A DNA stretch of 56,189 nucleotides, from assembly GCA_001805965.1 (NCBI GenBank), contig MHHG01000032.1, positions 1 to 56,189 on the forward strand, in the 5' to 3' direction. The number at the start of each line of letters is the position of its first letter. The first letter of the stretch is position 1. The translations under genes and the position numbers were made by a program. The stretch is from Omnitrophica WOR_2 bacterium RIFOXYA2_FULL_38_17 (lineage in GTDB: Bacteria; Omnitrophota; Gorgyraeia; Zapsychrales; Zapsychraceae). This document shows, piece after piece, positions 1-56,189 of this stretch. The notes below the pieces were generated by a model. That model saw only the letters and a list, made by a program, of their open reading frames with translations. It ran no database searches and was not told the origin of the DNA.

Positions 1-2359
1 AATCTTTTATCTCCATCATACTGTTATTATCACTAGCCATAATTACAAATACTGGATATCGAGTAAATCCATTTTTATCTGCATCCATCATATTGTTCAT
101 ATATTTTACCAGTTCTCTTTTAATAGCAGTACTTGCGTCAAAACCACCTTCTACGGGAAAGACTGAACTTTCAATAGACTCTCTTATTTTGTCTGAGTTT
201 CTTAGATCAATATATCCATCACCTGATGTTTCGCTTCTATAGTTTGCCAAAGTTATCTTACATTCTCTAATGTTCTCGAACTTTGAGGCAATAACACCAA
301 TTCTTGCAACCTGTTCTTTTCTTTTATTCTCGGCAGCTTTTGAAGAATCAATTATAAAATGCAAATAAGGAGTCCTCTTAAAACTCGGCATTACTTTCAT
401 TCCCTCACTGGAAATAGAGACATAAGCGTTACCTCTTGCGCTGATACCTTTAACGACTAAATCAGCTGGAATCTTATCACCTGCCTGATTTAACTGTATT
501 TCCTTTTCACCAAAGTAAATGACCGGAGATGTATTTTCCGGATATTTAAATTCAATTTCAGCAACCCTTTCTTCACCCAGACTAAAAGGGTACACATTGA
601 ACTCAACTTTATTAGGCGTTGAATATGACAGTATGCCGGGGTCTCTTGCTGTAAAATCCCTTATCATGTGATAAACCCACAAGGCAGTTTTCCTGTCAAA
701 CATTTTCGCAGGCACCATTTCACTACCCATTTTTAGTGATAAGCTTTTAATAAAGACACCTCTTGGCAGAATAATATTCTCTGCAAATTCAGCATTAAGG
801 CTAGAACCGACATTCTTCATTTCAATAGTCAGCTTCGCTTCCGATTGACCTTTGTTAGCAAAAGACTCTACTTTAGCAGAAGCCTCAACATTTCTTTCAG
901 GCAAACTGGCCCTTCTTCCAGTTGCCCCTGAACGGCGAAAACCCCCTCTAATTCTCGATCTTCCAAAATAAAACGAATCATAATATGGCCGCATTTCTTC
1001 ACCGGCAAACAGCTTATACATATGTTTTATCTTTGAATCCGGCAAAACCATATCATCAAAAACCATTCGCTTATACATGCCAGAAAGAAACGGCATATAA
1101 GCACCTTCTTTTATTTTTGTCATTTCATATAATATGCTTTTTGCTTTCTCAAGGGAAACATCACATTTCGCTTCTTTGCTGTAATCAGGCGCATAAACAT
1201 AATCAAGTATCTTTCTAAGTGCTGCCCTATCATAAAAATTCTTACATAAAACACTGGCCGGCAAAACAGACAAGCAGATTAACCCGGCAAGAAAAACAAA
1301 CGCCGGTGAACTTGCTTTCAAGCATTCCTTAACATCCCCATACAATCTTTTTGTGTGCAACATAAATAATGCGACAGGAACCAGAAAAAGAAAACCAAAC
1401 CCCATAGCAAACATTGCTGGCAACGCCAAAGGCAGAAATGGCAAAAAAACAACAAACACATAAAACGTAAACGGAAAGGTCAGGCTTCTTGCGCACAGCA
1501 TAAGCCTTGAGCCTATCTTTTCTTCCACACAAGGTATGATAACGATCAATGCATTTATAACTGTCAAAACATAGACCCAAGTTGACTGAAAATCTGCAGG
1601 AAAAGGCATTATCTTATTTAACAACAATCCTGCAACTGGCCCAATCAGCGCAATAATAATAGCGAACATCATCTTGGCGACATCGCCTTTTGTTGAAATG
1701 AAATTGTAGGAAAGAACTAAAGTGCGTATAAATCCAAAAAATATCATGACAGTAGCAGTAATAAAGAACGCGACAAATACATACTGGGGAAGATAGATCA
1801 TGAACCTATGGCTCATTAATCCCATAAAAAGAATAAAAAAGAAATAGTAGAAAACAGGGCCTAAAATCGCAATAAGAACACTAATGCCAAAATCATAAGG
1901 AAGTTTCAACTTAGCATCAAAACACGAAATTCGTAATCCAGCATAGAACAGGCCAGGCATTATAAGGATAAACTGATACAAAACAAGGTTGCCTTGATTC
2001 AATATCCAAGGCTCAATACCCGAAGGAATTACCTGCCATGTATTGCTGCAGAAATACCATAAATATCCAATATTACAAAGAAGAAGGATTGGACTCCAAC
2101 CCCAATTAAGATTACTCTTTTGCAACTTTGACACTAACCAGGCAATAAAAGCCATTGCTACGATAATAACTTCGAACCATAAAATAGAATATGCCAAGTA
2201 TAAATTTTCAGGCAGCACCTCTTCGCTAATTATCCAAAACGCTCTCAAATTAATTAAGATAAGAAGAAGTTGCGGCAGAATCAACACCCACCAGAGCATG
2301 TGGGGTTTCTTAAAATATGCCGGAAGCAGCGGCCTGCTAAAGGATTCGTTCATTTCCAT
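1..2359 (-). CDS. Large multi-TM protein with VIT-like and vWA-like regions, MSEP-CTERM-type exosortase target (3' end outside the window)
   Basis: Not in the ORF track because it runs off the window. My translation from ATG 2359 (or 2353) gives MEMNESFSRPLLPAYFKKPHMLWWVLILPQ..., many TM helices, FTFYVFVVFLPFLP, LDYVYAPDYSK, a VIT-like ...KTALWVYHMIRD...RDPGILSY...FNVYPF segment and TPYLHFIIDSS. The frame is consistent down to base 2. It overlaps the exosortase gene. The C-terminal sorting motif is not visible. Confidence 0.8.
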   Translation of the reverse strand, partial: MEMNESFSRPLLPAYFKKPHMLWWVLILPQLLLILINLRAFWIISEEVLPENLYLAYSILWFEVIIVAMAFIAWLVSKLQKSNLNWGWSPILLLCNIGYLWYFCSNTWQVIPSGIEPWILNQGNLVLYQFILIMPGLFYAGLRISCFDAKLKLPYDFGISVLIAILGPVFYYFFFILFMGLMSHRFMIYLPQYVFVAFFITATVMIFFGFIRTLVLSYNFISTKGDVAKMMFAIIIALIGPVAGLLLNKIMPFPADFQSTWVYVLTVINALIVIIPCVEEKIGSRLMLCARSLTFPFTFYVFVVFLPFLPLALPAMFAMGFGFLFLVPVALFMLHTKRLYGDVKECLKASSPAFVFLAGLICLSVLPASVLCKNFYDRAALRKILDYVYAPDYSKEAKCDVSLEKAKSILYEMTKIKEGAYMPFLSGMYKRMVFDDMVLPDSKIKHMYKLFAGEEMRPYYDSFYFGRSRIRGGFRRSGATGRRASLPERNVEASAKVESFANKGQSEAKLTIEMKNVGSSLNAEFAENIILPRGVFIKSLSLKMGSEMVPAKMFDRKTALWVYHMIRDFTARDPGILSYSTPNKVEFNVYPFSLGEERVAEIEFKYPENTSPVIYFGEKEIQLNQAGDKIPADLVVKGISARGNAYVSISSEGMKVMPSFKRTPYLHFIIDSSKAAENKRKEQVARIGVIASKFENIRECKITLANYRSETSGDGYIDLRNSDKIRESIESSVFPVEGGFDASTAIKRELVKYMNNMMDADKNGFTRYPVFVIMASDNNSMMEIKD

Positions 2360-2879
2360 ATTTCCTTTCAAATAAAAATGATAATAACAAGATCGTTGAC
2401 AAGAAAACAACGATCCCTACGGCATGATGGACCATAGACTGATAATCAGCTGGCAGGATAACTTTACATATACTATGAATTCTATAAGCACATATTATGC
2501 GAAATCCATTTGTAATTACTGTAACAAAATAACAAAAAGGCAGACCTAATAAAGCCAACCTGAATGATTTTCCCCTAGGAAACACCTTAAATATTTTATG
2601 AAGATAAATAGCCGTTAATATGCAGAAAAAACCATAACCCGTGCATCCGGAGGTAATATTGATCACGTTGCTAGAAAGAGGTATAAATAGCATGTTATCC
2701 TGACCCAAGACAAAACTGCTACCAAAAAAGAAAGATGCCATCCACGCCGAAGGATATGCGAATATTTTATATAATTGCTCCGGAAAATACGCCTGGAGCT
2801 GATACAACGCCACGGCTATTCCCATAAAAACAAACGTACCAGTATTTTTCCTTAGAATTTCCATAACATACGCTTTCAT
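2337..2879 (-). CDS. xrtK: Exosortase/archaeosortase-family protein, probably exosortase K
   Basis: Multi-TM protein with the exosortase Cys-Arg-His motifs (ITSGCTG, TNGFRII, HHAVG), adjacent to a MSEP-CTERM-like gene. Start set at MKAYV (2879); the track start is 2921. Confidence 0.75.
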   Translation of the reverse strand: MKAYVMEILRKNTGTFVFMGIAVALYQLQAYFPEQLYKIFAYPSAWMASFFFGSSFVLGQDNMLFIPLSSNVINITSGCTGYGFFCILTAIYLHKIFKVFPRGKSFRLALLGLPFCYFVTVITNGFRIICAYRIHSICKVILPADYQSMVHHAVGIVVFLSTILLLSFLFERKYGNERIL

Positions 2880-2914
2880 TGTTCTAAAATGATGCTGCTT
2901 ATGACGCCGACATG

Positions 2915-2946
2915 TTTTCACTCCCTCCCGGGATGGGAAGTGAAAA
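2915..2946 (-). other. Intergenic stem-loop
   Basis: Minus strand UUUUCACUUCCCAUCC-CG-GGAGGGAGUGAAAA, a bulged inverted repeat between the 67-aa gene and the exosortase, with no clear downstream U-tract. Confidence 0.5.
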
Positions 2947-2956
2947 ATACACTATC

Positions 2957-3160
2957 TTATTTTTGCAATAAGATCGTGTAGCTTGTCAATCCACCTGCTA
3001 CTAAAACTGATCCTGCTATAAAAGGCAAACTAGCAGCAGCGATCACATAGATTGATGTGCTCATAATATATGGAACGCAAAGGATCATTCCATATCCTCC
3101 TGCTACAATTGAGAATATTGCAGCAGCCTTACAAAGAGACACGATGGCTTGTGGGGTCAT
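2957..3160 (-). CDS. Small two-TM membrane protein
   Basis: 67 aa with two hydrophobic segments; strong RBS (AAAGGAGG) upstream of the ATG. Confidence 0.75.
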   Translation of the reverse strand: MTPQAIVSLCKAAAIFSIVAGGYGMILCVPYIMSTSIYVIAAASLPFIAGSVLVAGGLTSYTILLQK

Positions 3161-3185
3161 TATAATTCCTCCTTTCTACATCTTA

Positions 3186-4574
3186 TTAGATCATTGTTCC
3201 TAATTCTTTTTCACAGTATTTATCGTATGTAACCCTTATCAATATATTTGCAGATACAAATGAGATAAAAACACAGAATACTATCGATAGAACATCCAAA
3301 ATAACCAACTGCATCAAAAGCATAGTTAACAAGCATAAACACATTCCATTAAAAATAACTGTTACAGCTTTTAAGCATGAGCTCATATATGCTATCCACG
3401 CCATGATCAGGTATCCATAAGCTCCTGTAAACAGCAAATAACTCCAAAACTTTACGGTCGCCATTATTCCAGCATTTAGCACCGCACTTGATATAACCGC
3501 AAAATAAACAACGAACAAAAACCAAAACAAAATTAAATCACGAAAGAACCCAAATCCTTTCTCTAGAATAAAAGTTCTTTTATCAATAGGCTTTAATGAA
3601 TCATATGCCCAATACATCATCTTTTTATAATTAGACCCCAAGGCTATCAGAACTGGTGCTACTGAAAGCAGCAGGAAGTTAAAATAAGCATTAGCAAAAA
3701 ACTCATTTCCAAATTGAAAAACCTTCAAAAAATATATGAATGCTGGCGTACCAAAGACTATCAAGCACCAGGTGCCCCTCATTTCCCTGTACTCATTAAT
3801 ATCCCAATGAATAGACCTGATCAATGCATTCTTGGCTCTCGGATATTTTGGATATACTGAATTTTTCTGTTTGCTCTTAAATATGTGTTTAAAGGGATTG
3901 AAAAAGCTATAAACCAAATTTGAAGCCCTGAGCTGATTTTTAAGCAAAGATTTTTCTGTCCATGACAAAAGAAATGGATATTCAAAGCTGTCCTCTTTTA
4001 TCTTCATAAGCCTAATTATCATAAAAACAAACAAGCTTATAATTGCAGCAACAATATAGATATTGTAGTGAGTGGTATTGCTTAGTTGCTCAACAAAAGC
4101 AAACGACTCTCCTGAAATAAGAAGACAGATCAAATACGCAAAGACAAGGACGGCTCCTATTGATAAAAACCCTAAATATACAATAAAAACTGCCATAAAA
4201 AGACAAGTAGTATGAACGCCGAACAATGCAGCTGATGAGATCTCAAAATTAACTTTCGTGCCTATCTCCCATATCCAAACGACAATGACAAAAAACACAA
4301 AAACCAAAAAAGCTACGACCAAGTGAGGCGCTCTATAACCTGGCAATATTGATGCACGATGATTTGCAAATTGGCGTTTCAAAACCAAACCCAGCATAAA
4401 ACATAACCACAGGCTGAATACAAACTGGACCGTGAACATTTCATTTGCATAAAAGCCTAATCTCATCTTGATAAATCCTTTGGATATTACAGATGAGGCT
4501 ATAAAACCAAGCGACAGCATTAAAAATGCTGGATTCCTAATTGACAATAATAATATTTGCGCATATTTTCTCAT
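3186..4574 (-). CDS. ABC transporter permease (multi-TM)
   Basis: 462 aa with about 10-12 hydrophobic segments; start overlaps the stop of the ABC ATPase. Confidence 0.7.
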   Translation of the reverse strand: MRKYAQILLLSIRNPAFLMLSLGFIASSVISKGFIKMRLGFYANEMFTVQFVFSLWLCFMLGLVLKRQFANHRASILPGYRAPHLVVAFLVFVFFVIVVWIWEIGTKVNFEISSAALFGVHTTCLFMAVFIVYLGFLSIGAVLVFAYLICLLISGESFAFVEQLSNTTHYNIYIVAAIISLFVFMIIRLMKIKEDSFEYPFLLSWTEKSLLKNQLRASNLVYSFFNPFKHIFKSKQKNSVYPKYPRAKNALIRSIHWDINEYREMRGTWCLIVFGTPAFIYFLKVFQFGNEFFANAYFNFLLLSVAPVLIALGSNYKKMMYWAYDSLKPIDKRTFILEKGFGFFRDLILFWFLFVVYFAVISSAVLNAGIMATVKFWSYLLFTGAYGYLIMAWIAYMSSCLKAVTVIFNGMCLCLLTMLLMQLVILDVLSIVFCVFISFVSANILIRVTYDKYCEKELGTMI

Positions 4575-5449
4575 CTATTTAGCTCCAAAAATATCTCTTC
4601 TAAATTCAAATTCTCAACTTGCACCTCTGCGTTAAATTTTGATTCCAACTGTTTTTTCATCCCTTCATTAAATCCGCGAACAGAAATGACCGCTTCGTTA
4701 TTTAATATTTCACAGCTTAAAACACCTTCAGCCTCAATGCTTTCTTTTATAGGGTCTTTTGAGGTAACCCTTAACCTCTTTACCTCATCTTTCAATTCAT
4801 CAAGCCCGCCACAAAAATCGATCTTTCCGTCTTTTAACAATGCTACTCTGTCAGCGACCCTTTCAAGGTCAGTTGTAATATGCGTTGAAAAAAATATGGT
4901 ACATTCTCTGTCAGCTACCAAATCCAGTATCATCTTTATAAACTGCCTTCTAGCAGCTGGATCAAGGCTTGCAACTGGCTCGTCAAAAACCAGCAATTCC
5001 GGCCTGTGGCCTAATGATAGAATTATTGATAATTTTTGAACCTGTCCTTCTGAAAGCATTCCAACTTTATCTGTTTCTTTTAATTCCCAAATTGAAACTA
5101 ATTTATTAACAAGCTCAGTATCCCAAACAGTATAAAACGTTTCCGTGTAATCTATCGCCTGTCTAACTGTTAACCAGGGATATATCCTGTCTGCTTGAGG
5201 CACATAACCTAACTTTTCTTTAGTCCCATTTTTAAATTTCAATGGATTATCACCGATTGTCACTACTTCACCCTTTTGAGGCTTGAGAAGCCCTAGCAGA
5301 CATTTAATTAAGGTCGTCTTTCCAGATCCATTTTTCCCCAACAAACCAAAAACAGATCCTTTGGGGACATTCAGTGACAAATCATTTAACACTGACTTTC
5401 CATTAAAATTTTTTGAAACACTTTTAACTTCAACGATAAAATCACTCAT
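4571..5449 (-). CDS. ABC transporter ATP-binding protein (YtrB-like)
   Basis: Walker A GKNGSGKTT, signature LSEGQ, Walker B LLVFDEP, H-loop STH. Confidence 0.95.
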   Translation of the reverse strand: MSDFIVEVKSVSKNFNGKSVLNDLSLNVPKGSVFGLLGKNGSGKTTLIKCLLGLLKPQKGEVVTIGDNPLKFKNGTKEKLGYVPQADRIYPWLTVRQAIDYTETFYTVWDTELVNKLVSIWELKETDKVGMLSEGQVQKLSIILSLGHRPELLVFDEPVASLDPAARRQFIKMILDLVADRECTIFFSTHITTDLERVADRVALLKDGKIDFCGGLDELKDEVKRLRVTSKDPIKESIEAEGVLSCEILNNEAVISVRGFNEGMKKQLESKFNAEVQVENLNLEEIFLELNR

Positions 5450-5846
5450 TGCCCTTCTCCTTTAGCAGCGATGTTAACATTTCAATAACTTTATTTGGTC
5501 TTAAAGACAATTGCTTTGATTTTGTTACTACTTCATTCAATATCGGAATTATTTCATTTTCTTTTTGCTCTAGGCTCTCTCCAGGAAGATCAGATTCCCT
5601 TACCTTCATGCCTTGGCCTCTAACAAACTCTAAAACGCCTTCCTTCTCTAATAATGAGTAAGCCTTTGATGCAGTCATTGGGTTAATCTCTAATTCAGTC
5701 GCAATTTGTCTTACAGACGGCAGGAATTCGCCTTTGGGAAGTTTTTTTGTTGCTATTAATATCTTTACTTGATCTATGATCTGTCTGTATATAGGGACTC
5801 CCGATGTTGTAGCTATCTGAAAATAATATTTTGCTTTCGATTCCAT
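5442..5846 (-). CDS. GntR-family regulator, YtrA subfamily
   Basis: GVPIYRQI...LPSVRQIATELEINPMTASKAYSLLEKEG...RGQG with a short C-terminal domain; first gene before an ABC transporter. Confidence 0.92.
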   Translation of the reverse strand: MESKAKYYFQIATTSGVPIYRQIIDQVKILIATKKLPKGEFLPSVRQIATELEINPMTASKAYSLLEKEGVLEFVRGQGMKVRESDLPGESLEQKENEIIPILNEVVTKSKQLSLRPNKVIEMLTSLLKEKGNE

Positions 5847-5876
5847 TTCTTATTCTTTTCCTTTCATTATGGACCT

Positions 5877-5915
5877 GTGTATTAGAAGTATAATACACTA
5901 ATACACCCATGTCAA
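5877..5915 (-). promoter_or_regulatory. Sigma70 promoter with overlapping YtrA-type operator
   Basis: TTGACA (5915-5910), 17 nt, TATACT (5892-5887). Inverted repeat GTGTATTA-N6-TAATACAC (5877-5898) covers the -10, with an extra TAATACAC half-site at 5899-5906. Confidence 0.8.
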
Positions 5916-5948
5916 GAGTAACAATACAATAAGATCAAATCTTTGATT

Positions 5949-7970
5949 TTACTTGATAGCTTTTTCGATCTTTCTTTCAATTTTTCTTTTTATAAAGTCA
6001 GGAATGACACCTGTTGCAGCTTCTTTAAAGTCTGACTGCATCCATTGAAAGTTTATTTTATTTATACCGCCTAATAACCTAAACTCAAATGGAATAAATT
6101 GGCGATCATCCTTTATTCTCTTTAATAATGACCTGAACCGCTTTGATTCCTTCATCATGTCCTTATCAAATCCTAATTTAAAATCACTAGAAACATTAGA
6201 ATATTCTCTAAGCTTAAAATACCCATCAAGGATAATCTTTTTTGAATCCAAGTTCACATCATATATATCAAAATTGGTTTCATTAATAATAAATTTAAGA
6301 TTAACATTATATCCTTCTACAGCCCTGACCGATGACATATCAAAATAATCAGCCAGCCAATCTAAAAAGGAAGCATTAGCTAAATACCCATCATGAACTT
6401 CAAGGGCCCCATTGATATCAAAATCTGGGTAATTAGTTATATTCATGTTTGAATTTATCTTTCCTTTTAATATGGAAAAATCATATAACATGCCATCTAT
6501 CTTGTTAATATCCACTTCTTTAAGACTAATCTGGGCATTGCTTATATTTTTTTTATCTTTCGTATTTACGGTAATGTTAGACTCAATCTTCCCGCCGAAT
6601 ATTTTTGCATCGATATTTATAGTTTTTTTGTCTTTGTCCACCAGATCAATATATATTTTCGGGTCATTGAATTGAGCTTCCTGGATAACAGTGTCTTTCA
6701 GGAAATAAACATTAATTTTTTTAGCTTTAAATGAATATTTAGAATGGTTATTAAGGTCAGCAAAAACATCAGAGAAAGAGATACCTGTTGAATCCATATA
6801 TCCTCGTATGCCGCTATATTCTTCATAATTCAAAGCAAGATTGATATCAGCATTTAATATCCCGTGAGTTAAACTACCTGTCAAATTTAAAGACATATCC
6901 TGCACATTGTCTTTCCAATCATTATTTGACTTATAAAAATAAGCAATTGAAGAAATATCATAATTCAGCGAATCAGCTATTTCCACTTCACCACTCATTG
7001 AAATTGGAATATTATTAAACAGGCTGTTAAATCGCTCAATTTTTATAATATTTTTATTTATAGAGAATTCGCTATTAATATCTAAAACATGAATACTTCC
7101 AGCACTTATTTCCTTGAACTCCTTTGCTCCTATTCTAAGAAACATTCTATTTAAAACCTCTAATGCGTCAATAGAGCCTTCATTTGGGGTGCCATCATCA
7201 GATATATTTTTTTCTTCGGAAAATCCATACCCTTTCAAAAATATCCTATTTTTGTTTGAATGCCCATTAAGGCTAGCAAAAAAGGCACCTTCTTTTCGCA
7301 AATCAATTTTATTAAACACTAGTCCTTCATTTTCTGCTGCAGCACTTGCAATAAATTCAAGAGGCCTTTTATTTTCACAATCATTGTTTCCACATCGAAC
7401 AATATCGCCAGAAAAGCTTATAATTCCGAGTTCATTTTCAAAGTCAAAATTGAAATTTACTGAACTTTTATTATCAATTTCATCTTCCTCAACCATTCCA
7501 TTTTTAACAAGCACTCCCAGGCTTTGCCATTTTAGAGCATTAAATATATTTGCACCTTTTATCATCCTTTTTTTTAGATATATTAACTCGCTTTTGTCAT
7601 AAACTATTGGATCAAACATCTCAATCCTTGAAACATCGATCCTTTTTTCTAAAATCATTTTATAAACAGATAATGTCAACACTATCTTTGGCAAATACAC
7701 TTTTTTTTCGCTACCCAATCTTGTATTCTTTGAAACATATACACCGTTTAATATAAGCTTATGCGGCTCTAAAACCAAGATCTGATTGATTGAAACAAGT
7801 CTGCCTGCGGCTTTACTTAGAATTTTTTCTATATCCGGCTTAACTTTATTTAACGTATAATTAAATATCAAAACAGCTACAACAAAAATAACAACAACTG
7901 TTATTCCTGCTTTTGTTTTTCGATTAAAAGAATATACTTGCAATGTTTTCTTTCTCAACATAAAATTCAA
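5949..7970 (-). CDS. AsmA-like envelope protein
   Basis: N-terminal TM anchor, IEKILSKAAGRLVSI (AsmA/DUF748-like start), long beta-rich body, FGGKIESNI motif. Confidence 0.65.
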   Translation of the reverse strand: MNFMLRKKTLQVYSFNRKTKAGITVVVIFVVAVLIFNYTLNKVKPDIEKILSKAAGRLVSINQILVLEPHKLILNGVYVSKNTRLGSEKKVYLPKIVLTLSVYKMILEKRIDVSRIEMFDPIVYDKSELIYLKKRMIKGANIFNALKWQSLGVLVKNGMVEEDEIDNKSSVNFNFDFENELGIISFSGDIVRCGNNDCENKRPLEFIASAAAENEGLVFNKIDLRKEGAFFASLNGHSNKNRIFLKGYGFSEEKNISDDGTPNEGSIDALEVLNRMFLRIGAKEFKEISAGSIHVLDINSEFSINKNIIKIERFNSLFNNIPISMSGEVEIADSLNYDISSIAYFYKSNNDWKDNVQDMSLNLTGSLTHGILNADINLALNYEEYSGIRGYMDSTGISFSDVFADLNNHSKYSFKAKKINVYFLKDTVIQEAQFNDPKIYIDLVDKDKKTINIDAKIFGGKIESNITVNTKDKKNISNAQISLKEVDINKIDGMLYDFSILKGKINSNMNITNYPDFDINGALEVHDGYLANASFLDWLADYFDMSSVRAVEGYNVNLKFIINETNFDIYDVNLDSKKIILDGYFKLREYSNVSSDFKLGFDKDMMKESKRFRSLLKRIKDDRQFIPFEFRLLGGINKINFQWMQSDFKEAATGVIPDFIKRKIERKIEKAIK

Positions 7971-8448
7971 TCTTATCTATATAATAAACTGCTTTATGGT
8001 TACGATTAAGCGGCGATTCAAATAAATATTCTTTTGTATTATCAAAAATAAAACTATTTCTTTTAACTAACTTAATCTCTTCTTCTATTCCAAGGATCAA
8101 GCTTTCATTTTTTTCAATTTTCGCTAATTTCATTAAGTAAACATACGCAAAAAGCCTTCCGTTTTCATCCTTTGAAACCTTTAAATATTCTTTAAAATAG
8201 TTTTCAGAGCTTTTATAATCAGCTATTTGATAATAATATTCGGCTATAGCGAACAGCGCTTTGCGTTTATAGCTTTCCTTTGGGTTAGCTGAAAGAACTT
8301 TACGATATCCCATAAAAGCAAAGTCTGGATGTCCCATTTTTGCATCCTTTTCTGCCTTTTTAAATATCTTTGTCATATCAGCAGCAAAAACAAAGCTATG
8401 CATCGCAAAAGTCAAAATCACAAGAAAGATTGTCACTCTAAATTTCAT
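7924..8448 (-). CDS. Secreted TPR-repeat protein
   Basis: True start is probably MKFRV at 8448 (RBS GGAG), because the track's longer start lies inside the riboswitch. Signal peptide ending ...SFVFAAD; TPR-like ALFAIAEYYYQIADYKSSENYFKEYL. Confidence 0.75.
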   Translation of the reverse strand: MKFRVTIFLVILTFAMHSFVFAADMTKIFKKAEKDAKMGHPDFAFMGYRKVLSANPKESYKRKALFAIAEYYYQIADYKSSENYFKEYLKVSKDENGRLFAYVYLMKLAKIEKNESLILGIEEEIKLVKRNSFIFDNTKEYLFESPLNRNHKAVYYIDKIEFYVEKENIASIFF

Positions 8449-8460
8449 TCGTCTCTCCAT

Positions 8461-8500
8461 AAAAAAAACCGAACCATGACATAAAAAGCACATAGTTCGG
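8461..8500 (-). terminator. Intrinsic terminator (riboswitch expression platform)
   Basis: CCGAACUAUG/CAUGGUUCGG 10-bp stem followed by U8, between the aptamer and the start codon. Confidence 0.85.
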
Positions 8501-8510
8501 CCCACTTTTA

Positions 8511-8680
8511 ATAGCAGCAACCCGGCTATCCTGACTTTATGCCAGGACCCGTAGCTTTGCCTGTTCATTAATTAAAATGAACAGCTACTTACCTTTTAGG
8601 TTAGCAGGTCCCCACCTTACAGTCTGTGCTATTTTCTTAGCACATCAGCTCAAAGAGCTGGGGTTTGCCTTTTTTGCCAT
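8511..8680 (-). ncRNA. Cyclic-di-GMP-I (GEMM-I) riboswitch aptamer with two structured insertions
   Basis: Minus strand carries GGCAAACCC...ACU-GUAA-GGU-GGGGAC...GCAAAGCUACGGGUCCUG...CAGGAUAGCCGGGUUGC, with P1 AUGGCA/UGCUAU. Removing 8624-8660 and 8561-8607 leaves an 86-nt canonical-looking aptamer. Confidence 0.85.
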
Positions 8681-8798
8681 ACTTTCTTTTTCTAATACAA
8701 GTATACAATAATAAGAACAATAAAACCCAAATTAATACCTGGAATAATCTTTTAATCCCAACATCAATTTAGGCAATACATTTTTAACATGAAAAAAG

Positions 8799-9212
8799 CT
8801 ATTTTTTTCTGAATTTTATCAAATTATTGATCTGCTGGACTAATTCATCGGCAGGATGATCTCCAAATCTTACGCTCAATCTTTTAGTAACGCCTTTATC
8901 GACAATATCCTTAAGTTCATTTGTAATTCTCTCAAAAGACCCTACCAGCTCACTTGCAACCATAAAAGCCCATATTGTCACTATCACAAAGAAAAACCAC
9001 ATTACCATCAATATGAGAATTGTTACATGGTTAATAAAGTCATACGATTGTGCAGAAGGAAATACCGCATTAAACAATTGAGGCCTATAATGAATAATTA
9101 TAGCAGTCCCAATTATATTCATAATAAGTAAAGATATAAATGGTACCGCAATAATTCGCCTTTGATATTTATTTGTTCTTAAAGGATTTTGCCTCACTGA
9201 ACTTTGCGCCAT
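8799..9212 (-). CDS. Small two-TM membrane protein with HAMP-like C-terminus
   Basis: Two TM helices followed by FERITNEL...LSVRFGD...LVQQINNLI; RBS AAGGAGGAG. Confidence 0.7.
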   Translation of the reverse strand: MAQSSVRQNPLRTNKYQRRIIAVPFISLLIMNIIGTAIIIHYRPQLFNAVFPSAQSYDFINHVTILILMVMWFFFVIVTIWAFMVASELVGSFERITNELKDIVDKGVTKRLSVRFGDHPADELVQQINNLIKFRKK

Positions 9213-9428
9213 ATCTCCTCCTTGGAATAAGATTCTTTTGGATAGATTTATTTTATTATACGATTTTAATAGGTTTCATAAAAGACAATTATCACTATTT
9301 TAAGGAACTAAAACAATACAAGCTGTGTCTATAAATCATTTTTTTTATAAAGCATCAATTGTTGAATAAGATTTTTAGTGATATAATTAAAAATAATTTG
9401 GCAACAGATTTTACAAGAAGGAAATATC

Positions 9429-9839
9429 ATGAAGAATAATACAGGCTTTACTTTAGTTGAAATAATGATCTGCGTCGCTATCATTGGAATACTAGCCGCT
9501 ATATTTGTACCAAACATACAAAGAGCTAAGATGACAGCTAATGAAGCGGCAGCACAGAAGAACTTAAAAACTTTCGGCCTTGCTCTTGAGCAGTATTCAA
9601 TGATCAACTATGATTATCCTAATGACCTCAATTTACTGGTAACAGCAAGCCCTCCCTACCTTTCAGAGAATATATTCGACGGCAATCCAAGAGAAGGCTA
9701 CATATACTCAATCGCCGGTGGCGCCCCTTCAGGTGGGACATATTTTCTAACAGCAAGCCCTGCATCATGCGGTGCTTCCGGACGAAAAGTTTACTATATG
9801 AACACAGGCGCACAACCTTCTGAAGCAGATTGTTCATAG
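9429..9839 (+). CDS. Type IV pilin / pseudopilin
   Basis: Class III signal G|FTLVEIMICVAIIGILAAIFVP, ANEAAA motif, C-terminal Cys pair. Confidence 0.92.
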   Translation: MKNNTGFTLVEIMICVAIIGILAAIFVPNIQRAKMTANEAAAQKNLKTFGLALEQYSMINYDYPNDLNLLVTASPPYLSENIFDGNPREGYIYSIAGGAPSGGTYFLTASPASCGASGRKVYYMNTGAQPSEADCS

Positions 9840-9953
9840 AAATCCATATTGATTAAAGAACATTTGATTTTGATCGGTAAGTTATAGGCAGGCAGTTGAC
9901 GATTAATTCATTTGACTGTCAATTATGATCTTTTTGAAGAAAGGCATTATTAA

Positions 9954-10484
9954 CTACAATATCCCCTTTTTAGTTAGCGATGTCATAAGCCTTGAAATTG
10001 ATTTTATTTCAGCATCTACCAGATCTAGGTCATGATCTAAAATAATATGAAGGTGGTCCTTCATAGTGCTAACTTTGTCTTTAACATGCAGCAACTCGTT
10101 TCTTATTCTCCTTAAAAAAATAACTCTTCCCCTTAACTGCCTTCTTGCAATATCCTTCTCAACATAATGTAAAAAATAAAGGGAGAGATCTATATTGAAA
10201 TATGGCCGCTCAATAGACAAAAAGCTTTCAGTTATCAAATGATCAAATATCTTGTCTCCTTTTGGAGTTAAAGAATAGACATACTTTTCAGGAAACTTCC
10301 CTTCTCTGCCAATATCTTTCTTAATAAGGCCCAACTTCTCCATTTTTTTCAATGGATAATAAATGGATTTTATCTTAAGGCCAACAAATGGGAACATATC
10401 CTCCTCTATTTGACGTTTTATTTCATATCCATGCTTTGGCCCGTCTTTCAACAGCCCTAAAAATAACAATTCATGTTCTATCAT
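9954..10484 (-). CDS. PadR-family transcriptional regulator
   Basis: LGLLKDGPKHGYEI...SIYYPLKKME...KYVYSLTPKG. Confidence 0.9.
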   Translation of the reverse strand: MIEHELLFLGLLKDGPKHGYEIKRQIEEDMFPFVGLKIKSIYYPLKKMEKLGLIKKDIGREGKFPEKYVYSLTPKGDKIFDHLITESFLSIERPYFNIDLSLYFLHYVEKDIARRQLRGRVIFLRRIRNELLHVKDKVSTMKDHLHIILDHDLDLVDAEIKSISRLMTSLTKKGIL

Positions 10485-10540
10485 AATATCCCTATATCTT
10501 CATGTGCGCTAAATTTTTAACTTATCGGTACTTCATAAAA

Positions 10541-11560
10541 TCATATCTGGATTTCTTCATACTTTTCAGTATACTCAATGACCTGTCGCATCATACTGAC
10601 CGCACCTTCAGGATATTTCCCAACAGCAGTTTCCCCTGAAAGCATAACATAGTCAGTCTGATCCAGAACAGCATTAGCAACATCTGACACTTCTGCCCTG
10701 GTTGGCCTATTATGTTCAGTCATGCTTTCCAGCATTTGTGTTGCTGTAATAGCAATCTTCTTTTTTCTAATTGTCCTTAAAATTAAATACTTCTGCACTA
10801 TTGGAATTTTGTATACTGGCAAAGTCACCCCGAGATCTCCTCTTGCAACAATGATCCCATCACAAGCATCAAGGATTTCATCTACGTTTAAAACTCCTTC
10901 TTCATTTTCAATTTTAGCAATAATCTTACAATCTGGAAGTTTTGGCCTTACGAGTTTGCATATATTCAGAATATCGTTTTTATTCCGAACAAAAGATTGT
11001 GCAATAAAATCCACTTTGTTCTTAATGCCAAACTTAATATCATGCTTGTCCTTATCCGTCAGAATATCAGACCTGAGTTTTAAATCAGGGATATTTATAC
11101 CTTTTCGCTCTTTTAGGATTCCCCCTTGCACAACTTCTAGTTTTAGCTTGCCATCTTTTCGCCCCACAACTTTTAAATGAATAGTTCCATCATCAATAAA
11201 AACATCATAACCTTTTTTGATTTTATTAATATTCTCATCACAATCAAAAGGAATATGGCTTATTTCATCAACTTCATCCTTAGACATAAAAAATATCATG
11301 CCTTTCTGAAGGTTTTTAGGCTCGCTAAATTTTCCAGCCCTTATTCGATATCCTTCAAGGTCCTGAAGTATTTTCACATTTGTTTTATACTTGTGATTAA
11401 CCTTTCTTATAAGATTCAATGTTTTTTGATGCTCAGAATGAGTTCCATGAGAAAAATTAAGTCTAGATGCATTCATTCCTTTTGAAGCCATATTATACAA
11501 CACTTTTTCACTTGAGCTAGCTGGTCCTAACGTTGCCAATATTCTTGTATCTCTTTTCAT
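10541..11560 (-). CDS. pyk: Pyruvate kinase (short form lacking the C-terminal regulatory domain)
   Basis: TLGPAS, RLNFSHG, IIAKIE, VARGDLG, TATQMLESM, PTRAEVSDVANA, MLSGETA; only 339 aa. Confidence 0.95.
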   Translation of the reverse strand: MKRDTRILATLGPASSSEKVLYNMASKGMNASRLNFSHGTHSEHQKTLNLIRKVNHKYKTNVKILQDLEGYRIRAGKFSEPKNLQKGMIFFMSKDEVDEISHIPFDCDENINKIKKGYDVFIDDGTIHLKVVGRKDGKLKLEVVQGGILKERKGINIPDLKLRSDILTDKDKHDIKFGIKNKVDFIAQSFVRNKNDILNICKLVRPKLPDCKIIAKIENEEGVLNVDEILDACDGIIVARGDLGVTLPVYKIPIVQKYLILRTIRKKKIAITATQMLESMTEHNRPTRAEVSDVANAVLDQTDYVMLSGETAVGKYPEGAVSMMRQVIEYTEKYEEIQI

Positions 11561-11574
11561 ATATTAACCTCTTC

Positions 11575-12021
11575 TTATTCGATTTCAGGAAACCTAAGGT
11601 CTAACTCTTTAAAAACAGCTTTTGCAACTTTACGTTTAGCGCTGCTACTTCGTGAAGATATTTCAATCTCTACTGATTTAAGGCTTCGTCTTGCGAAAAA
11701 TATTCCAACTTCTGTCGTATCAACATTGCCAGGGATACCCATAACCACAATATGATCCTTATCTATTTTTTTAGAAAACACCTCAAAATATTTCTTTTCG
11801 CTAAGAGGCTCAGGTTCTTCATTTTTAGCTAAGCTTAAAACCGCATAAAAACACTCTTGGTAACTGCAAGCGTATGATTTTTTTATTGCTTCTGCCCGAC
11901 CTTCTTCAAGCGCCTTTGTAGAATTACCCAGGACAACTTTAGCAGTTTCGGTCACATTTGCACATCCAGAAACTACAACCAGCAATATGATAAATAATAG
12001 TCTTTGCATAATATCTTTCAT
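11575..12021 (-). CDS. Putative lipoprotein
   Basis: Lipobox VVSGC after a hydrophobic stretch. Confidence 0.7.
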   Translation of the reverse strand: MKDIMQRLLFIILLVVVSGCANVTETAKVVLGNSTKALEEGRAEAIKKSYACSYQECFYAVLSLAKNEEPEPLSEKKYFEVFSKKIDKDHIVVMGIPGNVDTTEVGIFFARRSLKSVEIEISSRSSSAKRKVAKAVFKELDLRFPEIE

Positions 12022-12064
12022 GATTTAGTTTTTAGTTATGGTATTTTATATATTAACTTGAACA

Positions 12065-12529
12065 CTACGCATATAAGAAAGCTGCATTGAGAATATCATG
12101 CCTTCCAACAATTCCAACAAGCACACCATCTTTAACAACAGGAAAAGTATGCATATTCTTTTTAGCAGCAATACTAACAACCTCGCTCACAGGCACATTA
12201 GGAGAAATTGAAAACACACTGTTGGACATTATCTCGGAAACAGCTCTTTCTTTGTACTCTATGATCTTATCGTGAAACTGGATTTTCTTTCCTTCCGACT
12301 TTCCTTTTTCAACTTCTTCACTGATCTTATCCAGAAGAATAAAAAGATCTGTCAGCGTAACAATACCTGCGATAGAGCCATCATCGTTAACAACAGGATA
12401 ACCACTAACCCTTTCTCTCAGCATAAGATGTGCTACCTGACTAATTAACATGCTTTTATTAACAACTTCGACGCATTCAGTCATTATATCTGCAACTAAC
12501 ACTTCAGAAAACTCCCTTTCTTCTGACAT
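12065..12529 (-). CDS. CBS-domain pair protein
   Basis: VADIMT...SGYPVV...GIVTLTDL and VSEIMS...FPVV...GIVGRHDI. Confidence 0.92.
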   Translation of the reverse strand: MSEEREFSEVLVADIMTECVEVVNKSMLISQVAHLMLRERVSGYPVVNDDGSIAGIVTLTDLFILLDKISEEVEKGKSEGKKIQFHDKIIEYKERAVSEIMSNSVFSISPNVPVSEVVSIAAKKNMHTFPVVKDGVLVGIVGRHDILNAAFLYA

Positions 12530-12575
12530 GGCAACATCCTTTCAATAAACAGACTAAATAAAATTTCGAAAGCCC

Positions 12576-13742
12576 TTAATTAAAAACGCCTTCAACCTCA
12601 GAAGTTTTCTCGGCATTGTCAATCCTTCTTTTAAAATCTTCACACATCTTCTCAAAGCCAACAGCTTTAGCCCTATTCTTCGTTAATTCATATTGTAAAA
12701 CTTTTTCCTTAGTAAGCAGGTAAGAGTTGTATTCTTTTAGTTTATTAAAATTAAGCTCTAATTCAAGAATATTTCTAAACAATTCTTCTTTCCCTTTATC
12801 TAGTTTCTCCATTTTAAAATTAGCTTCTTTGCTTTTCTGGGAATATTCATCTTTAACCGCTTTTAAATTCATCTCTAAGGAATTTAAAGCTTCTCTTAAC
12901 TGTGTGTTCTCACCCTTGACTATTACCAGATTATTCAATTCGTCCATTAACTGCTTTCGCTTTGCTTCAAATTCCTTTTTTTCATTCTCTAACTGATCTA
13001 TCCTGCTTTTTACAGAAGCCTTATATTCATCTAAAGACATATTATAATGTGATATCTGACCCTCCAAAGAACTTATCTTTTCAGCATAATCGGCAATCAT
13101 GAGATTCGCTTCGTCATTCTTCTTTTGCAACTCATCAGCTTTGATACTTAAATCATTATATTTCTCGACACTTAATTCCAGTTCATTTATTTTTTCTTTT
13201 TGTTTATCTATTAAGGAACTTGCTGCAATGCTATCTTTCGTAAGGCTATCAATTGATTCTTGAGCTCTTTCAGCCTTCTTTTTGCTCTCTTGAAGCATTT
13301 CTTTTTCTTCATTTGAAAGCGTAGTTGTATCCTTGCTTGAGAGCTCTCTTTCTATTGCATCTTCAAGCTTTTTATTCTTATTGCTAAGGTCATCGATCTT
13401 CATATTCAAACCAATAATAGTTGATTTATAGATCTCAATATCCTCAACATATTTCTCAATTATTGCAATACTTGGATCAGAATGTTTCCCTATGCTCAAA
13501 TCCTCTTTTTCATGACTATCATCCATCAAACTTTCAGTTATTTTAACGTCATCTCTCTTTAAACTTGATGTATCTTGTTCACCTTGCAGGTAGTTCTTTT
13601 TAATCTCGATTAATTCATCAATATCTGAAATTGCCACAATTTGCGGGTCATTTTTAGATCCAGATCTGAAGCCTTTAATAACAAAATATGAGCCTGCAGA
13701 AAACAGAAGAACAGTTAAAGCTATAATTGAATAAACTAGCAT
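12576..13742 (-). CDS. Membrane-anchored long coiled-coil protein
   Basis: N-terminal TM then E/K-rich heptads; start MLVYS at 13742 after a GGAGG RBS. Confidence 0.7.
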   Translation of the reverse strand: MLVYSIIALTVLLFSAGSYFVIKGFRSGSKNDPQIVAISDIDELIEIKKNYLQGEQDTSSLKRDDVKITESLMDDSHEKEDLSIGKHSDPSIAIIEKYVEDIEIYKSTIIGLNMKIDDLSNKNKKLEDAIERELSSKDTTTLSNEEKEMLQESKKKAERAQESIDSLTKDSIAASSLIDKQKEKINELELSVEKYNDLSIKADELQKKNDEANLMIADYAEKISSLEGQISHYNMSLDEYKASVKSRIDQLENEKKEFEAKRKQLMDELNNLVIVKGENTQLREALNSLEMNLKAVKDEYSQKSKEANFKMEKLDKGKEELFRNILELELNFNKLKEYNSYLLTKEKVLQYELTKNRAKAVGFEKMCEDFKRRIDNAEKTSEVEGVFN

Positions 13743-13773
13743 ACTTGTCCCCTCCCAAAATGAAGTTAACACA

Positions 13774-14763
13774 TCATAAATATAAATCGTTTTTTAAATA
13801 TTCAACATAATCCTTAATTGCATCTTCTAAACTCATAAACATATCCGAATAGCCTACGCTTCTCAAATGGCCCATATCCGCTTGTGTAAAATACTGATAT
13901 CTTTCCCTCAGGCTTTCTGGCATTTCCACATAATTAATGTTAGCACTCTTTCCTGCCGCAACAAACAATGCTTTAGCTAAATCATTCCAAGCCCTAGCTT
14001 CACCAGTTCCAACATTAAAAATACCTCCAATATCCATGTTTTGGAGAAAAAACATAACAACTCTTACGGCATCTTTCACATAAATAAAATCTCTTTTCTG
14101 CTCCCCATCTTTATACTTATCATTGTACGATTTAAAAAGGTCTATCTTTCCCTCTTCAGCAACTTTCTTGTATGCTTTTGAGACGACACTTCTCATATCG
14201 CCTTTATGATATTCATTTGGGCCAAACACATTAAAAAACTTTAAACCAACAACATCATCAAGAACACTGTTGTCTAAAACCCATTCATCAAATTTTTGCT
14301 TTGATCGCCCATAAAGATTCAACGGTTTGCATTTTCTTATAGTTTCAACATCATCCTTATAGCCTAACGCTCCATCACCATATGTTGCGGCAGAGCTTGC
14401 ATAAATAAAACGTATTTTATTTTTAAGCGCCCACTTAGCCAGTTTAGCTGTATATTCAAAATTATTCTCCCTGTAATACTTTTCATCCAGTCCAGTTGTA
14501 GAACTGCACGCTCCCATATGAATCACAGCTTCGATATCATATCCTATTTTGTTAGCTACAACAAGATCAATAAATTCGTTCTTATCAAAATACTTAACAA
14601 ACTTTTTATCAGCAATATTCTTGCTTTTTACATCAGAACTATCGATAGGCATCAGCCCGTCGTGAAGATGATCAACAATTACAATATCATCTCGGCCGAT
14701 CTCATTTAGTTTTGAAACAATACAGCTTCCAATAAAACCACCTGCACCCGTCACGATAATCAT
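13774..14763 (-). CDS. hldD: ADP-L-glycero-D-manno-heptose 6-epimerase
   Basis: MIIVTGAGGFIGS, HMGACSST, YASSAATYG, PLNLYGRSK, FFNVFGPNEYHKG, RDFIYVKD, YQYFTQAD. Confidence 0.95.
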   Translation of the reverse strand: MIIVTGAGGFIGSCIVSKLNEIGRDDIVIVDHLHDGLMPIDSSDVKSKNIADKKFVKYFDKNEFIDLVVANKIGYDIEAVIHMGACSSTTGLDEKYYRENNFEYTAKLAKWALKNKIRFIYASSAATYGDGALGYKDDVETIRKCKPLNLYGRSKQKFDEWVLDNSVLDDVVGLKFFNVFGPNEYHKGDMRSVVSKAYKKVAEEGKIDLFKSYNDKYKDGEQKRDFIYVKDAVRVVMFFLQNMDIGGIFNVGTGEARAWNDLAKALFVAAGKSANINYVEMPESLRERYQYFTQADMGHLRSVGYSDMFMSLEDAIKDYVEYLKNDLYL

Positions 14764-14793
14764 TTAATTTTCTTTCCACTAAAAACGGCCTGA

Positions 14794-15348
14794 TTATTTG
14801 TCATCCGATAAAATAAATTGACCAATATTCCGACCTATTGTTAATCCTAAGGAATTATGATCATCTTCCTTTTTTGAAGTTGTTCTGCTGTCTTGAAAAA
14901 CGCATACTGTATTCTGACTCTTTAAATCAATCATTTTCCCTTCAATACGCAAGCTTATCTTTTTTTTAAAAGGACCCCATTTCTTCCATTTTGGAACCGT
15001 TCCAAATTCGGTAATAAACCCTTTAATTATAATATCAGCTTCATCAGCATTATGAGCTAAAAGAATTTTAAAATTAGAGTCCCCATCAATTAAGGATTCT
15101 GAAATCCCTTTGACTATCCTTAGAGCAGCTTTATCAATTTGATCATTAAGCTCAACATTTTCTCCAGCCTTAAAAGGGATTATCAGTAAATTGCCGCCTT
15201 TTTTTATTCGCTCAGCGTCAACAATGATCCCAGTCTTAACAAATTTTGTCGATTCATGTAAGCTGTTCTTCTTTGTCCCCAAGATAGTACAACCAGAAGC
15301 AGTAACAGCGAAGATAAGCAAAAATATTTTGCAAAATTTTTTCCTCAT
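14794..15348 (-). CDS. Putative lipoprotein
   Basis: Lipobox TASGC; alpha/beta domain of CsgG/DUF4410 appearance. Confidence 0.65.
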   Translation of the reverse strand: MRKKFCKIFLLIFAVTASGCTILGTKKNSLHESTKFVKTGIIVDAERIKKGGNLLIIPFKAGENVELNDQIDKAALRIVKGISESLIDGDSNFKILLAHNADEADIIIKGFITEFGTVPKWKKWGPFKKKISLRIEGKMIDLKSQNTVCVFQDSRTTSKKEDDHNSLGLTIGRNIGQFILSDDK

Positions 15349-15354
15349 GAAAAA

Positions 15355-16860
15355 CTATTTCCTGCCGGTTCTTTTTGTTATTTCAGCTAATTTTTTTGTG
15401 ATAGATGTGTTCATTCTCTCATATGAGAATCTCCACTTCCAATTGCCACTTGCTGTTCCAGGAATATTCATCCTTGCTGTTGCATCTAACCCAAGAACAT
15501 CTTGAAGCGGGGTAATTGCAATTTTCGCTTTTGATCCTAAAGCTAATTCAATCAACTCCCAATTGGCTTCATTAAGATTAACTTCCTTGTTAACATAATT
15601 TCTTAAATTATTGATCTCATGCTCTGAGGCTTCGCCTTCAATCCATCCTACAACAGTATTATTGTCATGAGTCCCTGTGTATACAATACAATTTTCTTTG
15701 AAATTATGCGGCAAATAAGGATGTGTGTTCAAGTCGCCATTAAACGCAAAAAGCAGCACTTTCATGCCAGGCAATCCAAAATGCTCCATTACTTCCTCAA
15801 CATCAGGAGTTATAATGCCTAAGTCCTCTGCAATTATAGGTAACTTGCCAAAATGATCTATTAAAGCATTTAAAAATTCATGACATGGAACTTTTCTCCA
15901 TTCTCCCTTTATTGCTGTTTCTTCTTCAGAAGGTATTTCCCAATAAGCAACTAATCCTCTAAAATGATCAATTCTCACAATATCAAAGATCTCAAAATTT
16001 TGATTTAATCTTTCGATCCACCATGCAAAACCTTCTTTTTTCAGAACATCCCAATCATAAACAGGATTACCCCATCTTTGACCTGTCACACTAAAATAAT
16101 CTGGTGGAACTCCAGCAACAAAAACAGGGTTTCTGTTCTCATCCAGCTTGTATTTATTTGGGCTCATCCAAACATCGACGCTGTCAAAACTAACATAGAT
16201 AGGGATATCTCCAATCAGTTTAACTCCTTTTTTATGACAGTATTCTTTCAGGTCTTGCCACTGTTCCATGAACAGATATTGCAAAAACTTAACTTTCTCG
16301 ATTGCAGCTTTGTTATTCTTTACAAATCTTTCAAGCTCTTTTGGTTCCCTGTCCCTTAACTTCTTTGGCCAGCTTGTCCACAACCCTTCTGCATATTGCT
16401 CTTTTAAGACAAAAAACACTGCAAAATCATCAAGCCATGATGCATTTTTTTTGATATATTTTTCAAACTCAGCTTTATGTTCCTTGGCTTTTACAAAATT
16501 TTTGTATGCTATATTAAACATCCTTAGCTTGTACTCTTTAACCAAATCATAATCTACTTTATCTTTTGGAAAAACAGGTGTTGGTTTTAGGTCCTTTTCG
16601 TTTAGAAGTCCGTCCTTAACCATCAGCTCAGGACTTATCAAAAATGGATTCGTGGCAAATGCAGAAAAACTGCTATATGGAGAATTACCAAAAATCGGCT
16701 CAGTAGGATTTAAAGGTAAAATCTGCCAATAACTTTGTTTTGAGTCATAAAGAAAATCAACAAATTTGTAGGCATTTGGACCAAGGTCCCCAATACCATA
16801 GGCTGAAGGCAATGAAGTTACATGTAATAAAATTCCACTTCCTCTTTTTTCATTTTTCAT
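15355..16860 (-). CDS. malQ: 4-alpha-glucanotransferase (GH77)
   Basis: SGILLHVTSLP, GVPPDYFSVTGQRWGNP, RIDHFRG, IIAEDLG, YTGTHDN, RMNIPG. Confidence 0.97.
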   Translation of the reverse strand: MKNEKRGSGILLHVTSLPSAYGIGDLGPNAYKFVDFLYDSKQSYWQILPLNPTEPIFGNSPYSSFSAFATNPFLISPELMVKDGLLNEKDLKPTPVFPKDKVDYDLVKEYKLRMFNIAYKNFVKAKEHKAEFEKYIKKNASWLDDFAVFFVLKEQYAEGLWTSWPKKLRDREPKELERFVKNNKAAIEKVKFLQYLFMEQWQDLKEYCHKKGVKLIGDIPIYVSFDSVDVWMSPNKYKLDENRNPVFVAGVPPDYFSVTGQRWGNPVYDWDVLKKEGFAWWIERLNQNFEIFDIVRIDHFRGLVAYWEIPSEEETAIKGEWRKVPCHEFLNALIDHFGKLPIIAEDLGIITPDVEEVMEHFGLPGMKVLLFAFNGDLNTHPYLPHNFKENCIVYTGTHDNNTVVGWIEGEASEHEINNLRNYVNKEVNLNEANWELIELALGSKAKIAITPLQDVLGLDATARMNIPGTASGNWKWRFSYERMNTSITKKLAEITKRTGRK

Positions 16861-16877
16861 TTTTTATTCCTTCCTTT

Positions 16878-19334
16878 TTAAGTGCAAATGTTGACTTCAA
16901 GACGCTCACCTAGCTTGTTAAATGCATCAAGCCATCTTATTGCTGTCTTATCTTTTTCTTTTGCTTTTGTTTCCATCACAGCAAACAACTTTTTCCCCAA
17001 CCTAAAATACAAATCTTGTGCCTTCCAAAGATCTATTTCAAGGGATAGTTTACTTAGTATGCCTAAAGTCATTTCAATATTTTCAAGCAATACAACATCT
17101 CCAAAAGAATTGATCAACTTATCCATCATATCGCTGATCTTCTTCGACGTAACAAGCTCTAGATTCTCCCTATCACGCATAAAATTCCACCTATTGATCT
17201 CTTTTACCAACATTTCCAGTTTTTCAATATTGATCATTTCTTCTTCAAAGATCTCAAGAATATCCCTGTTAAGTATAAACTCAACTGTCATTGCAAGCGC
17301 TTTGGGCAAAGGCATCTTTGTTTTCTTCCTGATTTGCATCAATGGATAATACTGATCATATATCTGTCGAAAGTTCAATTCTATATAGTTCAGCGTGCCC
17401 TCAAATATGTGGGTCATAGCCTTGCCCTGCTCATTTTTAAACAGATCCCAAAGCGAATAACTGCTCTCTGAAAAATACCTGTTTATCAGATTAATAACTT
17501 CAGGAACATTGTTATGCATAAAAGAGTCTTTTATTTCTTCATGTATAATTGAAAAATAATGATCTTCCGTGTGTTTTCTGACCCCAACACTTAAGTTATA
17601 ATCACCAAAAGATAAAACGACAAAGTTGATACTTTCCTTTTCGAACGTAATTTGAGATTCAACAAGAGCCTTTCCAATGATCAACTTTTGCTTACCAACG
17701 CCATATTTTTCATAGATTTCACTACCGACTATATACGAATAAATTCTTTCTCTCTCTGAATGATCCTGAAATAGCGATGAAATCGCATAATGAGCTCCGA
17801 CATTTAAAAGATCAATAACAGATGGTTTGACAAATACATTATAAATCTTGCCACCATTCTTTTTTTTAGGAATATTACTTTTTGCTTTATCAAGAAGGCT
17901 TATATATTTTTCTTCCAGGTCAATTCCTGAAACTTCCTTCGCCAACTGTATTGTGCGAGCAGCATATTGCATTATCTGAACAGGCTCTATTCCTGAAATA
18001 TCATCAAAGAACCATCCACAGCTGGTATACATCAGCATTGCATGTCTTTGCATCTCTAAAAGTTTCAAGCTCTTTATCTGCTGATCTTCTGAAAGTTTAC
18101 TTTTAGAGTGCCTTTCAAAGAACTGCTCCAAGCTCTCTTTGTTTCTATCAAGGATAACTGAAATATAGTCATCTCTAGCATCCCATGGATCTTTAACAAA
18201 ACCGATAAATTCCTTAACATAGATCTGTTTGATCTCATCTCTTAGCCAATCCATAGCCTGTCGAAGATATACCCTCCACTTCTGATTCCATTTAGGGTCT
18301 GTGCCTACATTACACCCACAATCCGCCCTCCATCTTTCTACGCCGTGAGAACAGCTCCATGAAGTATTTTCAATGATTTCTACCTCATATTCAGGTGGAT
18401 TCTTTTCTAGATATTCCCCGTAAATCGTAATATTGGACATCTTGTTCTTTTCAATATGATCTATCAAGAATGACAAGGCCATGTTTCCAAATTTATGATG
18501 ATGCCCATAAGATTCACCGTCATTTGCAACGCTCACTAACTGAGTTTCTGAATCTTTAAGAGAAAAAGATCCCATAAGCCTTTGAGCAAATTTAGCACCA
18601 TCTTTTAATAGATCCCCAAAAGCAACTTCTTGTGAGATTGGACCGTCATAAAAAAATATCGTTATACTTTTTCCAGAAGACAAATTACATAAATAAGCAT
18701 TTTTAGGATCCACTTTCCCGACTGAAGCATCCTGCCAGGAATCTTCCCCTATCGCCCTCACTCTATGTGCCTGATATGGGCTTAATATGGTAAATTTGAT
18801 CCCGTATTCCGCTAAAAGCTCAAGAGACTCTATATCTACAGCCGTCTCCGAAAGCCACATTCCCTCAGGGCTTCGCTTGAAACGATGTTCAAAATCCTTT
18901 ATTCCCCAAAATATCTGAGTCCTTTTATCCTTTGAATTTGCTAAAGGCATAATAATATGATTATAAACCTGTGCTATTGCTGATCCATGTCCTGAGAAAT
19001 TCTCCTGGCTTATTTTATCAGCAGCAAGAATCGATCTATACACTTCCTCCTCATTCTTTTCCATCCAGGAAAGCAATGTTGGCCCAAAATTAAAGCTCAT
19101 TTTTGAATAATTATTAACTATAGCGGCAATTCTTCCGTGAAAATCTAATATTCTGGAAGATGTGTTTGGAAAGTAACATTCTGCGGCAATACGTTCATTC
19201 CAGTTCTGATAAGGATGTGCTGAATCCTGTATCTCAATCTCTTCTAACCATGGATTTTCTCTTGGAGGCTGATAAAAATGCCCGTGGATACAAATATTTC
19301 TATTCATTTTTCTTTGCTCTGATTTAAATTTCAC
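16878..19334 (-). CDS. Glycoside hydrolase family 57 with DUF3536 domain
   Basis: IHGHFYQPPRENPW, GMWLSETAVD, DGESYGHH, MYTSCGWFFDD. Confidence 0.9.
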   Translation of the reverse strand: MKFKSEQRKMNRNICIHGHFYQPPRENPWLEEIEIQDSAHPYQNWNERIAAECYFPNTSSRILDFHGRIAAIVNNYSKMSFNFGPTLLSWMEKNEEEVYRSILAADKISQENFSGHGSAIAQVYNHIIMPLANSKDKRTQIFWGIKDFEHRFKRSPEGMWLSETAVDIESLELLAEYGIKFTILSPYQAHRVRAIGEDSWQDASVGKVDPKNAYLCNLSSGKSITIFFYDGPISQEVAFGDLLKDGAKFAQRLMGSFSLKDSETQLVSVANDGESYGHHHKFGNMALSFLIDHIEKNKMSNITIYGEYLEKNPPEYEVEIIENTSWSCSHGVERWRADCGCNVGTDPKWNQKWRVYLRQAMDWLRDEIKQIYVKEFIGFVKDPWDARDDYISVILDRNKESLEQFFERHSKSKLSEDQQIKSLKLLEMQRHAMLMYTSCGWFFDDISGIEPVQIMQYAARTIQLAKEVSGIDLEEKYISLLDKAKSNIPKKKNGGKIYNVFVKPSVIDLLNVGAHYAISSLFQDHSERERIYSYIVGSEIYEKYGVGKQKLIIGKALVESQITFEKESINFVVLSFGDYNLSVGVRKHTEDHYFSIIHEEIKDSFMHNNVPEVINLINRYFSESSYSLWDLFKNEQGKAMTHIFEGTLNYIELNFRQIYDQYYPLMQIRKKTKMPLPKALAMTVEFILNRDILEIFEEEMINIEKLEMLVKEINRWNFMRDRENLELVTSKKISDMMDKLINSFGDVVLLENIEMTLGILSKLSLEIDLWKAQDLYFRLGKKLFAVMETKAKEKDKTAIRWLDAFNKLGERLEVNICT

Positions 19335-19340
19335 AACAAG

Positions 19341-21377
19341 TTATTCTAAAACTTCTTCAGATTCTTGCATTAGTGTTACATTAGCGCCTTCTTCTAGAGC
19401 CTCATTTGGAACTTCTTCAATCACTTCATCTTCAGCGATCTCTTTTATGATTTCTTTTGCAGAAGACTTTCTTCTTTTAAAATAAAGAACACTTAATGGC
19501 GGCAAAGTTAATTTTATTGAGTGATCTTTTCCATGAGCAGAGACCTTCTCGGCTTCAACACCACCAAGGTTACCCATACCGCTTCCACCATATATTTTCG
19601 AATCACTATTCAATATTTCTTCCCAAAAGCCTTTTTGAGTGACTCCAACCCTATAATTCAGATGAGGTGCTGGTGTAAAATTGCATGAAACTAAAATATC
19701 CTCATCGCTAATACCACTTTTTCTAACAAAGTTCAATATGCTCTTCTCCCAATCACCCGCATCAATCCATTCGAATCCCTTAAAATCAAAATCATGCTTA
19801 AAGAAGGCCTTCTCTTTTTTATAAATATGATTCAAGTCTTTTACTAGTTTTTGAATGCCTTTGTGTGAATCATACTGCAGAAGATGCCAGTCTAAGCTTT
19901 TCTCATGATACCATTCATCCCTCTGTGCAAATTCTGCACCCATAAAAAGCAGTTTTTTGCCGGGATGGGCAAACATATATCCATAAAGCAGCCTTAAATT
20001 CGCAAATTTTTGCCAATCATCACAAGGCATTTTTGTAAGAAGAGAGCCCTTTCCGTGGACCACCTCATCATGCGATAAGGACAACAAGAAATTCTCTGTA
20101 TATGAATAAAGCATGCTGAAAGTAAGTTCGTTCTGGTGATATTTTCTATAAATAGGATCTTTTTTAAAATACTCTAAAGTATCATGCATCCATCCCATGT
20201 TCCATTTCATGCCAAAACCTAACCCGCCATCAGCAACCGGACGGGACACATTGCCCCAAGCTGTTGACTCTTCAGCTATAATCTGAATATCAGGATGAAA
20301 TTCATAAACAGCTTGATTCAATTTTTGGATAAACTCTATAGATTCTAGATTCTCCCTCCCACCGTATTTATTAGGAGCCCACTGCCCGTTTTCCCTGGAA
20401 TAATCCAAATAAAGCATAGAAGCAACAGCATCTACTCTCAGGCCATCTACATGATATTGCTCTAGCCAGAACATAGCGCTTGAAATAAGGAATTCCCTTA
20501 TCTCCCTTCTTCCATTGTTAAAAATATAACACTTCCAATCAGGATGATATCCTTTTTTAGGATCGCCGTGCTCATAAAGATGTGTACCATCAAAATAAGC
20601 TAATCCATGCTCATCTGTTGGAAAATGTGAAGGAACCCAATCAAGAATTACGCCAATATCATTTTGATGCATACAATCTATAAGATACATAAAATCCTGC
20701 GGGGTCCCATATCGATTTGATGGCGCATAATAGCCAACAGTTTGATATCCCCATGAACCGAAAAAAGGATGCTCCATTACAGGCATAATCTCAACGTGAG
20801 TAAAGCCCATTTCTTTGACATAATCAACAAGCTTGGTTGCAAGCTCCCTGTATGTCAGATATCTGTTGTTCTCTTCAAAGACCCTGCTCCAGGACCCAAG
20901 ATGTACTTCATAAATAGAATATGGAGCATTAAGAGCGTTGTTATTCTTTCTATTCCTCATCCATGCTGAATCATGCCATTGATAATCTAAATCCCATACA
21001 ATTGAAGCTGTTTTTGGGGGCTGTTCAGAATAAAAAGCATATGGATCTTTTTTATCTACTGAATAATTTTTATGATGTGAAATAATATGATATTTGTAAA
21101 CACTGCCTTTATTAACATTAGGAATAAAACCTTCCCAAATACCAGAACTATCCCACCTTGCCCCTAGTTTATTAGCACTTTTATTCCATCCGTTAAAATC
21201 TCCAATAACTGACACCTCTCGAGCATTTGGCGCCCAAACAGCAAAATAAACCCCTTCAACAGAATCCTTAGATGTTAAATGTGCACCTAACTTCTTGTAC
21301 AAATGATGATGAGTTCCTTCTTTAAAAAGGTATGAATCTTGTTCAGAAAATAAACTACCATTAAAATTATTTTTCAT
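19341..21377 (-). CDS. glgB: 1,4-alpha-glucan branching enzyme
   Basis: FAVWAPNA, YEVHLGSW, DWVPSHFP, RVDAVASM, AEEST, LSHDEVVHGK. Confidence 0.97.
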   Translation of the reverse strand: MKNNFNGSLFSEQDSYLFKEGTHHHLYKKLGAHLTSKDSVEGVYFAVWAPNAREVSVIGDFNGWNKSANKLGARWDSSGIWEGFIPNVNKGSVYKYHIISHHKNYSVDKKDPYAFYSEQPPKTASIVWDLDYQWHDSAWMRNRKNNNALNAPYSIYEVHLGSWSRVFEENNRYLTYRELATKLVDYVKEMGFTHVEIMPVMEHPFFGSWGYQTVGYYAPSNRYGTPQDFMYLIDCMHQNDIGVILDWVPSHFPTDEHGLAYFDGTHLYEHGDPKKGYHPDWKCYIFNNGRREIREFLISSAMFWLEQYHVDGLRVDAVASMLYLDYSRENGQWAPNKYGGRENLESIEFIQKLNQAVYEFHPDIQIIAEESTAWGNVSRPVADGGLGFGMKWNMGWMHDTLEYFKKDPIYRKYHQNELTFSMLYSYTENFLLSLSHDEVVHGKGSLLTKMPCDDWQKFANLRLLYGYMFAHPGKKLLFMGAEFAQRDEWYHEKSLDWHLLQYDSHKGIQKLVKDLNHIYKKEKAFFKHDFDFKGFEWIDAGDWEKSILNFVRKSGISDEDILVSCNFTPAPHLNYRVGVTQKGFWEEILNSDSKIYGGSGMGNLGGVEAEKVSAHGKDHSIKLTLPPLSVLYFKRRKSSAKEIIKEIAEDEVIEEVPNEALEEGANVTLMQESEEVLE

Positions 21378-21676
21378 TTTACACCTGCCATATTCATTAA
21401 AACTACTATTGTCTCTGTATTTTCCATGTTATCACTCAAAAAATGGTTGATCCTAATATATTCAATGTGTCAATACACATGTAAAAAGTTTTAATTTGAA
21501 TTAGATAATAAAATAAAAATTAAGATTAATATTACTATTATATACAATAAAAAATTTATTGAACAAAATTGTTATAAAGCTAAATGCTTAAAGACATTAT
21601 ATATATTAGAATTGAAAAATCAATGCTTATATATATTAGCGGGAACTTTTGATTTGGGATCAAAAAATAAAATGGA

Positions 21677-22858
21677 TTAATTAAATGCAGCAATTTCCTT
21701 ATGGATTTTATCAAGATCAATATTGGCATTTGGTCTTGCAAGATAATAGCCTTGAACAGCATCAATGCCAAGCTCCATAACCAGCTCAAGCTCTTCTTTT
21801 CTCTCAATGCCTTCTGCAATAGACAATATACCGTTTTCCTTACAAAATGCTATTATAAATTTAACAATACTAACTTTAATGTCATCTTTATCAATATATC
21901 TAATTATATGCTGATCAACTTTCACTATTTCCGGTTTTGTCTCAACTATAGACTCAATACTTGCATAACCTCCACCAACATCATCGACAGCAAATTTAAA
22001 ACCACCTTCTTTATAGCGTTTTAAATGTTCATAGAATAGTTTTGGATCTTTTATCGCTGACCGTTCTGTAATTTCCAAGACCACATTTTCTGCATTAACT
22101 TTATGCTCTTCAAAAAGGCTCTTTATTGTTAAAAATTTTGAACCCTCTACAAGATAAGGATTACAATTCAAAAACAGCTTTTCAAAATCAGTTAAATATT
22201 CTGATGCATATTCAATAGCTTTTTTCCAGGAAAGAATCTCAAGGTCTTGATAACAACCATATTGCAGCGCTGCTTTAAATAATATCTCCGGATTCACAAG
22301 AATTGTGTTAGTTTTTGGACGGCATAATGCTTCAAAACCTAAAAGGCTAAAAGGCTGCAATTTAAAGATAGGTTGAAAAAATGGAACCACTTTTCCTTCA
22401 TCAATTATCTTTCTAAGCTCTAAAACAATATTCTCATCACCATTTTCATCTTCCATTCCATTTTTAAAAAGCTTCCCTCTTCTCATAACTGCTTCCATAC
22501 GCGCAACTAATTCTTCAAACTCAAAAGGTTTTCTAATATAGTCATCAGCTCCTAAATATAATGCTTGTATAATATCCGAGGAATTGTATTTGGTGCTTAA
22601 AATAACAACGGGAATATGTCCTACTTCCTCACTTTTCTTAATCTGGGAACATAGCTCAAAGCCATCTCTATCATTCAAAATAAGATCAAGAAGGATCAAA
22701 TCCGTATGAGTTGTTATATTCTCTAATGCATTTTCTTCTGAATCAGCTACTGTCACTTCATATCCTCTCGTTACTAAAAGCATCGAAAGCATAGTTGTAA
22801 TAGATTTATCATTATCAATAATAAGGATCTTCTTTTTATTGTTTGAATTATTAGACAT
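21677..22858 (-). CDS. Response regulator with EAL c-di-GMP phosphodiesterase domain (REC-EAL)
   Basis: Receiver motifs (LLDLIL, GADDYIRKPF) plus EAL motifs FQPI, FEALCR, LFLN, LEITE, DDVGGGY, VKVD, AEGIE, VQGY. Confidence 0.92.
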   Translation of the reverse strand: MSNNSNNKKKILIIDNDKSITTMLSMLLVTRGYEVTVADSEENALENITTHTDLILLDLILNDRDGFELCSQIKKSEEVGHIPVVILSTKYNSSDIIQALYLGADDYIRKPFEFEELVARMEAVMRRGKLFKNGMEDENGDENIVLELRKIIDEGKVVPFFQPIFKLQPFSLLGFEALCRPKTNTILVNPEILFKAALQYGCYQDLEILSWKKAIEYASEYLTDFEKLFLNCNPYLVEGSKFLTIKSLFEEHKVNAENVVLEITERSAIKDPKLFYEHLKRYKEGGFKFAVDDVGGGYASIESIVETKPEIVKVDQHIIRYIDKDDIKVSIVKFIIAFCKENGILSIAEGIERKEELELVMELGIDAVQGYYLARPNANIDLDKIHKEIAAFN

Positions 22859-23109
22859 TATTTAATTTTTCTTTTTTTAATTTATTATCTAAATCTTTAT
22901 TTTACAAACACATAGAATATCTTCTTTAATAAACCCTTACTAAGTATATGTTATTTATTCAAAGATTGCGATAAATTAACACAAAATAAAACAATTGCAA
23001 GATTAATATTTTTATCGTAAACCATTTGATCACAATTATTTAAACACTATTAAACATCCTAAAGGTATCGTTTTCTTTTTCAGGCAAGACTATGTCAAAA
23101 TTGAAGATT

Positions 23110-23658
23110 TTAACTCTGTTTAAATATCCTTTGGTATTCACAAAAACAATAAGTATTGCCTGCTTCATTAATTGTTTCGGACTTGCTCTTTAAGGCAAAA
23201 TTTCCCTGGAATTCAGGGAAAAACACATCACAATCAAAGATCTTATTAATATGTGTAACAAAAAGATTATTACATGAAGCATCGTTAATAGCTGCATTAA
23301 AAACCTGTTGGCCACCAATAACAAAAATCTTATCTAACTTTTCTGAATACTGTTCTTCAATTGCTTTTAAAGCATCCTTTAAACCGCTGGAAACAATTAC
23401 CCCTTCTTCAAACTGCAAACTCTTATTCCTTGTCAAAACTACATTTATCCGGTTCTTAAGCGGACGAAAAACCTCCGGGATAGAATCCCAGGTTTTTCTG
23501 CCCATTATTACAGCATTCATTTTTCCTTCTTCAGAAACCAGCGTTGTAATATTTTTAAAATGCTTCATGTCGCCTGGAATATTCCATGGCAGAACACCGC
23601 CTTTTCCTATTCCATTTTCTTGATCAATTGCAACAATTATACTTAATGATCTTTTCAT
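23110..23658 (-). CDS. folA: Dihydrofolate reductase
   Basis: GIGKGGVLPW, DMKHFK, VIMGRKTWDSIP, RPLKNRINVVL, VIGG, CDVFFP. Confidence 0.97.
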   Translation of the reverse strand: MKRSLSIIVAIDQENGIGKGGVLPWNIPGDMKHFKNITTLVSEEGKMNAVIMGRKTWDSIPEVFRPLKNRINVVLTRNKSLQFEEGVIVSSGLKDALKAIEEQYSEKLDKIFVIGGQQVFNAAINDASCNNLFVTHINKIFDCDVFFPEFQGNFALKSKSETINEAGNTYCFCEYQRIFKQS

Positions 23659-23676
23659 AATATTTTTTGAGATCGT

Positions 23677-24492
23677 TTATACCGCAATCGGGAATTTAAT
23701 AAAAGGATCATGGTTATAGTCTTCTATCCAGATATCTTCAAACTTCATATCCATCAAAGGTTTTTTATTCATTTTCAGCTTAGGCAAAGCCTTAGGCTGA
23801 CGTTCAAGCTGAACCTTCAACCCTTCAAGGTGATTACTATAAACATGCGCATCTCCGAGAGTGTGGACAAAAACACCCGGAATCAAATTACACTCATTTG
23901 CAATCATGCTGGTCAAAAGAGCATAACTTGCAATATTAAACGGAACGCCCAAAGCGACATCTGCTGATCTTTGATATAACTGACAATCAAGCCTGCCGTT
24001 AATTACATAGAACTGAAAGAAGGCATGGCACGGCGGCAAAGCCATTTTTTCTATGTCAGCAACATTCCATGCGCTAACAATAATACGGCGAGAATCAGGA
24101 TTTCTCTTTATTGTCTCAATTGCATTCATTATCTGATCTATATGTTCTTTTTTATAAGATTTTGAATCATCATTAAATGTGAATTTTTCCCAATTGCGCC
24201 ATTGATATCCGTATATAGGTCCCAGCTCACCATTTTTATCAGCCCAGGCATTCCAAATCGGAGTATGTTGAGCCAAATCGTCATTAATATTAGTGGCGCC
24301 TTTTAAAAACCATAACAATTCATAAACAACCGCAGAAAACAAAACCTTTTTCGTCGTTAAAAGCGGGAATCCTTCTCTGAGATCAAATTTCATTTGATAT
24401 CCAAAAACAGAAACAGTTCCCGTGCCTGTCCTGTCGCTCTTTTCTTCGCCGTTGTTTAAAATATATTTAACAAGATCCAAATATTGCTTCAT
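23677..24492 (-). CDS. thyA: Thymidylate synthase
   Basis: [43 protein letters not shown]. Confidence 0.98.
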
Positions 24493-24566
24493 AAAATCCC
24501 TTCTTTCCTTAGTTCATCTTTTAAAAATGAACTCTTGAATAAGTATTGTATCAAAGAATTTTACAA

Positions 24567-25610
24567 TTATTGAAATTTTTTATAATGTTTGCTCACTTTT
24601 TTCTCAATAAGCCCATCATTATTATTTAAAACAATAAAAGCTGCAAACTTATTATCATATCCATCAATTATTTTAAACCCCTCTTCTTCTCCCAAAACAC
24701 ATAATGCTGTGGAAAATGCATCTGCCTCCTGAGCCGTCGGGGCAATAACCGTAGCGCTTATCACACTTTTTTGGGGCATAAGGTTTCTCGGGTCAAAAAT
24801 ATGCGAATACTTGCTTTCTCCGATCTGATAATATCTTTCATAATTGCCTGAAGTAGTAACTGCCGAATCAGACACCGAAACAACATCTATTATGTCAGAC
24901 CTATTCAAAGGATCCCTTATGCCTATTCGCCAAGGCTTACCCTCGCAATTAAATCCTGATGCATAAACATCACCTCCAGCATCAATCAAGAAACTGTCAA
25001 ATCCATGTTGCTTAAAGATCTTTACAACTTCATCGACAGCATATCCTTTTGCTATGCCGCCTAAATCTAGTCTTGTAAATTTGTTTTTAAGGATAACTTT
25101 TCCACCTTTGATCAACCCAATATTTCTGATATCAATTGCGCTTCTTATTTTCAAATAATCCTGTTCGCTTGGGATCTTGTTATTTTTCTTTGCTTCTTTC
25201 CACATCCTTATTAAAGGGCCAACACAAATATTAAATGCACCGTTTGTTTTTTCATAATAATTAACAGATGCTTCTATCAAACGATAAGAATCGCTACTGA
25301 CAAATATAGGGTCGGGGAAGGAATCATTTATTTTTGACAACTCACTTTTTTGATCATATGCATTCAGCTTACTTTCAAGATCATAAAATTTTTTCCAGGC
25401 TTCATCAAAAGCATTTTTCATCTGCTGCATGCTATGGCCATCATCACAAAGATCGAACTTAACAATCGTATCCATCAAGATCTTAGATTCGCTCATTGGT
25501 GTTCCTTTTTTAAAAACACCGTTTTGATCTTTAATCAGCAATATTAATCCCACTAATAACGATACTTTTAAAACAAACTTAAAAGTTTTGTTCTTTAGCA
25601 TCATAGTCAT
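24567..25610 (-). CDS. apbE: FAD:protein FMN transferase
   Basis: DLGGIAKGYAVD, DAGGD, WRIGIRDP, TSGNYERY, HIFDPR, ADAFSTA. Confidence 0.93.
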   Translation of the reverse strand: MTMMLKNKTFKFVLKVSLLVGLILLIKDQNGVFKKGTPMSESKILMDTIVKFDLCDDGHSMQQMKNAFDEAWKKFYDLESKLNAYDQKSELSKINDSFPDPIFVSSDSYRLIEASVNYYEKTNGAFNICVGPLIRMWKEAKKNNKIPSEQDYLKIRSAIDIRNIGLIKGGKVILKNKFTRLDLGGIAKGYAVDEVVKIFKQHGFDSFLIDAGGDVYASGFNCEGKPWRIGIRDPLNRSDIIDVVSVSDSAVTTSGNYERYYQIGESKYSHIFDPRNLMPQKSVISATVIAPTAQEADAFSTALCVLGEEEGFKIIDGYDNKFAAFIVLNNNDGLIEKKVSKHYKKFQ

Positions 25611-26035
25611 ATGTACTTTTCTATATTTTTAAAATCTATGCGTTTTCTTGTCTCTTTTTTTTCAGATTGTCGATGTTTGTCCTGCAAGATCTCTTCTTGT
25701 TTTGCCTTAAGACGCTTCCTGTTCTGTCTTTTTAATCTTTCTTTTTCATTTACTAGCTGCTGCTTTTGATCGTGCATCTTTTTTTCAATCTTTTCAACAA
25801 GCAATTTCTTGGCCTTTTCCCTGTTGGAATTCTGAGTCCTTGCAATCTGGCACTTTACCCTTATGCCCGTAGGAACATGAACTAACTCAACACACGTAGC
25901 AACTTTATTTACATTTTGGCCGCCTGGTCCGGAAGACTTAATAAAAGTCTCCTTAATATCCTTTTTATAGATCTTTAGCCTACTCATCTTTTTACTAAGG
26001 TCTTTTTCTCTTTCTTCAATAGTACTAATGCCCAT
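25607..26035 (-). CDS. Peptide chain release factor-like protein (ArfB-type ribosome rescue)
   Basis: SSGPGGQNVNK, HVPTGIRVKCQ..R.Q..N, basic C-terminal tail. Confidence 0.88.
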   Translation of the reverse strand: MGISTIEEREKDLSKKMSRLKIYKKDIKETFIKSSGPGGQNVNKVATCVELVHVPTGIRVKCQIARTQNSNREKAKKLLVEKIEKKMHDQKQQLVNEKERLKRQNRKRLKAKQEEILQDKHRQSEKKETRKRIDFKNIEKYI

Positions 26036-26047
26036 ATTATCCTCCTT

Positions 26048-26917
26048 CTATAATCTTTGATATAAAAACGCGCACCATGCTTGATCTTTTTCAATCTTCA
26101 AGCACCGCAAAGGTAGTTTTTTTTGAAATTCATTTTTAAATTTTTTTGACTTTTCAATTGAAATGCCAGATACAGCTAGAAACTTTCCAGGCTTTACAAA
26201 TGACAGTATTTTCTTTCTATTATCGATAAGGTCATCTGTTGTCAAGTTTACGCTAACAAAATCATATTGCATCCTGGCCGCTGTTTTTGTTATGTCAGCA
26301 ACTGATAATTTGACTAATTTTGTTTTGTTCCTAATAAGATTCTTTTGCGCTGTTTTTACAGCATCTTCGTCATAATCAAAAGCCTCTACTATTTTTGCTG
26401 AACATCGCTCAGCAATAATAGCCAAAATAGCTGTTCCTGTCCCTATATCAACAAAACTCTCAAACCTACCAGCACACCTCTCTATCAAATTTGCCATAAA
26501 CCGAGTCGTTGAATGCAGCCCTGTGCCAAATGCCATGTCAGTATCTAAATATATTTTGCTGTAAGTAAATTTATCATCTTGCTTTTTTAGCCATGCCGGT
26601 ATTACTTTAAAAGTCTTTGTTAGCTTAAACGGCTTAAAATCAGTTTTCCACTTGGTCAACCAATCTTCTTTTTTTAAAACCTTGCACTTAGTCCTAACCT
26701 TTTTTATTTTAAGATCTCTTATACGTTTAACAGCACTAAGTGCGCCATTCTTATCCTGAAGAAAAAACGACAAAATATTCTCTGTTTTATTCTCAAGCTC
26801 AACAATATCTTCATCCCGCACACCGATAGAACAGATAATTCCTCTCAGGATATCTACTGCCGCTATATTATCCCTAGAAAAACTGACTGAGATTTCATAT
26901 GTGAGATTGCTTGACAT
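26048..26917 (-). CDS. prmA: Ribosomal protein L11 methyltransferase
   Basis: EDWLTKWK, MAFGTGLHSTT, DIGTGTAILAI. Confidence 0.9.
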   Translation of the reverse strand: MSSNLTYEISVSFSRDNIAAVDILRGIICSIGVRDEDIVELENKTENILSFFLQDKNGALSAVKRIRDLKIKKVRTKCKVLKKEDWLTKWKTDFKPFKLTKTFKVIPAWLKKQDDKFTYSKIYLDTDMAFGTGLHSTTRFMANLIERCAGRFESFVDIGTGTAILAIIAERCSAKIVEAFDYDEDAVKTAQKNLIRNKTKLVKLSVADITKTAARMQYDFVSVNLTTDDLIDNRKKILSFVKPGKFLAVSGISIEKSKKFKNEFQKKLPLRCLKIEKDQAWCAFLYQRL

Positions 26918-26941
26918 TTATATGATGTTTATGAATAAAAA

Positions 26942-26989
26942 CAAGAGCACTGATCTCTTGGGAATAGCTTCCTGGGACCAATGCTCTTG
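26942..26989 (-). terminator. Long hairpin / probable terminator after hflC
   Basis: CAAGAGCAUUGGUC/GAUCAGUGCUCUUG 14-bp stem followed by a U-run on the minus strand. Confidence 0.6.
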
Positions 26990-26999
26990 CATTCTTTAT

Positions 27000-27962
27000 T
27001 TATTCTACTGATTTAATACCCTCCAACTGTTCATAGAACTCATTTTCAGTTGAAAGCATTAATTTAGTCTCTTTATTTATTGCTTTTTTGTAGCTCTCTA
27101 ATGACATTGTAAAAGCATAAAACTCTGGATCATTATTATATGCATCGGCGTATATCTTTATTGCCTCAGCATCAGCCTTACCTTTGATCTCTTGAGATTT
27201 TCTATATGCTTCAGATTGTATTTCTTTTAATTCTCTTTGTATCAGCCCTTCTATTTCTGCCTTTTTTCCCTGGCCTTCAGACCTGAATTGCTCGGCAGCT
27301 CTTCTTCTTTCTGATATCATTCTTTCATAAACCTTATTTTGGACCTCACTAACATAATTAAGACGTTTGATCCTAACATCAACAAGTTCAATACCATAAA
27401 CACTTACAGCAGAAGCAGCTCTTTTTAATATCTTTTGACTTAGCTCTTCTCTACCGAACTCTATTGTCTCAAGAACAGTTTTACCGAAATCCATATCATC
27501 GCCTTTATCCAATTGCTGTTTCTGGTCATCTGCGAGACGGTTAGTATTTCTTATTAATTCAACCAAAACATGGCTTGAGATTATATCACGCGTTGATGCA
27601 TCAATGACATCATCTAACCTGCTATGTGCACTTTGCTCGGTCCTAACTGACTGCATGAATTTCAGAGCATCTACTATCTTCCACCTTGCAGTGGTATCAA
27701 CCCAGATAAATCTCTTTTCCATTGTAGGTATTTGATTTGCATCTCCATCCCATTGAAGCAATCTCTTCTCAAAATAATTAGCAGTTTGTATAAATGGTAA
27801 TTTAAAATATAAACCTGCTTTGCTTATAGGATGCCCTATCAACTGCCCAAACTGAGTAACAACAATTTGCTGGGTCTCATCAATAGTATAGACAGCACCA
27901 CTGGCCACTAAAATAAAACCTACAATAAAAACTATTATGAATGCATTAATTTGTTTTTTCAT
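27000..27962 (-). CDS. hflC: FtsH protease modulator HflC
   Basis: SPFH domain, GIELVDVRIKR, RMISERRR..FRSEG, DPEFYAF..SLESY. Confidence 0.95.
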   Translation of the reverse strand: MKKQINAFIIVFIVGFILVASGAVYTIDETQQIVVTQFGQLIGHPISKAGLYFKLPFIQTANYFEKRLLQWDGDANQIPTMEKRFIWVDTTARWKIVDALKFMQSVRTEQSAHSRLDDVIDASTRDIISSHVLVELIRNTNRLADDQKQQLDKGDDMDFGKTVLETIEFGREELSQKILKRAASAVSVYGIELVDVRIKRLNYVSEVQNKVYERMISERRRAAEQFRSEGQGKKAEIEGLIQRELKEIQSEAYRKSQEIKGKADAEAIKIYADAYNNDPEFYAFTMSLESYKKAINKETKLMLSTENEFYEQLEGIKSVE

Positions 27963-27963
27963 T

Positions 27964-28968
27964 TTATTCTGCTCCTTTATTTAATTTCAACAAAGGCAAA
28001 ACATTGCTTGCTCCTGGCTCAAAGATATAGATCTCTCCTGCTTTTGGCAGCACTTCCTCCATAGCTTCTAAATACATTCTTTTTCTTGTTACATCCTTAG
28101 CATTTTTATATGCATTCCATATTTCCAAGAACTTTACTGCATCACCTTGTGCTTTTTTCACTCTTTCAAGCGCATAGCCTTCTGCTTCCCTAATAGTTTT
28201 TTCTGCCTGGCCTTTAGCCTGCGGAATAACCTTATTGTATGCTTCCCATGACTGGTTTATAACTTTTTCTCTCTCTTGCTCTGCCTCATTGACCTCATTA
28301 AATGAAGCGGTAACTACCTTTGGCGGCAACACTTCCTGCAACTCTAGTTTATTAACATGAATCCCGCTCCCATAAAGATCCAACGCAGCTTGAAGCTTTT
28401 GTTGTACTTCAAGGTTGATCTCATTCTTCATCGTCGTCAATGCTTCTGAAACAGAATGATCTCCGATAACCTGCCTCATAACAGATTCGGACAAATCCCT
28501 AACTGTTTCTAACGGCCCTCGAACATTGAATAAAAGAGCAACTGGGTCTTTTATTGTGAACTGGACTATCCATGAAACATCCAGAACGTTAAGGTCTCCT
28601 GTAAGCATTAAAGACTCTTCGTCAAATGACTTTTTAGAATACTTTGTATTTATGCCTGCTTCCATAGTCCGAAAACCAAACTCCTCCTTAAAAACCCTTT
28701 TATCCTTAACTTTATCCAACTTTTCAATATTAAAAGGTAGTTTCCAGTTAAGGCCTGGCTGAGCCGTCCTATTATATTTTCCAAATCTTCTTATTACGCC
28801 AACCTCATCCTGCTCAACAGAATAAAAACTCGTTGCCACAAAGAACAAAGCGATCATTACAACCATTATGATCGGGATTTTTTTATTCATGTCATTATGC
28901 ATATTATTGAATTTTTGACTACCTTGCCTGAACAATTCTTCAGGCGTATCAGGAATATTAAAGCCCAT
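27964..28968 (-). CDS. hflK: FtsH protease modulator HflK
   Basis: PGLNWKLP, MLTGDLN, IPQAKGQA, VTRKRMYLEAM; directly upstream of hflC. Confidence 0.95.
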   Translation of the reverse strand: MGFNIPDTPEELFRQGSQKFNNMHNDMNKKIPIIMVVMIALFFVATSFYSVEQDEVGVIRRFGKYNRTAQPGLNWKLPFNIEKLDKVKDKRVFKEEFGFRTMEAGINTKYSKKSFDEESLMLTGDLNVLDVSWIVQFTIKDPVALLFNVRGPLETVRDLSESVMRQVIGDHSVSEALTTMKNEINLEVQQKLQAALDLYGSGIHVNKLELQEVLPPKVVTASFNEVNEAEQEREKVINQSWEAYNKVIPQAKGQAEKTIREAEGYALERVKKAQGDAVKFLEIWNAYKNAKDVTRKRMYLEAMEEVLPKAGEIYIFEPGASNVLPLLKLNKGAE

Positions 28969-29006
28969 TATAAATTTCTCCTCTCTCCTTTAACATTAAA
29001 CAATTA

Positions 29007-30686
29007 CTACAATTTAGTAATTCGTAAAATATATTTGCCGCCAATACCAAAAAGATTTTCTATCTTATAAGATCTATCTTTTAGAATCCTGTAAAGGTCC
29101 TGAACATTACCCTCTTTTACTACAGCATAATTAACTTTTTCTTCATTCAAATAATCAATGACCATTTGATCCGTGCTTAAAAATGGTATTGGATGCGGAC
29201 TCCAAAACCCTTTCCCGGCAATATCAATTACGGCCATTTTCCTGTCTGTATAAAAACGTACTCCTCTTACATAAAACTTGCTAGCCAAGACCCTTGAATT
29301 TGTAGTATCTATTTTATTTAAAGCCTGGCTTACATCTTTACATGAAACCCAGGGTTCAATGTAAGGCTTGGCAAAAAATAGCATTACTAACAAAGTGGCT
29401 GAAATACCTACATAAGAAAAAAGCATCAGCAAATACTGCCTTCTTAAATTAAAGAATGTGATCAAACAAGCAATCAATGCGACAAAAAAGGAGGCAATTA
29501 ATATAGGATGCAAGCTTCCGATAACGTTAAGGTACATCCTTCCTGCAATATTACCTCCGATTATCACACCTATCAAAACAGCTACCATCGCGTAGCCACA
29601 TATCATAAGCCCAAGTGATTTCTTTGCATCTGCTGCCCTTGCAATCGCCGAATCTAAATAAAAAGCTAAAAGGATTGCTACTGACGGGAACAGCGGGAAT
29701 ATGTAGCTGGCCAACTTTGATGCCGCTGGCTGAGTGAAAATCAAAACTGATGTTATCCAACCGATCAAAAATATCAGCCAATCACTCTCTTTCGTTTTAT
29801 TCTTTATTTCGCTAAATACTTTTTTTATTGTAGGAAACCAGAACAAACTCCAGGGCAGAACTCCGGCAAACATTAAAGCAAAATAAAAATACCAATTATC
29901 CAGCCTTCTATGCTCTGCACCTAAAACCCTGCGGAGATGGACATTGCCGAAATATTCATCAATAAAGAATTGGCCATGCATATTATACATAACGATGTGC
30001 CATGGCAACGAAATAAGCAGAAACAATAAAAAACCTAGCAACGTAGCCTTTTGCCTGAAAAGCAAAAAATCTTTTTTATAAACCATATAAATAAGCGCTG
30101 CAGCTCCGGGAAATAAAAAACCTAGAAGACCTTTTGTAAGAACAGCTAAAGCAGCAAACACGAATGCCAGTATTATAGACATATTCCGGTGTCTTTCACT
30201 TTTAAAAGCCATGCAAATGAAACCGATTGAAATAGCGACGATAACTGAAAAAATCATATCCGTAAGAACTGCTCGAGCTAATGCGAGGTAAATAAAACTG
30301 GTAGAAATTATCAAAGAAGAAAGAAAAGCCAATCTCTTTTTTTCAAACATAACCCATGCTATCCAGTACGTTATACACACGCCAACTATTCCGAAAAATG
30401 CGGGCCAAAATCTTGCAACAAAAGGCGTAAGGCCAAACCATTTGATCGCAGCTGCAAACAACGCATAAGCAAGAAAAGGTTTTTCGAACTGAATATCATC
30501 AAATATCATTGGAGTGAACCATTTATTATACTGGACCATCTCTTTTGCGCTTTGAATATAAAAAACCTCATCCGGATGAGTAAGGCTGACAATACTATTT
30601 CCAAACATCAACATAAAATATGAAAACACTAATAGCATTAAAACAAGTTTTAAATGACTAAGCTTATCGAAAATCGTTTTATCCAT
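29007..30686 (-). CDS. ArnT/PMT-family (GT-C) glycosyltransferase
   Basis: PDEVFY..SAKEM, FEKP, AVLTKG, multi-TM, SKLASYIFP. Confidence 0.88.
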   Translation of the reverse strand: MDKTIFDKLSHLKLVLMLLVFSYFMLMFGNSIVSLTHPDEVFYIQSAKEMVQYNKWFTPMIFDDIQFEKPFLAYALFAAAIKWFGLTPFVARFWPAFFGIVGVCITYWIAWVMFEKKRLAFLSSLIISTSFIYLALARAVLTDMIFSVIVAISIGFICMAFKSERHRNMSIILAFVFAALAVLTKGLLGFLFPGAAALIYMVYKKDFLLFRQKATLLGFLLFLLISLPWHIVMYNMHGQFFIDEYFGNVHLRRVLGAEHRRLDNWYFYFALMFAGVLPWSLFWFPTIKKVFSEIKNKTKESDWLIFLIGWITSVLIFTQPAASKLASYIFPLFPSVAILLAFYLDSAIARAADAKKSLGLMICGYAMVAVLIGVIIGGNIAGRMYLNVIGSLHPILIASFFVALIACLITFFNLRRQYLLMLFSYVGISATLLVMLFFAKPYIEPWVSCKDVSQALNKIDTTNSRVLASKFYVRGVRFYTDRKMAVIDIAGKGFWSPHPIPFLSTDQMVIDYLNEEKVNYAVVKEGNVQDLYRILKDRSYKIENLFGIGGKYILRITKL

Positions 30687-31392
30687 TTATTAGCTCCTTA
30701 GTTGTTACGAATTCATAGCCCTTTTCCCTCAACATCTTTGCAAGTAATGATATACATTTAACCGTTTGGGTCCTCTTTCCTCCCTCGGTCCTAGTAACAT
30801 TACCGCTGTCATGAAACAGCAGAATATCGCCATTTCTTATGTTTGAAGATAAATATTTTGCTATGTTCTTGTGATTGAACATCACCCAATCCTTAGAGTT
30901 CAAAGACCATAGAATAATGCTATATCCCATCGACTTGATCTTCTCTTTGATCACCTTTTGAAGCCATGCTTTAGGAGGGCGAAATATTTTAGTTGTTACT
31001 CCTGTTATTTCACGAATAACATGCTCGGTATACTTTATCTCCTCTTCAATCTCAGCAGGAGTATAGTAGAACATCACACTGTGCGCGTATCCATGATTAC
31101 CGACCTCATGGCCTTCAGCTACTATCCTGCGTGCTATATCAGGATATTTCTGAACATGATATCCAATCAAGAAAAATGTCGCTTTTATATTTGAATCCTT
31201 CAATTCGTCAAGAATTTTTGGTGTCCATTCTGGAGAAGGACCATCATCAAAAGTTAAAGCTATTTTTTTTTCGGCGCTTTTAATTCTATAAATTGTTCCC
31301 CTTCTTGTCAAAACTGCCTGATCAAAAAAAACACAAAATCCACCAATTAACAAAGAAAGCAGGACTGCACTAATTAAAATATATACTAACAT
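30679..31392 (-). CDS. Polysaccharide deacetylase (CE4/NodB)
   Basis: ALTFDDGP, GNHGYAH, FRPP, LFHD; N-terminal TM; start 31392 is coupled (TAATG) to the UDG stop. Confidence 0.92.
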   Translation of the reverse strand: MLVYILISAVLLSLLIGGFCVFFDQAVLTRRGTIYRIKSAEKKIALTFDDGPSPEWTPKILDELKDSNIKATFFLIGYHVQKYPDIARRIVAEGHEVGNHGYAHSVMFYYTPAEIEEEIKYTEHVIREITGVTTKIFRPPKAWLQKVIKEKIKSMGYSIILWSLNSKDWVMFNHKNIAKYLSSNIRNGDILLFHDSGNVTRTEGGKRTQTVKCISLLAKMLREKGYEFVTTKELING

Positions 31393-32042
31393 TACAGCGC
31401 CCATTCCATTTGAGAAGATGTGTCTTCATTATTTGAAACTGATATCTTTTTAGAGCTTATAAATCTTTTAAATATTTGAAAATCATTAATAAGCTGATCT
31501 GTCTTATGAACATTATAAGTAGCAACCGCCGGATGAAACAACGGCACAATCTTTATTTTCCCAAATGAAGGATCTACATCAAAAACCTTACCCGCAACCG
31601 CACTGATTTTCGCAGCAGGAATACCAAACTTTTCAAATATATATGTTGTAGAAAAATTCCCTAAAGTCCCAATAACCTGCGGATCAACTACTTTAATCTG
31701 AATATCTAAGCTTCCAACACAGCTTTTAATTTCACTTGAAAGAGGATTCCTGTTGCCCGGGGGCCTGCATTTTAAAATATTACATAAATATATCTGTTGC
31801 CGCGTCAATCCAACAGAATCCAAAAGCTTATCAAAAACATCTCCTGCTCTACCGACAAACGGTTTTCCCTTCAGATCCTCATTACGTCCTGGTGCTTCGC
31901 CTATGAACATTATATCAGCGTTACAATCACCCTCGCCTGGAACCACATTTGTGCGAGTTGCAAACAAAGCACACCTCTTACAACAGGAGATCTTCCCTCT
32001 CAACTTTTCTATTTTTAATTTCTTTTCTTCTAAAGACATCAT
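31392..32042 (-). CDS. Uracil-DNA glycosylase family 4
   Basis: CCKRC, GEAPGRNED..GKPFVG, KCRPPGNRNP, FHPA. Confidence 0.95.
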   Translation of the reverse strand: MMSLEEKKLKIEKLRGKISCCKRCALFATRTNVVPGEGDCNADIMFIGEAPGRNEDLKGKPFVGRAGDVFDKLLDSVGLTRQQIYLCNILKCRPPGNRNPLSSEIKSCVGSLDIQIKVVDPQVIGTLGNFSTTYIFEKFGIPAAKISAVAGKVFDVDPSFGKIKIVPLFHPAVATYNVHKTDQLINDFQIFKRFISSKKISVSNNEDTSSQMEWAL

Positions 32043-32067
32043 GTAAAAAATCAGGTTAGAACTATTA

Positions 32068-33714
32068 TTATTTAAAATCGATCAATGATGGGTCATAATC
32101 AAGCGGCTTTTCATAACCCAGAAAACTCAAAATTGTTGCGGCTACATTTGATAGCCCTTTTTTCGGCAGATCTGCCATTTTATATTCACCTTTGAAATTA
32201 GGATCGATAATAACAAAAGGAACCCTGTTCAACGAATGAGCCGTGCTGACAATTTTTTTACCATTCTTGATCGTGAACAGCTCATCCGCATTGCCATGGT
32301 CAGCTGTAACAAGCACAATACCCCTTAATTCCATAACAGCATCAATTACTTTCTTAACACAGGCATCTACAGTCTCAACAGCTGTTATAATAGCCTTCTC
32401 TATTCCTGTATGCCCGACCATATCACCATTAGCAAAATTCAATCTTCCAAATTTAAATTCCCCGCTTCTTAGAAGTTCGATAGTTTTTTCGGCTATCTCT
32501 TCTGCCTTCATTTTTGGAGCTTTTTCAAATTGTATCTTGTCGGAAGGAATCTCAATATATGTTTCAAGTTCTTTGTTGATATATCCCGATCGATTACCAT
32601 TCCAAAAATATGTTACATGACCGAATTTCTGAGTCTCAGAAATTGCGAATGACTTAATTTTCATGTCACATAAGTATTCACTAAGCGTATTATCTATCTC
32701 AGGAGGATTTACTAAATAATTCTTTGGAACATGTAAATCGCCATCATATTCCATCATTCCGGCAAAAAAAACATCAGGGATTCTTTTCCTGTCAAATTTG
32801 TCAAAATCATCACCTTTATCAAATGCTAAAGATAACTCTATTGACCTATCACCCCTAAAATTAAATAGCACAACAGAATCACCATCTTCTATTGTGCCAA
32901 CAGGCTTACCCTCAACACCAATAACAAATGACTCTAAAAACTGGTCATTTATTTTTTCATCCTCATCATAATAAGTCTGAATAGCTTCCGTAGCTGAAGA
33001 GAACATCCTTGCTTGACCGAGAACATGAGCATCCCATCCCCTTTTAACCACTGTCCAATCAGCATTATACCTATCCATAGTTGTAATCATTCGACCGCCT
33101 CCAGAAGCGATCTTATAATCAAACTCATACTCAGAATTTATTTTAATTAACAACTCTTCTGTTTTTTCAACAAATATTAGTGCGGACCTTTCATAAACAT
33201 CCCTGCCGTCCAATAGAGCATGTATTCTCACTCTTTTAACGCCCTCACTTGCACACCTTTCAACCATTGCTAAGAGATGATCAATGTGCGAATGGACATT
33301 ACCATCGGAAAGAAGCCCTATAAAATGAATCGCTCCCCCGCTCTGTTTAACCTTGTTTTCTAATTTTTTCCAAGTCTCGCCTTCGTAAATAGTTTTATCA
33401 TTAATACAATTGTTTACTAGTGAAGCCCCTTGATTAAACACCCTTCCGGCTCCAAGCGCATTATGCCCAACTTCACTGTTTCCCATATCTTCATCTGATG
33501 GCATTCCTACCGCTAAACCATGTGCTTGCAATTCAGTATAATATGGGCTTTTAAAGAGTTCATCAAGACAAGGAGTCTTTGAAACGAACACACCATCACT
33601 TTCATCCTTCTTGCCAATGCCTACCCCGTCCATTATTATTAACATTAAAGGACCTTTACAACCTTGATATTTATCACATTTAGCCAGTGTTTGTAACATA
33701 CTGAATCCTTCCAT
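32068..33714 (-). CDS. gpmI: 2,3-bisphosphoglycerate-independent phosphoglycerate mutase
   Basis: MGNSEVGH, LLSDGNVHSH, DGRD, NFRGDR, NGDMVGHTG, TADHGN. Confidence 0.97.
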   Translation of the reverse strand: MEGFSMLQTLAKCDKYQGCKGPLMLIIMDGVGIGKKDESDGVFVSKTPCLDELFKSPYYTELQAHGLAVGMPSDEDMGNSEVGHNALGAGRVFNQGASLVNNCINDKTIYEGETWKKLENKVKQSGGAIHFIGLLSDGNVHSHIDHLLAMVERCASEGVKRVRIHALLDGRDVYERSALIFVEKTEELLIKINSEYEFDYKIASGGGRMITTMDRYNADWTVVKRGWDAHVLGQARMFSSATEAIQTYYDEDEKINDQFLESFVIGVEGKPVGTIEDGDSVVLFNFRGDRSIELSLAFDKGDDFDKFDRKRIPDVFFAGMMEYDGDLHVPKNYLVNPPEIDNTLSEYLCDMKIKSFAISETQKFGHVTYFWNGNRSGYINKELETYIEIPSDKIQFEKAPKMKAEEIAEKTIELLRSGEFKFGRLNFANGDMVGHTGIEKAIITAVETVDACVKKVIDAVMELRGIVLVTADHGNADELFTIKNGKKIVSTAHSLNRVPFVIIDPNFKGEYKMADLPKKGLSNVAATILSFLGYEKPLDYDPSLIDFK

Positions 33715-33840
33715 TTTATATAAATAAGAAAAATTTTCTTTTTAACCGTTACCATTTTACACAAAATTACCAAAATGAAAAGCTAAATATCCATGATTAT
33801 TTTCACTTGGAATAAAATTTAAGCCTTAACTAAAATAAAA

Positions 33841-33888
33841 AAAAGCTGCGTTCTGGAAATACGTTATATTCCAAAAGCACAGCTTTTT
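33841..33888 (-). terminator. Intrinsic terminator
   Basis: AAAAGCTG...GGAA...TTCC...CAGCTTTT inverted repeat with A/T tracts on both sides. Confidence 0.7.
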
Positions 33889-33918
33889 AATTTAAAGTAT
33901 ACAAGTTGTTGGAGATTG

Positions 33919-34161
33919 TTACCTTTTTGCTTTAGTTGAATCTTTCCTAGGATTCTTTGATGCTCTCGGACCTTTAAAAGCATCACTATCCTGCATATGA
34001 TAATCCATCCAGGCCTTAGAAAACCTTTTCAGCCAATCTTCGCTAGCAACCTCAAAACTGATGTCGGTGCCTGCTTTTTCACTCTCGATCCACAAATGCC
34101 TGTTAATCTCTTCTACAACTTTGCGGTTTTTAAGTAATTCTTTTTTGTCTATTTCAGTCAT
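33919..34161 (-). CDS. Small DUF4032-like protein
   Basis: EEINRHLWIESEKAGTDI.FE.A..DW motif; start MTEID at 34161 after GGAG. Confidence 0.65.
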   Translation of the reverse strand: MTEIDKKELLKNRKVVEEINRHLWIESEKAGTDISFEVASEDWLKRFSKAWMDYHMQDSDAFKGPRASKNPRKDSTKAKR

Positions 34162-34300
34162 TATTTCTCCATTAAAGATATGGGATTTTATCAAATACGC
34201 CCTAAAATGTCAATTAATTTTTTATCTTATCAATACTCGCAATACCTTATATTGCAATATGTTACAACACGGCTGTTAACACTTTGTTAACTTTTTCAAA

Positions 34301-35056
34301 TTAATCATCTAACAATCCCCAAGTTGTATCCATAAGAACATCTCTTATAACAGCAACACTCGCCTGTAAAAATGACTGCCCTTCTTTTAAAGATCCGTCA
34401 AATTCTTTGCTATAAAATTTATCAAGCTTTTCTAAGAGCTTTTTCCTTTCTTGCGATGTAATTCCAAGCATTGTCAACTGATCAAACCGGTCTTCCTTAT
34501 TACTAACAAGAACTTTTGTAACAAGCATTGACGCTTCAAAAAGCTTTTTCAAGGAATCCCTCCGAATAGAAGCTAATTTCCTCTGCCTATCTCTAAATTC
34601 TTTTCCATCAAAACTCTCAAGCTCCTGTTTCTCCTGAATCTCCTGAAAATCCTGTAACAACTGCCTTTCACTTTTATTTATAACAATTAACTCATCACAA
34701 ACTTCTGTAAAAAGATCCGTAACTTTCAACATAAGGCCATTCTCAGGCGATATATACTTCTTTAATAGATTCTTAGCAACCCGAATATTTGCATTGTCTT
34801 TAACAAACCCACTTATTAATTCCCTTCCCTTTTGAACATTATCAAGTTTATCAAATGACATTCCAGATATTTTTTTACTTCTATCATCATTAGCCTGCAA
34901 ATAGCTTAAGCTGTGAATAAAATCTCTAACAAATTCATATTTTTTTCCATCAGGATTAAATTCCTTTATTTGATCTACACTATCATAATAACTTGCAGCA
35001 AATACCGAACAAGCACAAAACACAAACATCACTGAAAGGATAAATATCTTTTTCAT
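34301..35056 (-). CDS. Secreted helical hypothetical protein
   Basis: Start MKKIF at 35056 (GGAG RBS); signal peptide ending SVFA. Confidence 0.7.
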   Translation of the reverse strand: MKKIFILSVMFVFCACSVFAASYYDSVDQIKEFNPDGKKYEFVRDFIHSLSYLQANDDRSKKISGMSFDKLDNVQKGRELISGFVKDNANIRVAKNLLKKYISPENGLMLKVTDLFTEVCDELIVINKSERQLLQDFQEIQEKQELESFDGKEFRDRQRKLASIRRDSLKKLFEASMLVTKVLVSNKEDRFDQLTMLGITSQERKKLLEKLDKFYSKEFDGSLKEGQSFLQASVAVIRDVLMDTTWGLLDD

Positions 35057-35175
35057 ATTGATCTCCATTACATTTAAATATAAATAAAATAATGTTATTG
35101 GCAACCGCCATCTTTGGTTTTATAATTAATTAGCATTTACAAATATAATAAAATAACAATCAATATTGCTTATAT

Positions 35176-35586
35176 ATGCAAACAAACAAAAATACTGGTT
35201 ATTCCTCAGTCGAAATAATTGTCATAATAATTATCATAGGTATCTCAGCGGCTTTTGTCATCCCAAATTATTCAAAAGCAAAAGAAATAGCAAAAGAGAG
35301 AAATGCTAATCTTAATCTTGTCGCAATACATTCTGCTTGTTTAATATATCAATCAAAACATTCTAAATTTCCACAAAGTGGAGATATAGAACATATCAAC
35401 AACACGCTAAACTTAACTATCCAAGACAAACACTTTATATACTATTTAGAAAGTAGTGACTATAGCTATATTGCAACGGCTGAGCGTATTGGAAATCTTT
35501 ATAAACTAACAGCTACAGAAGATGCCCTGAACGATAATAACCCAACATGTGTGGACAGACTAAAGAAATGTCCATCAAATTTTTAA
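35176..35586 (+). CDS. Type IV pilin-like protein
   Basis: G|YSSVEIIVIIIIIGISAAFVIP (E5 retained), C-terminal Cys pair. Confidence 0.8.
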   Translation: MQTNKNTGYSSVEIIVIIIIIGISAAFVIPNYSKAKEIAKERNANLNLVAIHSACLIYQSKHSKFPQSGDIEHINNTLNLTIQDKHFIYYLESSDYSYIATAERIGNLYKLTATEDALNDNNPTCVDRLKKCPSNF

Positions 35587-35609
35587 ATCAAAATTACAGG
35601 AATTTAATA

Positions 35610-36032
35610 ATGATCTCAATAAACTTAATTAATAATAAAGCAAACAAAAAAGCATTTACCCTAGCCGAAATGATAATAGTTGTTATTATTATCGGGATTA
35701 TTACTACATTTGCTTTGCCAAAATTCACTAAATCTATGGAAAAGGAACGAGCTCGAAGACTTGAATCAAATCTAACAATAATTCATTCTGCTCTTGAAAT
35801 ATGGGAGGCGAACGCTCAATCATATCCCGCTAATGGAAGCCAAGATCTTGATTATTTAAACAACAGCCTGAGACTTAACATACTAGATTCTGACTTCAAC
35901 TACACATACACTAACAATGGTTCTTCATACACAGTAGACGCTCAAAAAATAGATAACAGCTACACAATAAGGCTTACAGAAGCGCCCATAGGACCAACCA
36001 ATCCATCGTGTCAACAAGGAACATGCCCTTAA
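35610..36032 (+). CDS. Type IV pilin-like protein
   Basis: A|FTLAEMIIVVIIIGIITTFALP; start 35610 after AGGA; C-terminal C...CP; paralog of the upstream pilin. Confidence 0.88.
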   Translation: MISINLINNKANKKAFTLAEMIIVVIIIGIITTFALPKFTKSMEKERARRLESNLTIIHSALEIWEANAQSYPANGSQDLDYLNNSLRLNILDSDFNYTYTNNGSSYTVDAQKIDNSYTIRLTEAPIGPTNPSCQQGTCP

Positions 36033-36111
36033 AATAGCTTTTAAACTATAGGAGTTTGCAGTACTCCTTATACATTTAAAAAATCCCTGACAAAACCGGG
36101 TTTTCAGAAAG

Positions 36112-36396
36112 CTACATCTCCCCAATTATCTTATCAAAATCATCAACATTAACTGCTGGTAATGTTTTAAATGAGATACCTGTTAACAATGACAACCCCA
36201 GAGATGCCTTCATCGCTTTTTCATTGTCAGACAAATCTACTAACATGGCAAGATCATATTCGCCTAGTAGCGCATAAATAGAATGCACTTCGCCATCCAA
36301 CTCCCTTATTAACCCAATCGCTTTGTCCGTTCTGTGGGGATTCATTTCCTTTATTGATTCTGAGGAGTACTTACCAAGCATAAGAAATGATGACAT
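36112..36396 (-). CDS. GYD-domain protein
   Basis: 94 aa, GEVHSIYALLGEYDL...KTLPA; GGAGG RBS. Confidence 0.8.
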   Translation of the reverse strand: MSSFLMLGKYSSESIKEMNPHRTDKAIGLIRELDGEVHSIYALLGEYDLAMLVDLSDNEKAMKASLGLSLLTGISFKTLPAVNVDDFDKIIGEM

Positions 36397-36440
36397 GTTT
36401 CCCTCCTTTTCATTAAGGTTTATTATATTCTATTGCAAAA

Positions 36441-36480
36441 TTAAACCCCCTGCAACTTATTTAAATCGCAGAGGGCTTAA
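36441..36480 (-). terminator. Hairpin terminator after fba
   Basis: Minus strand UUAAGCCCUCUGCGAUUU...AAGUUGCAGGGGGUUUAA followed by UUUU. Confidence 0.7.
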
Positions 36481-36530
36481 TTTTTATTAATAAATATCTT
36501 TATGTCAAAAGCCTTTGGTTTTTTGTATTT

Positions 36531-37538
36531 TTATGCCTTTCCTGCTGAGCCTAGAACATTTTCATTCTTATGCTTGTACATTTTAATTAATGCATCGCGA
36601 GCTGGACCAAGATATTTTCTTGGATCAAATTCTGCAGGGTTATCCTTAAAATGCTTTCTAATGGCTGCTGTCATCCAAAGACGCCCATCAGAATCAATAT
36701 TGACTTTACACACAGCTGATTGAGTTGCTTTTCTTATCTGCTCTTCAGGGATACCTATTGAATCTTTCAAAGCACCGCCATTTTCATTAATTATCTTTAC
36801 GGCATCTACAGGTACGGACGATGAACCATGTAGAACAATTGGAAATCCCGGTATCTTCTTTTCGATCTGTTCTAAGATATCAAATCTCAAAGCAGGTGGA
36901 ATATAAACACCCTCTTTATTCTTTGTACATTGTTGAGGCTTGAACTTATTAGCGCCATGAGACGTTCCTATTGAAATAGCCAGTGAGTCTACACCTGTTT
37001 TTCCAACAAACTCGACAACCTCTTCAGGCTGTGTATATGTTGAATGTTCAGCGACAACAGCATCTTCAATACCTGCCAAAACACCAAGCTCCCCCTCTAC
37101 AGTTACATCAAACTTATGAGCATACTCAACAACCTTTTTAGTTAATGCAATATTATCTTCGAATGAATGATGTGAGCCATCAATCATGACTGATGAGAAA
37201 CCAGACTCAATACAAGACTTACATAGTTCAAAAGTATCGCCATGGTCAAGATGCAAAGCAATAGGGATTTCTTTCAAACCTTTTTCTGCTGCCATTCTTT
37301 TCATCATTTCAACTGCGCCCTGACCCATGTATTTTAAAAGAGTTTGATCAGCGTACTTGCGAGCCCCGCTTGATACCTGCAAAATTACGGGCGATTGTGT
37401 CTCCAAGCATGCCGTAATAATCGCCTGGATCTGCTCCATATTATTGAAATTGTATGCTGGCACAGCAAACTTCCCATCGACAGCCTTAGCAAACATTTCT
37501 CTTGTATTTGATAAGCCTAAATCCTTGTATGAGGTCAT
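36531..37538 (-). CDS. fba: Fructose-bisphosphate aldolase class II
   Basis: AYNFNNMEQ, LHLDHG, VMIDGSH, VEGELG, IGTSHG, VLHGSS, KVNIDSD, FDPRKYL. Confidence 0.97.
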   Translation of the reverse strand: MTSYKDLGLSNTREMFAKAVDGKFAVPAYNFNNMEQIQAIITACLETQSPVILQVSSGARKYADQTLLKYMGQGAVEMMKRMAAEKGLKEIPIALHLDHGDTFELCKSCIESGFSSVMIDGSHHSFEDNIALTKKVVEYAHKFDVTVEGELGVLAGIEDAVVAEHSTYTQPEEVVEFVGKTGVDSLAISIGTSHGANKFKPQQCTKNKEGVYIPPALRFDILEQIEKKIPGFPIVLHGSSSVPVDAVKIINENGGALKDSIGIPEEQIRKATQSAVCKVNIDSDGRLWMTAAIRKHFKDNPAEFDPRKYLGPARDALIKMYKHKNENVLGSAGKA

Positions 37539-37582
37539 CTTGTTCTCCTTTTATTCACAATTATTTATTAACAATACTCATC

Positions 37583-38128
37583 TTATTTAGCAACATTATA
37601 TTTATTTAAAAAATAAAGTCCAGCGTAAATTCTAGTTCCTATTAAAAATCCTTTTTTCTCCATTCTCCTTAACCAAGATTCAGCTTTATCTAATTTTACT
37701 TCATGGACAACAATTGATTCCCCTTCGTCACCTCCACCAGCAGAAACCTTTTCAATATCAACAGCCCTAACAAGCGTCAGCATATCAGATGCAGTCCCAC
37801 TTGAAGCTGGACCTTCTAATATCTTGATTATTTTTTTTGCTTTGTAGCCAGTTTCTTCCAGAAGTTCACGCTTTGCTGCAGAAATCAGCGTTTCTTTAGT
37901 TTTTCTTTTAGGACAGTCGTTCATCAAACCTGCAGGAAACTCAATAACTTTTTTACCAACCGGAGGCCTGAACTGCTCAACAAAAATAACCTTTCTATCC
38001 TTTGTTAAAGCCAAAATAACAACAGCACCATCACAATTGACTCTTTCTATATATTCCCAATTACCCTTACTCACAAAACGAATAAACTTTCCTTCTGCAA
38101 GCACTACCTTTTTTGGATTATTTTTCAA
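37583..38128 (-). CDS. NUDIX hydrolase (ADP-ribose pyrophosphatase-like)
   Basis: EQFRPP, EFPAG, AAKRELLEETGY. Confidence 0.93.
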   Translation of the reverse strand: MKNNPKKVVLAEGKFIRFVSKGNWEYIERVNCDGAVVILALTKDRKVIFVEQFRPPVGKKVIEFPAGLMNDCPKRKTKETLISAAKRELLEETGYKAKKIIKILEGPASSGTASDMLTLVRAVDIEKVSAGGGDEGESIVVHEVKLDKAESWLRRMEKKGFLIGTRIYAGLYFLNKYNVAK

Positions 38129-38147
38129 CTTTGCTTTAACCTCTAAA

Positions 38148-38813
38148 CTATTTAATTGACATCTCTACGGACAATACTTCCATCTCACATTCAATATATT
38201 CAATATCTCTTTCACTCATTGCACCAAGATCAACTTCAACTGGATTCCACATACCTTTCTGAAGAACCCCCTTAAAACTAAATTCAGTACCTGTCAATTT
38301 TCCTCTCCATTCTTCAAAAGACTGTCTTCCGCTTTCATTCCATGCCGGGCCCCAAAACAATTTAACCTTAAAATCTTTGTAATCAGCAAAATTGGGATTA
38401 CCGATATTTAAATGTAGCCTAACGCCTCTCTCCAGCTTTGTCAGCTTGCTAACCGATATTAAAAAAACACCCGTATTAGTATCAACTCTTTGAAAACTTT
38501 GGGAATATGGGTCCAGGATAACTTTTTTTCTATCCATTCCTTCAAAGCGCTTTTCAAGGTCATACTGTAAGTTCTTTGAATATCTCTCCAGGCTAACTTC
38601 CAAGCCTTTTGTATATTCCGCGATACTCTTTTGCATATTATCTGAAAAATCTGCTAAGGATGGTTGTATAGTTTCAAGGTAGCTCTCTATTGATGAAACT
38701 CTCGCTTCTAGATTATCGATATTTTGCGCAAAAACATTTCCTGCAACAAAACAAATAATCGATAGAACCAAAGATGAAACGAAAAAACCATAAATCTTAA
38801 ACTGTTTTTTCAT
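38148..38813 (-). CDS. Secreted hypothetical protein (DUF3251-like)
   Basis: Signal peptide, coiled coil, then LDPYSQSFQRVDTNTGVFLISV...LNIGNP; start 38813. Confidence 0.6.
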   Translation of the reverse strand: MKKQFKIYGFFVSSLVLSIICFVAGNVFAQNIDNLEARVSSIESYLETIQPSLADFSDNMQKSIAEYTKGLEVSLERYSKNLQYDLEKRFEGMDRKKVILDPYSQSFQRVDTNTGVFLISVSKLTKLERGVRLHLNIGNPNFADYKDFKVKLFWGPAWNESGRQSFEEWRGKLTGTEFSFKGVLQKGMWNPVEVDLGAMSERDIEYIECEMEVLSVEMSIK

Positions 38814-38912
38814 ATATCCCCCCCCTAACAAAATTAAGGACAGATCCCCTTTAATTTAAAACGACCCACAGAATGCTCTATTAAAGAAGTCTGCCCTGTT
38901 GCTACGTTAATT

Positions 38913-39524
38913 TTATTTAATTGTCGAACTTTCTGTTTTTTCAGATGCACCAGAAACCAATCCTGCTTCAGAACTACTACCTTTTTCAAGCTTACCAGTG
39001 GGCGTTAAGTTCTTCCCTCTCCATTGATTAACAACAATGACATTCTCAAAAGTAAGCTTTATGTTCCCATAATAATAAATAGATAACTCACCATCTCTAT
39101 CAGTTTCGATATATTCCGTTGGAGCTCCGTAGTCCTTCATAATAGACAATAAAGTAACATAATCCCCAACTATCTCTCCTTTTGAAAGAGCTGCCCTTAA
39201 ATCATCAATATTTTGGTTGTAAGCAGGCTTCTTAAAAGAATCAAGTTCCCAGTTTCTTAAATATTTAAACTTGTCAAAATCAATTTTTATATTGGTATAT
39301 TCATAAGTAAGTCTTTTATCAGTATCTGTAATTGACGCTGCCTCGCCATAATTCCGGCTGATCTCCTTAAGGCGTGTACTTCCAACTTTTATCTTGCCTT
39401 CAAGAACATCGACTTTTAGCCTGGCTACATCTTCTGATGTTGCCAAAACACCCTGTAAAGCTTGCGATGTAGAGACAAAACCCAATAAAAGAGCAACTAC
39501 TAGGAAAAATTTTAGAGATCTCAT
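38913..39524 (-). CDS. Secreted hypothetical protein with a two-unit internal repeat
   Basis: Signal peptide ending SQA; two similar units of about 65 aa. Confidence 0.7.
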   Translation of the reverse strand: MRSLKFFLVVALLLGFVSTSQALQGVLATSEDVARLKVDVLEGKIKVGSTRLKEISRNYGEAASITDTDKRLTYEYTNIKIDFDKFKYLRNWELDSFKKPAYNQNIDDLRAALSKGEIVGDYVTLLSIMKDYGAPTEYIETDRDGELSIYYYGNIKLTFENVIVVNQWRGKNLTPTGKLEKGSSSEAGLVSGASEKTESSTIK

Positions 39525-39635
39525 TAAAACCTGCCTTTCGCTAGAATACATAGCTAATTATTCTTAATATTAAACAAAAACATTATATCACAATTAAAAA
39601 TAGCGAAACTAAAAAAAGAAAAAAAATCAATCAGC

Positions 39636-41354
39636 TTAACCTTTGAGATTTAATTCTTGTTTTACCATTTCAACCAAAGGCCTGATAGTATTTTCAGAAA
39701 AATCAAATTTTATGCCAGCAGTCTCAAAAAGTTCAGGCAATGGCCGAGATCCACCCAAAGACAATCCCTTTTTGTATCCATCAATAGCTGCATATGGCTC
39801 CTGCTTATATCTTTTCCACAATTGTAATGCCCCAAGCTGAGCAATACCATATTCAATGTAATAAAATGGCACTTCAAATATATGTAGCTGTGCATGCCAC
39901 ATGTTTATATGTTGTTCATCAAGACCACTCCAATCAATCAAATCACAGCCAAAACGCTTTCTAAAACATATCCATGCTTTTTCTCTTTCTGCAACAGTAT
40001 GCCCGGGATTTTCGTATATCCAATGCTGAAAAAGATCGATCAAAGCCACCCAAACCAAAGTTACGATCACATCCTCAAGATGCCTTTTATTTGAGCGAAC
40101 GACATCTTCTTCAGAATAAAACTCTGATAAGTGACCATAAGCTATAAGCTCCATGCTCATTGATGCCACTTCACAAAACTCCATTGGCGCATGCCTATAA
40201 TCGATAATTGCTTCATCCGCACTTAGCATTGAATGAAATGCGTGTCCTCCTTCATGTAAGAGAGTACGGACATCCTGATCAATTCCAACTGCATTCATAA
40301 ATATAAAAGGCCTTCTAGCCTCATCTAAAGTAGACATAAAACCCCCTGGGGCTTTACCCTTACGGCTTTCCAGATCCAAAAGACCTTGTTCGTTCATACT
40401 TATAAATTTCTGGCCAAGGTCAGGATCAATAGCTCTAAAAATACTCTCACATCCTTTTGGCAATTTTTCAATTTCATTAAAAGGTTTCAATGCGTCTTTT
40501 CCGTTTGGGTCCACTGATGTATCCCAAGGCCTCAATTTTAACAACCCCATCTGCTGTCTTCTTTGAGCATAAATTTGGGCAAGTATAGGCACAACATGTT
40601 CTTCGATCACATGATGAAACTTTTTACAATCTTCCGGAACATAATCAAACCTATGCAGCTCCTTGAACCTAAAATCGCAATACCCGTCAAATCCTGCATT
40701 CAAAGCGATCTCTTTTCGCAAAGCTATCATCTCTTCAAATAATTCATTTAGAGCATCTTTGTCATTCAGCCTTCTTTTAGACAATGCCCTCCAAGCAGCT
40801 TCTCTTAAAACCCTGTCAGGCTCTCTTAAATACTTTGCCATTTGGGGAAGCGTCCTCTCGGCGCCCTCGAACTCCACCATCATTGCGCCGATGATTGTTT
40901 GATACTTTTGAGACAGTAACTCAAGTTTTGTTTCCAAAGCAACATTCTCTTTAACAAAGATCTCTTGGTCTGCCCTTATATTCCTAAAATAAACTTTATA
41001 TCTCTCTTGATCCACATCATGCCTTTGGGCCAATTCTAATATCTTTTTATTTAAAACATCTTCTAATGTTTTGATGTTAGGAACAATATTTTCAATAAAA
41101 TCCTTATACTTTTTAGAACACACCTCATCATCAGTCTGACAGGCCATGTTAATATACAGTATCGCACCCTTTTGACTTAACGCAGCAGCTAGCTCAGAAT
41201 ACTTTAGCAGCCATTTTTCAAAATCATCAGTTGAGCATACCTGCTCATCAATTAATTTCCGATAATAAGAAACCACTGTTTCTGTATCTACAAGGTCAGC
41301 ATCCTGCCCAACAAATGCCCGCGGTTTGTAAGAGCTAATTTTATCAAAATTCAT
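39636..41354 (-). CDS. M3-family oligoendopeptidase (PepF-like)
   Basis: RKGKAPGG, PFIFMN, HEGGHAFH, EVASMSME, PFYYIEY. Confidence 0.95.
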   Translation of the reverse strand: MNFDKISSYKPRAFVGQDADLVDTETVVSYYRKLIDEQVCSTDDFEKWLLKYSELAAALSQKGAILYINMACQTDDEVCSKKYKDFIENIVPNIKTLEDVLNKKILELAQRHDVDQERYKVYFRNIRADQEIFVKENVALETKLELLSQKYQTIIGAMMVEFEGAERTLPQMAKYLREPDRVLREAAWRALSKRRLNDKDALNELFEEMIALRKEIALNAGFDGYCDFRFKELHRFDYVPEDCKKFHHVIEEHVVPILAQIYAQRRQQMGLLKLRPWDTSVDPNGKDALKPFNEIEKLPKGCESIFRAIDPDLGQKFISMNEQGLLDLESRKGKAPGGFMSTLDEARRPFIFMNAVGIDQDVRTLLHEGGHAFHSMLSADEAIIDYRHAPMEFCEVASMSMELIAYGHLSEFYSEEDVVRSNKRHLEDVIVTLVWVALIDLFQHWIYENPGHTVAEREKAWICFRKRFGCDLIDWSGLDEQHINMWHAQLHIFEVPFYYIEYGIAQLGALQLWKRYKQEPYAAIDGYKKGLSLGGSRPLPELFETAGIKFDFSENTIRPLVEMVKQELNLKG

Positions 41355-41492
41355 ATATGTCCCCTAAAATTCATTAAGATGCATAAAACTTTATAAGTTT
41401 TGCACACTATTTTTATTAATTCTACTATGTTAATATCATTTTTGAAGAGAAATATTAAAAAAGCTGAATATCAATACTTATATTTTTTTGGG

Positions 41493-41520
41493 TTGACAAA
41501 TTAAGTTTTTTAAGTATACT
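41493..41520 (+). promoter_or_regulatory. Sigma70 promoter of rpmB
   Basis: TTGACA, 16 nt, TATACT. Confidence 0.7.
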
Positions 41521-41580
41521 TTAAATCTCAAATCTATTTAATTTGAGCTTGAAATTTAATTTTATTTAGAGGTAAATATA

Positions 41581-41808
41581 ATGTCAAAAATTTGTGGTAT
41601 CTGCGGCAAGGGATCTATTCCCGGCAATAAATATAAAAGACGAGGTCTTGTCAGAAGAAAAGGTGGTGCCGGTTCAAAGATCACTGGTAAAACATTAAGA
41701 AGATTTCTGCCCAATCTTCAGAAAATCAAGATTATTATAAGCGGCACTGTAAGGCGTACAAATGTCTGCACCTGCTGCATACAAAAAGGCAGCATCGTAA
41801 AAGCCTAA
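41581..41808 (+). CDS. rpmB: 50S ribosomal protein L28
   Basis: MSKICGICGK...RRFLPNLQ...VCTCCI; long RRG..KGG.G.KITG insert; zinc-binding form. Confidence 0.95.
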   Translation: MSKICGICGKGSIPGNKYKRRGLVRRKGGAGSKITGKTLRRFLPNLQKIKIIISGTVRRTNVCTCCIQKGSIVKA

Positions 41809-41830
41809 TAATACGCGAAAAATATGATGC

Positions 41831-41871
41831 ATAAAAAAGAACCAATTATTATTTAATTGGTTCTTTTTTAT
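41831..41871. terminator. Bidirectional terminator between rpmB and recJ
   Basis: Perfect inverted repeat ATAAAAAAGAACCAATTA-ttatt-TAATTGGTTCTTTTTTAT. Confidence 0.85.
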
Positions 41872-41882
41872 TTGTTTAATAT

Positions 41883-43565
41883 TTACGCTGATTTAATATC
41901 TTTTAAAATCAATTGAATTGTAGGGGCCTTGTTCCAATCATCAATTGATATCTGATAAGCAAGATCTACCCTGTTACCAATCTGTACAATATCTTTAAAT
42001 TTAGACATACCAAAGCCAACTGCTGAAACAGCCACGCTTCCATCAGTTACCCAGAACTTCAAAGTCTCTTTTGCCAAGATTTGAGGGTTGCTCTTAACTA
42101 TCAAATTTCTGCTGCAGAACAAAGGAACTTCATTGCCCTCGCCAAATGGCTCAAGAGTTTGTATCTTTTCCGCAAGGCTTAAGTTCAGATCTGCCAGTTC
42201 AATCTCGCCGTCAATAAATAATGTCGGAGTCAGTTTCTTAATCTCTAAAACCTTATCCGCAACTTCGTTGATCAATGCTCTGAAGCTGTCTATATTATCT
42301 TCCATGATCGTCAAACCAACTGCTCCTTCATGTCCGCCAAAATCTTCAAGACATGAAGAACAATTATCCAGTGCATTATAAAGATGAAATCCTTCAATGG
42401 ATCTTCCTGATGCAGTGCCTACTCCCCCTTCAACTGAAATTACAATTGTAGGCTTGTAATATTTATCTGAGATCTTTGATGCAACAATACCTAAAACTCC
42501 TTTATGCCAGCCTTCTTTACTTAAAACAATAACCTTATGACTTAAAAATTCCTCTTGGGATTCAATAATATCAAAAGCTTCGGCAACAATGTCTTTTTGC
42601 ATTTTTTGACGATCTAAATTGTGCCTATCAAGATCTCTTGCATAAGAAAGCGCACTTTTCTCATCTTCACTTAAAAAAAGATTTAATGATGTATGAGCAG
42701 AGTCCATTCTTCCTGCAGCATTTATCCTTGGGCCTAATACAAAACCTACATGGTATGGGCTAATCTTCTTACCGTTGATCTTGGATATTTCAATAAGCGC
42801 CTTTAACCCTTTATTAGTTGTATTTGCTATCTGCGGCAATCCCCTCTTCACAAATATTCTGTTCTCATCAACTAAAGGGACAACATCTGCAACAGTCCCG
42901 ATAGCGGTCAAATCAAGTACTTCACCGCTTATTTCACCCGTCAATGCTTGCGCTAACTTTGCAACAAGCCCAACTGCAGCTAAATCTCTAAAAGGATAAG
43001 CACATTCTTCCTGTTTTGGGTCAATTACTGCATAAGCATCAGGCCGCCTGCCGCCGCTGGGTTCGTGATGATCAATGATAATTATTTCTAATCCCATTTT
43101 ATTTAATTCATCTACCTCATCAAATGCAGTGATACCACAATCAACCGTAATAATAAGATTAACACCGTCCTCAAGAGCCTGCTCTCCGATATCATGGCTC
43201 AAACCATAACCATCATCCATCCTGTGAGGAATATGATTACTGACAGTTATCCCCATCTTTTTAAGAATATTGTGCAGTATCGCAGATGATGTCACCCCAT
43301 CAACATCGTAATCACCATAGATCAAAACCTTGTCATTTTGCTCTTTAGCAAGCATTATCCTATCAACAGCCTTTTTCATATCCTTTAAAAGAAAAGGGTC
43401 ATGAAGGTCCTTCATCTCAGCAGATATAAAATGCTCTGCCTTTTCAGTATCTTCAATGCCCCTATTAACAAGGATCTGAGAAATAATTGCAGGAACATTA
43501 AGTTCACGGCTTAATTTTTCCTGTACTGCCCGGCTTGTTTCTCTAATTATCCAATTCTTAGACAT
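41883..43565 (-). CDS. recJ: ssDNA-specific exonuclease
   Basis: YGDYDVDG, ITVDCG, IDHH, GTVADVVPL, PRINAAGR, GGH. Confidence 0.97.
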   Translation of the reverse strand: MSKNWIIRETSRAVQEKLSRELNVPAIISQILVNRGIEDTEKAEHFISAEMKDLHDPFLLKDMKKAVDRIMLAKEQNDKVLIYGDYDVDGVTSSAILHNILKKMGITVSNHIPHRMDDGYGLSHDIGEQALEDGVNLIITVDCGITAFDEVDELNKMGLEIIIIDHHEPSGGRRPDAYAVIDPKQEECAYPFRDLAAVGLVAKLAQALTGEISGEVLDLTAIGTVADVVPLVDENRIFVKRGLPQIANTTNKGLKALIEISKINGKKISPYHVGFVLGPRINAAGRMDSAHTSLNLFLSEDEKSALSYARDLDRHNLDRQKMQKDIVAEAFDIIESQEEFLSHKVIVLSKEGWHKGVLGIVASKISDKYYKPTIVISVEGGVGTASGRSIEGFHLYNALDNCSSCLEDFGGHEGAVGLTIMEDNIDSFRALINEVADKVLEIKKLTPTLFIDGEIELADLNLSLAEKIQTLEPFGEGNEVPLFCSRNLIVKSNPQILAKETLKFWVTDGSVAVSAVGFGMSKFKDIVQIGNRVDLAYQISIDDWNKAPTIQLILKDIKSA

Positions 43566-43644
43566 ATCAATTTGTTTTTAAATTAACGGGAACAGTGCTG
43601 CAATCATGTCTCCCGAGATCTTATACTTGAGGTTTTTAAAAACA

Positions 43645-45327
43645 CTACATCTTTAAAGGCGCACTGACACCCAACAGATCAAGGCCATCACCTAAAACGA
43701 TCCTTGCAGCGTTTATTAAGGCAAGTCTTTGTGAGGAAAGTTCCACATTCTCATGATCAACTACCCGATGACAATCATAAAATTTATGAAATAATGTAGC
43801 TAACTCCTGCAAATAACTGACCAAAGGGTACGGATCAAGCTGCTCGTAGCAGAATACCAGCGTATCGTTGAAGCCACCCAACTTCTTGATCAGCTCAAAT
43901 TCTTCATTCTCTTTCAGCAATGAAAAATCAGAAGAATTAACTTTGATACCTAGATTATAAGCTTTTTCATTGATACTAAAAACACGCGCATGTGCATATT
44001 GAATATAATAAACAGGGTTTTCCGCTGATTGTTTCTTGGCAAGCTCAAGATCAAATTCCAAATGCATCTTAATATGGCGCATCAAAAAGAAAAACCTGGC
44101 GGCATCAACACCAACCTCATCCATTACCTCACGCAGACTGATGTACTGGCCCTTTCTTGTGGACATAGAAACAACTTCACCATTTCTGTAAATGGTAGCA
44201 AGCTGTACTATCAAAACGTCCAAAGCACTTTCATCCTTACCCAAAGCCTGTACTGCCGCTTTGATTCGTGGGATATATCCATGATGGTCAGGCCCCCAAA
44301 TATTGATCAGGCCATCAAACCCCCTATCAAATTTATTTTTGTGATACACAATATCCGGAGCCAAATAAGTAAAATTCCCGTCGCTCTTCTTAACGACCCT
44401 GTCCTTATCATCGCCAAATGCAGTAGATTTGAACCAAAGGGCGCCATCCTTCTCATAAACAAAATCTTTTTTCCTTAGATGCTCAATAATTACAGAAGTA
44501 AGGTCTTTTGTAGCCACTTTAGATTCGTATGACCATATATCAAAATTAACACCAAAATCGCTCAGCTCAGCTCTGATAACATCAAGCAAATATTTAACAC
44601 CAAACTCTCTTACCTTGTCAGCCCACAGCGCATCCTGATTGACCTGTTCGACAGATCCCACATTATTATCTTTCAAGAACAGTTCGGCCATATCTTTTAT
44701 ATATTCACCCTGATAACATTCTTCAGGAAATTCAACTGTTTCTCCTAAGTGCTCCAACGCGCGCAATTCTATCGATTTACCCAAAATATTGATCTGATTT
44801 CCGCCGTCATTAACGTAATATTCTTTAGCGACGTCAAATCCGATCGCTTTTAAAATATTTCCCAAGACATCACCTACGACAGCCTGTCTTGCATGAGCAA
44901 CACTCAATGGGCCAGTAGGATTTGCGCTAACAAATTCAATTTGAATTTTCTTGCCCTTGCCATAATCAGACTTGCCATAGTCGGCATCTTTTTCAAAGAT
45001 CTCTTTAAGTATCAAATACAACGCATCAGATGAGACATAGAAATTAATAAAACCCGGGGCCTTAACTTCAACATTATGGATAAGGTGAGCAATATCACTT
45101 TTTGAGATCGCATCCTTGATACATGAAATGAAATCATCTGCAATCGCGACGGGAGACTTCCTTAGGACCTTGGAAGATTTCATAGCAACATTACATGAAA
45201 AGTCACCATGTTTCTTATCCGCCGGCACCTGCAGCTCTATGGCAGGAACGTCAGCCTCGCTAGAAAACTGAGATTTTAAAGCTAAAGCTAACAGCCCCTG
45301 CAAATTGTTCTTTAGGTCATTTAACAT
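43645..45327 (-). CDS. argS: Arginine--tRNA ligase
   Basis: PGFINF, EFVSANPTGPL, EYYVND.G.Q, WGPDHHGY, MSTRKG, YIQYAHAR. Confidence 0.97.
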   Translation of the reverse strand: MLNDLKNNLQGLLALALKSQFSSEADVPAIELQVPADKKHGDFSCNVAMKSSKVLRKSPVAIADDFISCIKDAISKSDIAHLIHNVEVKAPGFINFYVSSDALYLILKEIFEKDADYGKSDYGKGKKIQIEFVSANPTGPLSVAHARQAVVGDVLGNILKAIGFDVAKEYYVNDGGNQINILGKSIELRALEHLGETVEFPEECYQGEYIKDMAELFLKDNNVGSVEQVNQDALWADKVREFGVKYLLDVIRAELSDFGVNFDIWSYESKVATKDLTSVIIEHLRKKDFVYEKDGALWFKSTAFGDDKDRVVKKSDGNFTYLAPDIVYHKNKFDRGFDGLINIWGPDHHGYIPRIKAAVQALGKDESALDVLIVQLATIYRNGEVVSMSTRKGQYISLREVMDEVGVDAARFFFLMRHIKMHLEFDLELAKKQSAENPVYYIQYAHARVFSINEKAYNLGIKVNSSDFSLLKENEEFELIKKLGGFNDTLVFCYEQLDPYPLVSYLQELATLFHKFYDCHRVVDHENVELSSQRLALINAARIVLGDGLDLLGVSAPLKM

Positions 45328-45447
45328 AAAAAATATTTATTTCTTACTATAAAAGAATTTGGGACAGAGAACATTTAAATTGAAACAAGCAATATGCTGT
45401 CTTTTAATCTAAATGTCATCTGCCCCATTATTATTCTTCTAAAGCTA

Positions 45448-45804
45448 TTAATCTAATTCAATTCTCTTTGCTTCTTGCCACAAATGGTCTAATGCATAAA
45501 ACTTTCTAGATTGCTTTTGAAAAACATGAGTAACAACATCTCCAACATCAAAAACGACCCAATCTGATTTCTTAACACCCTGCTTCAGCTTTGTTTTAAT
45601 TCCAAGCTCATACAAGCCATCTTCAATGTTGTCTGCAATGCCTCCGACATGACGGTCAGTTGTGCCAGAGCAAATTACAAAATAATCGCAGAAATTAACA
45701 ACACCTTTCATTTCTAGGATAACAATGTCTTCAGCTTTCTTATCAGATGCTAATCCTGCAATAATTTTAGATAATTTTTTAGATGTAAGTGATGATTCCC
45801 TAAT
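45448..45804 (-). CDS. rsfS: Ribosome silencing factor RsfS; start probably ATT at 45804
   Basis: The frame extends upstream of the track start (45711) through LASDKKAEDIVILEMKG; DYFVICSG, WVVFDVGDVVTHVF, FYALDHLW. Confidence 0.9.
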   Translation of the reverse strand: MRESSLTSKKLSKIIAGLASDKKAEDIVILEMKGVVNFCDYFVICSGTTDRHVGGIADNIEDGLYELGIKTKLKQGVKKSDWVVFDVGDVVTHVFQKQSRKFYALDHLWQEAKRIELD

Positions 45805-46004
45805 CTTGACTCGCCTTTCAAAACAACGGTATGTTCCACTAATACTAAGAATAAAATAACATCCTAATATTTTTCAGTACAGTGCATCCATTTAACCGTT
45901 TAGCTTAAAACTGGAAGATTCCAAAAGAACTCCGCAATTGCTTATAAACTTCTTTTTGCTGCACAGGAAAAGTATATGCTTTCCTTTACTGCTACTACGT
46001 GAAT

Positions 46005-46175
46005 TTATTTTTTCATCTTTTCTGCTTGGGCTTTACTCAGAACTCTCCAACATTCATGTGTACCCGCAGGAGACTTAGTTACTGCAAAGAAACGTCCGTT
46101 TTTTTCTCTGACTTCATATTTACTTGAATTGAATTTTGATTTGGATTTTACATCGTAGAATGATAAATCTTCCAT
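46005..46175 (-). CDS. Small basic 56-aa protein, CC1-like putative DNA-binding protein (not in ORF track)
   Basis: MEDLSFYDVKSKSKFNSSKYEVREKNGRFFAVTKSPAGTHECWRVLSKAQAEKMKK*; AGGAGG RBS 7 nt upstream; own promoter. Confidence 0.85.
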   Translation of the reverse strand: MEDLSFYDVKSKSKFNSSKYEVREKNGRFFAVTKSPAGTHECWRVLSKAQAEKMKK

Positions 46176-46217
46176 TTATATGCCTCCTGTGGTGAATTAA
46201 GTTGAAATATTGTTAGG

Positions 46218-46246
46218 ATTCTAGCTGATAATAATATGCTTGTCAA
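46218..46246 (-). promoter_or_regulatory. Sigma70 promoter of the 56-aa gene
   Basis: TTGACA (46246-46241), 17 nt, TAGAAT (46223-46218). Confidence 0.75.
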
Positions 46247-46374
46247 TCATAAAAACATTCGTTATAGCCTCGAATATTTTTTTCTACCACACAGAAAATC
46301 ATTTAATTTCCCATACTGGATCAAAACCATAAAATTATGTATTTTCATGTTTATAATAAAAATATTTAGCTTGG

Positions 46375-47646
46375 CTATGCTGTTTTCATGAGGCGGGATA
46401 TGATGCTTCTCTGCTTATCCGTAACCGGGCCAACAACGGCAAGCCTAAAACATTCCTGCTTTAATACTTGTTTTGCTACCCGTTTTAGATCTTCTTTTTC
46501 AATGCTCTCGAATTCATTAATAACACTTTTAAGGGTCTTTGTCTTGTTCCTAGCGATCAAGCCTTCTCCTATCCAAAGCATATGCTCCATTGTATCTTCC
46601 ATCCCTAAAAGAAGCTGCCCCAAGAGATAATCCTTAGCCCTGACAAATTCGCCTTGAGTAACTCCGTTCTTCACAACTTTCTCTAACTCTCTTAGGATCA
46701 CAGACAATGCCTCTTCAATTTTAGTATTATCCACGCCTGCCCTTACCAAAAATACTCCTGAATCGTGAAGTGTCCTTGAACTACACCCGATCGAATAAGC
46801 TAATCCTCTCTTCTCTCTTACCTCATTAAACAATCTGCTGGACATATTTCCACCTAAAACCACGCTAAGAAGCGCCAGCGGATATTTATCCTTATTGCCC
46901 TCATCATAACCAATCGCACCTAAAGCTACATGCATCTGCTCAATATCCTTTTTAAAAAACACTACGCTAGACCCAAGCTTAGAAGGACCAACTTTGACGA
47001 AACTGCTCTTTTCACCCAAGCATACAGATGACAATTTTTTATGTGCTAAATTAACTATATTGCTATGTTTTAGATCACCACATGCTGAGACAACAATGTT
47101 CTTTGTTGTGTAATAATCTTCATGAAATTTCTTGATCATTCGGCTGTTCATGGCAGAAACACTTTCAGGAGTGCCCGCAAGGCTTTTTCCTAAAGGATGA
47201 TCCGGCCACAAAAGGCTATCCAATATCTCAAGCACTCTGTATTGAGGAAGGTCCTGATACATTTTAATCTCTTCTAAAATAACAGTCTTTTCTTTTTGCA
47301 CATCTTTTGATGAGATCTTTGGATGGAAGACCATATCAGCAAGAATATCAAATGTCCTTTCTAAATGAATAGCCGGTATCTTTGCATAATAGCATGTCTG
47401 CTCTTCAGAAGTAAAAGCATTCAATGCCCCTCCAACCCCTTCAATCATCTCTTTGATCTGATTGCATGAATATTTCTTGCTGCCCTTAAAAAGCATGTGC
47501 TCAAGATAATGCGCAGCGCCTTTTAGCTGATCGCTTTCGTAACGCCCTCCTACCCCAACCCACAAACCTATGGCAATACTATCACGCTGCTTCATATCGT
47601 GCGTTACAATCCTAATACCATTTTTTAATTTATCGCATTTGTACAT
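46375..47646 (-). CDS. M16-family zinc peptidase
   Basis: HYLEH (HxxEH), NAFTS, SSRLFNEVREKRGLAYS. Confidence 0.95.
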   Translation of the reverse strand: MYKCDKLKNGIRIVTHDMKQRDSIAIGLWVGVGGRYESDQLKGAAHYLEHMLFKGSKKYSCNQIKEMIEGVGGALNAFTSEEQTCYYAKIPAIHLERTFDILADMVFHPKISSKDVQKEKTVILEEIKMYQDLPQYRVLEILDSLLWPDHPLGKSLAGTPESVSAMNSRMIKKFHEDYYTTKNIVVSACGDLKHSNIVNLAHKKLSSVCLGEKSSFVKVGPSKLGSSVVFFKKDIEQMHVALGAIGYDEGNKDKYPLALLSVVLGGNMSSRLFNEVREKRGLAYSIGCSSRTLHDSGVFLVRAGVDNTKIEEALSVILRELEKVVKNGVTQGEFVRAKDYLLGQLLLGMEDTMEHMLWIGEGLIARNKTKTLKSVINEFESIEKEDLKRVAKQVLKQECFRLAVVGPVTDKQRSIISRLMKTA

Positions 47647-47664
47647 GTTGTTTGTTGTATTAAG

Positions 47665-48453
47665 CTACCTAGCCAGCTTTGAAACGAAGATCGATACTTT
47701 CTTTACAATATCTTTTTTGCCTACGTTCTTGTTTATCTCATTAACGATCGCGCTTCCTACTATTACTCCATCTGCGATCTTTGACATTGCCTTTACCTGT
47801 TCTGCGTTTGATATGCCGAATCCGACACAAATAGGTTTCTTAGAGACCTTTCTTGCCGACTTAATGTGTCCGGCAATATCAGAAGGCAGAGACTTTCTTT
47901 CACCCGTAACCCCTGTAAGTGAAACGTAATAAATAAACCCAGTTGCGGCTTTTACGACTTCCTTCATTCTTTTCTCTGTTGTTGTCGGGGTCAAGAACAT
48001 AATTGTAGCAACATCATGCTTCCTTGCAGATTCGATCAATACTTTTGCTTCTTGATACGGAAGATCAGGGATTATCAAACCATCAACACCGCATTTTTTT
48101 ACATCTTCAACAAATTTCTTTTCGCCATAATGAAAAACAGGATTGTAGTAAGTCATTAAACAAATTGGAATGTCTGTCTTAACACGGATATTCTTTACTG
48201 TATTCAATATTTTCTTTAAGGTAACACCTTTTGCCAGGGCTCTCCGTGAAGCAGCCTGAATTGTAGGTCCATCAGCTAATGGATCAGAAAAAGGAACACC
48301 AAGCTCAACAATGTCCACATTAACTCCCTCAAATGAACATACCAATTCCTCAGTCACCTTTAAATTTGGATCACCCGCAGTAATAAAGGCAATGAACGCC
48401 TTTTTCTTCAACGTTTTAAGTTCTTCAAATTTTTTATCTATTCTGTTCTGCAT
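47665..48453 (-). CDS. trpA: Tryptophan synthase alpha subunit
   Basis: ELGVPFSDPLADGPTIQ, YVSLTGVTG, VGFGIS, DGVIVGSA. Confidence 0.98.
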   Translation of the reverse strand: MQNRIDKKFEELKTLKKKAFIAFITAGDPNLKVTEELVCSFEGVNVDIVELGVPFSDPLADGPTIQAASRRALAKGVTLKKILNTVKNIRVKTDIPICLMTYYNPVFHYGEKKFVEDVKKCGVDGLIIPDLPYQEAKVLIESARKHDVATIMFLTPTTTEKRMKEVVKAATGFIYYVSLTGVTGERKSLPSDIAGHIKSARKVSKKPICVGFGISNAEQVKAMSKIADGVIVGSAIVNEINKNVGKKDIVKKVSIFVSKLAR

Positions 48454-48455
48454 AA

Positions 48456-49634
48456 TTAAACTAGATCCTTAATAGAACCAACATCTTTATCCCCTCTGCC
48501 AGAAAGACAAAGTATCACACTTGCTGTTTTCTTAACCCTTTTGGCCAAAGTCTTCAAATAGTAAATTGCATGTGATGTTTCAAGCGCAGGAATAATACCT
48601 TCCTTTTCTGAAAGTAATTTTAATCCTTCGATAGCTTGTTTGTCATTAACAGAAACGTACTCCGCTCGTCCGATCTTATTGTAATAAGAATGTTCAGGCC
48701 CAACACCCGGATAATCCAAACCTGCCGCAATTGAATGCGCGATCATTATTTGGCCGTCCTCATCCTGAAGAAGGTCGCTCTTGCTTCCGTGTAAAACACC
48801 GATCTGACCCTTTGAAATAGTCGCCGCATGCCTTTTTGTATTAACTCCTTCTCCTGCCGCCTCAACACCGATCATCCTGACCTCTTTATCATTAAAGAAC
48901 GCATGGAACAATCCCATTGCGTTGCTTCCTCCGCCAACGCATGCAACCAAATAATCAGGAAGTTTTCCTTCCTTCTTTAAGAACTGCTTTCTTGCCTCGC
49001 GCCCGATAACAGACTGGAATTCTCTGACCATTACCGGGTAAGGATGCGGCCCTGCAACCGAGCCGATAATGTAAAACGTATTTCGAACATTGGTCACCCA
49101 ATCACGAATAGCCTCGTTCATCGCATCTTTCAATGTACATGATCCGCTATTAACAGGAATGACTTTAGCTCCAAGCAATCTCATCCTGTAAACATTCAGA
49201 GATTGCCTTTCGATATCTTCAGAACCCATGTAAACTTCACACTGCAAACCCATCAAAGCCGCGGCAGTTGCTGTTGCAACTCCATGCTGGCCGGCTCCAG
49301 TCTCTGCAATTATACGGGTCTTACCCATCTTCTTTGCAACCAGAACCTGGCCCAATGTATTATTGATCTTATGCGCCCCTGTGTGAAGGAGGTCTTCTCT
49401 CTTTAAATATACCTTTAATGTTTTTAATTGCTCGCTAAGACGTTCAGCAAAATACAGATTGGTAGGACGTCCCGCATAATCCTTTAAATAAAAAGCAAAT
49501 TCTTTTTGAAATGCCTTATCTGTCTTTAATGAATTGTAAACACCTAATAGCTCATCTAAAACAGCCATCAATGTTTCAGGAACGTACTGTCCCCCAAATT
49601 CCCCAAAATGTCCTTTTTTATCCGGTAACGCCAT
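48456..49634 (-). CDS. trpB: Tryptophan synthase beta subunit
   Basis: [36 protein letters not shown]. Confidence 0.98.
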
Positions 49635-49752
49635 TTGAAATATTTATCCTTAATAAAAACTATTGTCTGTTGTCCTTTGTTATCTGTTCTCTTAACCAAA
49701 TTTCAGTTTTAGATAATACCACAAATCCTCAATTAATAAACAGGAAAAACAT

Positions 49753-50286
49753 CTATTCCCTTGGCGACCTGATCTTTCCTCTTAGAAGATCAATTATCAA
49801 CTTTCTTTCCTTAGAATCTATATCTTTAACCGAACTCTCAAAATTCTTGACTCTTTCCTGCTGTTTTAATAAAAACACGATATCTCCAAGAACCCTGATA
49901 CCATCTAATGCTTCAGCACGAAGCTTCGACGCCTGTGTAATACCCAGATTCTCCTCATCTATCCTCTCGAATTCACCAATAAGCCTTTTTAGCTCTAACA
50001 GCCAATCATTATAATTGTTCTCCATCTTCAAATAATAATCTGCATCACCTACTAACCACAACCTGATCAATTCAAGATCTTCAGCAGAAAGACTATGCCC
50101 TGCTTCTAACCTGTTAATTATCTGGTTTATTTGATCTTTAGTCGTCGCCTGCATGTATTCGCGTAAACCACCTTCAAGCTCATCAAAAGCTGAAGATAGA
50201 TTCCAATATTGTGTCGTATTTGGATTACTTGTTGCTGACTCATACTGTGATTTTATCTTTGCAATAACGCCTTTAATATTAGCCAT
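49753..50286 (-). CDS. Hypothetical all-alpha protein
   Basis: 177-aa ORF with AGGAG RBS; no recognised family. Confidence 0.7.
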   Translation of the reverse strand: MANIKGVIAKIKSQYESATSNPNTTQYWNLSSAFDELEGGLREYMQATTKDQINQIINRLEAGHSLSAEDLELIRLWLVGDADYYLKMENNYNDWLLELKRLIGEFERIDEENLGITQASKLRAEALDGIRVLGDIVFLLKQQERVKNFESSVKDIDSKERKLIIDLLRGKIRSPRE

Positions 50287-50320
50287 TTTTTTCTCCTGTT
50301 TGAAAACAATTAGAATTTAA

Positions 50321-51280
50321 TTAATATTTCCAATCGGGATAACGATCTGTCCCAAAGTGTGATTCATTGTGCGCACCTCTCAAAAGCCATTTAGGAGTGA
50401 AAAACGAAAATAGCTTATAAAGAAATGGTGCTTTGTCGTTTTTCGGATCCACGACATAAAGCTTTGAATTGATCTCCCAATCAAGTTTTGTGCGGTCAAA
50501 CTTAAGGACTTTTGTTTTTCTAGACTGAAGATCTGCGACAACAAGCCTATCCGCGCTTGAAGAATCTATTCCTGACGCGTAGACCAAATATCTGCCATCA
50601 GGCGAAAAAGCGACATGCCTGTCCGACCCTACGCGTTTTACTATTTTACACTCATTCTTCCCGTCAGGATCCATGGAATAAATTTCGAGATCTTCTCCAC
50701 CCTTTTCAGTTGCATCGCCTGAAATAAAAACTATCTTACTACCATCGGGTGAATAAACAGGAGAAAAATCGCTGCCCTGATATTCTGTAAGCTGCTTTAA
50801 ATTTTTTGTTTCAATATCATACTGCCAAATATCAGGATTACCGGATCTTTTGGATGTAAAGATTATTTTCTTTCCATCCGGCGAATAACGCGGCGTAAAA
50901 TCCTTCCCTTCATATTCAGTAATCCTCTCAAGGCCAGAGCCGTCAACATTAATAGTATAGATATCAATACTGCCATTATAGTTCGCACAAAAAACTATCT
51001 TCTTTCCACAGGGAGACCAATCAGGAGAATTGTTCCAGAAATTACCCTTAGTAACTTGCCTTTGGTCAGTACCATTTGCATTCATGATCCATATCTCAGA
51101 AGATCCTGTTCTGTTTGATGTAAAAGCTATTTTTGAACCATCAGGGGACCATCTGGGACAATCATTCCAGCTATCACCGGAAGTCAGCTGCCTTACTTCT
51201 TCTGTTTCAAGATTCAAAGCCCAGATATCGAAATCCCCCATCTTTCCAGATGCAAAAACGATCGTGCCTTTTAAATTCAT
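50321..51280 (-). CDS. TolB-like PD40-repeat beta-propeller protein
   Basis: Repeats PRWSPDG, PDWSPCG, PRYSPDG, PVYSPDG, FSPDG; start MNLKG at 51280 after AAGGAG. Confidence 0.88.
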   Translation of the reverse strand: MNLKGTIVFASGKMGDFDIWALNLETEEVRQLTSGDSWNDCPRWSPDGSKIAFTSNRTGSSEIWIMNANGTDQRQVTKGNFWNNSPDWSPCGKKIVFCANYNGSIDIYTINVDGSGLERITEYEGKDFTPRYSPDGKKIIFTSKRSGNPDIWQYDIETKNLKQLTEYQGSDFSPVYSPDGSKIVFISGDATEKGGEDLEIYSMDPDGKNECKIVKRVGSDRHVAFSPDGRYLVYASGIDSSSADRLVVADLQSRKTKVLKFDRTKLDWEINSKLYVVDPKNDKAPFLYKLFSFFTPKWLLRGAHNESHFGTDRYPDWKY

Positions 51281-51327
51281 ACTGATCTCCTTTTTATGTT
51301 CTATCTTTAGATCTAAAAACACACCCG

Positions 51328-53421
51328 TTAAACAAAAAACAATAAAATCCCGCCAATCATCAAAATTATAGACCAGATCAATTTGGCATAATAGACATAA
51401 CAAGATGAAGCTGTCCCTGCCGTCCTTATTTCCTTTATCTCGATGTAAGGAACGGGCGCTCGCCTGTACCACCCGATCACTTCTGCTTCCTGATTGTGAT
51501 ATTGTTTGGCCCTGAGCAAACCAAACAAGAAATTGATAATGCCCAGCGGCTGAGCATAATCAAGAAATATGATCCCGGTTTCATCCTGCAAAATAAAATC
51601 TTCTGACCATATCAATCCAGGAACACCCCGCCCAACTATCGTACCTGTAATTTTACACGGAACCGGCCTGATTGCTGAAACTTTTATTTTTTTTAATAAA
51701 GCTTTAATATTCATCGGAGCAAACTGGTTATCGGGATAAGCAAAAAACGTTCTGATCAAATAGCCGACACCAAACAATAAAACCAGCGTTCCAAAATTAG
51801 CGCCTGAAAGCGTAGATGTTGAAGCCCATGTTCCCGTATTCAATAAAGTCATCACAAAGCTTACGCCATTAAAAATACACCATGCTAAAGCTACAAGCCA
51901 TGGCAACGATTGAACAATCAGATCAACAAAGAACTCATCCCAATAAGATTCGGGCTTTCTTTCATCAAATTCAACATAAGGCTCCTTACCCATTACAACA
52001 GAAAGATTGCTTAACATCCTGATTCTCTTTGCAATAAGAGGATGCGTTGAATTTAATTCATAAAATGTTGCCCAAGGATTCCAAAGGTCCCATTTAGCAA
52101 CATCCCTCAATGTATCCTTATCTATTTCTCCACCCATACTCTTGCTGCTAATGCCACTTGCTAGCGCAAGCGTGCTTCCATGTTTGGCGTTAAATATCCC
52201 TAAAGGCTCAATCCCTTTCATTGCTGCAGATCTTTTCGAATCTTCATCTTTCTTTTCTGAAGAATCACGTCCAGCCAAACCATAACCGATCTTGACCAAT
52301 GCTGAAGCAAGCTGACCCGGGGCTCCGGTTGTCTGTCCGGAAAAACGATCTGCGTAATATTCACGAATTCTCGAGAACCAAAGAACTATATATTCGCTTA
52401 TAATGTAAAGAATGTAAGCTCCGATCGCTATTGCATATCTGGCAGCTGCCGATCTATCCCTGCCCCTGGACCTCATTCTTATCAGGGTTCTGTAAATATA
52501 ATAGAATATAAGAGGAACAAGTTGAGCCAATGTCATGACAAGCATATCCCAATGAACCACATGTCCAACCTCATGAGCCACTACAGCCTCAATTTCTTTT
52601 TCATCCAAGAGCTCAAGTAATCCAGCCGTAATAACGATCCTTGCATTATTTGGATGATGCCCGTAGGTAAATGCGTTTGGCCCGCCGTCATGTATCAATC
52701 CTATCCTCGGAAACTTGATACTATTTTCCTGCGAAATCTTTGTGATAAATGCCCTTAAATGCTCCGGTAAGCTCTCTGGCTTGACCCACTCAAATGCATA
52801 GATCCATCTTAAAGAAAGGTCCATCAGAAACGGGCCTAATAAAAACTGAATAAGCGCAACAATAATTCCGACAATAAGCGCCATACCCGGGGTAACACCC
52901 GCAAATTCTACTGCAGTTATCAACCCTAAAGTCAAAAGCGAATACATCCCGACTAATACCATTGTAGAGCTGAGAGCTAAATTCGGCAGTGGCAACAATC
53001 CCGCGGCATGCGCCACAACCGAGCGAGAAGGCTTCACTTTTTCTGAACTTTCATTATCTTTCTTAAAAAACCCTTTATCAACATCGAGCGCAGCCTGATT
53101 TGCGGGGAATTTTGTGATCTCGCCTTTATCAAGCCAAATGCCCCCTGTCTTAGGGCAATAATCTATCATTACACTGCTATTGAATAAGGGAAGTTCGACC
53201 ATTTCCTCACCCGTTATAGGAGATTTACGTGTCGTAGCTTTTCTATTCTTTATGGCAGCGCAAAGTGCCTCGTATACATAATTAGAGTCCTTAACAAAAT
53301 AGTAGATCTCGCTTTTGTCCAGCCAAATACCTTCACAACTGGTACAAATGTCTATCTCCACACCTTGTTTAGTGTAAACAGCTTTTAGCTCCTGGCCACT
53401 GCAAACAGGACAATTTTTCAT
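51328..53421 (-). CDS. M48/HtpX-family membrane zinc protease with N-terminal zf-TFIIB-like ribbons
   Basis: CPVC...IDICTSCEGIWLD, second unit IDYCPKTGGIWLD, PNAFTYG, HEVGH, SRIREYYAD, STHP. Confidence 0.9.
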   Translation of the reverse strand: MKNCPVCSGQELKAVYTKQGVEIDICTSCEGIWLDKSEIYYFVKDSNYVYEALCAAIKNRKATTRKSPITGEEMVELPLFNSSVMIDYCPKTGGIWLDKGEITKFPANQAALDVDKGFFKKDNESSEKVKPSRSVVAHAAGLLPLPNLALSSTMVLVGMYSLLTLGLITAVEFAGVTPGMALIVGIIVALIQFLLGPFLMDLSLRWIYAFEWVKPESLPEHLRAFITKISQENSIKFPRIGLIHDGGPNAFTYGHHPNNARIVITAGLLELLDEKEIEAVVAHEVGHVVHWDMLVMTLAQLVPLIFYYIYRTLIRMRSRGRDRSAAARYAIAIGAYILYIISEYIVLWFSRIREYYADRFSGQTTGAPGQLASALVKIGYGLAGRDSSEKKDEDSKRSAAMKGIEPLGIFNAKHGSTLALASGISSKSMGGEIDKDTLRDVAKWDLWNPWATFYELNSTHPLIAKRIRMLSNLSVVMGKEPYVEFDERKPESYWDEFFVDLIVQSLPWLVALAWCIFNGVSFVMTLLNTGTWASTSTLSGANFGTLVLLFGVGYLIRTFFAYPDNQFAPMNIKALLKKIKVSAIRPVPCKITGTIVGRGVPGLIWSEDFILQDETGIIFLDYAQPLGIINFLFGLLRAKQYHNQEAEVIGWYRRAPVPYIEIKEIRTAGTASSCYVYYAKLIWSIILMIGGILLFFV

Positions 53422-54170
53422 TTTACTTCTCCTCCATATAAAATTTCAGTAAGCACCATCGAAGTTTTACCAAAACCAACCGCTCCATCGATCCTAAGCG
53501 GTATCATCTCTTCACTGTCATCAAACCATATTCTATACTTTTTTGGAACACTCTGCATAAAAAAAGATTTAAATTTTTTATTCATTGCCTCAAACTCAAC
53601 TTTATCTTTGACCTCGATCTTAACATCAGCCGTAGGCAGAATAATATCAAAACTGTTTCCAACCTCTAGTTTAGCTGATTTTCTAAGCCGGTAAATAAAA
53701 CAATATAAATTGTCCAAAGGAAGTTCTTTCTTGATTGTGATCTCTTGCAGCTCACCTTTGACCATCTTACTAATATTAACACTGCCTTTTAAAGCATCAT
53801 ATCTCTCTTTAATTTTCTCCTTATTCCCAAAAATATTTAAATCACGGTCAACTGCAATTGGAAAGTATGTTTCTGGATCCAAATAGATCTTTTCCTGATC
53901 GTAAAAATTAAATCCCTCAGATGTAAAAACGATCAGCAGAGCTTTCCTTCCGGCAATCTCTGCCTCTCCTTTAAATTCTAGGGAAGCATCTCCAGCTTTT
54001 ATCCCTAATTTCTTGATCATATACCTAAAAGTCTCGCCTTTTTTTAACATTTTTGCAGCCTCGCTGTTTGAAGCATTGACAAAAGCCAAAGCGACAACCA
54101 AAATAACTATAAAAGCTAATCTATTTTTTATCTTCAAAAAAGCCATCAACATAAAATTTCTTTCTTTCAT
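53418..54170 (-). CDS. DUF3108-like secreted protein
   Basis: Signal-like N-terminus, GETFRY..KKLGIKAG, LDNLYCFIYRLR, IWFDD...IPLRI; exact start uncertain. Confidence 0.7.
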   Translation of the reverse strand: MKERNFMLMAFLKIKNRLAFIVILVVALAFVNASNSEAAKMLKKGETFRYMIKKLGIKAGDASLEFKGEAEIAGRKALLIVFTSEGFNFYDQEKIYLDPETYFPIAVDRDLNIFGNKEKIKERYDALKGSVNISKMVKGELQEITIKKELPLDNLYCFIYRLRKSAKLEVGNSFDIILPTADVKIEVKDKVEFEAMNKKFKSFFMQSVPKKYRIWFDDSEEMIPLRIDGAVGFGKTSMVLTEILYGGEVK

Positions 54171-54561
54171 ATTTGTGGTAATGCCTGTAAAGCAGCAAAT
54201 AACTCCTAAACTTGAACGGATTAGCGATCAAATCACACAAAAGATGTACAGTAGCACCAACCGCAATACCTAAAAGTGCCTCGATATTAAAAAAACTATA
54301 TACGATCCAAAGCGCAATGACCAACTCGTACGAATGAAAAATCAAGCTGATCTTCCCGTAGATATCATACTGACAGAAATTATCAAGTTCTTTGAAATTT
54401 AAAGGTATCCTTTTGTGTGTAAAAAAATAATCAAAGGCATGATCAATATCGATCAAAACCCCGGTTATCAAACAGGAAAACGCACAAAGCCAGGAATGGA
54501 GCCATCCATAAATGATTAGAGCAACTCCGCTTGAAATTATTACATGTTTAGCAGGTCTCAT
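54121..54561 (-). CDS. Membrane-bound metal-dependent hydrolase (YdjM-like)
   Basis: H near the N-terminus, LIDIDH, FHSYE, HLLCD, TM segments. Confidence 0.65.
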   Translation of the reverse strand: MRPAKHVIISSGVALIIYGWLHSWLCAFSCLITGVLIDIDHAFDYFFTHKRIPLNFKELDNFCQYDIYGKISLIFHSYELVIALWIVYSFFNIEALLGIAVGATVHLLCDLIANPFKFRSYLLLYRHYHKYERKKFYVDGFFEDKK

Positions 54562-55693
54562 CGTATTTCTTCACAAAGAACTCCAAAGCCTTTGTACCTC
54601 TGGACAAGGTGCTTAAATTAATGTATTCGTCGGTTGAATGCGCTGTGCCATGCGCACCAAACCCCGTCGCAAAAGCTGGAATTTTATATTTCTTAAAGAA
54701 CGTAATGACTGTCGCACCTTCTGAACCTTTTAGTATTGCTTTGGCCTTGCTCTTACGGACAGCATCACCCCACAATTTAACGAATTTATTATTTAAATCA
54801 ATCTCGTAAGGGTCCTGAAGGTCATCAATGATCACCTTTGACCTCTTTGCTTCAGACCTAGCAATTTGTTTAATTTCAGCCAATAACTCTTTAGGATCCA
54901 TGCCCGGCAGAAATCTAAGATCAACCGAAAATTCACAAAAATCGGCAACCATGTTAACCTTGTCCCCGCCTTTGATAGTCCCAATATTGATCGTCGGAGG
55001 CTTAAGGAAAAGATGCTTTTTATATTTAAACCTTATTTTCTTTAATTTTGTAATGATCCTAGCCGAAGCTTCAATTGCATTTTCACCGAGCCAATTGTAG
55101 GCGCCATGTGCTTTCTTTCCAAAAACCTGCACCCGCATGTGAAACAATCCTTTTTGTGCGATTATAGTATTAAATTCATCAGAATCCAGAACGAGCGCAA
55201 ATCCCGGTGCAAGCACCTTTTTTTCAAGAAGAGGAATAATCCCGTAATAACTTCCGGTTTCTTCATCTACCGTAGCTGCCATTACTATATCTTTTTTTGG
55301 CTTAAAGCCATCTTCAACAAGGCTGCGCATTACTTCCATTGCACTCGCAAGATTTCCCTTGTCATCGGTTGTACCCCTGCCGTAAAGCTTGTTTCCAACG
55401 ATCTGCGATCCAAATGGATCAAATTTCCACCCGTCGCCAATAGGAACCGTATCGAAATGCGGAGTTAAAAGCAACGACTCTTTCTTTGCCCTGTTCCTCG
55501 GCATGCTTCCTTTTAGCGTCGCAACTATATTCGGGCGATTTTTTGCGTAAGTATAAGTCTTAACATCAATTCCAAGCGACCGCATGTCGGTTTCAATAAA
55601 TTTTGCTAATTTTAATTCTTTTCCGGGAGGATTTTGTGAGTCGATGGATAAAACTTCTTGTGTAAGTGCTATTAATCTTTTTTTGTTGATCAT
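54548..55693 (-). CDS. M20-family metallopeptidase/deacylase (ArgE/DapE-like)
   Basis: HFDTVP, YGRGTTDDKG, VDEETG, GKKAHG, AHSTDE. Confidence 0.92.
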   Translation of the reverse strand: MINKKRLIALTQEVLSIDSQNPPGKELKLAKFIETDMRSLGIDVKTYTYAKNRPNIVATLKGSMPRNRAKKESLLLTPHFDTVPIGDGWKFDPFGSQIVGNKLYGRGTTDDKGNLASAMEVMRSLVEDGFKPKKDIVMAATVDEETGSYYGIIPLLEKKVLAPGFALVLDSDEFNTIIAQKGLFHMRVQVFGKKAHGAYNWLGENAIEASARIITKLKKIRFKYKKHLFLKPPTINIGTIKGGDKVNMVADFCEFSVDLRFLPGMDPKELLAEIKQIARSEAKRSKVIIDDLQDPYEIDLNNKFVKLWGDAVRKSKAKAILKGSEGATVITFFKKYKIPAFATGFGAHGTAHSTDEYINLSTLSRGTKALEFFVKKYDETC

Positions 55694-55992
55694 TTAAACA
55701 AGTCCTCTGCCTTTGATTTTCCCATGTTTCTGCTGTAATCTTCAAAGTCGATTATTGCCAAATAAGGCCTTTCACCCAAAACCCTGGGCAGCTTAGGCAG
55801 ATGACTTTTAATATTACGGAACGAAATATAATTGAATTTTGTTTTACACTCAGGACATTCTACTGAATCTAACTTAACGCTTATAGCATTGCATTTAGCA
55901 CAGCTTCCTGAAATATCGCCGTAAACCAGCAAATTCTGCTTGATCTCAGAAACATCCATGTATTTATAAACCCTAATAAATTGTTCACTCAT
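55690..55992 (-). CDS. Small zinc-ribbon hypothetical protein
   Basis: CAKC...CPEC; stop overlaps the M20 start (ATGA). Confidence 0.7.
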   Translation of the reverse strand: MSEQFIRVYKYMDVSEIKQNLLVYGDISGSCAKCNAISVKLDSVECPECKTKFNYISFRNIKSHLPKLPRVLGERPYLAIIDFEDYSRNMGKSKAEDLFK

Positions 55993-56066
55993 TTCTTTTC
56001 CTTATTTTTATGTGGCATTCATCAAACATCCTAAGTTGCTAACTACAAACGAACAACTAGAATCGA

Positions 56067-56189
56067 CTAGACAAAATCCGCCAGATCCTGCACCAATTTC
56101 TCTGTATCTTCCCAACCTATGCACGGGTCAGTTATAGATTGTCCGTATTTATTCTTTCCAATATCCTCCCTGCCTTCAACCAAATAGCT
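56067..56189 (-). CDS. DAHP synthase (class I-alpha, AroF/G/H type), C-terminal fragment
   Basis: My translation SYLVEGREDIGKNKYGQSITDPCIGWEDTEKLVQDLADFV* matches the YG.SITD.CIGWEDT motif. Confidence 0.88.
   Translation of the reverse strand, partial: SYLVEGREDIGKNKYGQSITDPCIGWEDTEKLVQDLADFV

What the first reader, a model, noticed from the sequence alone, without database searches (positions are those of the whole stretch)
8461..8680. Split c-di-GMP-I riboswitch: canonical aptamer interrupted by two twin-hairpin insertions
Seen on the minus strand: AUGGCAAAAAAGGCAAACCC [37-nt insert, 8660-8624] ACUGUAAGGUGGGGAC [47-nt insert, 8607-8561] GCAAAGCUACGGGUCCUGGCAUAAAGUCAGGAUAGCCGGGUUGCUGCUAU, then a U8 terminator. 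Without the inserts this is an 86-nt canonical GEMM-I fold: P1 (AUGGCA/UGCUAU), a 6-bp P2b closed by a GUAA tetraloop, a paired CCUG/CAGG receptor in P3, and equivalents of Vc2 ligand nucleotides G20, A47 and C92 (G20 predicts c-di-GMP rather than 3'3'-cGAMP). Each insert folds as two self-contained hairpins: CAGCUC/GAGCUG with UGUGCUA/UAGCACA, and CUGCUAACCU/AGGUAAGUAG with CUGUUCAUU/AAUGAACAG. They turn P2 into multi-way junctions and double the aptamer to 170 nt while keeping the core intact. I know of no described variant with this architecture, and covariance searches may miss or truncate it. Inference: the added arms may supply a second input (protein, temperature or ligand) or tune co-transcriptional folding.
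Basis: partly seen in the sequence, partly recalled or inferred. Interest (0 to 1): 0.88.

Follow-up and report, generated by a model that had tools for sequence, protein, structure and literature searches.

The report
Expanded c-di-GMP riboswitch with four extra hairpins
This is a real c-di-GMP-sensing RNA switch whose known core carries two pairs of extra hairpins at fixed sites, and both add-ons recur in related uncultured bacteria, so it is a conserved, apparently undescribed variant of a well-known switch.

Summary
Window 8680-8511 (minus strand) is a 170-nt c-di-GMP-I (GEMM-I) aptamer. All conserved core motifs are present. It is interrupted by a 37-nt and a 47-nt insert, each forming two hairpins, and is followed by an intrinsic terminator, a ribosome-binding site and an ORF. 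Rfam finds nothing at gathering score (best 33.1 bits against a cut-off of 35).

The architecture is not a one-off. The second insert, between GGGAC and GCAAAGC, recurs in at least 51 distinct sequences, mostly from Omnitrophota and Planctomycetia records. Every stem pair of both hairpins covaries. The first insert lies in the 5' strand of P1a, which keeps 6 bp in total. It recurs in 18 aligned sequences, with or without the second insert, and also covaries. Eight sequences carry both inserts.

The hairpins are conserved in shape but hardly in sequence. This favours a scaffold or folding role and argues against a second ligand or protein input.

The terminator does not overlap the aptamer, so I infer, without proof, an OFF switch. 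Six literature searches found no description of either insert.

Verdict: a new variant of a known kind, of moderate interest.

The parts
8675..8680 (-). P1 5' strand, AUGGCA. It pairs with 8516-8511.
   Evidence: sequence. All 6 pairs are standard. P1 covaries in the alignments.
8664..8674 (-). Junction AAAAAG, then GC of the 2-bp stem, then AAA. The G at 8669 is the equivalent of the ligand-contacting 'G20'. G8668 and C8667 pair with C8559 and G8560.
   Evidence: Aligned to the consensus AAAGGCAAA. The 2-bp stem is invariant, GC/CG in 19 of 19 rows. The residue numbering is recalled.
8661..8663 (-). Lower half of P1a, 5' strand CCC. It pairs with GGG at 8613-8611.
   Evidence: 94.7% of cells in the lower helix are paired.
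8646..8660 (-). Insert 1, hairpin 1 (hp1): CAGCUC UUU GAGCUG.
   Evidence: In 18 aligned carriers, 6 of 6 pairs change on both sides and 93.2% of cells are paired.
8625..8644 (-). Insert 1, hairpin 2 (hp2): UGUGCUA AGAAAA UAGCACA. Single-base linkers flank it at 8645 (A) and 8624 (G).
   Evidence: 7 of 7 pairs change on both sides and 92.6% of cells are paired.
8614..8623 (-). Upper half of P1a with its tetraloop: ACU GUAA GGU.
   Evidence: 3 of 3 pairs covary and 96.3% of cells are paired. Lower plus upper P1a make 6 bp, as in canonical aptamers.
8608..8610 (-). GAC, the 3' side of the conserved internal loop of P1a.
   Evidence: In 51 unique carriers the three positions are G 100%, A 98% and C 100%, though the search pattern partly enforced this.
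8585..8607 (-). Insert 2, hairpin A (hpA): CUGCUAACCU AAA AGGUAAGUAG, with one A.A mismatch.
   Evidence: 9 of 9 modelled pairs change on both sides and 95.6% of cells are paired. Repeated on a second set of loci.
8561..8584 (-). Insert 2, hairpin B (hpB): CUGUUCAUU UUAAUU AAUGAACAG.
   Evidence: 9 of 9 pairs change on both sides and 95.0% of cells are paired. In the second set, 9 of 9 pairs and 92.9%. The closing C-G pair is about 90% conserved.
8517..8560 (-). GC (3' side of the 2-bp stem), AAA (with the 'A47' equivalent), the P1b hairpin at 8556-8519, then GC (with the 'C92' equivalent at 8517).
   Evidence: Aligned to the family consensus. The window has A, not G, at the position that defines the GGC variant.
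8511..8516 (-). P1 3' strand, UGCUAU.
   Evidence: G044 has U-G where the window has U-A, so the pair is kept.
8461..8500 (-). Intrinsic terminator: stem CCGAACUAUG (8500-8491) with CAUGGUUCGG (8478-8469), a 12-nt loop, and U8 (8468-8461).
   Evidence: Folds at -18.9 kcal/mol. Every stem pair has probability 0.996 or higher in the ensemble. The simple scan missed it because its loop limit is 8.
8475..8490 (-). Candidate anti-terminator partner: UGCUUUUU (8490-8483) and UGUCAUG (8481-8475). It is complementary to 8681-8675 and 8673-8666 of the aptamer's 5' strand.
   Evidence: A 15-bp duplex at -15.8 kcal/mol. 6 of 1000 shuffles and 0.2% of 1500 genomic 30-mers do as well. Its role is inferred, not shown.
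7924..8458 (-). Ribosome-binding site GGAGAG (8458-8453) and the first regulated ORF (8448-7924, 174 aa). The ORF has a signal-peptide-like N-terminus and weak TPR/BamD-like similarity.
   Evidence: All Pfam TPR hits are below cut-off (best E 0.025). BamD model: 24.5 bits against a cut-off of 81.4.
5949..7970 (-). Second ORF (673 aa), weakly AsmA-like and probably in the same operon.
   Evidence: Pfam AsmA: 25.1 bits against a cut-off of 29.8.

Best explanation
Window 8680-8511 (minus strand) is a working c-di-GMP-I (GEMM-I) riboswitch aptamer that carries two conserved structural add-ons.

Add-on 1 is a pair of hairpins set into the 5' strand of helix P1a, after its third base pair. It turns P1a into a four-way junction, but P1a still totals 6 bp under its GNRA loop.

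Add-on 2 is a pair of flush hairpins set between the GAC of P1a's conserved internal loop and the 2-bp GC stem, a few nucleotides from the ligand pocket.

Shown here: both add-ons are conserved in position and shape but hardly in sequence.

Inferred: the hairpins act as structural scaffolds or folding aids, comparable to expansion segments, and leave the c-di-GMP pocket intact.

The aptamer is followed by a separate intrinsic terminator, a ribosome-binding site, and an operon for a TPR-like and an AsmA-like envelope protein.

Inferred: because the terminator does not overlap the aptamer, bound c-di-GMP probably locks P1 and lets the terminator form, switching expression OFF. Without ligand, the aptamer's 5' strand can instead pair with the terminator loop and 3' arm, allowing read-through.
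For: Core identity:
- Rfam aligns the element end to end to the c-di-GMP-I clan (30.9 bits, E 1.5e-05).
- The window has G, A and C at the three ligand-contact equivalents.
- The own genome holds 8 further c-di-GMP-I aptamers above the cut-off, and 45 of 45 genomes in the family have matches.

Add-on 2:
- Model R1, built from G017 in another genus, scores the window 61.9 bits. Five canonical aptamers of the own genome score 19.5-48.6 bits.
- 56 of the 76 aligned rows, 51 of them unique, carry both hairpins.
- hpA has 9 of 9 pairs, and hpB 9 of 9 pairs, that change on both sides. About 95% of cells are paired, against 31-45% when the partners are slid.
- A second set of loci repeats this result.
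- In the window's order, model R1 confirmed 20 of the 27 pattern places found in 168 genomes. The reversed control pattern gave 3 hits.

Add-on 1:
- 15 places in 14 of 401 genomes of the phylum carry it alone, with 0 control hits.
- G209 and 5 metagenome contigs carry both add-ons.
- In 19 aligned rows, hp1 has 6 of 6 pairs, hp2 7 of 7 and upper P1a 3 of 3 that change on both sides, with 92.6-96.3% of cells paired.

Selection within the genus: 9 of 11 differences between G000 and G044 lie in unpaired columns (P = 0.001).

Fold energy: the proposed fold is -59.2 kcal/mol, against an unconstrained minimum of -64.0.

Not a mobile repeat: the own genome holds no other copy of either insert.

Transcription hint: a 178-nt contig from an RNA library equals window 8499-8676 with 0 differences.

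Platform: the terminator folds at -18.9 kcal/mol. The competing 15-bp duplex is -15.8 kcal/mol, matched by 6 of 1000 shuffles. The state with that duplex enforced is -77.2 kcal/mol, against -81.8 for aptamer plus terminator.
Against: - No ligand binding or termination assay exists.
- Both Rfam models score below their gathering cut-offs (33.1 against 35; 30.9 against 59).
- The covariation counts come from alignments fitted to my own hand-drawn structures, which leans them towards those structures. The loci were collected with patterns that fix the core motifs, so core conservation is partly enforced.
- In equilibrium folding the terminator forms with probability near 1 whatever the aptamer does. 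No computed switch is therefore shown.
- The proposed anti-terminator is long-range and AU-rich.
- In G017 a different pairing looks likelier to me, between the 3' side of P1 and the terminator loop. I read this by eye.
- The RNA-library contig could derive from contaminating DNA, and contigs cannot show transcript ends.
- The TPR and AsmA labels rest on hits below cut-off.
Confidence: 0.8

Rival explanations
1. Short-aptamer reading. The true aptamer is only 8603-8512. Its 5' half would be AACCUAAAAGGUAA inside 'insert 2', with the CUGUUCAUU hairpin serving as P1a. Everything upstream would be unrelated leader hairpins or the remnant of a duplicated 5' half.
For: In whole-genome mode both Rfam models prefer this alignment: RF01051 at 33.1 bits on 8603-8513 and RF03167 at 29.3 bits on 8602-8512.
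Against: - In that alignment 2 of the 3 P1 pairs are non-standard, and there is no GNRA loop.
- The long reading has a 6-bp P1 and the exact GGCAAAC...GUAA...GGGGAC motif.
- The long reading scores 61.9 bits with model R1.
- hpA in the 51 relatives shows no conserved AAAGG-like sequence, so the resemblance in the window is a coincidence.
- The upstream part is conserved with compensated stems in 18 carriers.
Confidence: 0.04
2. Second-input reading. The added arms bind a protein, a second ligand or another RNA, or they melt with temperature, which would make the element a two-signal sensor.
For: - The arms sit at fixed sites next to the ligand pocket and are kept across classes of the phylum.
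- hp1 often reads UCCGCC...GGCGGA, followed by a single A linker.
- The closing C-G pair of hpB is about 90% conserved.
Against: - Most inserted positions have a commonest base of only 33-71%.
- The loops vary from 0 to over 20 nt.
- No unpaired nucleotide in the inserts is conserved.
- The genes downstream are unrelated to one another, so no common partner is suggested.
Confidence: 0.1
3. Decayed element. It is a former riboswitch disrupted by insertions and no longer ligand-responsive. The terminator would act constitutively, or as a leaky attenuator.
For: - Both Rfam scores are below cut-off.
- The terminator is predicted to form regardless of aptamer state.
Against: - All core motifs are intact.
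- Substitutions between G000 and G044 avoid the stems (P = 0.001).
- The same two insert sites recur with compensatory changes in distant lineages.
- P1a keeps exactly 6 bp across carriers.
Confidence: 0.04
4. Same aptamer, opposite polarity. c-di-GMP binding prevents termination or opens the ribosome-binding site, so the element would be an ON switch, as Weinberg 2007 proposed for many GEMM elements.
For: Weinberg 2007 (PMC1950547, passages read) reports 78 of 322 GEMM elements with terminators that overlap the second hairpin, which implies ON switches.
Against: - Here the terminator stem begins 10 nt after the end of P1 and shares no nucleotide with the aptamer.
- The aptamer and terminator therefore co-exist, at -81.8 kcal/mol.
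- The only strong competitor of the terminator uses the aptamer's own 5' strand.
Confidence: 0.25

Closest known systems
c-di-GMP-I riboswitch (GEMM-I; Rfam RF01051; the Vibrio cholerae Vc2 aptamer is the structural reference, recalled)
   Same: - The same core: A-rich junction + GGCAAAC, a 6-bp P1a with a GNRA loop, GGGAC, GCAAAGC, the P1b hairpin, and AGCCGGGUUGC closing into P1.
- The same 5'-UTR position, ahead of a terminator.
- The same kind of envelope-related cargo.
   Different: - 84 extra nucleotides form four hairpins at two sites that the published consensus shows as continuous. Those sites are inside P1a and inside its 'highly conserved' 3-nt internal loop (Weinberg 2007).
- It scores below the gathering cut-off.
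c-di-GMP-I-GGC variant (Rfam RF03167)
   Same: It is the best-scoring Rfam model on the window (30.9 bits), probably because it also models P1.
   Different: - The variant consensus reads GCGAAGC, where the window reads GCAAAGC. The window therefore has the canonical A at the variant-defining position.
- The score is far below the cut-off of 59.
GEMM-Ib 3',3'-cGAMP riboswitches of Geobacter (recalled: an A replaces G20)
   Same: The same overall fold family.
   Different: The window has G at the equivalent position, 8669. c-di-GMP is therefore the expected ligand. This was not tested.
Tip insertions in P1b of c-di-GMP-I aptamers in the same genomes
   Same: These are also extra helices added to the same aptamer in the same lineage. 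An example is own-genome L007, with a 64-nt insertion. Many family hits are 135-147 nt long.
   Different: - Those extend a hairpin tip, far from the pocket, and still score 57 bits or more.
- The window's inserts break into a helix strand and an internal loop, and they create multi-way junctions.

Membership tests
c-di-GMP-I riboswitch (RF01051 / clan CL00126) | Score at or above the curated Rfam gathering cut-off | tested here: not met
   The whole window gives 0 gathering hits. RF01051 scores 33.1 bits against 35, on a truncated alignment. RF03167 scores 30.9 bits against 59. The shortfall comes from a 103-nt insertion that replaces 19 model positions.
c-di-GMP-I riboswitch (RF01051 / clan CL00126) | Conserved core sequence blocks: AAAGGCAAAC, GGGAC, GCAAAGC, and AGCC.GG.UGC | tested here: met
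   All are present in order at 8672-8663, 8612-8608, 8560-8554 and 8527-8517. They are aligned to the consensus.
c-di-GMP-I riboswitch (RF01051 / clan CL00126) | First hairpin made of a 2-bp stem, a 3-nt internal loop, a 6-bp stem and a GNRA loop (Weinberg 2007) | tested here: met
   The 2-bp GC/GC stem, AAA/GAC loop, 3+3 bp P1a and GUAA loop are all present. However, two hairpins interrupt the 6-bp stem and two more interrupt the internal loop.
c-di-GMP-I riboswitch (RF01051 / clan CL00126) | Second hairpin (P1b) joined to the first by AAA and closed by P1 | tested here: met
   GC-AAA-GCUACGGGUCCUG...CAGGAUAGCCGGGUU, with a 6-bp P1.
c-di-GMP-I riboswitch (RF01051 / clan CL00126) | Ligand-contact nucleotides (G20, A47 and C92 of Vc2; the numbering is recalled) | tested here: met
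   G8669, the first A of GC-AAA-GC, and C8517 match the consensus letters in the alignments.
c-di-GMP-I riboswitch (RF01051 / clan CL00126) | Selective binding of c-di-GMP with a structural response | not testable with these tools
   This needs in-line probing, ITC or a reporter assay.
c-di-GMP-I riboswitch (RF01051 / clan CL00126) | Position in a 5' leader with an expression platform | tested here: met
   Terminator at 8500-8461, ribosome-binding site at 8458-8453 and ATG at 8448.
c-di-GMP-I-GGC variant (RF03167) | G in place of the first A of the AAA linker (GCGAAGC) | tested here: not met
   The window reads GCAAAGC.
Subclass with twin hairpins between GGGAC and GCAAAGC (defined here, model R1) | Two flush hairpins at that site, with covarying stems | tested here: met
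   The window scores 61.9 bits over the full length.
Subclass with twin hairpins in the 5' strand of P1a (defined here, model R2) | hp1, a 1-nt linker, hp2 and a 1-nt linker, inserted after P1a base pair 2-3, with P1a totalling 6 bp | tested here: met
   The window is one of the two sequences the model was built from. The 16 other carriers in alignment A11 come from other genomes or contigs and align with covarying stems.

The most novel reading that the evidence does not exclude
The two twin-hairpin modules are not passive. By forming four-way junctions in P1a and beside the pocket, they would change how the aptamer responds. Possible effects include altered affinity or on-rate, a widened co-transcriptional decision window, a shift in ligand preference, or a docking site for a partner. 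That would make this a distinct functional class of cyclic-dinucleotide sensor, specific to Omnitrophota and Planctomycetota. The fully expanded 170-nt form in this window would be its most elaborate member.
Probability: 0.15. Interest if true: 0.8.

Novelty: new variant of a known kind. Interest (0 to 1): 0.55.

Why it matters
c-di-GMP-I is one of the best-studied riboswitch classes. Its first hairpin and its 3-nt internal loop are described as highly conserved. This work shows that two defined sites in that hairpin accept conserved pairs of extra helices, singly or together, across many uncultured Omnitrophota and Planctomycetia.

Three things follow:
- It gives natural test cases for how peripheral helices shape aptamer folding, tetraloop docking and switching kinetics.
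- It exposes a detection gap. 14 of 20 carriers of the second insert, and 6 of 8 doubly expanded aptamers, fall below Rfam's cut-off. c-di-GMP regulons in these phyla are therefore under-counted.
- It supplies the material for a subclass model that would recover them.

Tried and rejected
Alignments not used. The MAFFT alignments of expanded aptamers (A2, A3, A4) misaligned the variable hairpins and the 3' half. I did not use them for models. Instead I built models from near-identical pairs with hand-written structures (A5 gave R1, A8 gave R2) and let Infernal realign the rest.

Insert-deleted scoring not run. The Rfam and model tools take only stored sources, and I made no joined sequence. Natural relatives lacking one or both inserts served as stand-ins.

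Mobile-repeat idea rejected. blastn-short of each insert against the own genome found only the locus itself, plus chance words of 12-20 nt.

Short-aptamer reading rejected. See the rival explanations.

Pattern not counted as enrichment. It gave 17 places against 14 hits of the reversed control. Only the 10 matches in 9 loci that model R1 confirmed were used.

Metagenome scan. Of 106 stretches, 80 loci were listed, and only 5 are real expanded aptamers. The rest are chance matches.

Terminator scan. It found no minus-strand terminator because its loop limit is 8 and the loop here is 12. It also found no sigma-70-like promoter. The one site it did report is the complement of hp1.

Equilibrium folding. 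It shows no aptamer-dependent change in the terminator, so the switching logic stays an inference. A second candidate anti-terminator, between the 3' side of P1 and the terminator loop, gave a much poorer state of -70.5 kcal/mol.

RNA run X1. Only 8499-8676 is covered. The lack of cover over the ORF and the upstream region is not evidence of anything.

Downstream proteins. Those of other doubly expanded aptamers share no similarity with each other or with the window's proteins. Pfam found nothing for 5 of 10 downstream ORFs, and diverse repeat proteins for the rest.

Literature. Searches found no paper describing inserted hairpins in c-di-GMP-I aptamers. For these I saw listings and abstracts only. 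For Weinberg 2007 I read passages. Its supplementary alignment of 322 GEMM sequences, which includes Planctomycetes, could show such inserts, but I could not see it. Papers in subscription journals are not in the library.
Full report
**What is in the window.** On the minus strand, 8680-8511 reads in this order:
- AUGGCAAAAAAGGCAAACCC.
- A 37-nt insert (8660-8624).
- ACUGUAAGGUGGGGAC.
- A 47-nt insert (8607-8561).
- GCAAAGCUACGGGUCCUGGCAUAAAGUCAGGAUAGCCGGGUUGCUGCUAU.

What follows downstream:
- A hairpin, CCGAACUAUG / CAUGGUUCGG (8500-8469).
- U8 (8468-8461).
- GGAGAG (8458-8453).
- An ATG at 8448, which opens a 174-aa ORF.
- A 673-aa ORF.

The four inserted hairpins, P1, P1a and P1b all pair as proposed. 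One A.A is the only non-standard pair among 59. The proposed fold costs -59.2 kcal/mol, against an unconstrained minimum of -64.0. The 173-nt stretch folds better than all 200 shuffles (z = -4.46).

**Is it a c-di-GMP-I aptamer?** Rfam at gathering score finds nothing in the 56-kb window.
- In E-value mode, the c-di-GMP-I-GGC model aligns 8678-8512 end to end (30.9 bits, E 1.5e-05). It places a 103-nt insertion where 19 positions are expected.
- In whole-genome mode, RF01051 and RF03167 prefer a truncated alignment starting inside the second insert (8603/8602-8512; 33.1 and 29.3 bits). In that alignment P1 is mostly unpaired and there is no GNRA loop.
- The window has the canonical A, not the G that defines the GGC variant. 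It also has G and C at the other two ligand-contact equivalents. The residue numbering is recalled.
- The same genome holds 8 ordinary c-di-GMP-I aptamers above the cut-off.
- All 45 genomes of its family have matches, and 150 matches are listed with 181 more not listed.

**The second insert is a widespread, covarying module.**
- The same-genus genome G044 keeps the whole element.
- G017, from another genus, has no first insert. It does have two different hairpins at exactly the same place, between GGGGAC and GCAAAGC.
- A pattern requiring 25-55 nt at that place hit 27 places in 26 of 168 genomes of the order, against 3 hits for the reversed control.
Most records that turned out real are titled Candidatus Omnitrophota or Planctomycetia.
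- I built model R1 from the G017 aptamer with a hand-written structure. R1 confirmed 20 of the 27 places in the order.
- R1 scored the window 61.9 bits (E 3e-18) over its full length, 8681-8512. Five canonical aptamers of the own genome scored 19.5-48.6 bits.
- Of the 76 aligned rows, 56 carry both hairpins, and 51 of those are unique.
- In hpA and in hpB, 9 of 9 pairs change on both sides, and about 95% of cells are paired. Sliding the partners gives 31-45% paired, and 0 of 500 shuffles reach the observed covariation score.
- A second set of loci gave the same picture.
- These alignments are fitted to my structure, which favours it. The size of the effect and the variety of pair types nevertheless make the stems hard to doubt.

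**The first insert is also a recurrent module.**
- A pattern allowing a long P1a found G209, in another class of the phylum. It has twin hairpins after GGCAAACC as well as the second insert.
- That pattern's raw count was no better than its control (17 places against 14). Only the matches confirmed by the model count.
- The single metagenome scan gave 5 more doubly expanded aptamers among the 80 loci fetched.
- A pattern for the first insert with a canonical GGGACGCAAAGC junction found 15 places in 14 of 401 genomes of the phylum, with 0 control hits.
- Model R2, built from the window and G044, aligned 19 rows, and 18 of them carry the first insert. hp1 has 6 of 6 pairs, hp2 7 of 7 and upper P1a 3 of 3 that change on both sides, with 92.6-96.3% of cells paired.
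- In every carrier, lower plus upper P1a add up to 6 bp, split 3+3 or 2+4. Single-base linkers follow hp1 and hp2.
- This suggests that the two halves of P1a stack and keep the GNRA loop at its canonical height.

There are therefore three natural forms: the first insert only, the second insert only, and both. The window belongs to the rarest, fully expanded form. I found eight such sequences: the window, G044, G209 and five contigs.

**Selection within the genus.** G000 and G044 differ at 11 of 174 columns.
- Nine differences are in unpaired columns (binomial P = 0.001).
- One turns a U-A pair into U-G.
- One opens the terminal pair of hpA.
- Within the inserts, 5 differences fall in 21 unpaired columns and 1 in 64 paired columns (Fisher P = 0.003).
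- Neither insert has another copy in the genome, so they are not a mobile repeat.

**What the hairpins probably do.**
- Across 51 unique carriers, the inserted positions have a commonest base of only 33-71%. The exception is the closing C-G pair of hpB, at about 90%.
- The loops range from 0 to over 20 nt.
- hp1 often reads UCCGCC...GGCGGA but covaries.
- Conservation of shape and position without conserved unpaired bases points to a scaffold or folding role. It argues against a second ligand or protein site.
- Genes downstream of other carriers are unrelated to one another, including NHL and DUF4215 repeat proteins and unknowns. That is usual for this riboswitch class.

**Expression platform.**
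- The terminator folds at -18.9 kcal/mol, and its stem pairs have probability 0.996 or higher.
- It begins 10 nt after P1 and shares no base with the aptamer. Bound aptamer and terminator can therefore co-exist, at -81.8 kcal/mol. This favours an OFF switch.
- The aptamer's 5' strand (8681-8666) can form a 15-bp duplex with the terminator loop and 3' arm (8490-8475), at -15.8 kcal/mol. Only 6 of 1000 shuffles and 0.2% of genomic 30-mers do as well. The whole-leader state with this duplex is -77.2 kcal/mol.
- This is a candidate anti-terminator, not a demonstrated one. Equilibrium folding shows no switch.

**Regulated genes.** The two ORFs look like envelope proteins, but only by hits below cut-off:
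- TPR, E 0.025.
- BamD model, 24.5 bits against a cut-off of 81.4.
- AsmA, 25.1 bits against a cut-off of 29.8.

**Expression hint.** One metatranscriptomic run holds a 178-nt contig identical to window 8499-8676, which is the aptamer with both inserts. Contigs cannot show transcript ends, and DNA carry-over is possible.

**Known or new?**
- Weinberg 2007 describes the first GEMM hairpin as 2-bp and 6-bp stems around a highly conserved 3-nt internal loop, and it mentions no inserts (passages read).
- Six full-text searches found no description of such inserts.
- Rfam 15 has no model that captures the window.
- Rfam's cut-off is passed by only 6 of 20 loci carrying the second insert.
- It is passed by 9 of 10 loci carrying the first insert only, three of them through partial alignments.
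- It is passed by 2 of 8 doubly expanded aptamers.
- Some carriers are therefore surely already among automatic c-di-GMP-I hits, unremarked.

**Verdict.** It is one member of a conserved set of variants with one or both inserts, not a singular oddity. I class it as a new variant of a known kind, of moderate interest.

Noticed in passing
L007 (own genome C57:59839-59984) and many family hits: There is a third expansion site. Some c-di-GMP-I aptamers carry a 64-nt insertion at the tip of P1b and still score 57 bits. Many hits in the family are 135-147 nt long.
   Followed up: partly
L036 1316-1396 and 1462-1590; L034 60-150, 272-411 and 525-661; L294 1376-1468 and 1488-1616; L170 1489-1642 and 1750-1900: Expanded aptamers often stand in tandem with canonical or other expanded aptamers in one leader. 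G003 has three in a row.
   Followed up: partly
Own genome C57:52330-52407, 55575-55652 and 59839-59984: Three c-di-GMP-I aptamers lie within 8 kb on one contig of the window's genome.
   Followed up: no
window 8499-8676: A 178-nt contig from a groundwater metatranscriptome run (X1) is identical to the aptamer region. No other part of 7900-8800 was covered.
   Followed up: partly
window 8645-8661 (+ strand): The only 'terminator-like' site reported by the simple scan is the complement of inserted hairpin hp1 followed by a T-rich run. It is very likely an artefact of the riboswitch on the other strand.
   Followed up: yes
L028-L031, L067 and L122 (hpA reads GUCCCGUAAGGGAC): In one group of carriers, the 5' strand of hpA (GUCCC) is also complementary to the preceding GGGAC of P1a. 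This would allow a pairing that competes with the aptamer core. The window's own hpA lacks this feature.
   Followed up: no
window 4571-5846 (-) and 9954-11560 (-): The neighbouring genes are a GntR-family regulator and an ABC ATPase downstream of the AsmA-like ORF, and a PadR-family regulator and pyruvate kinase upstream of the riboswitch.
   Followed up: no
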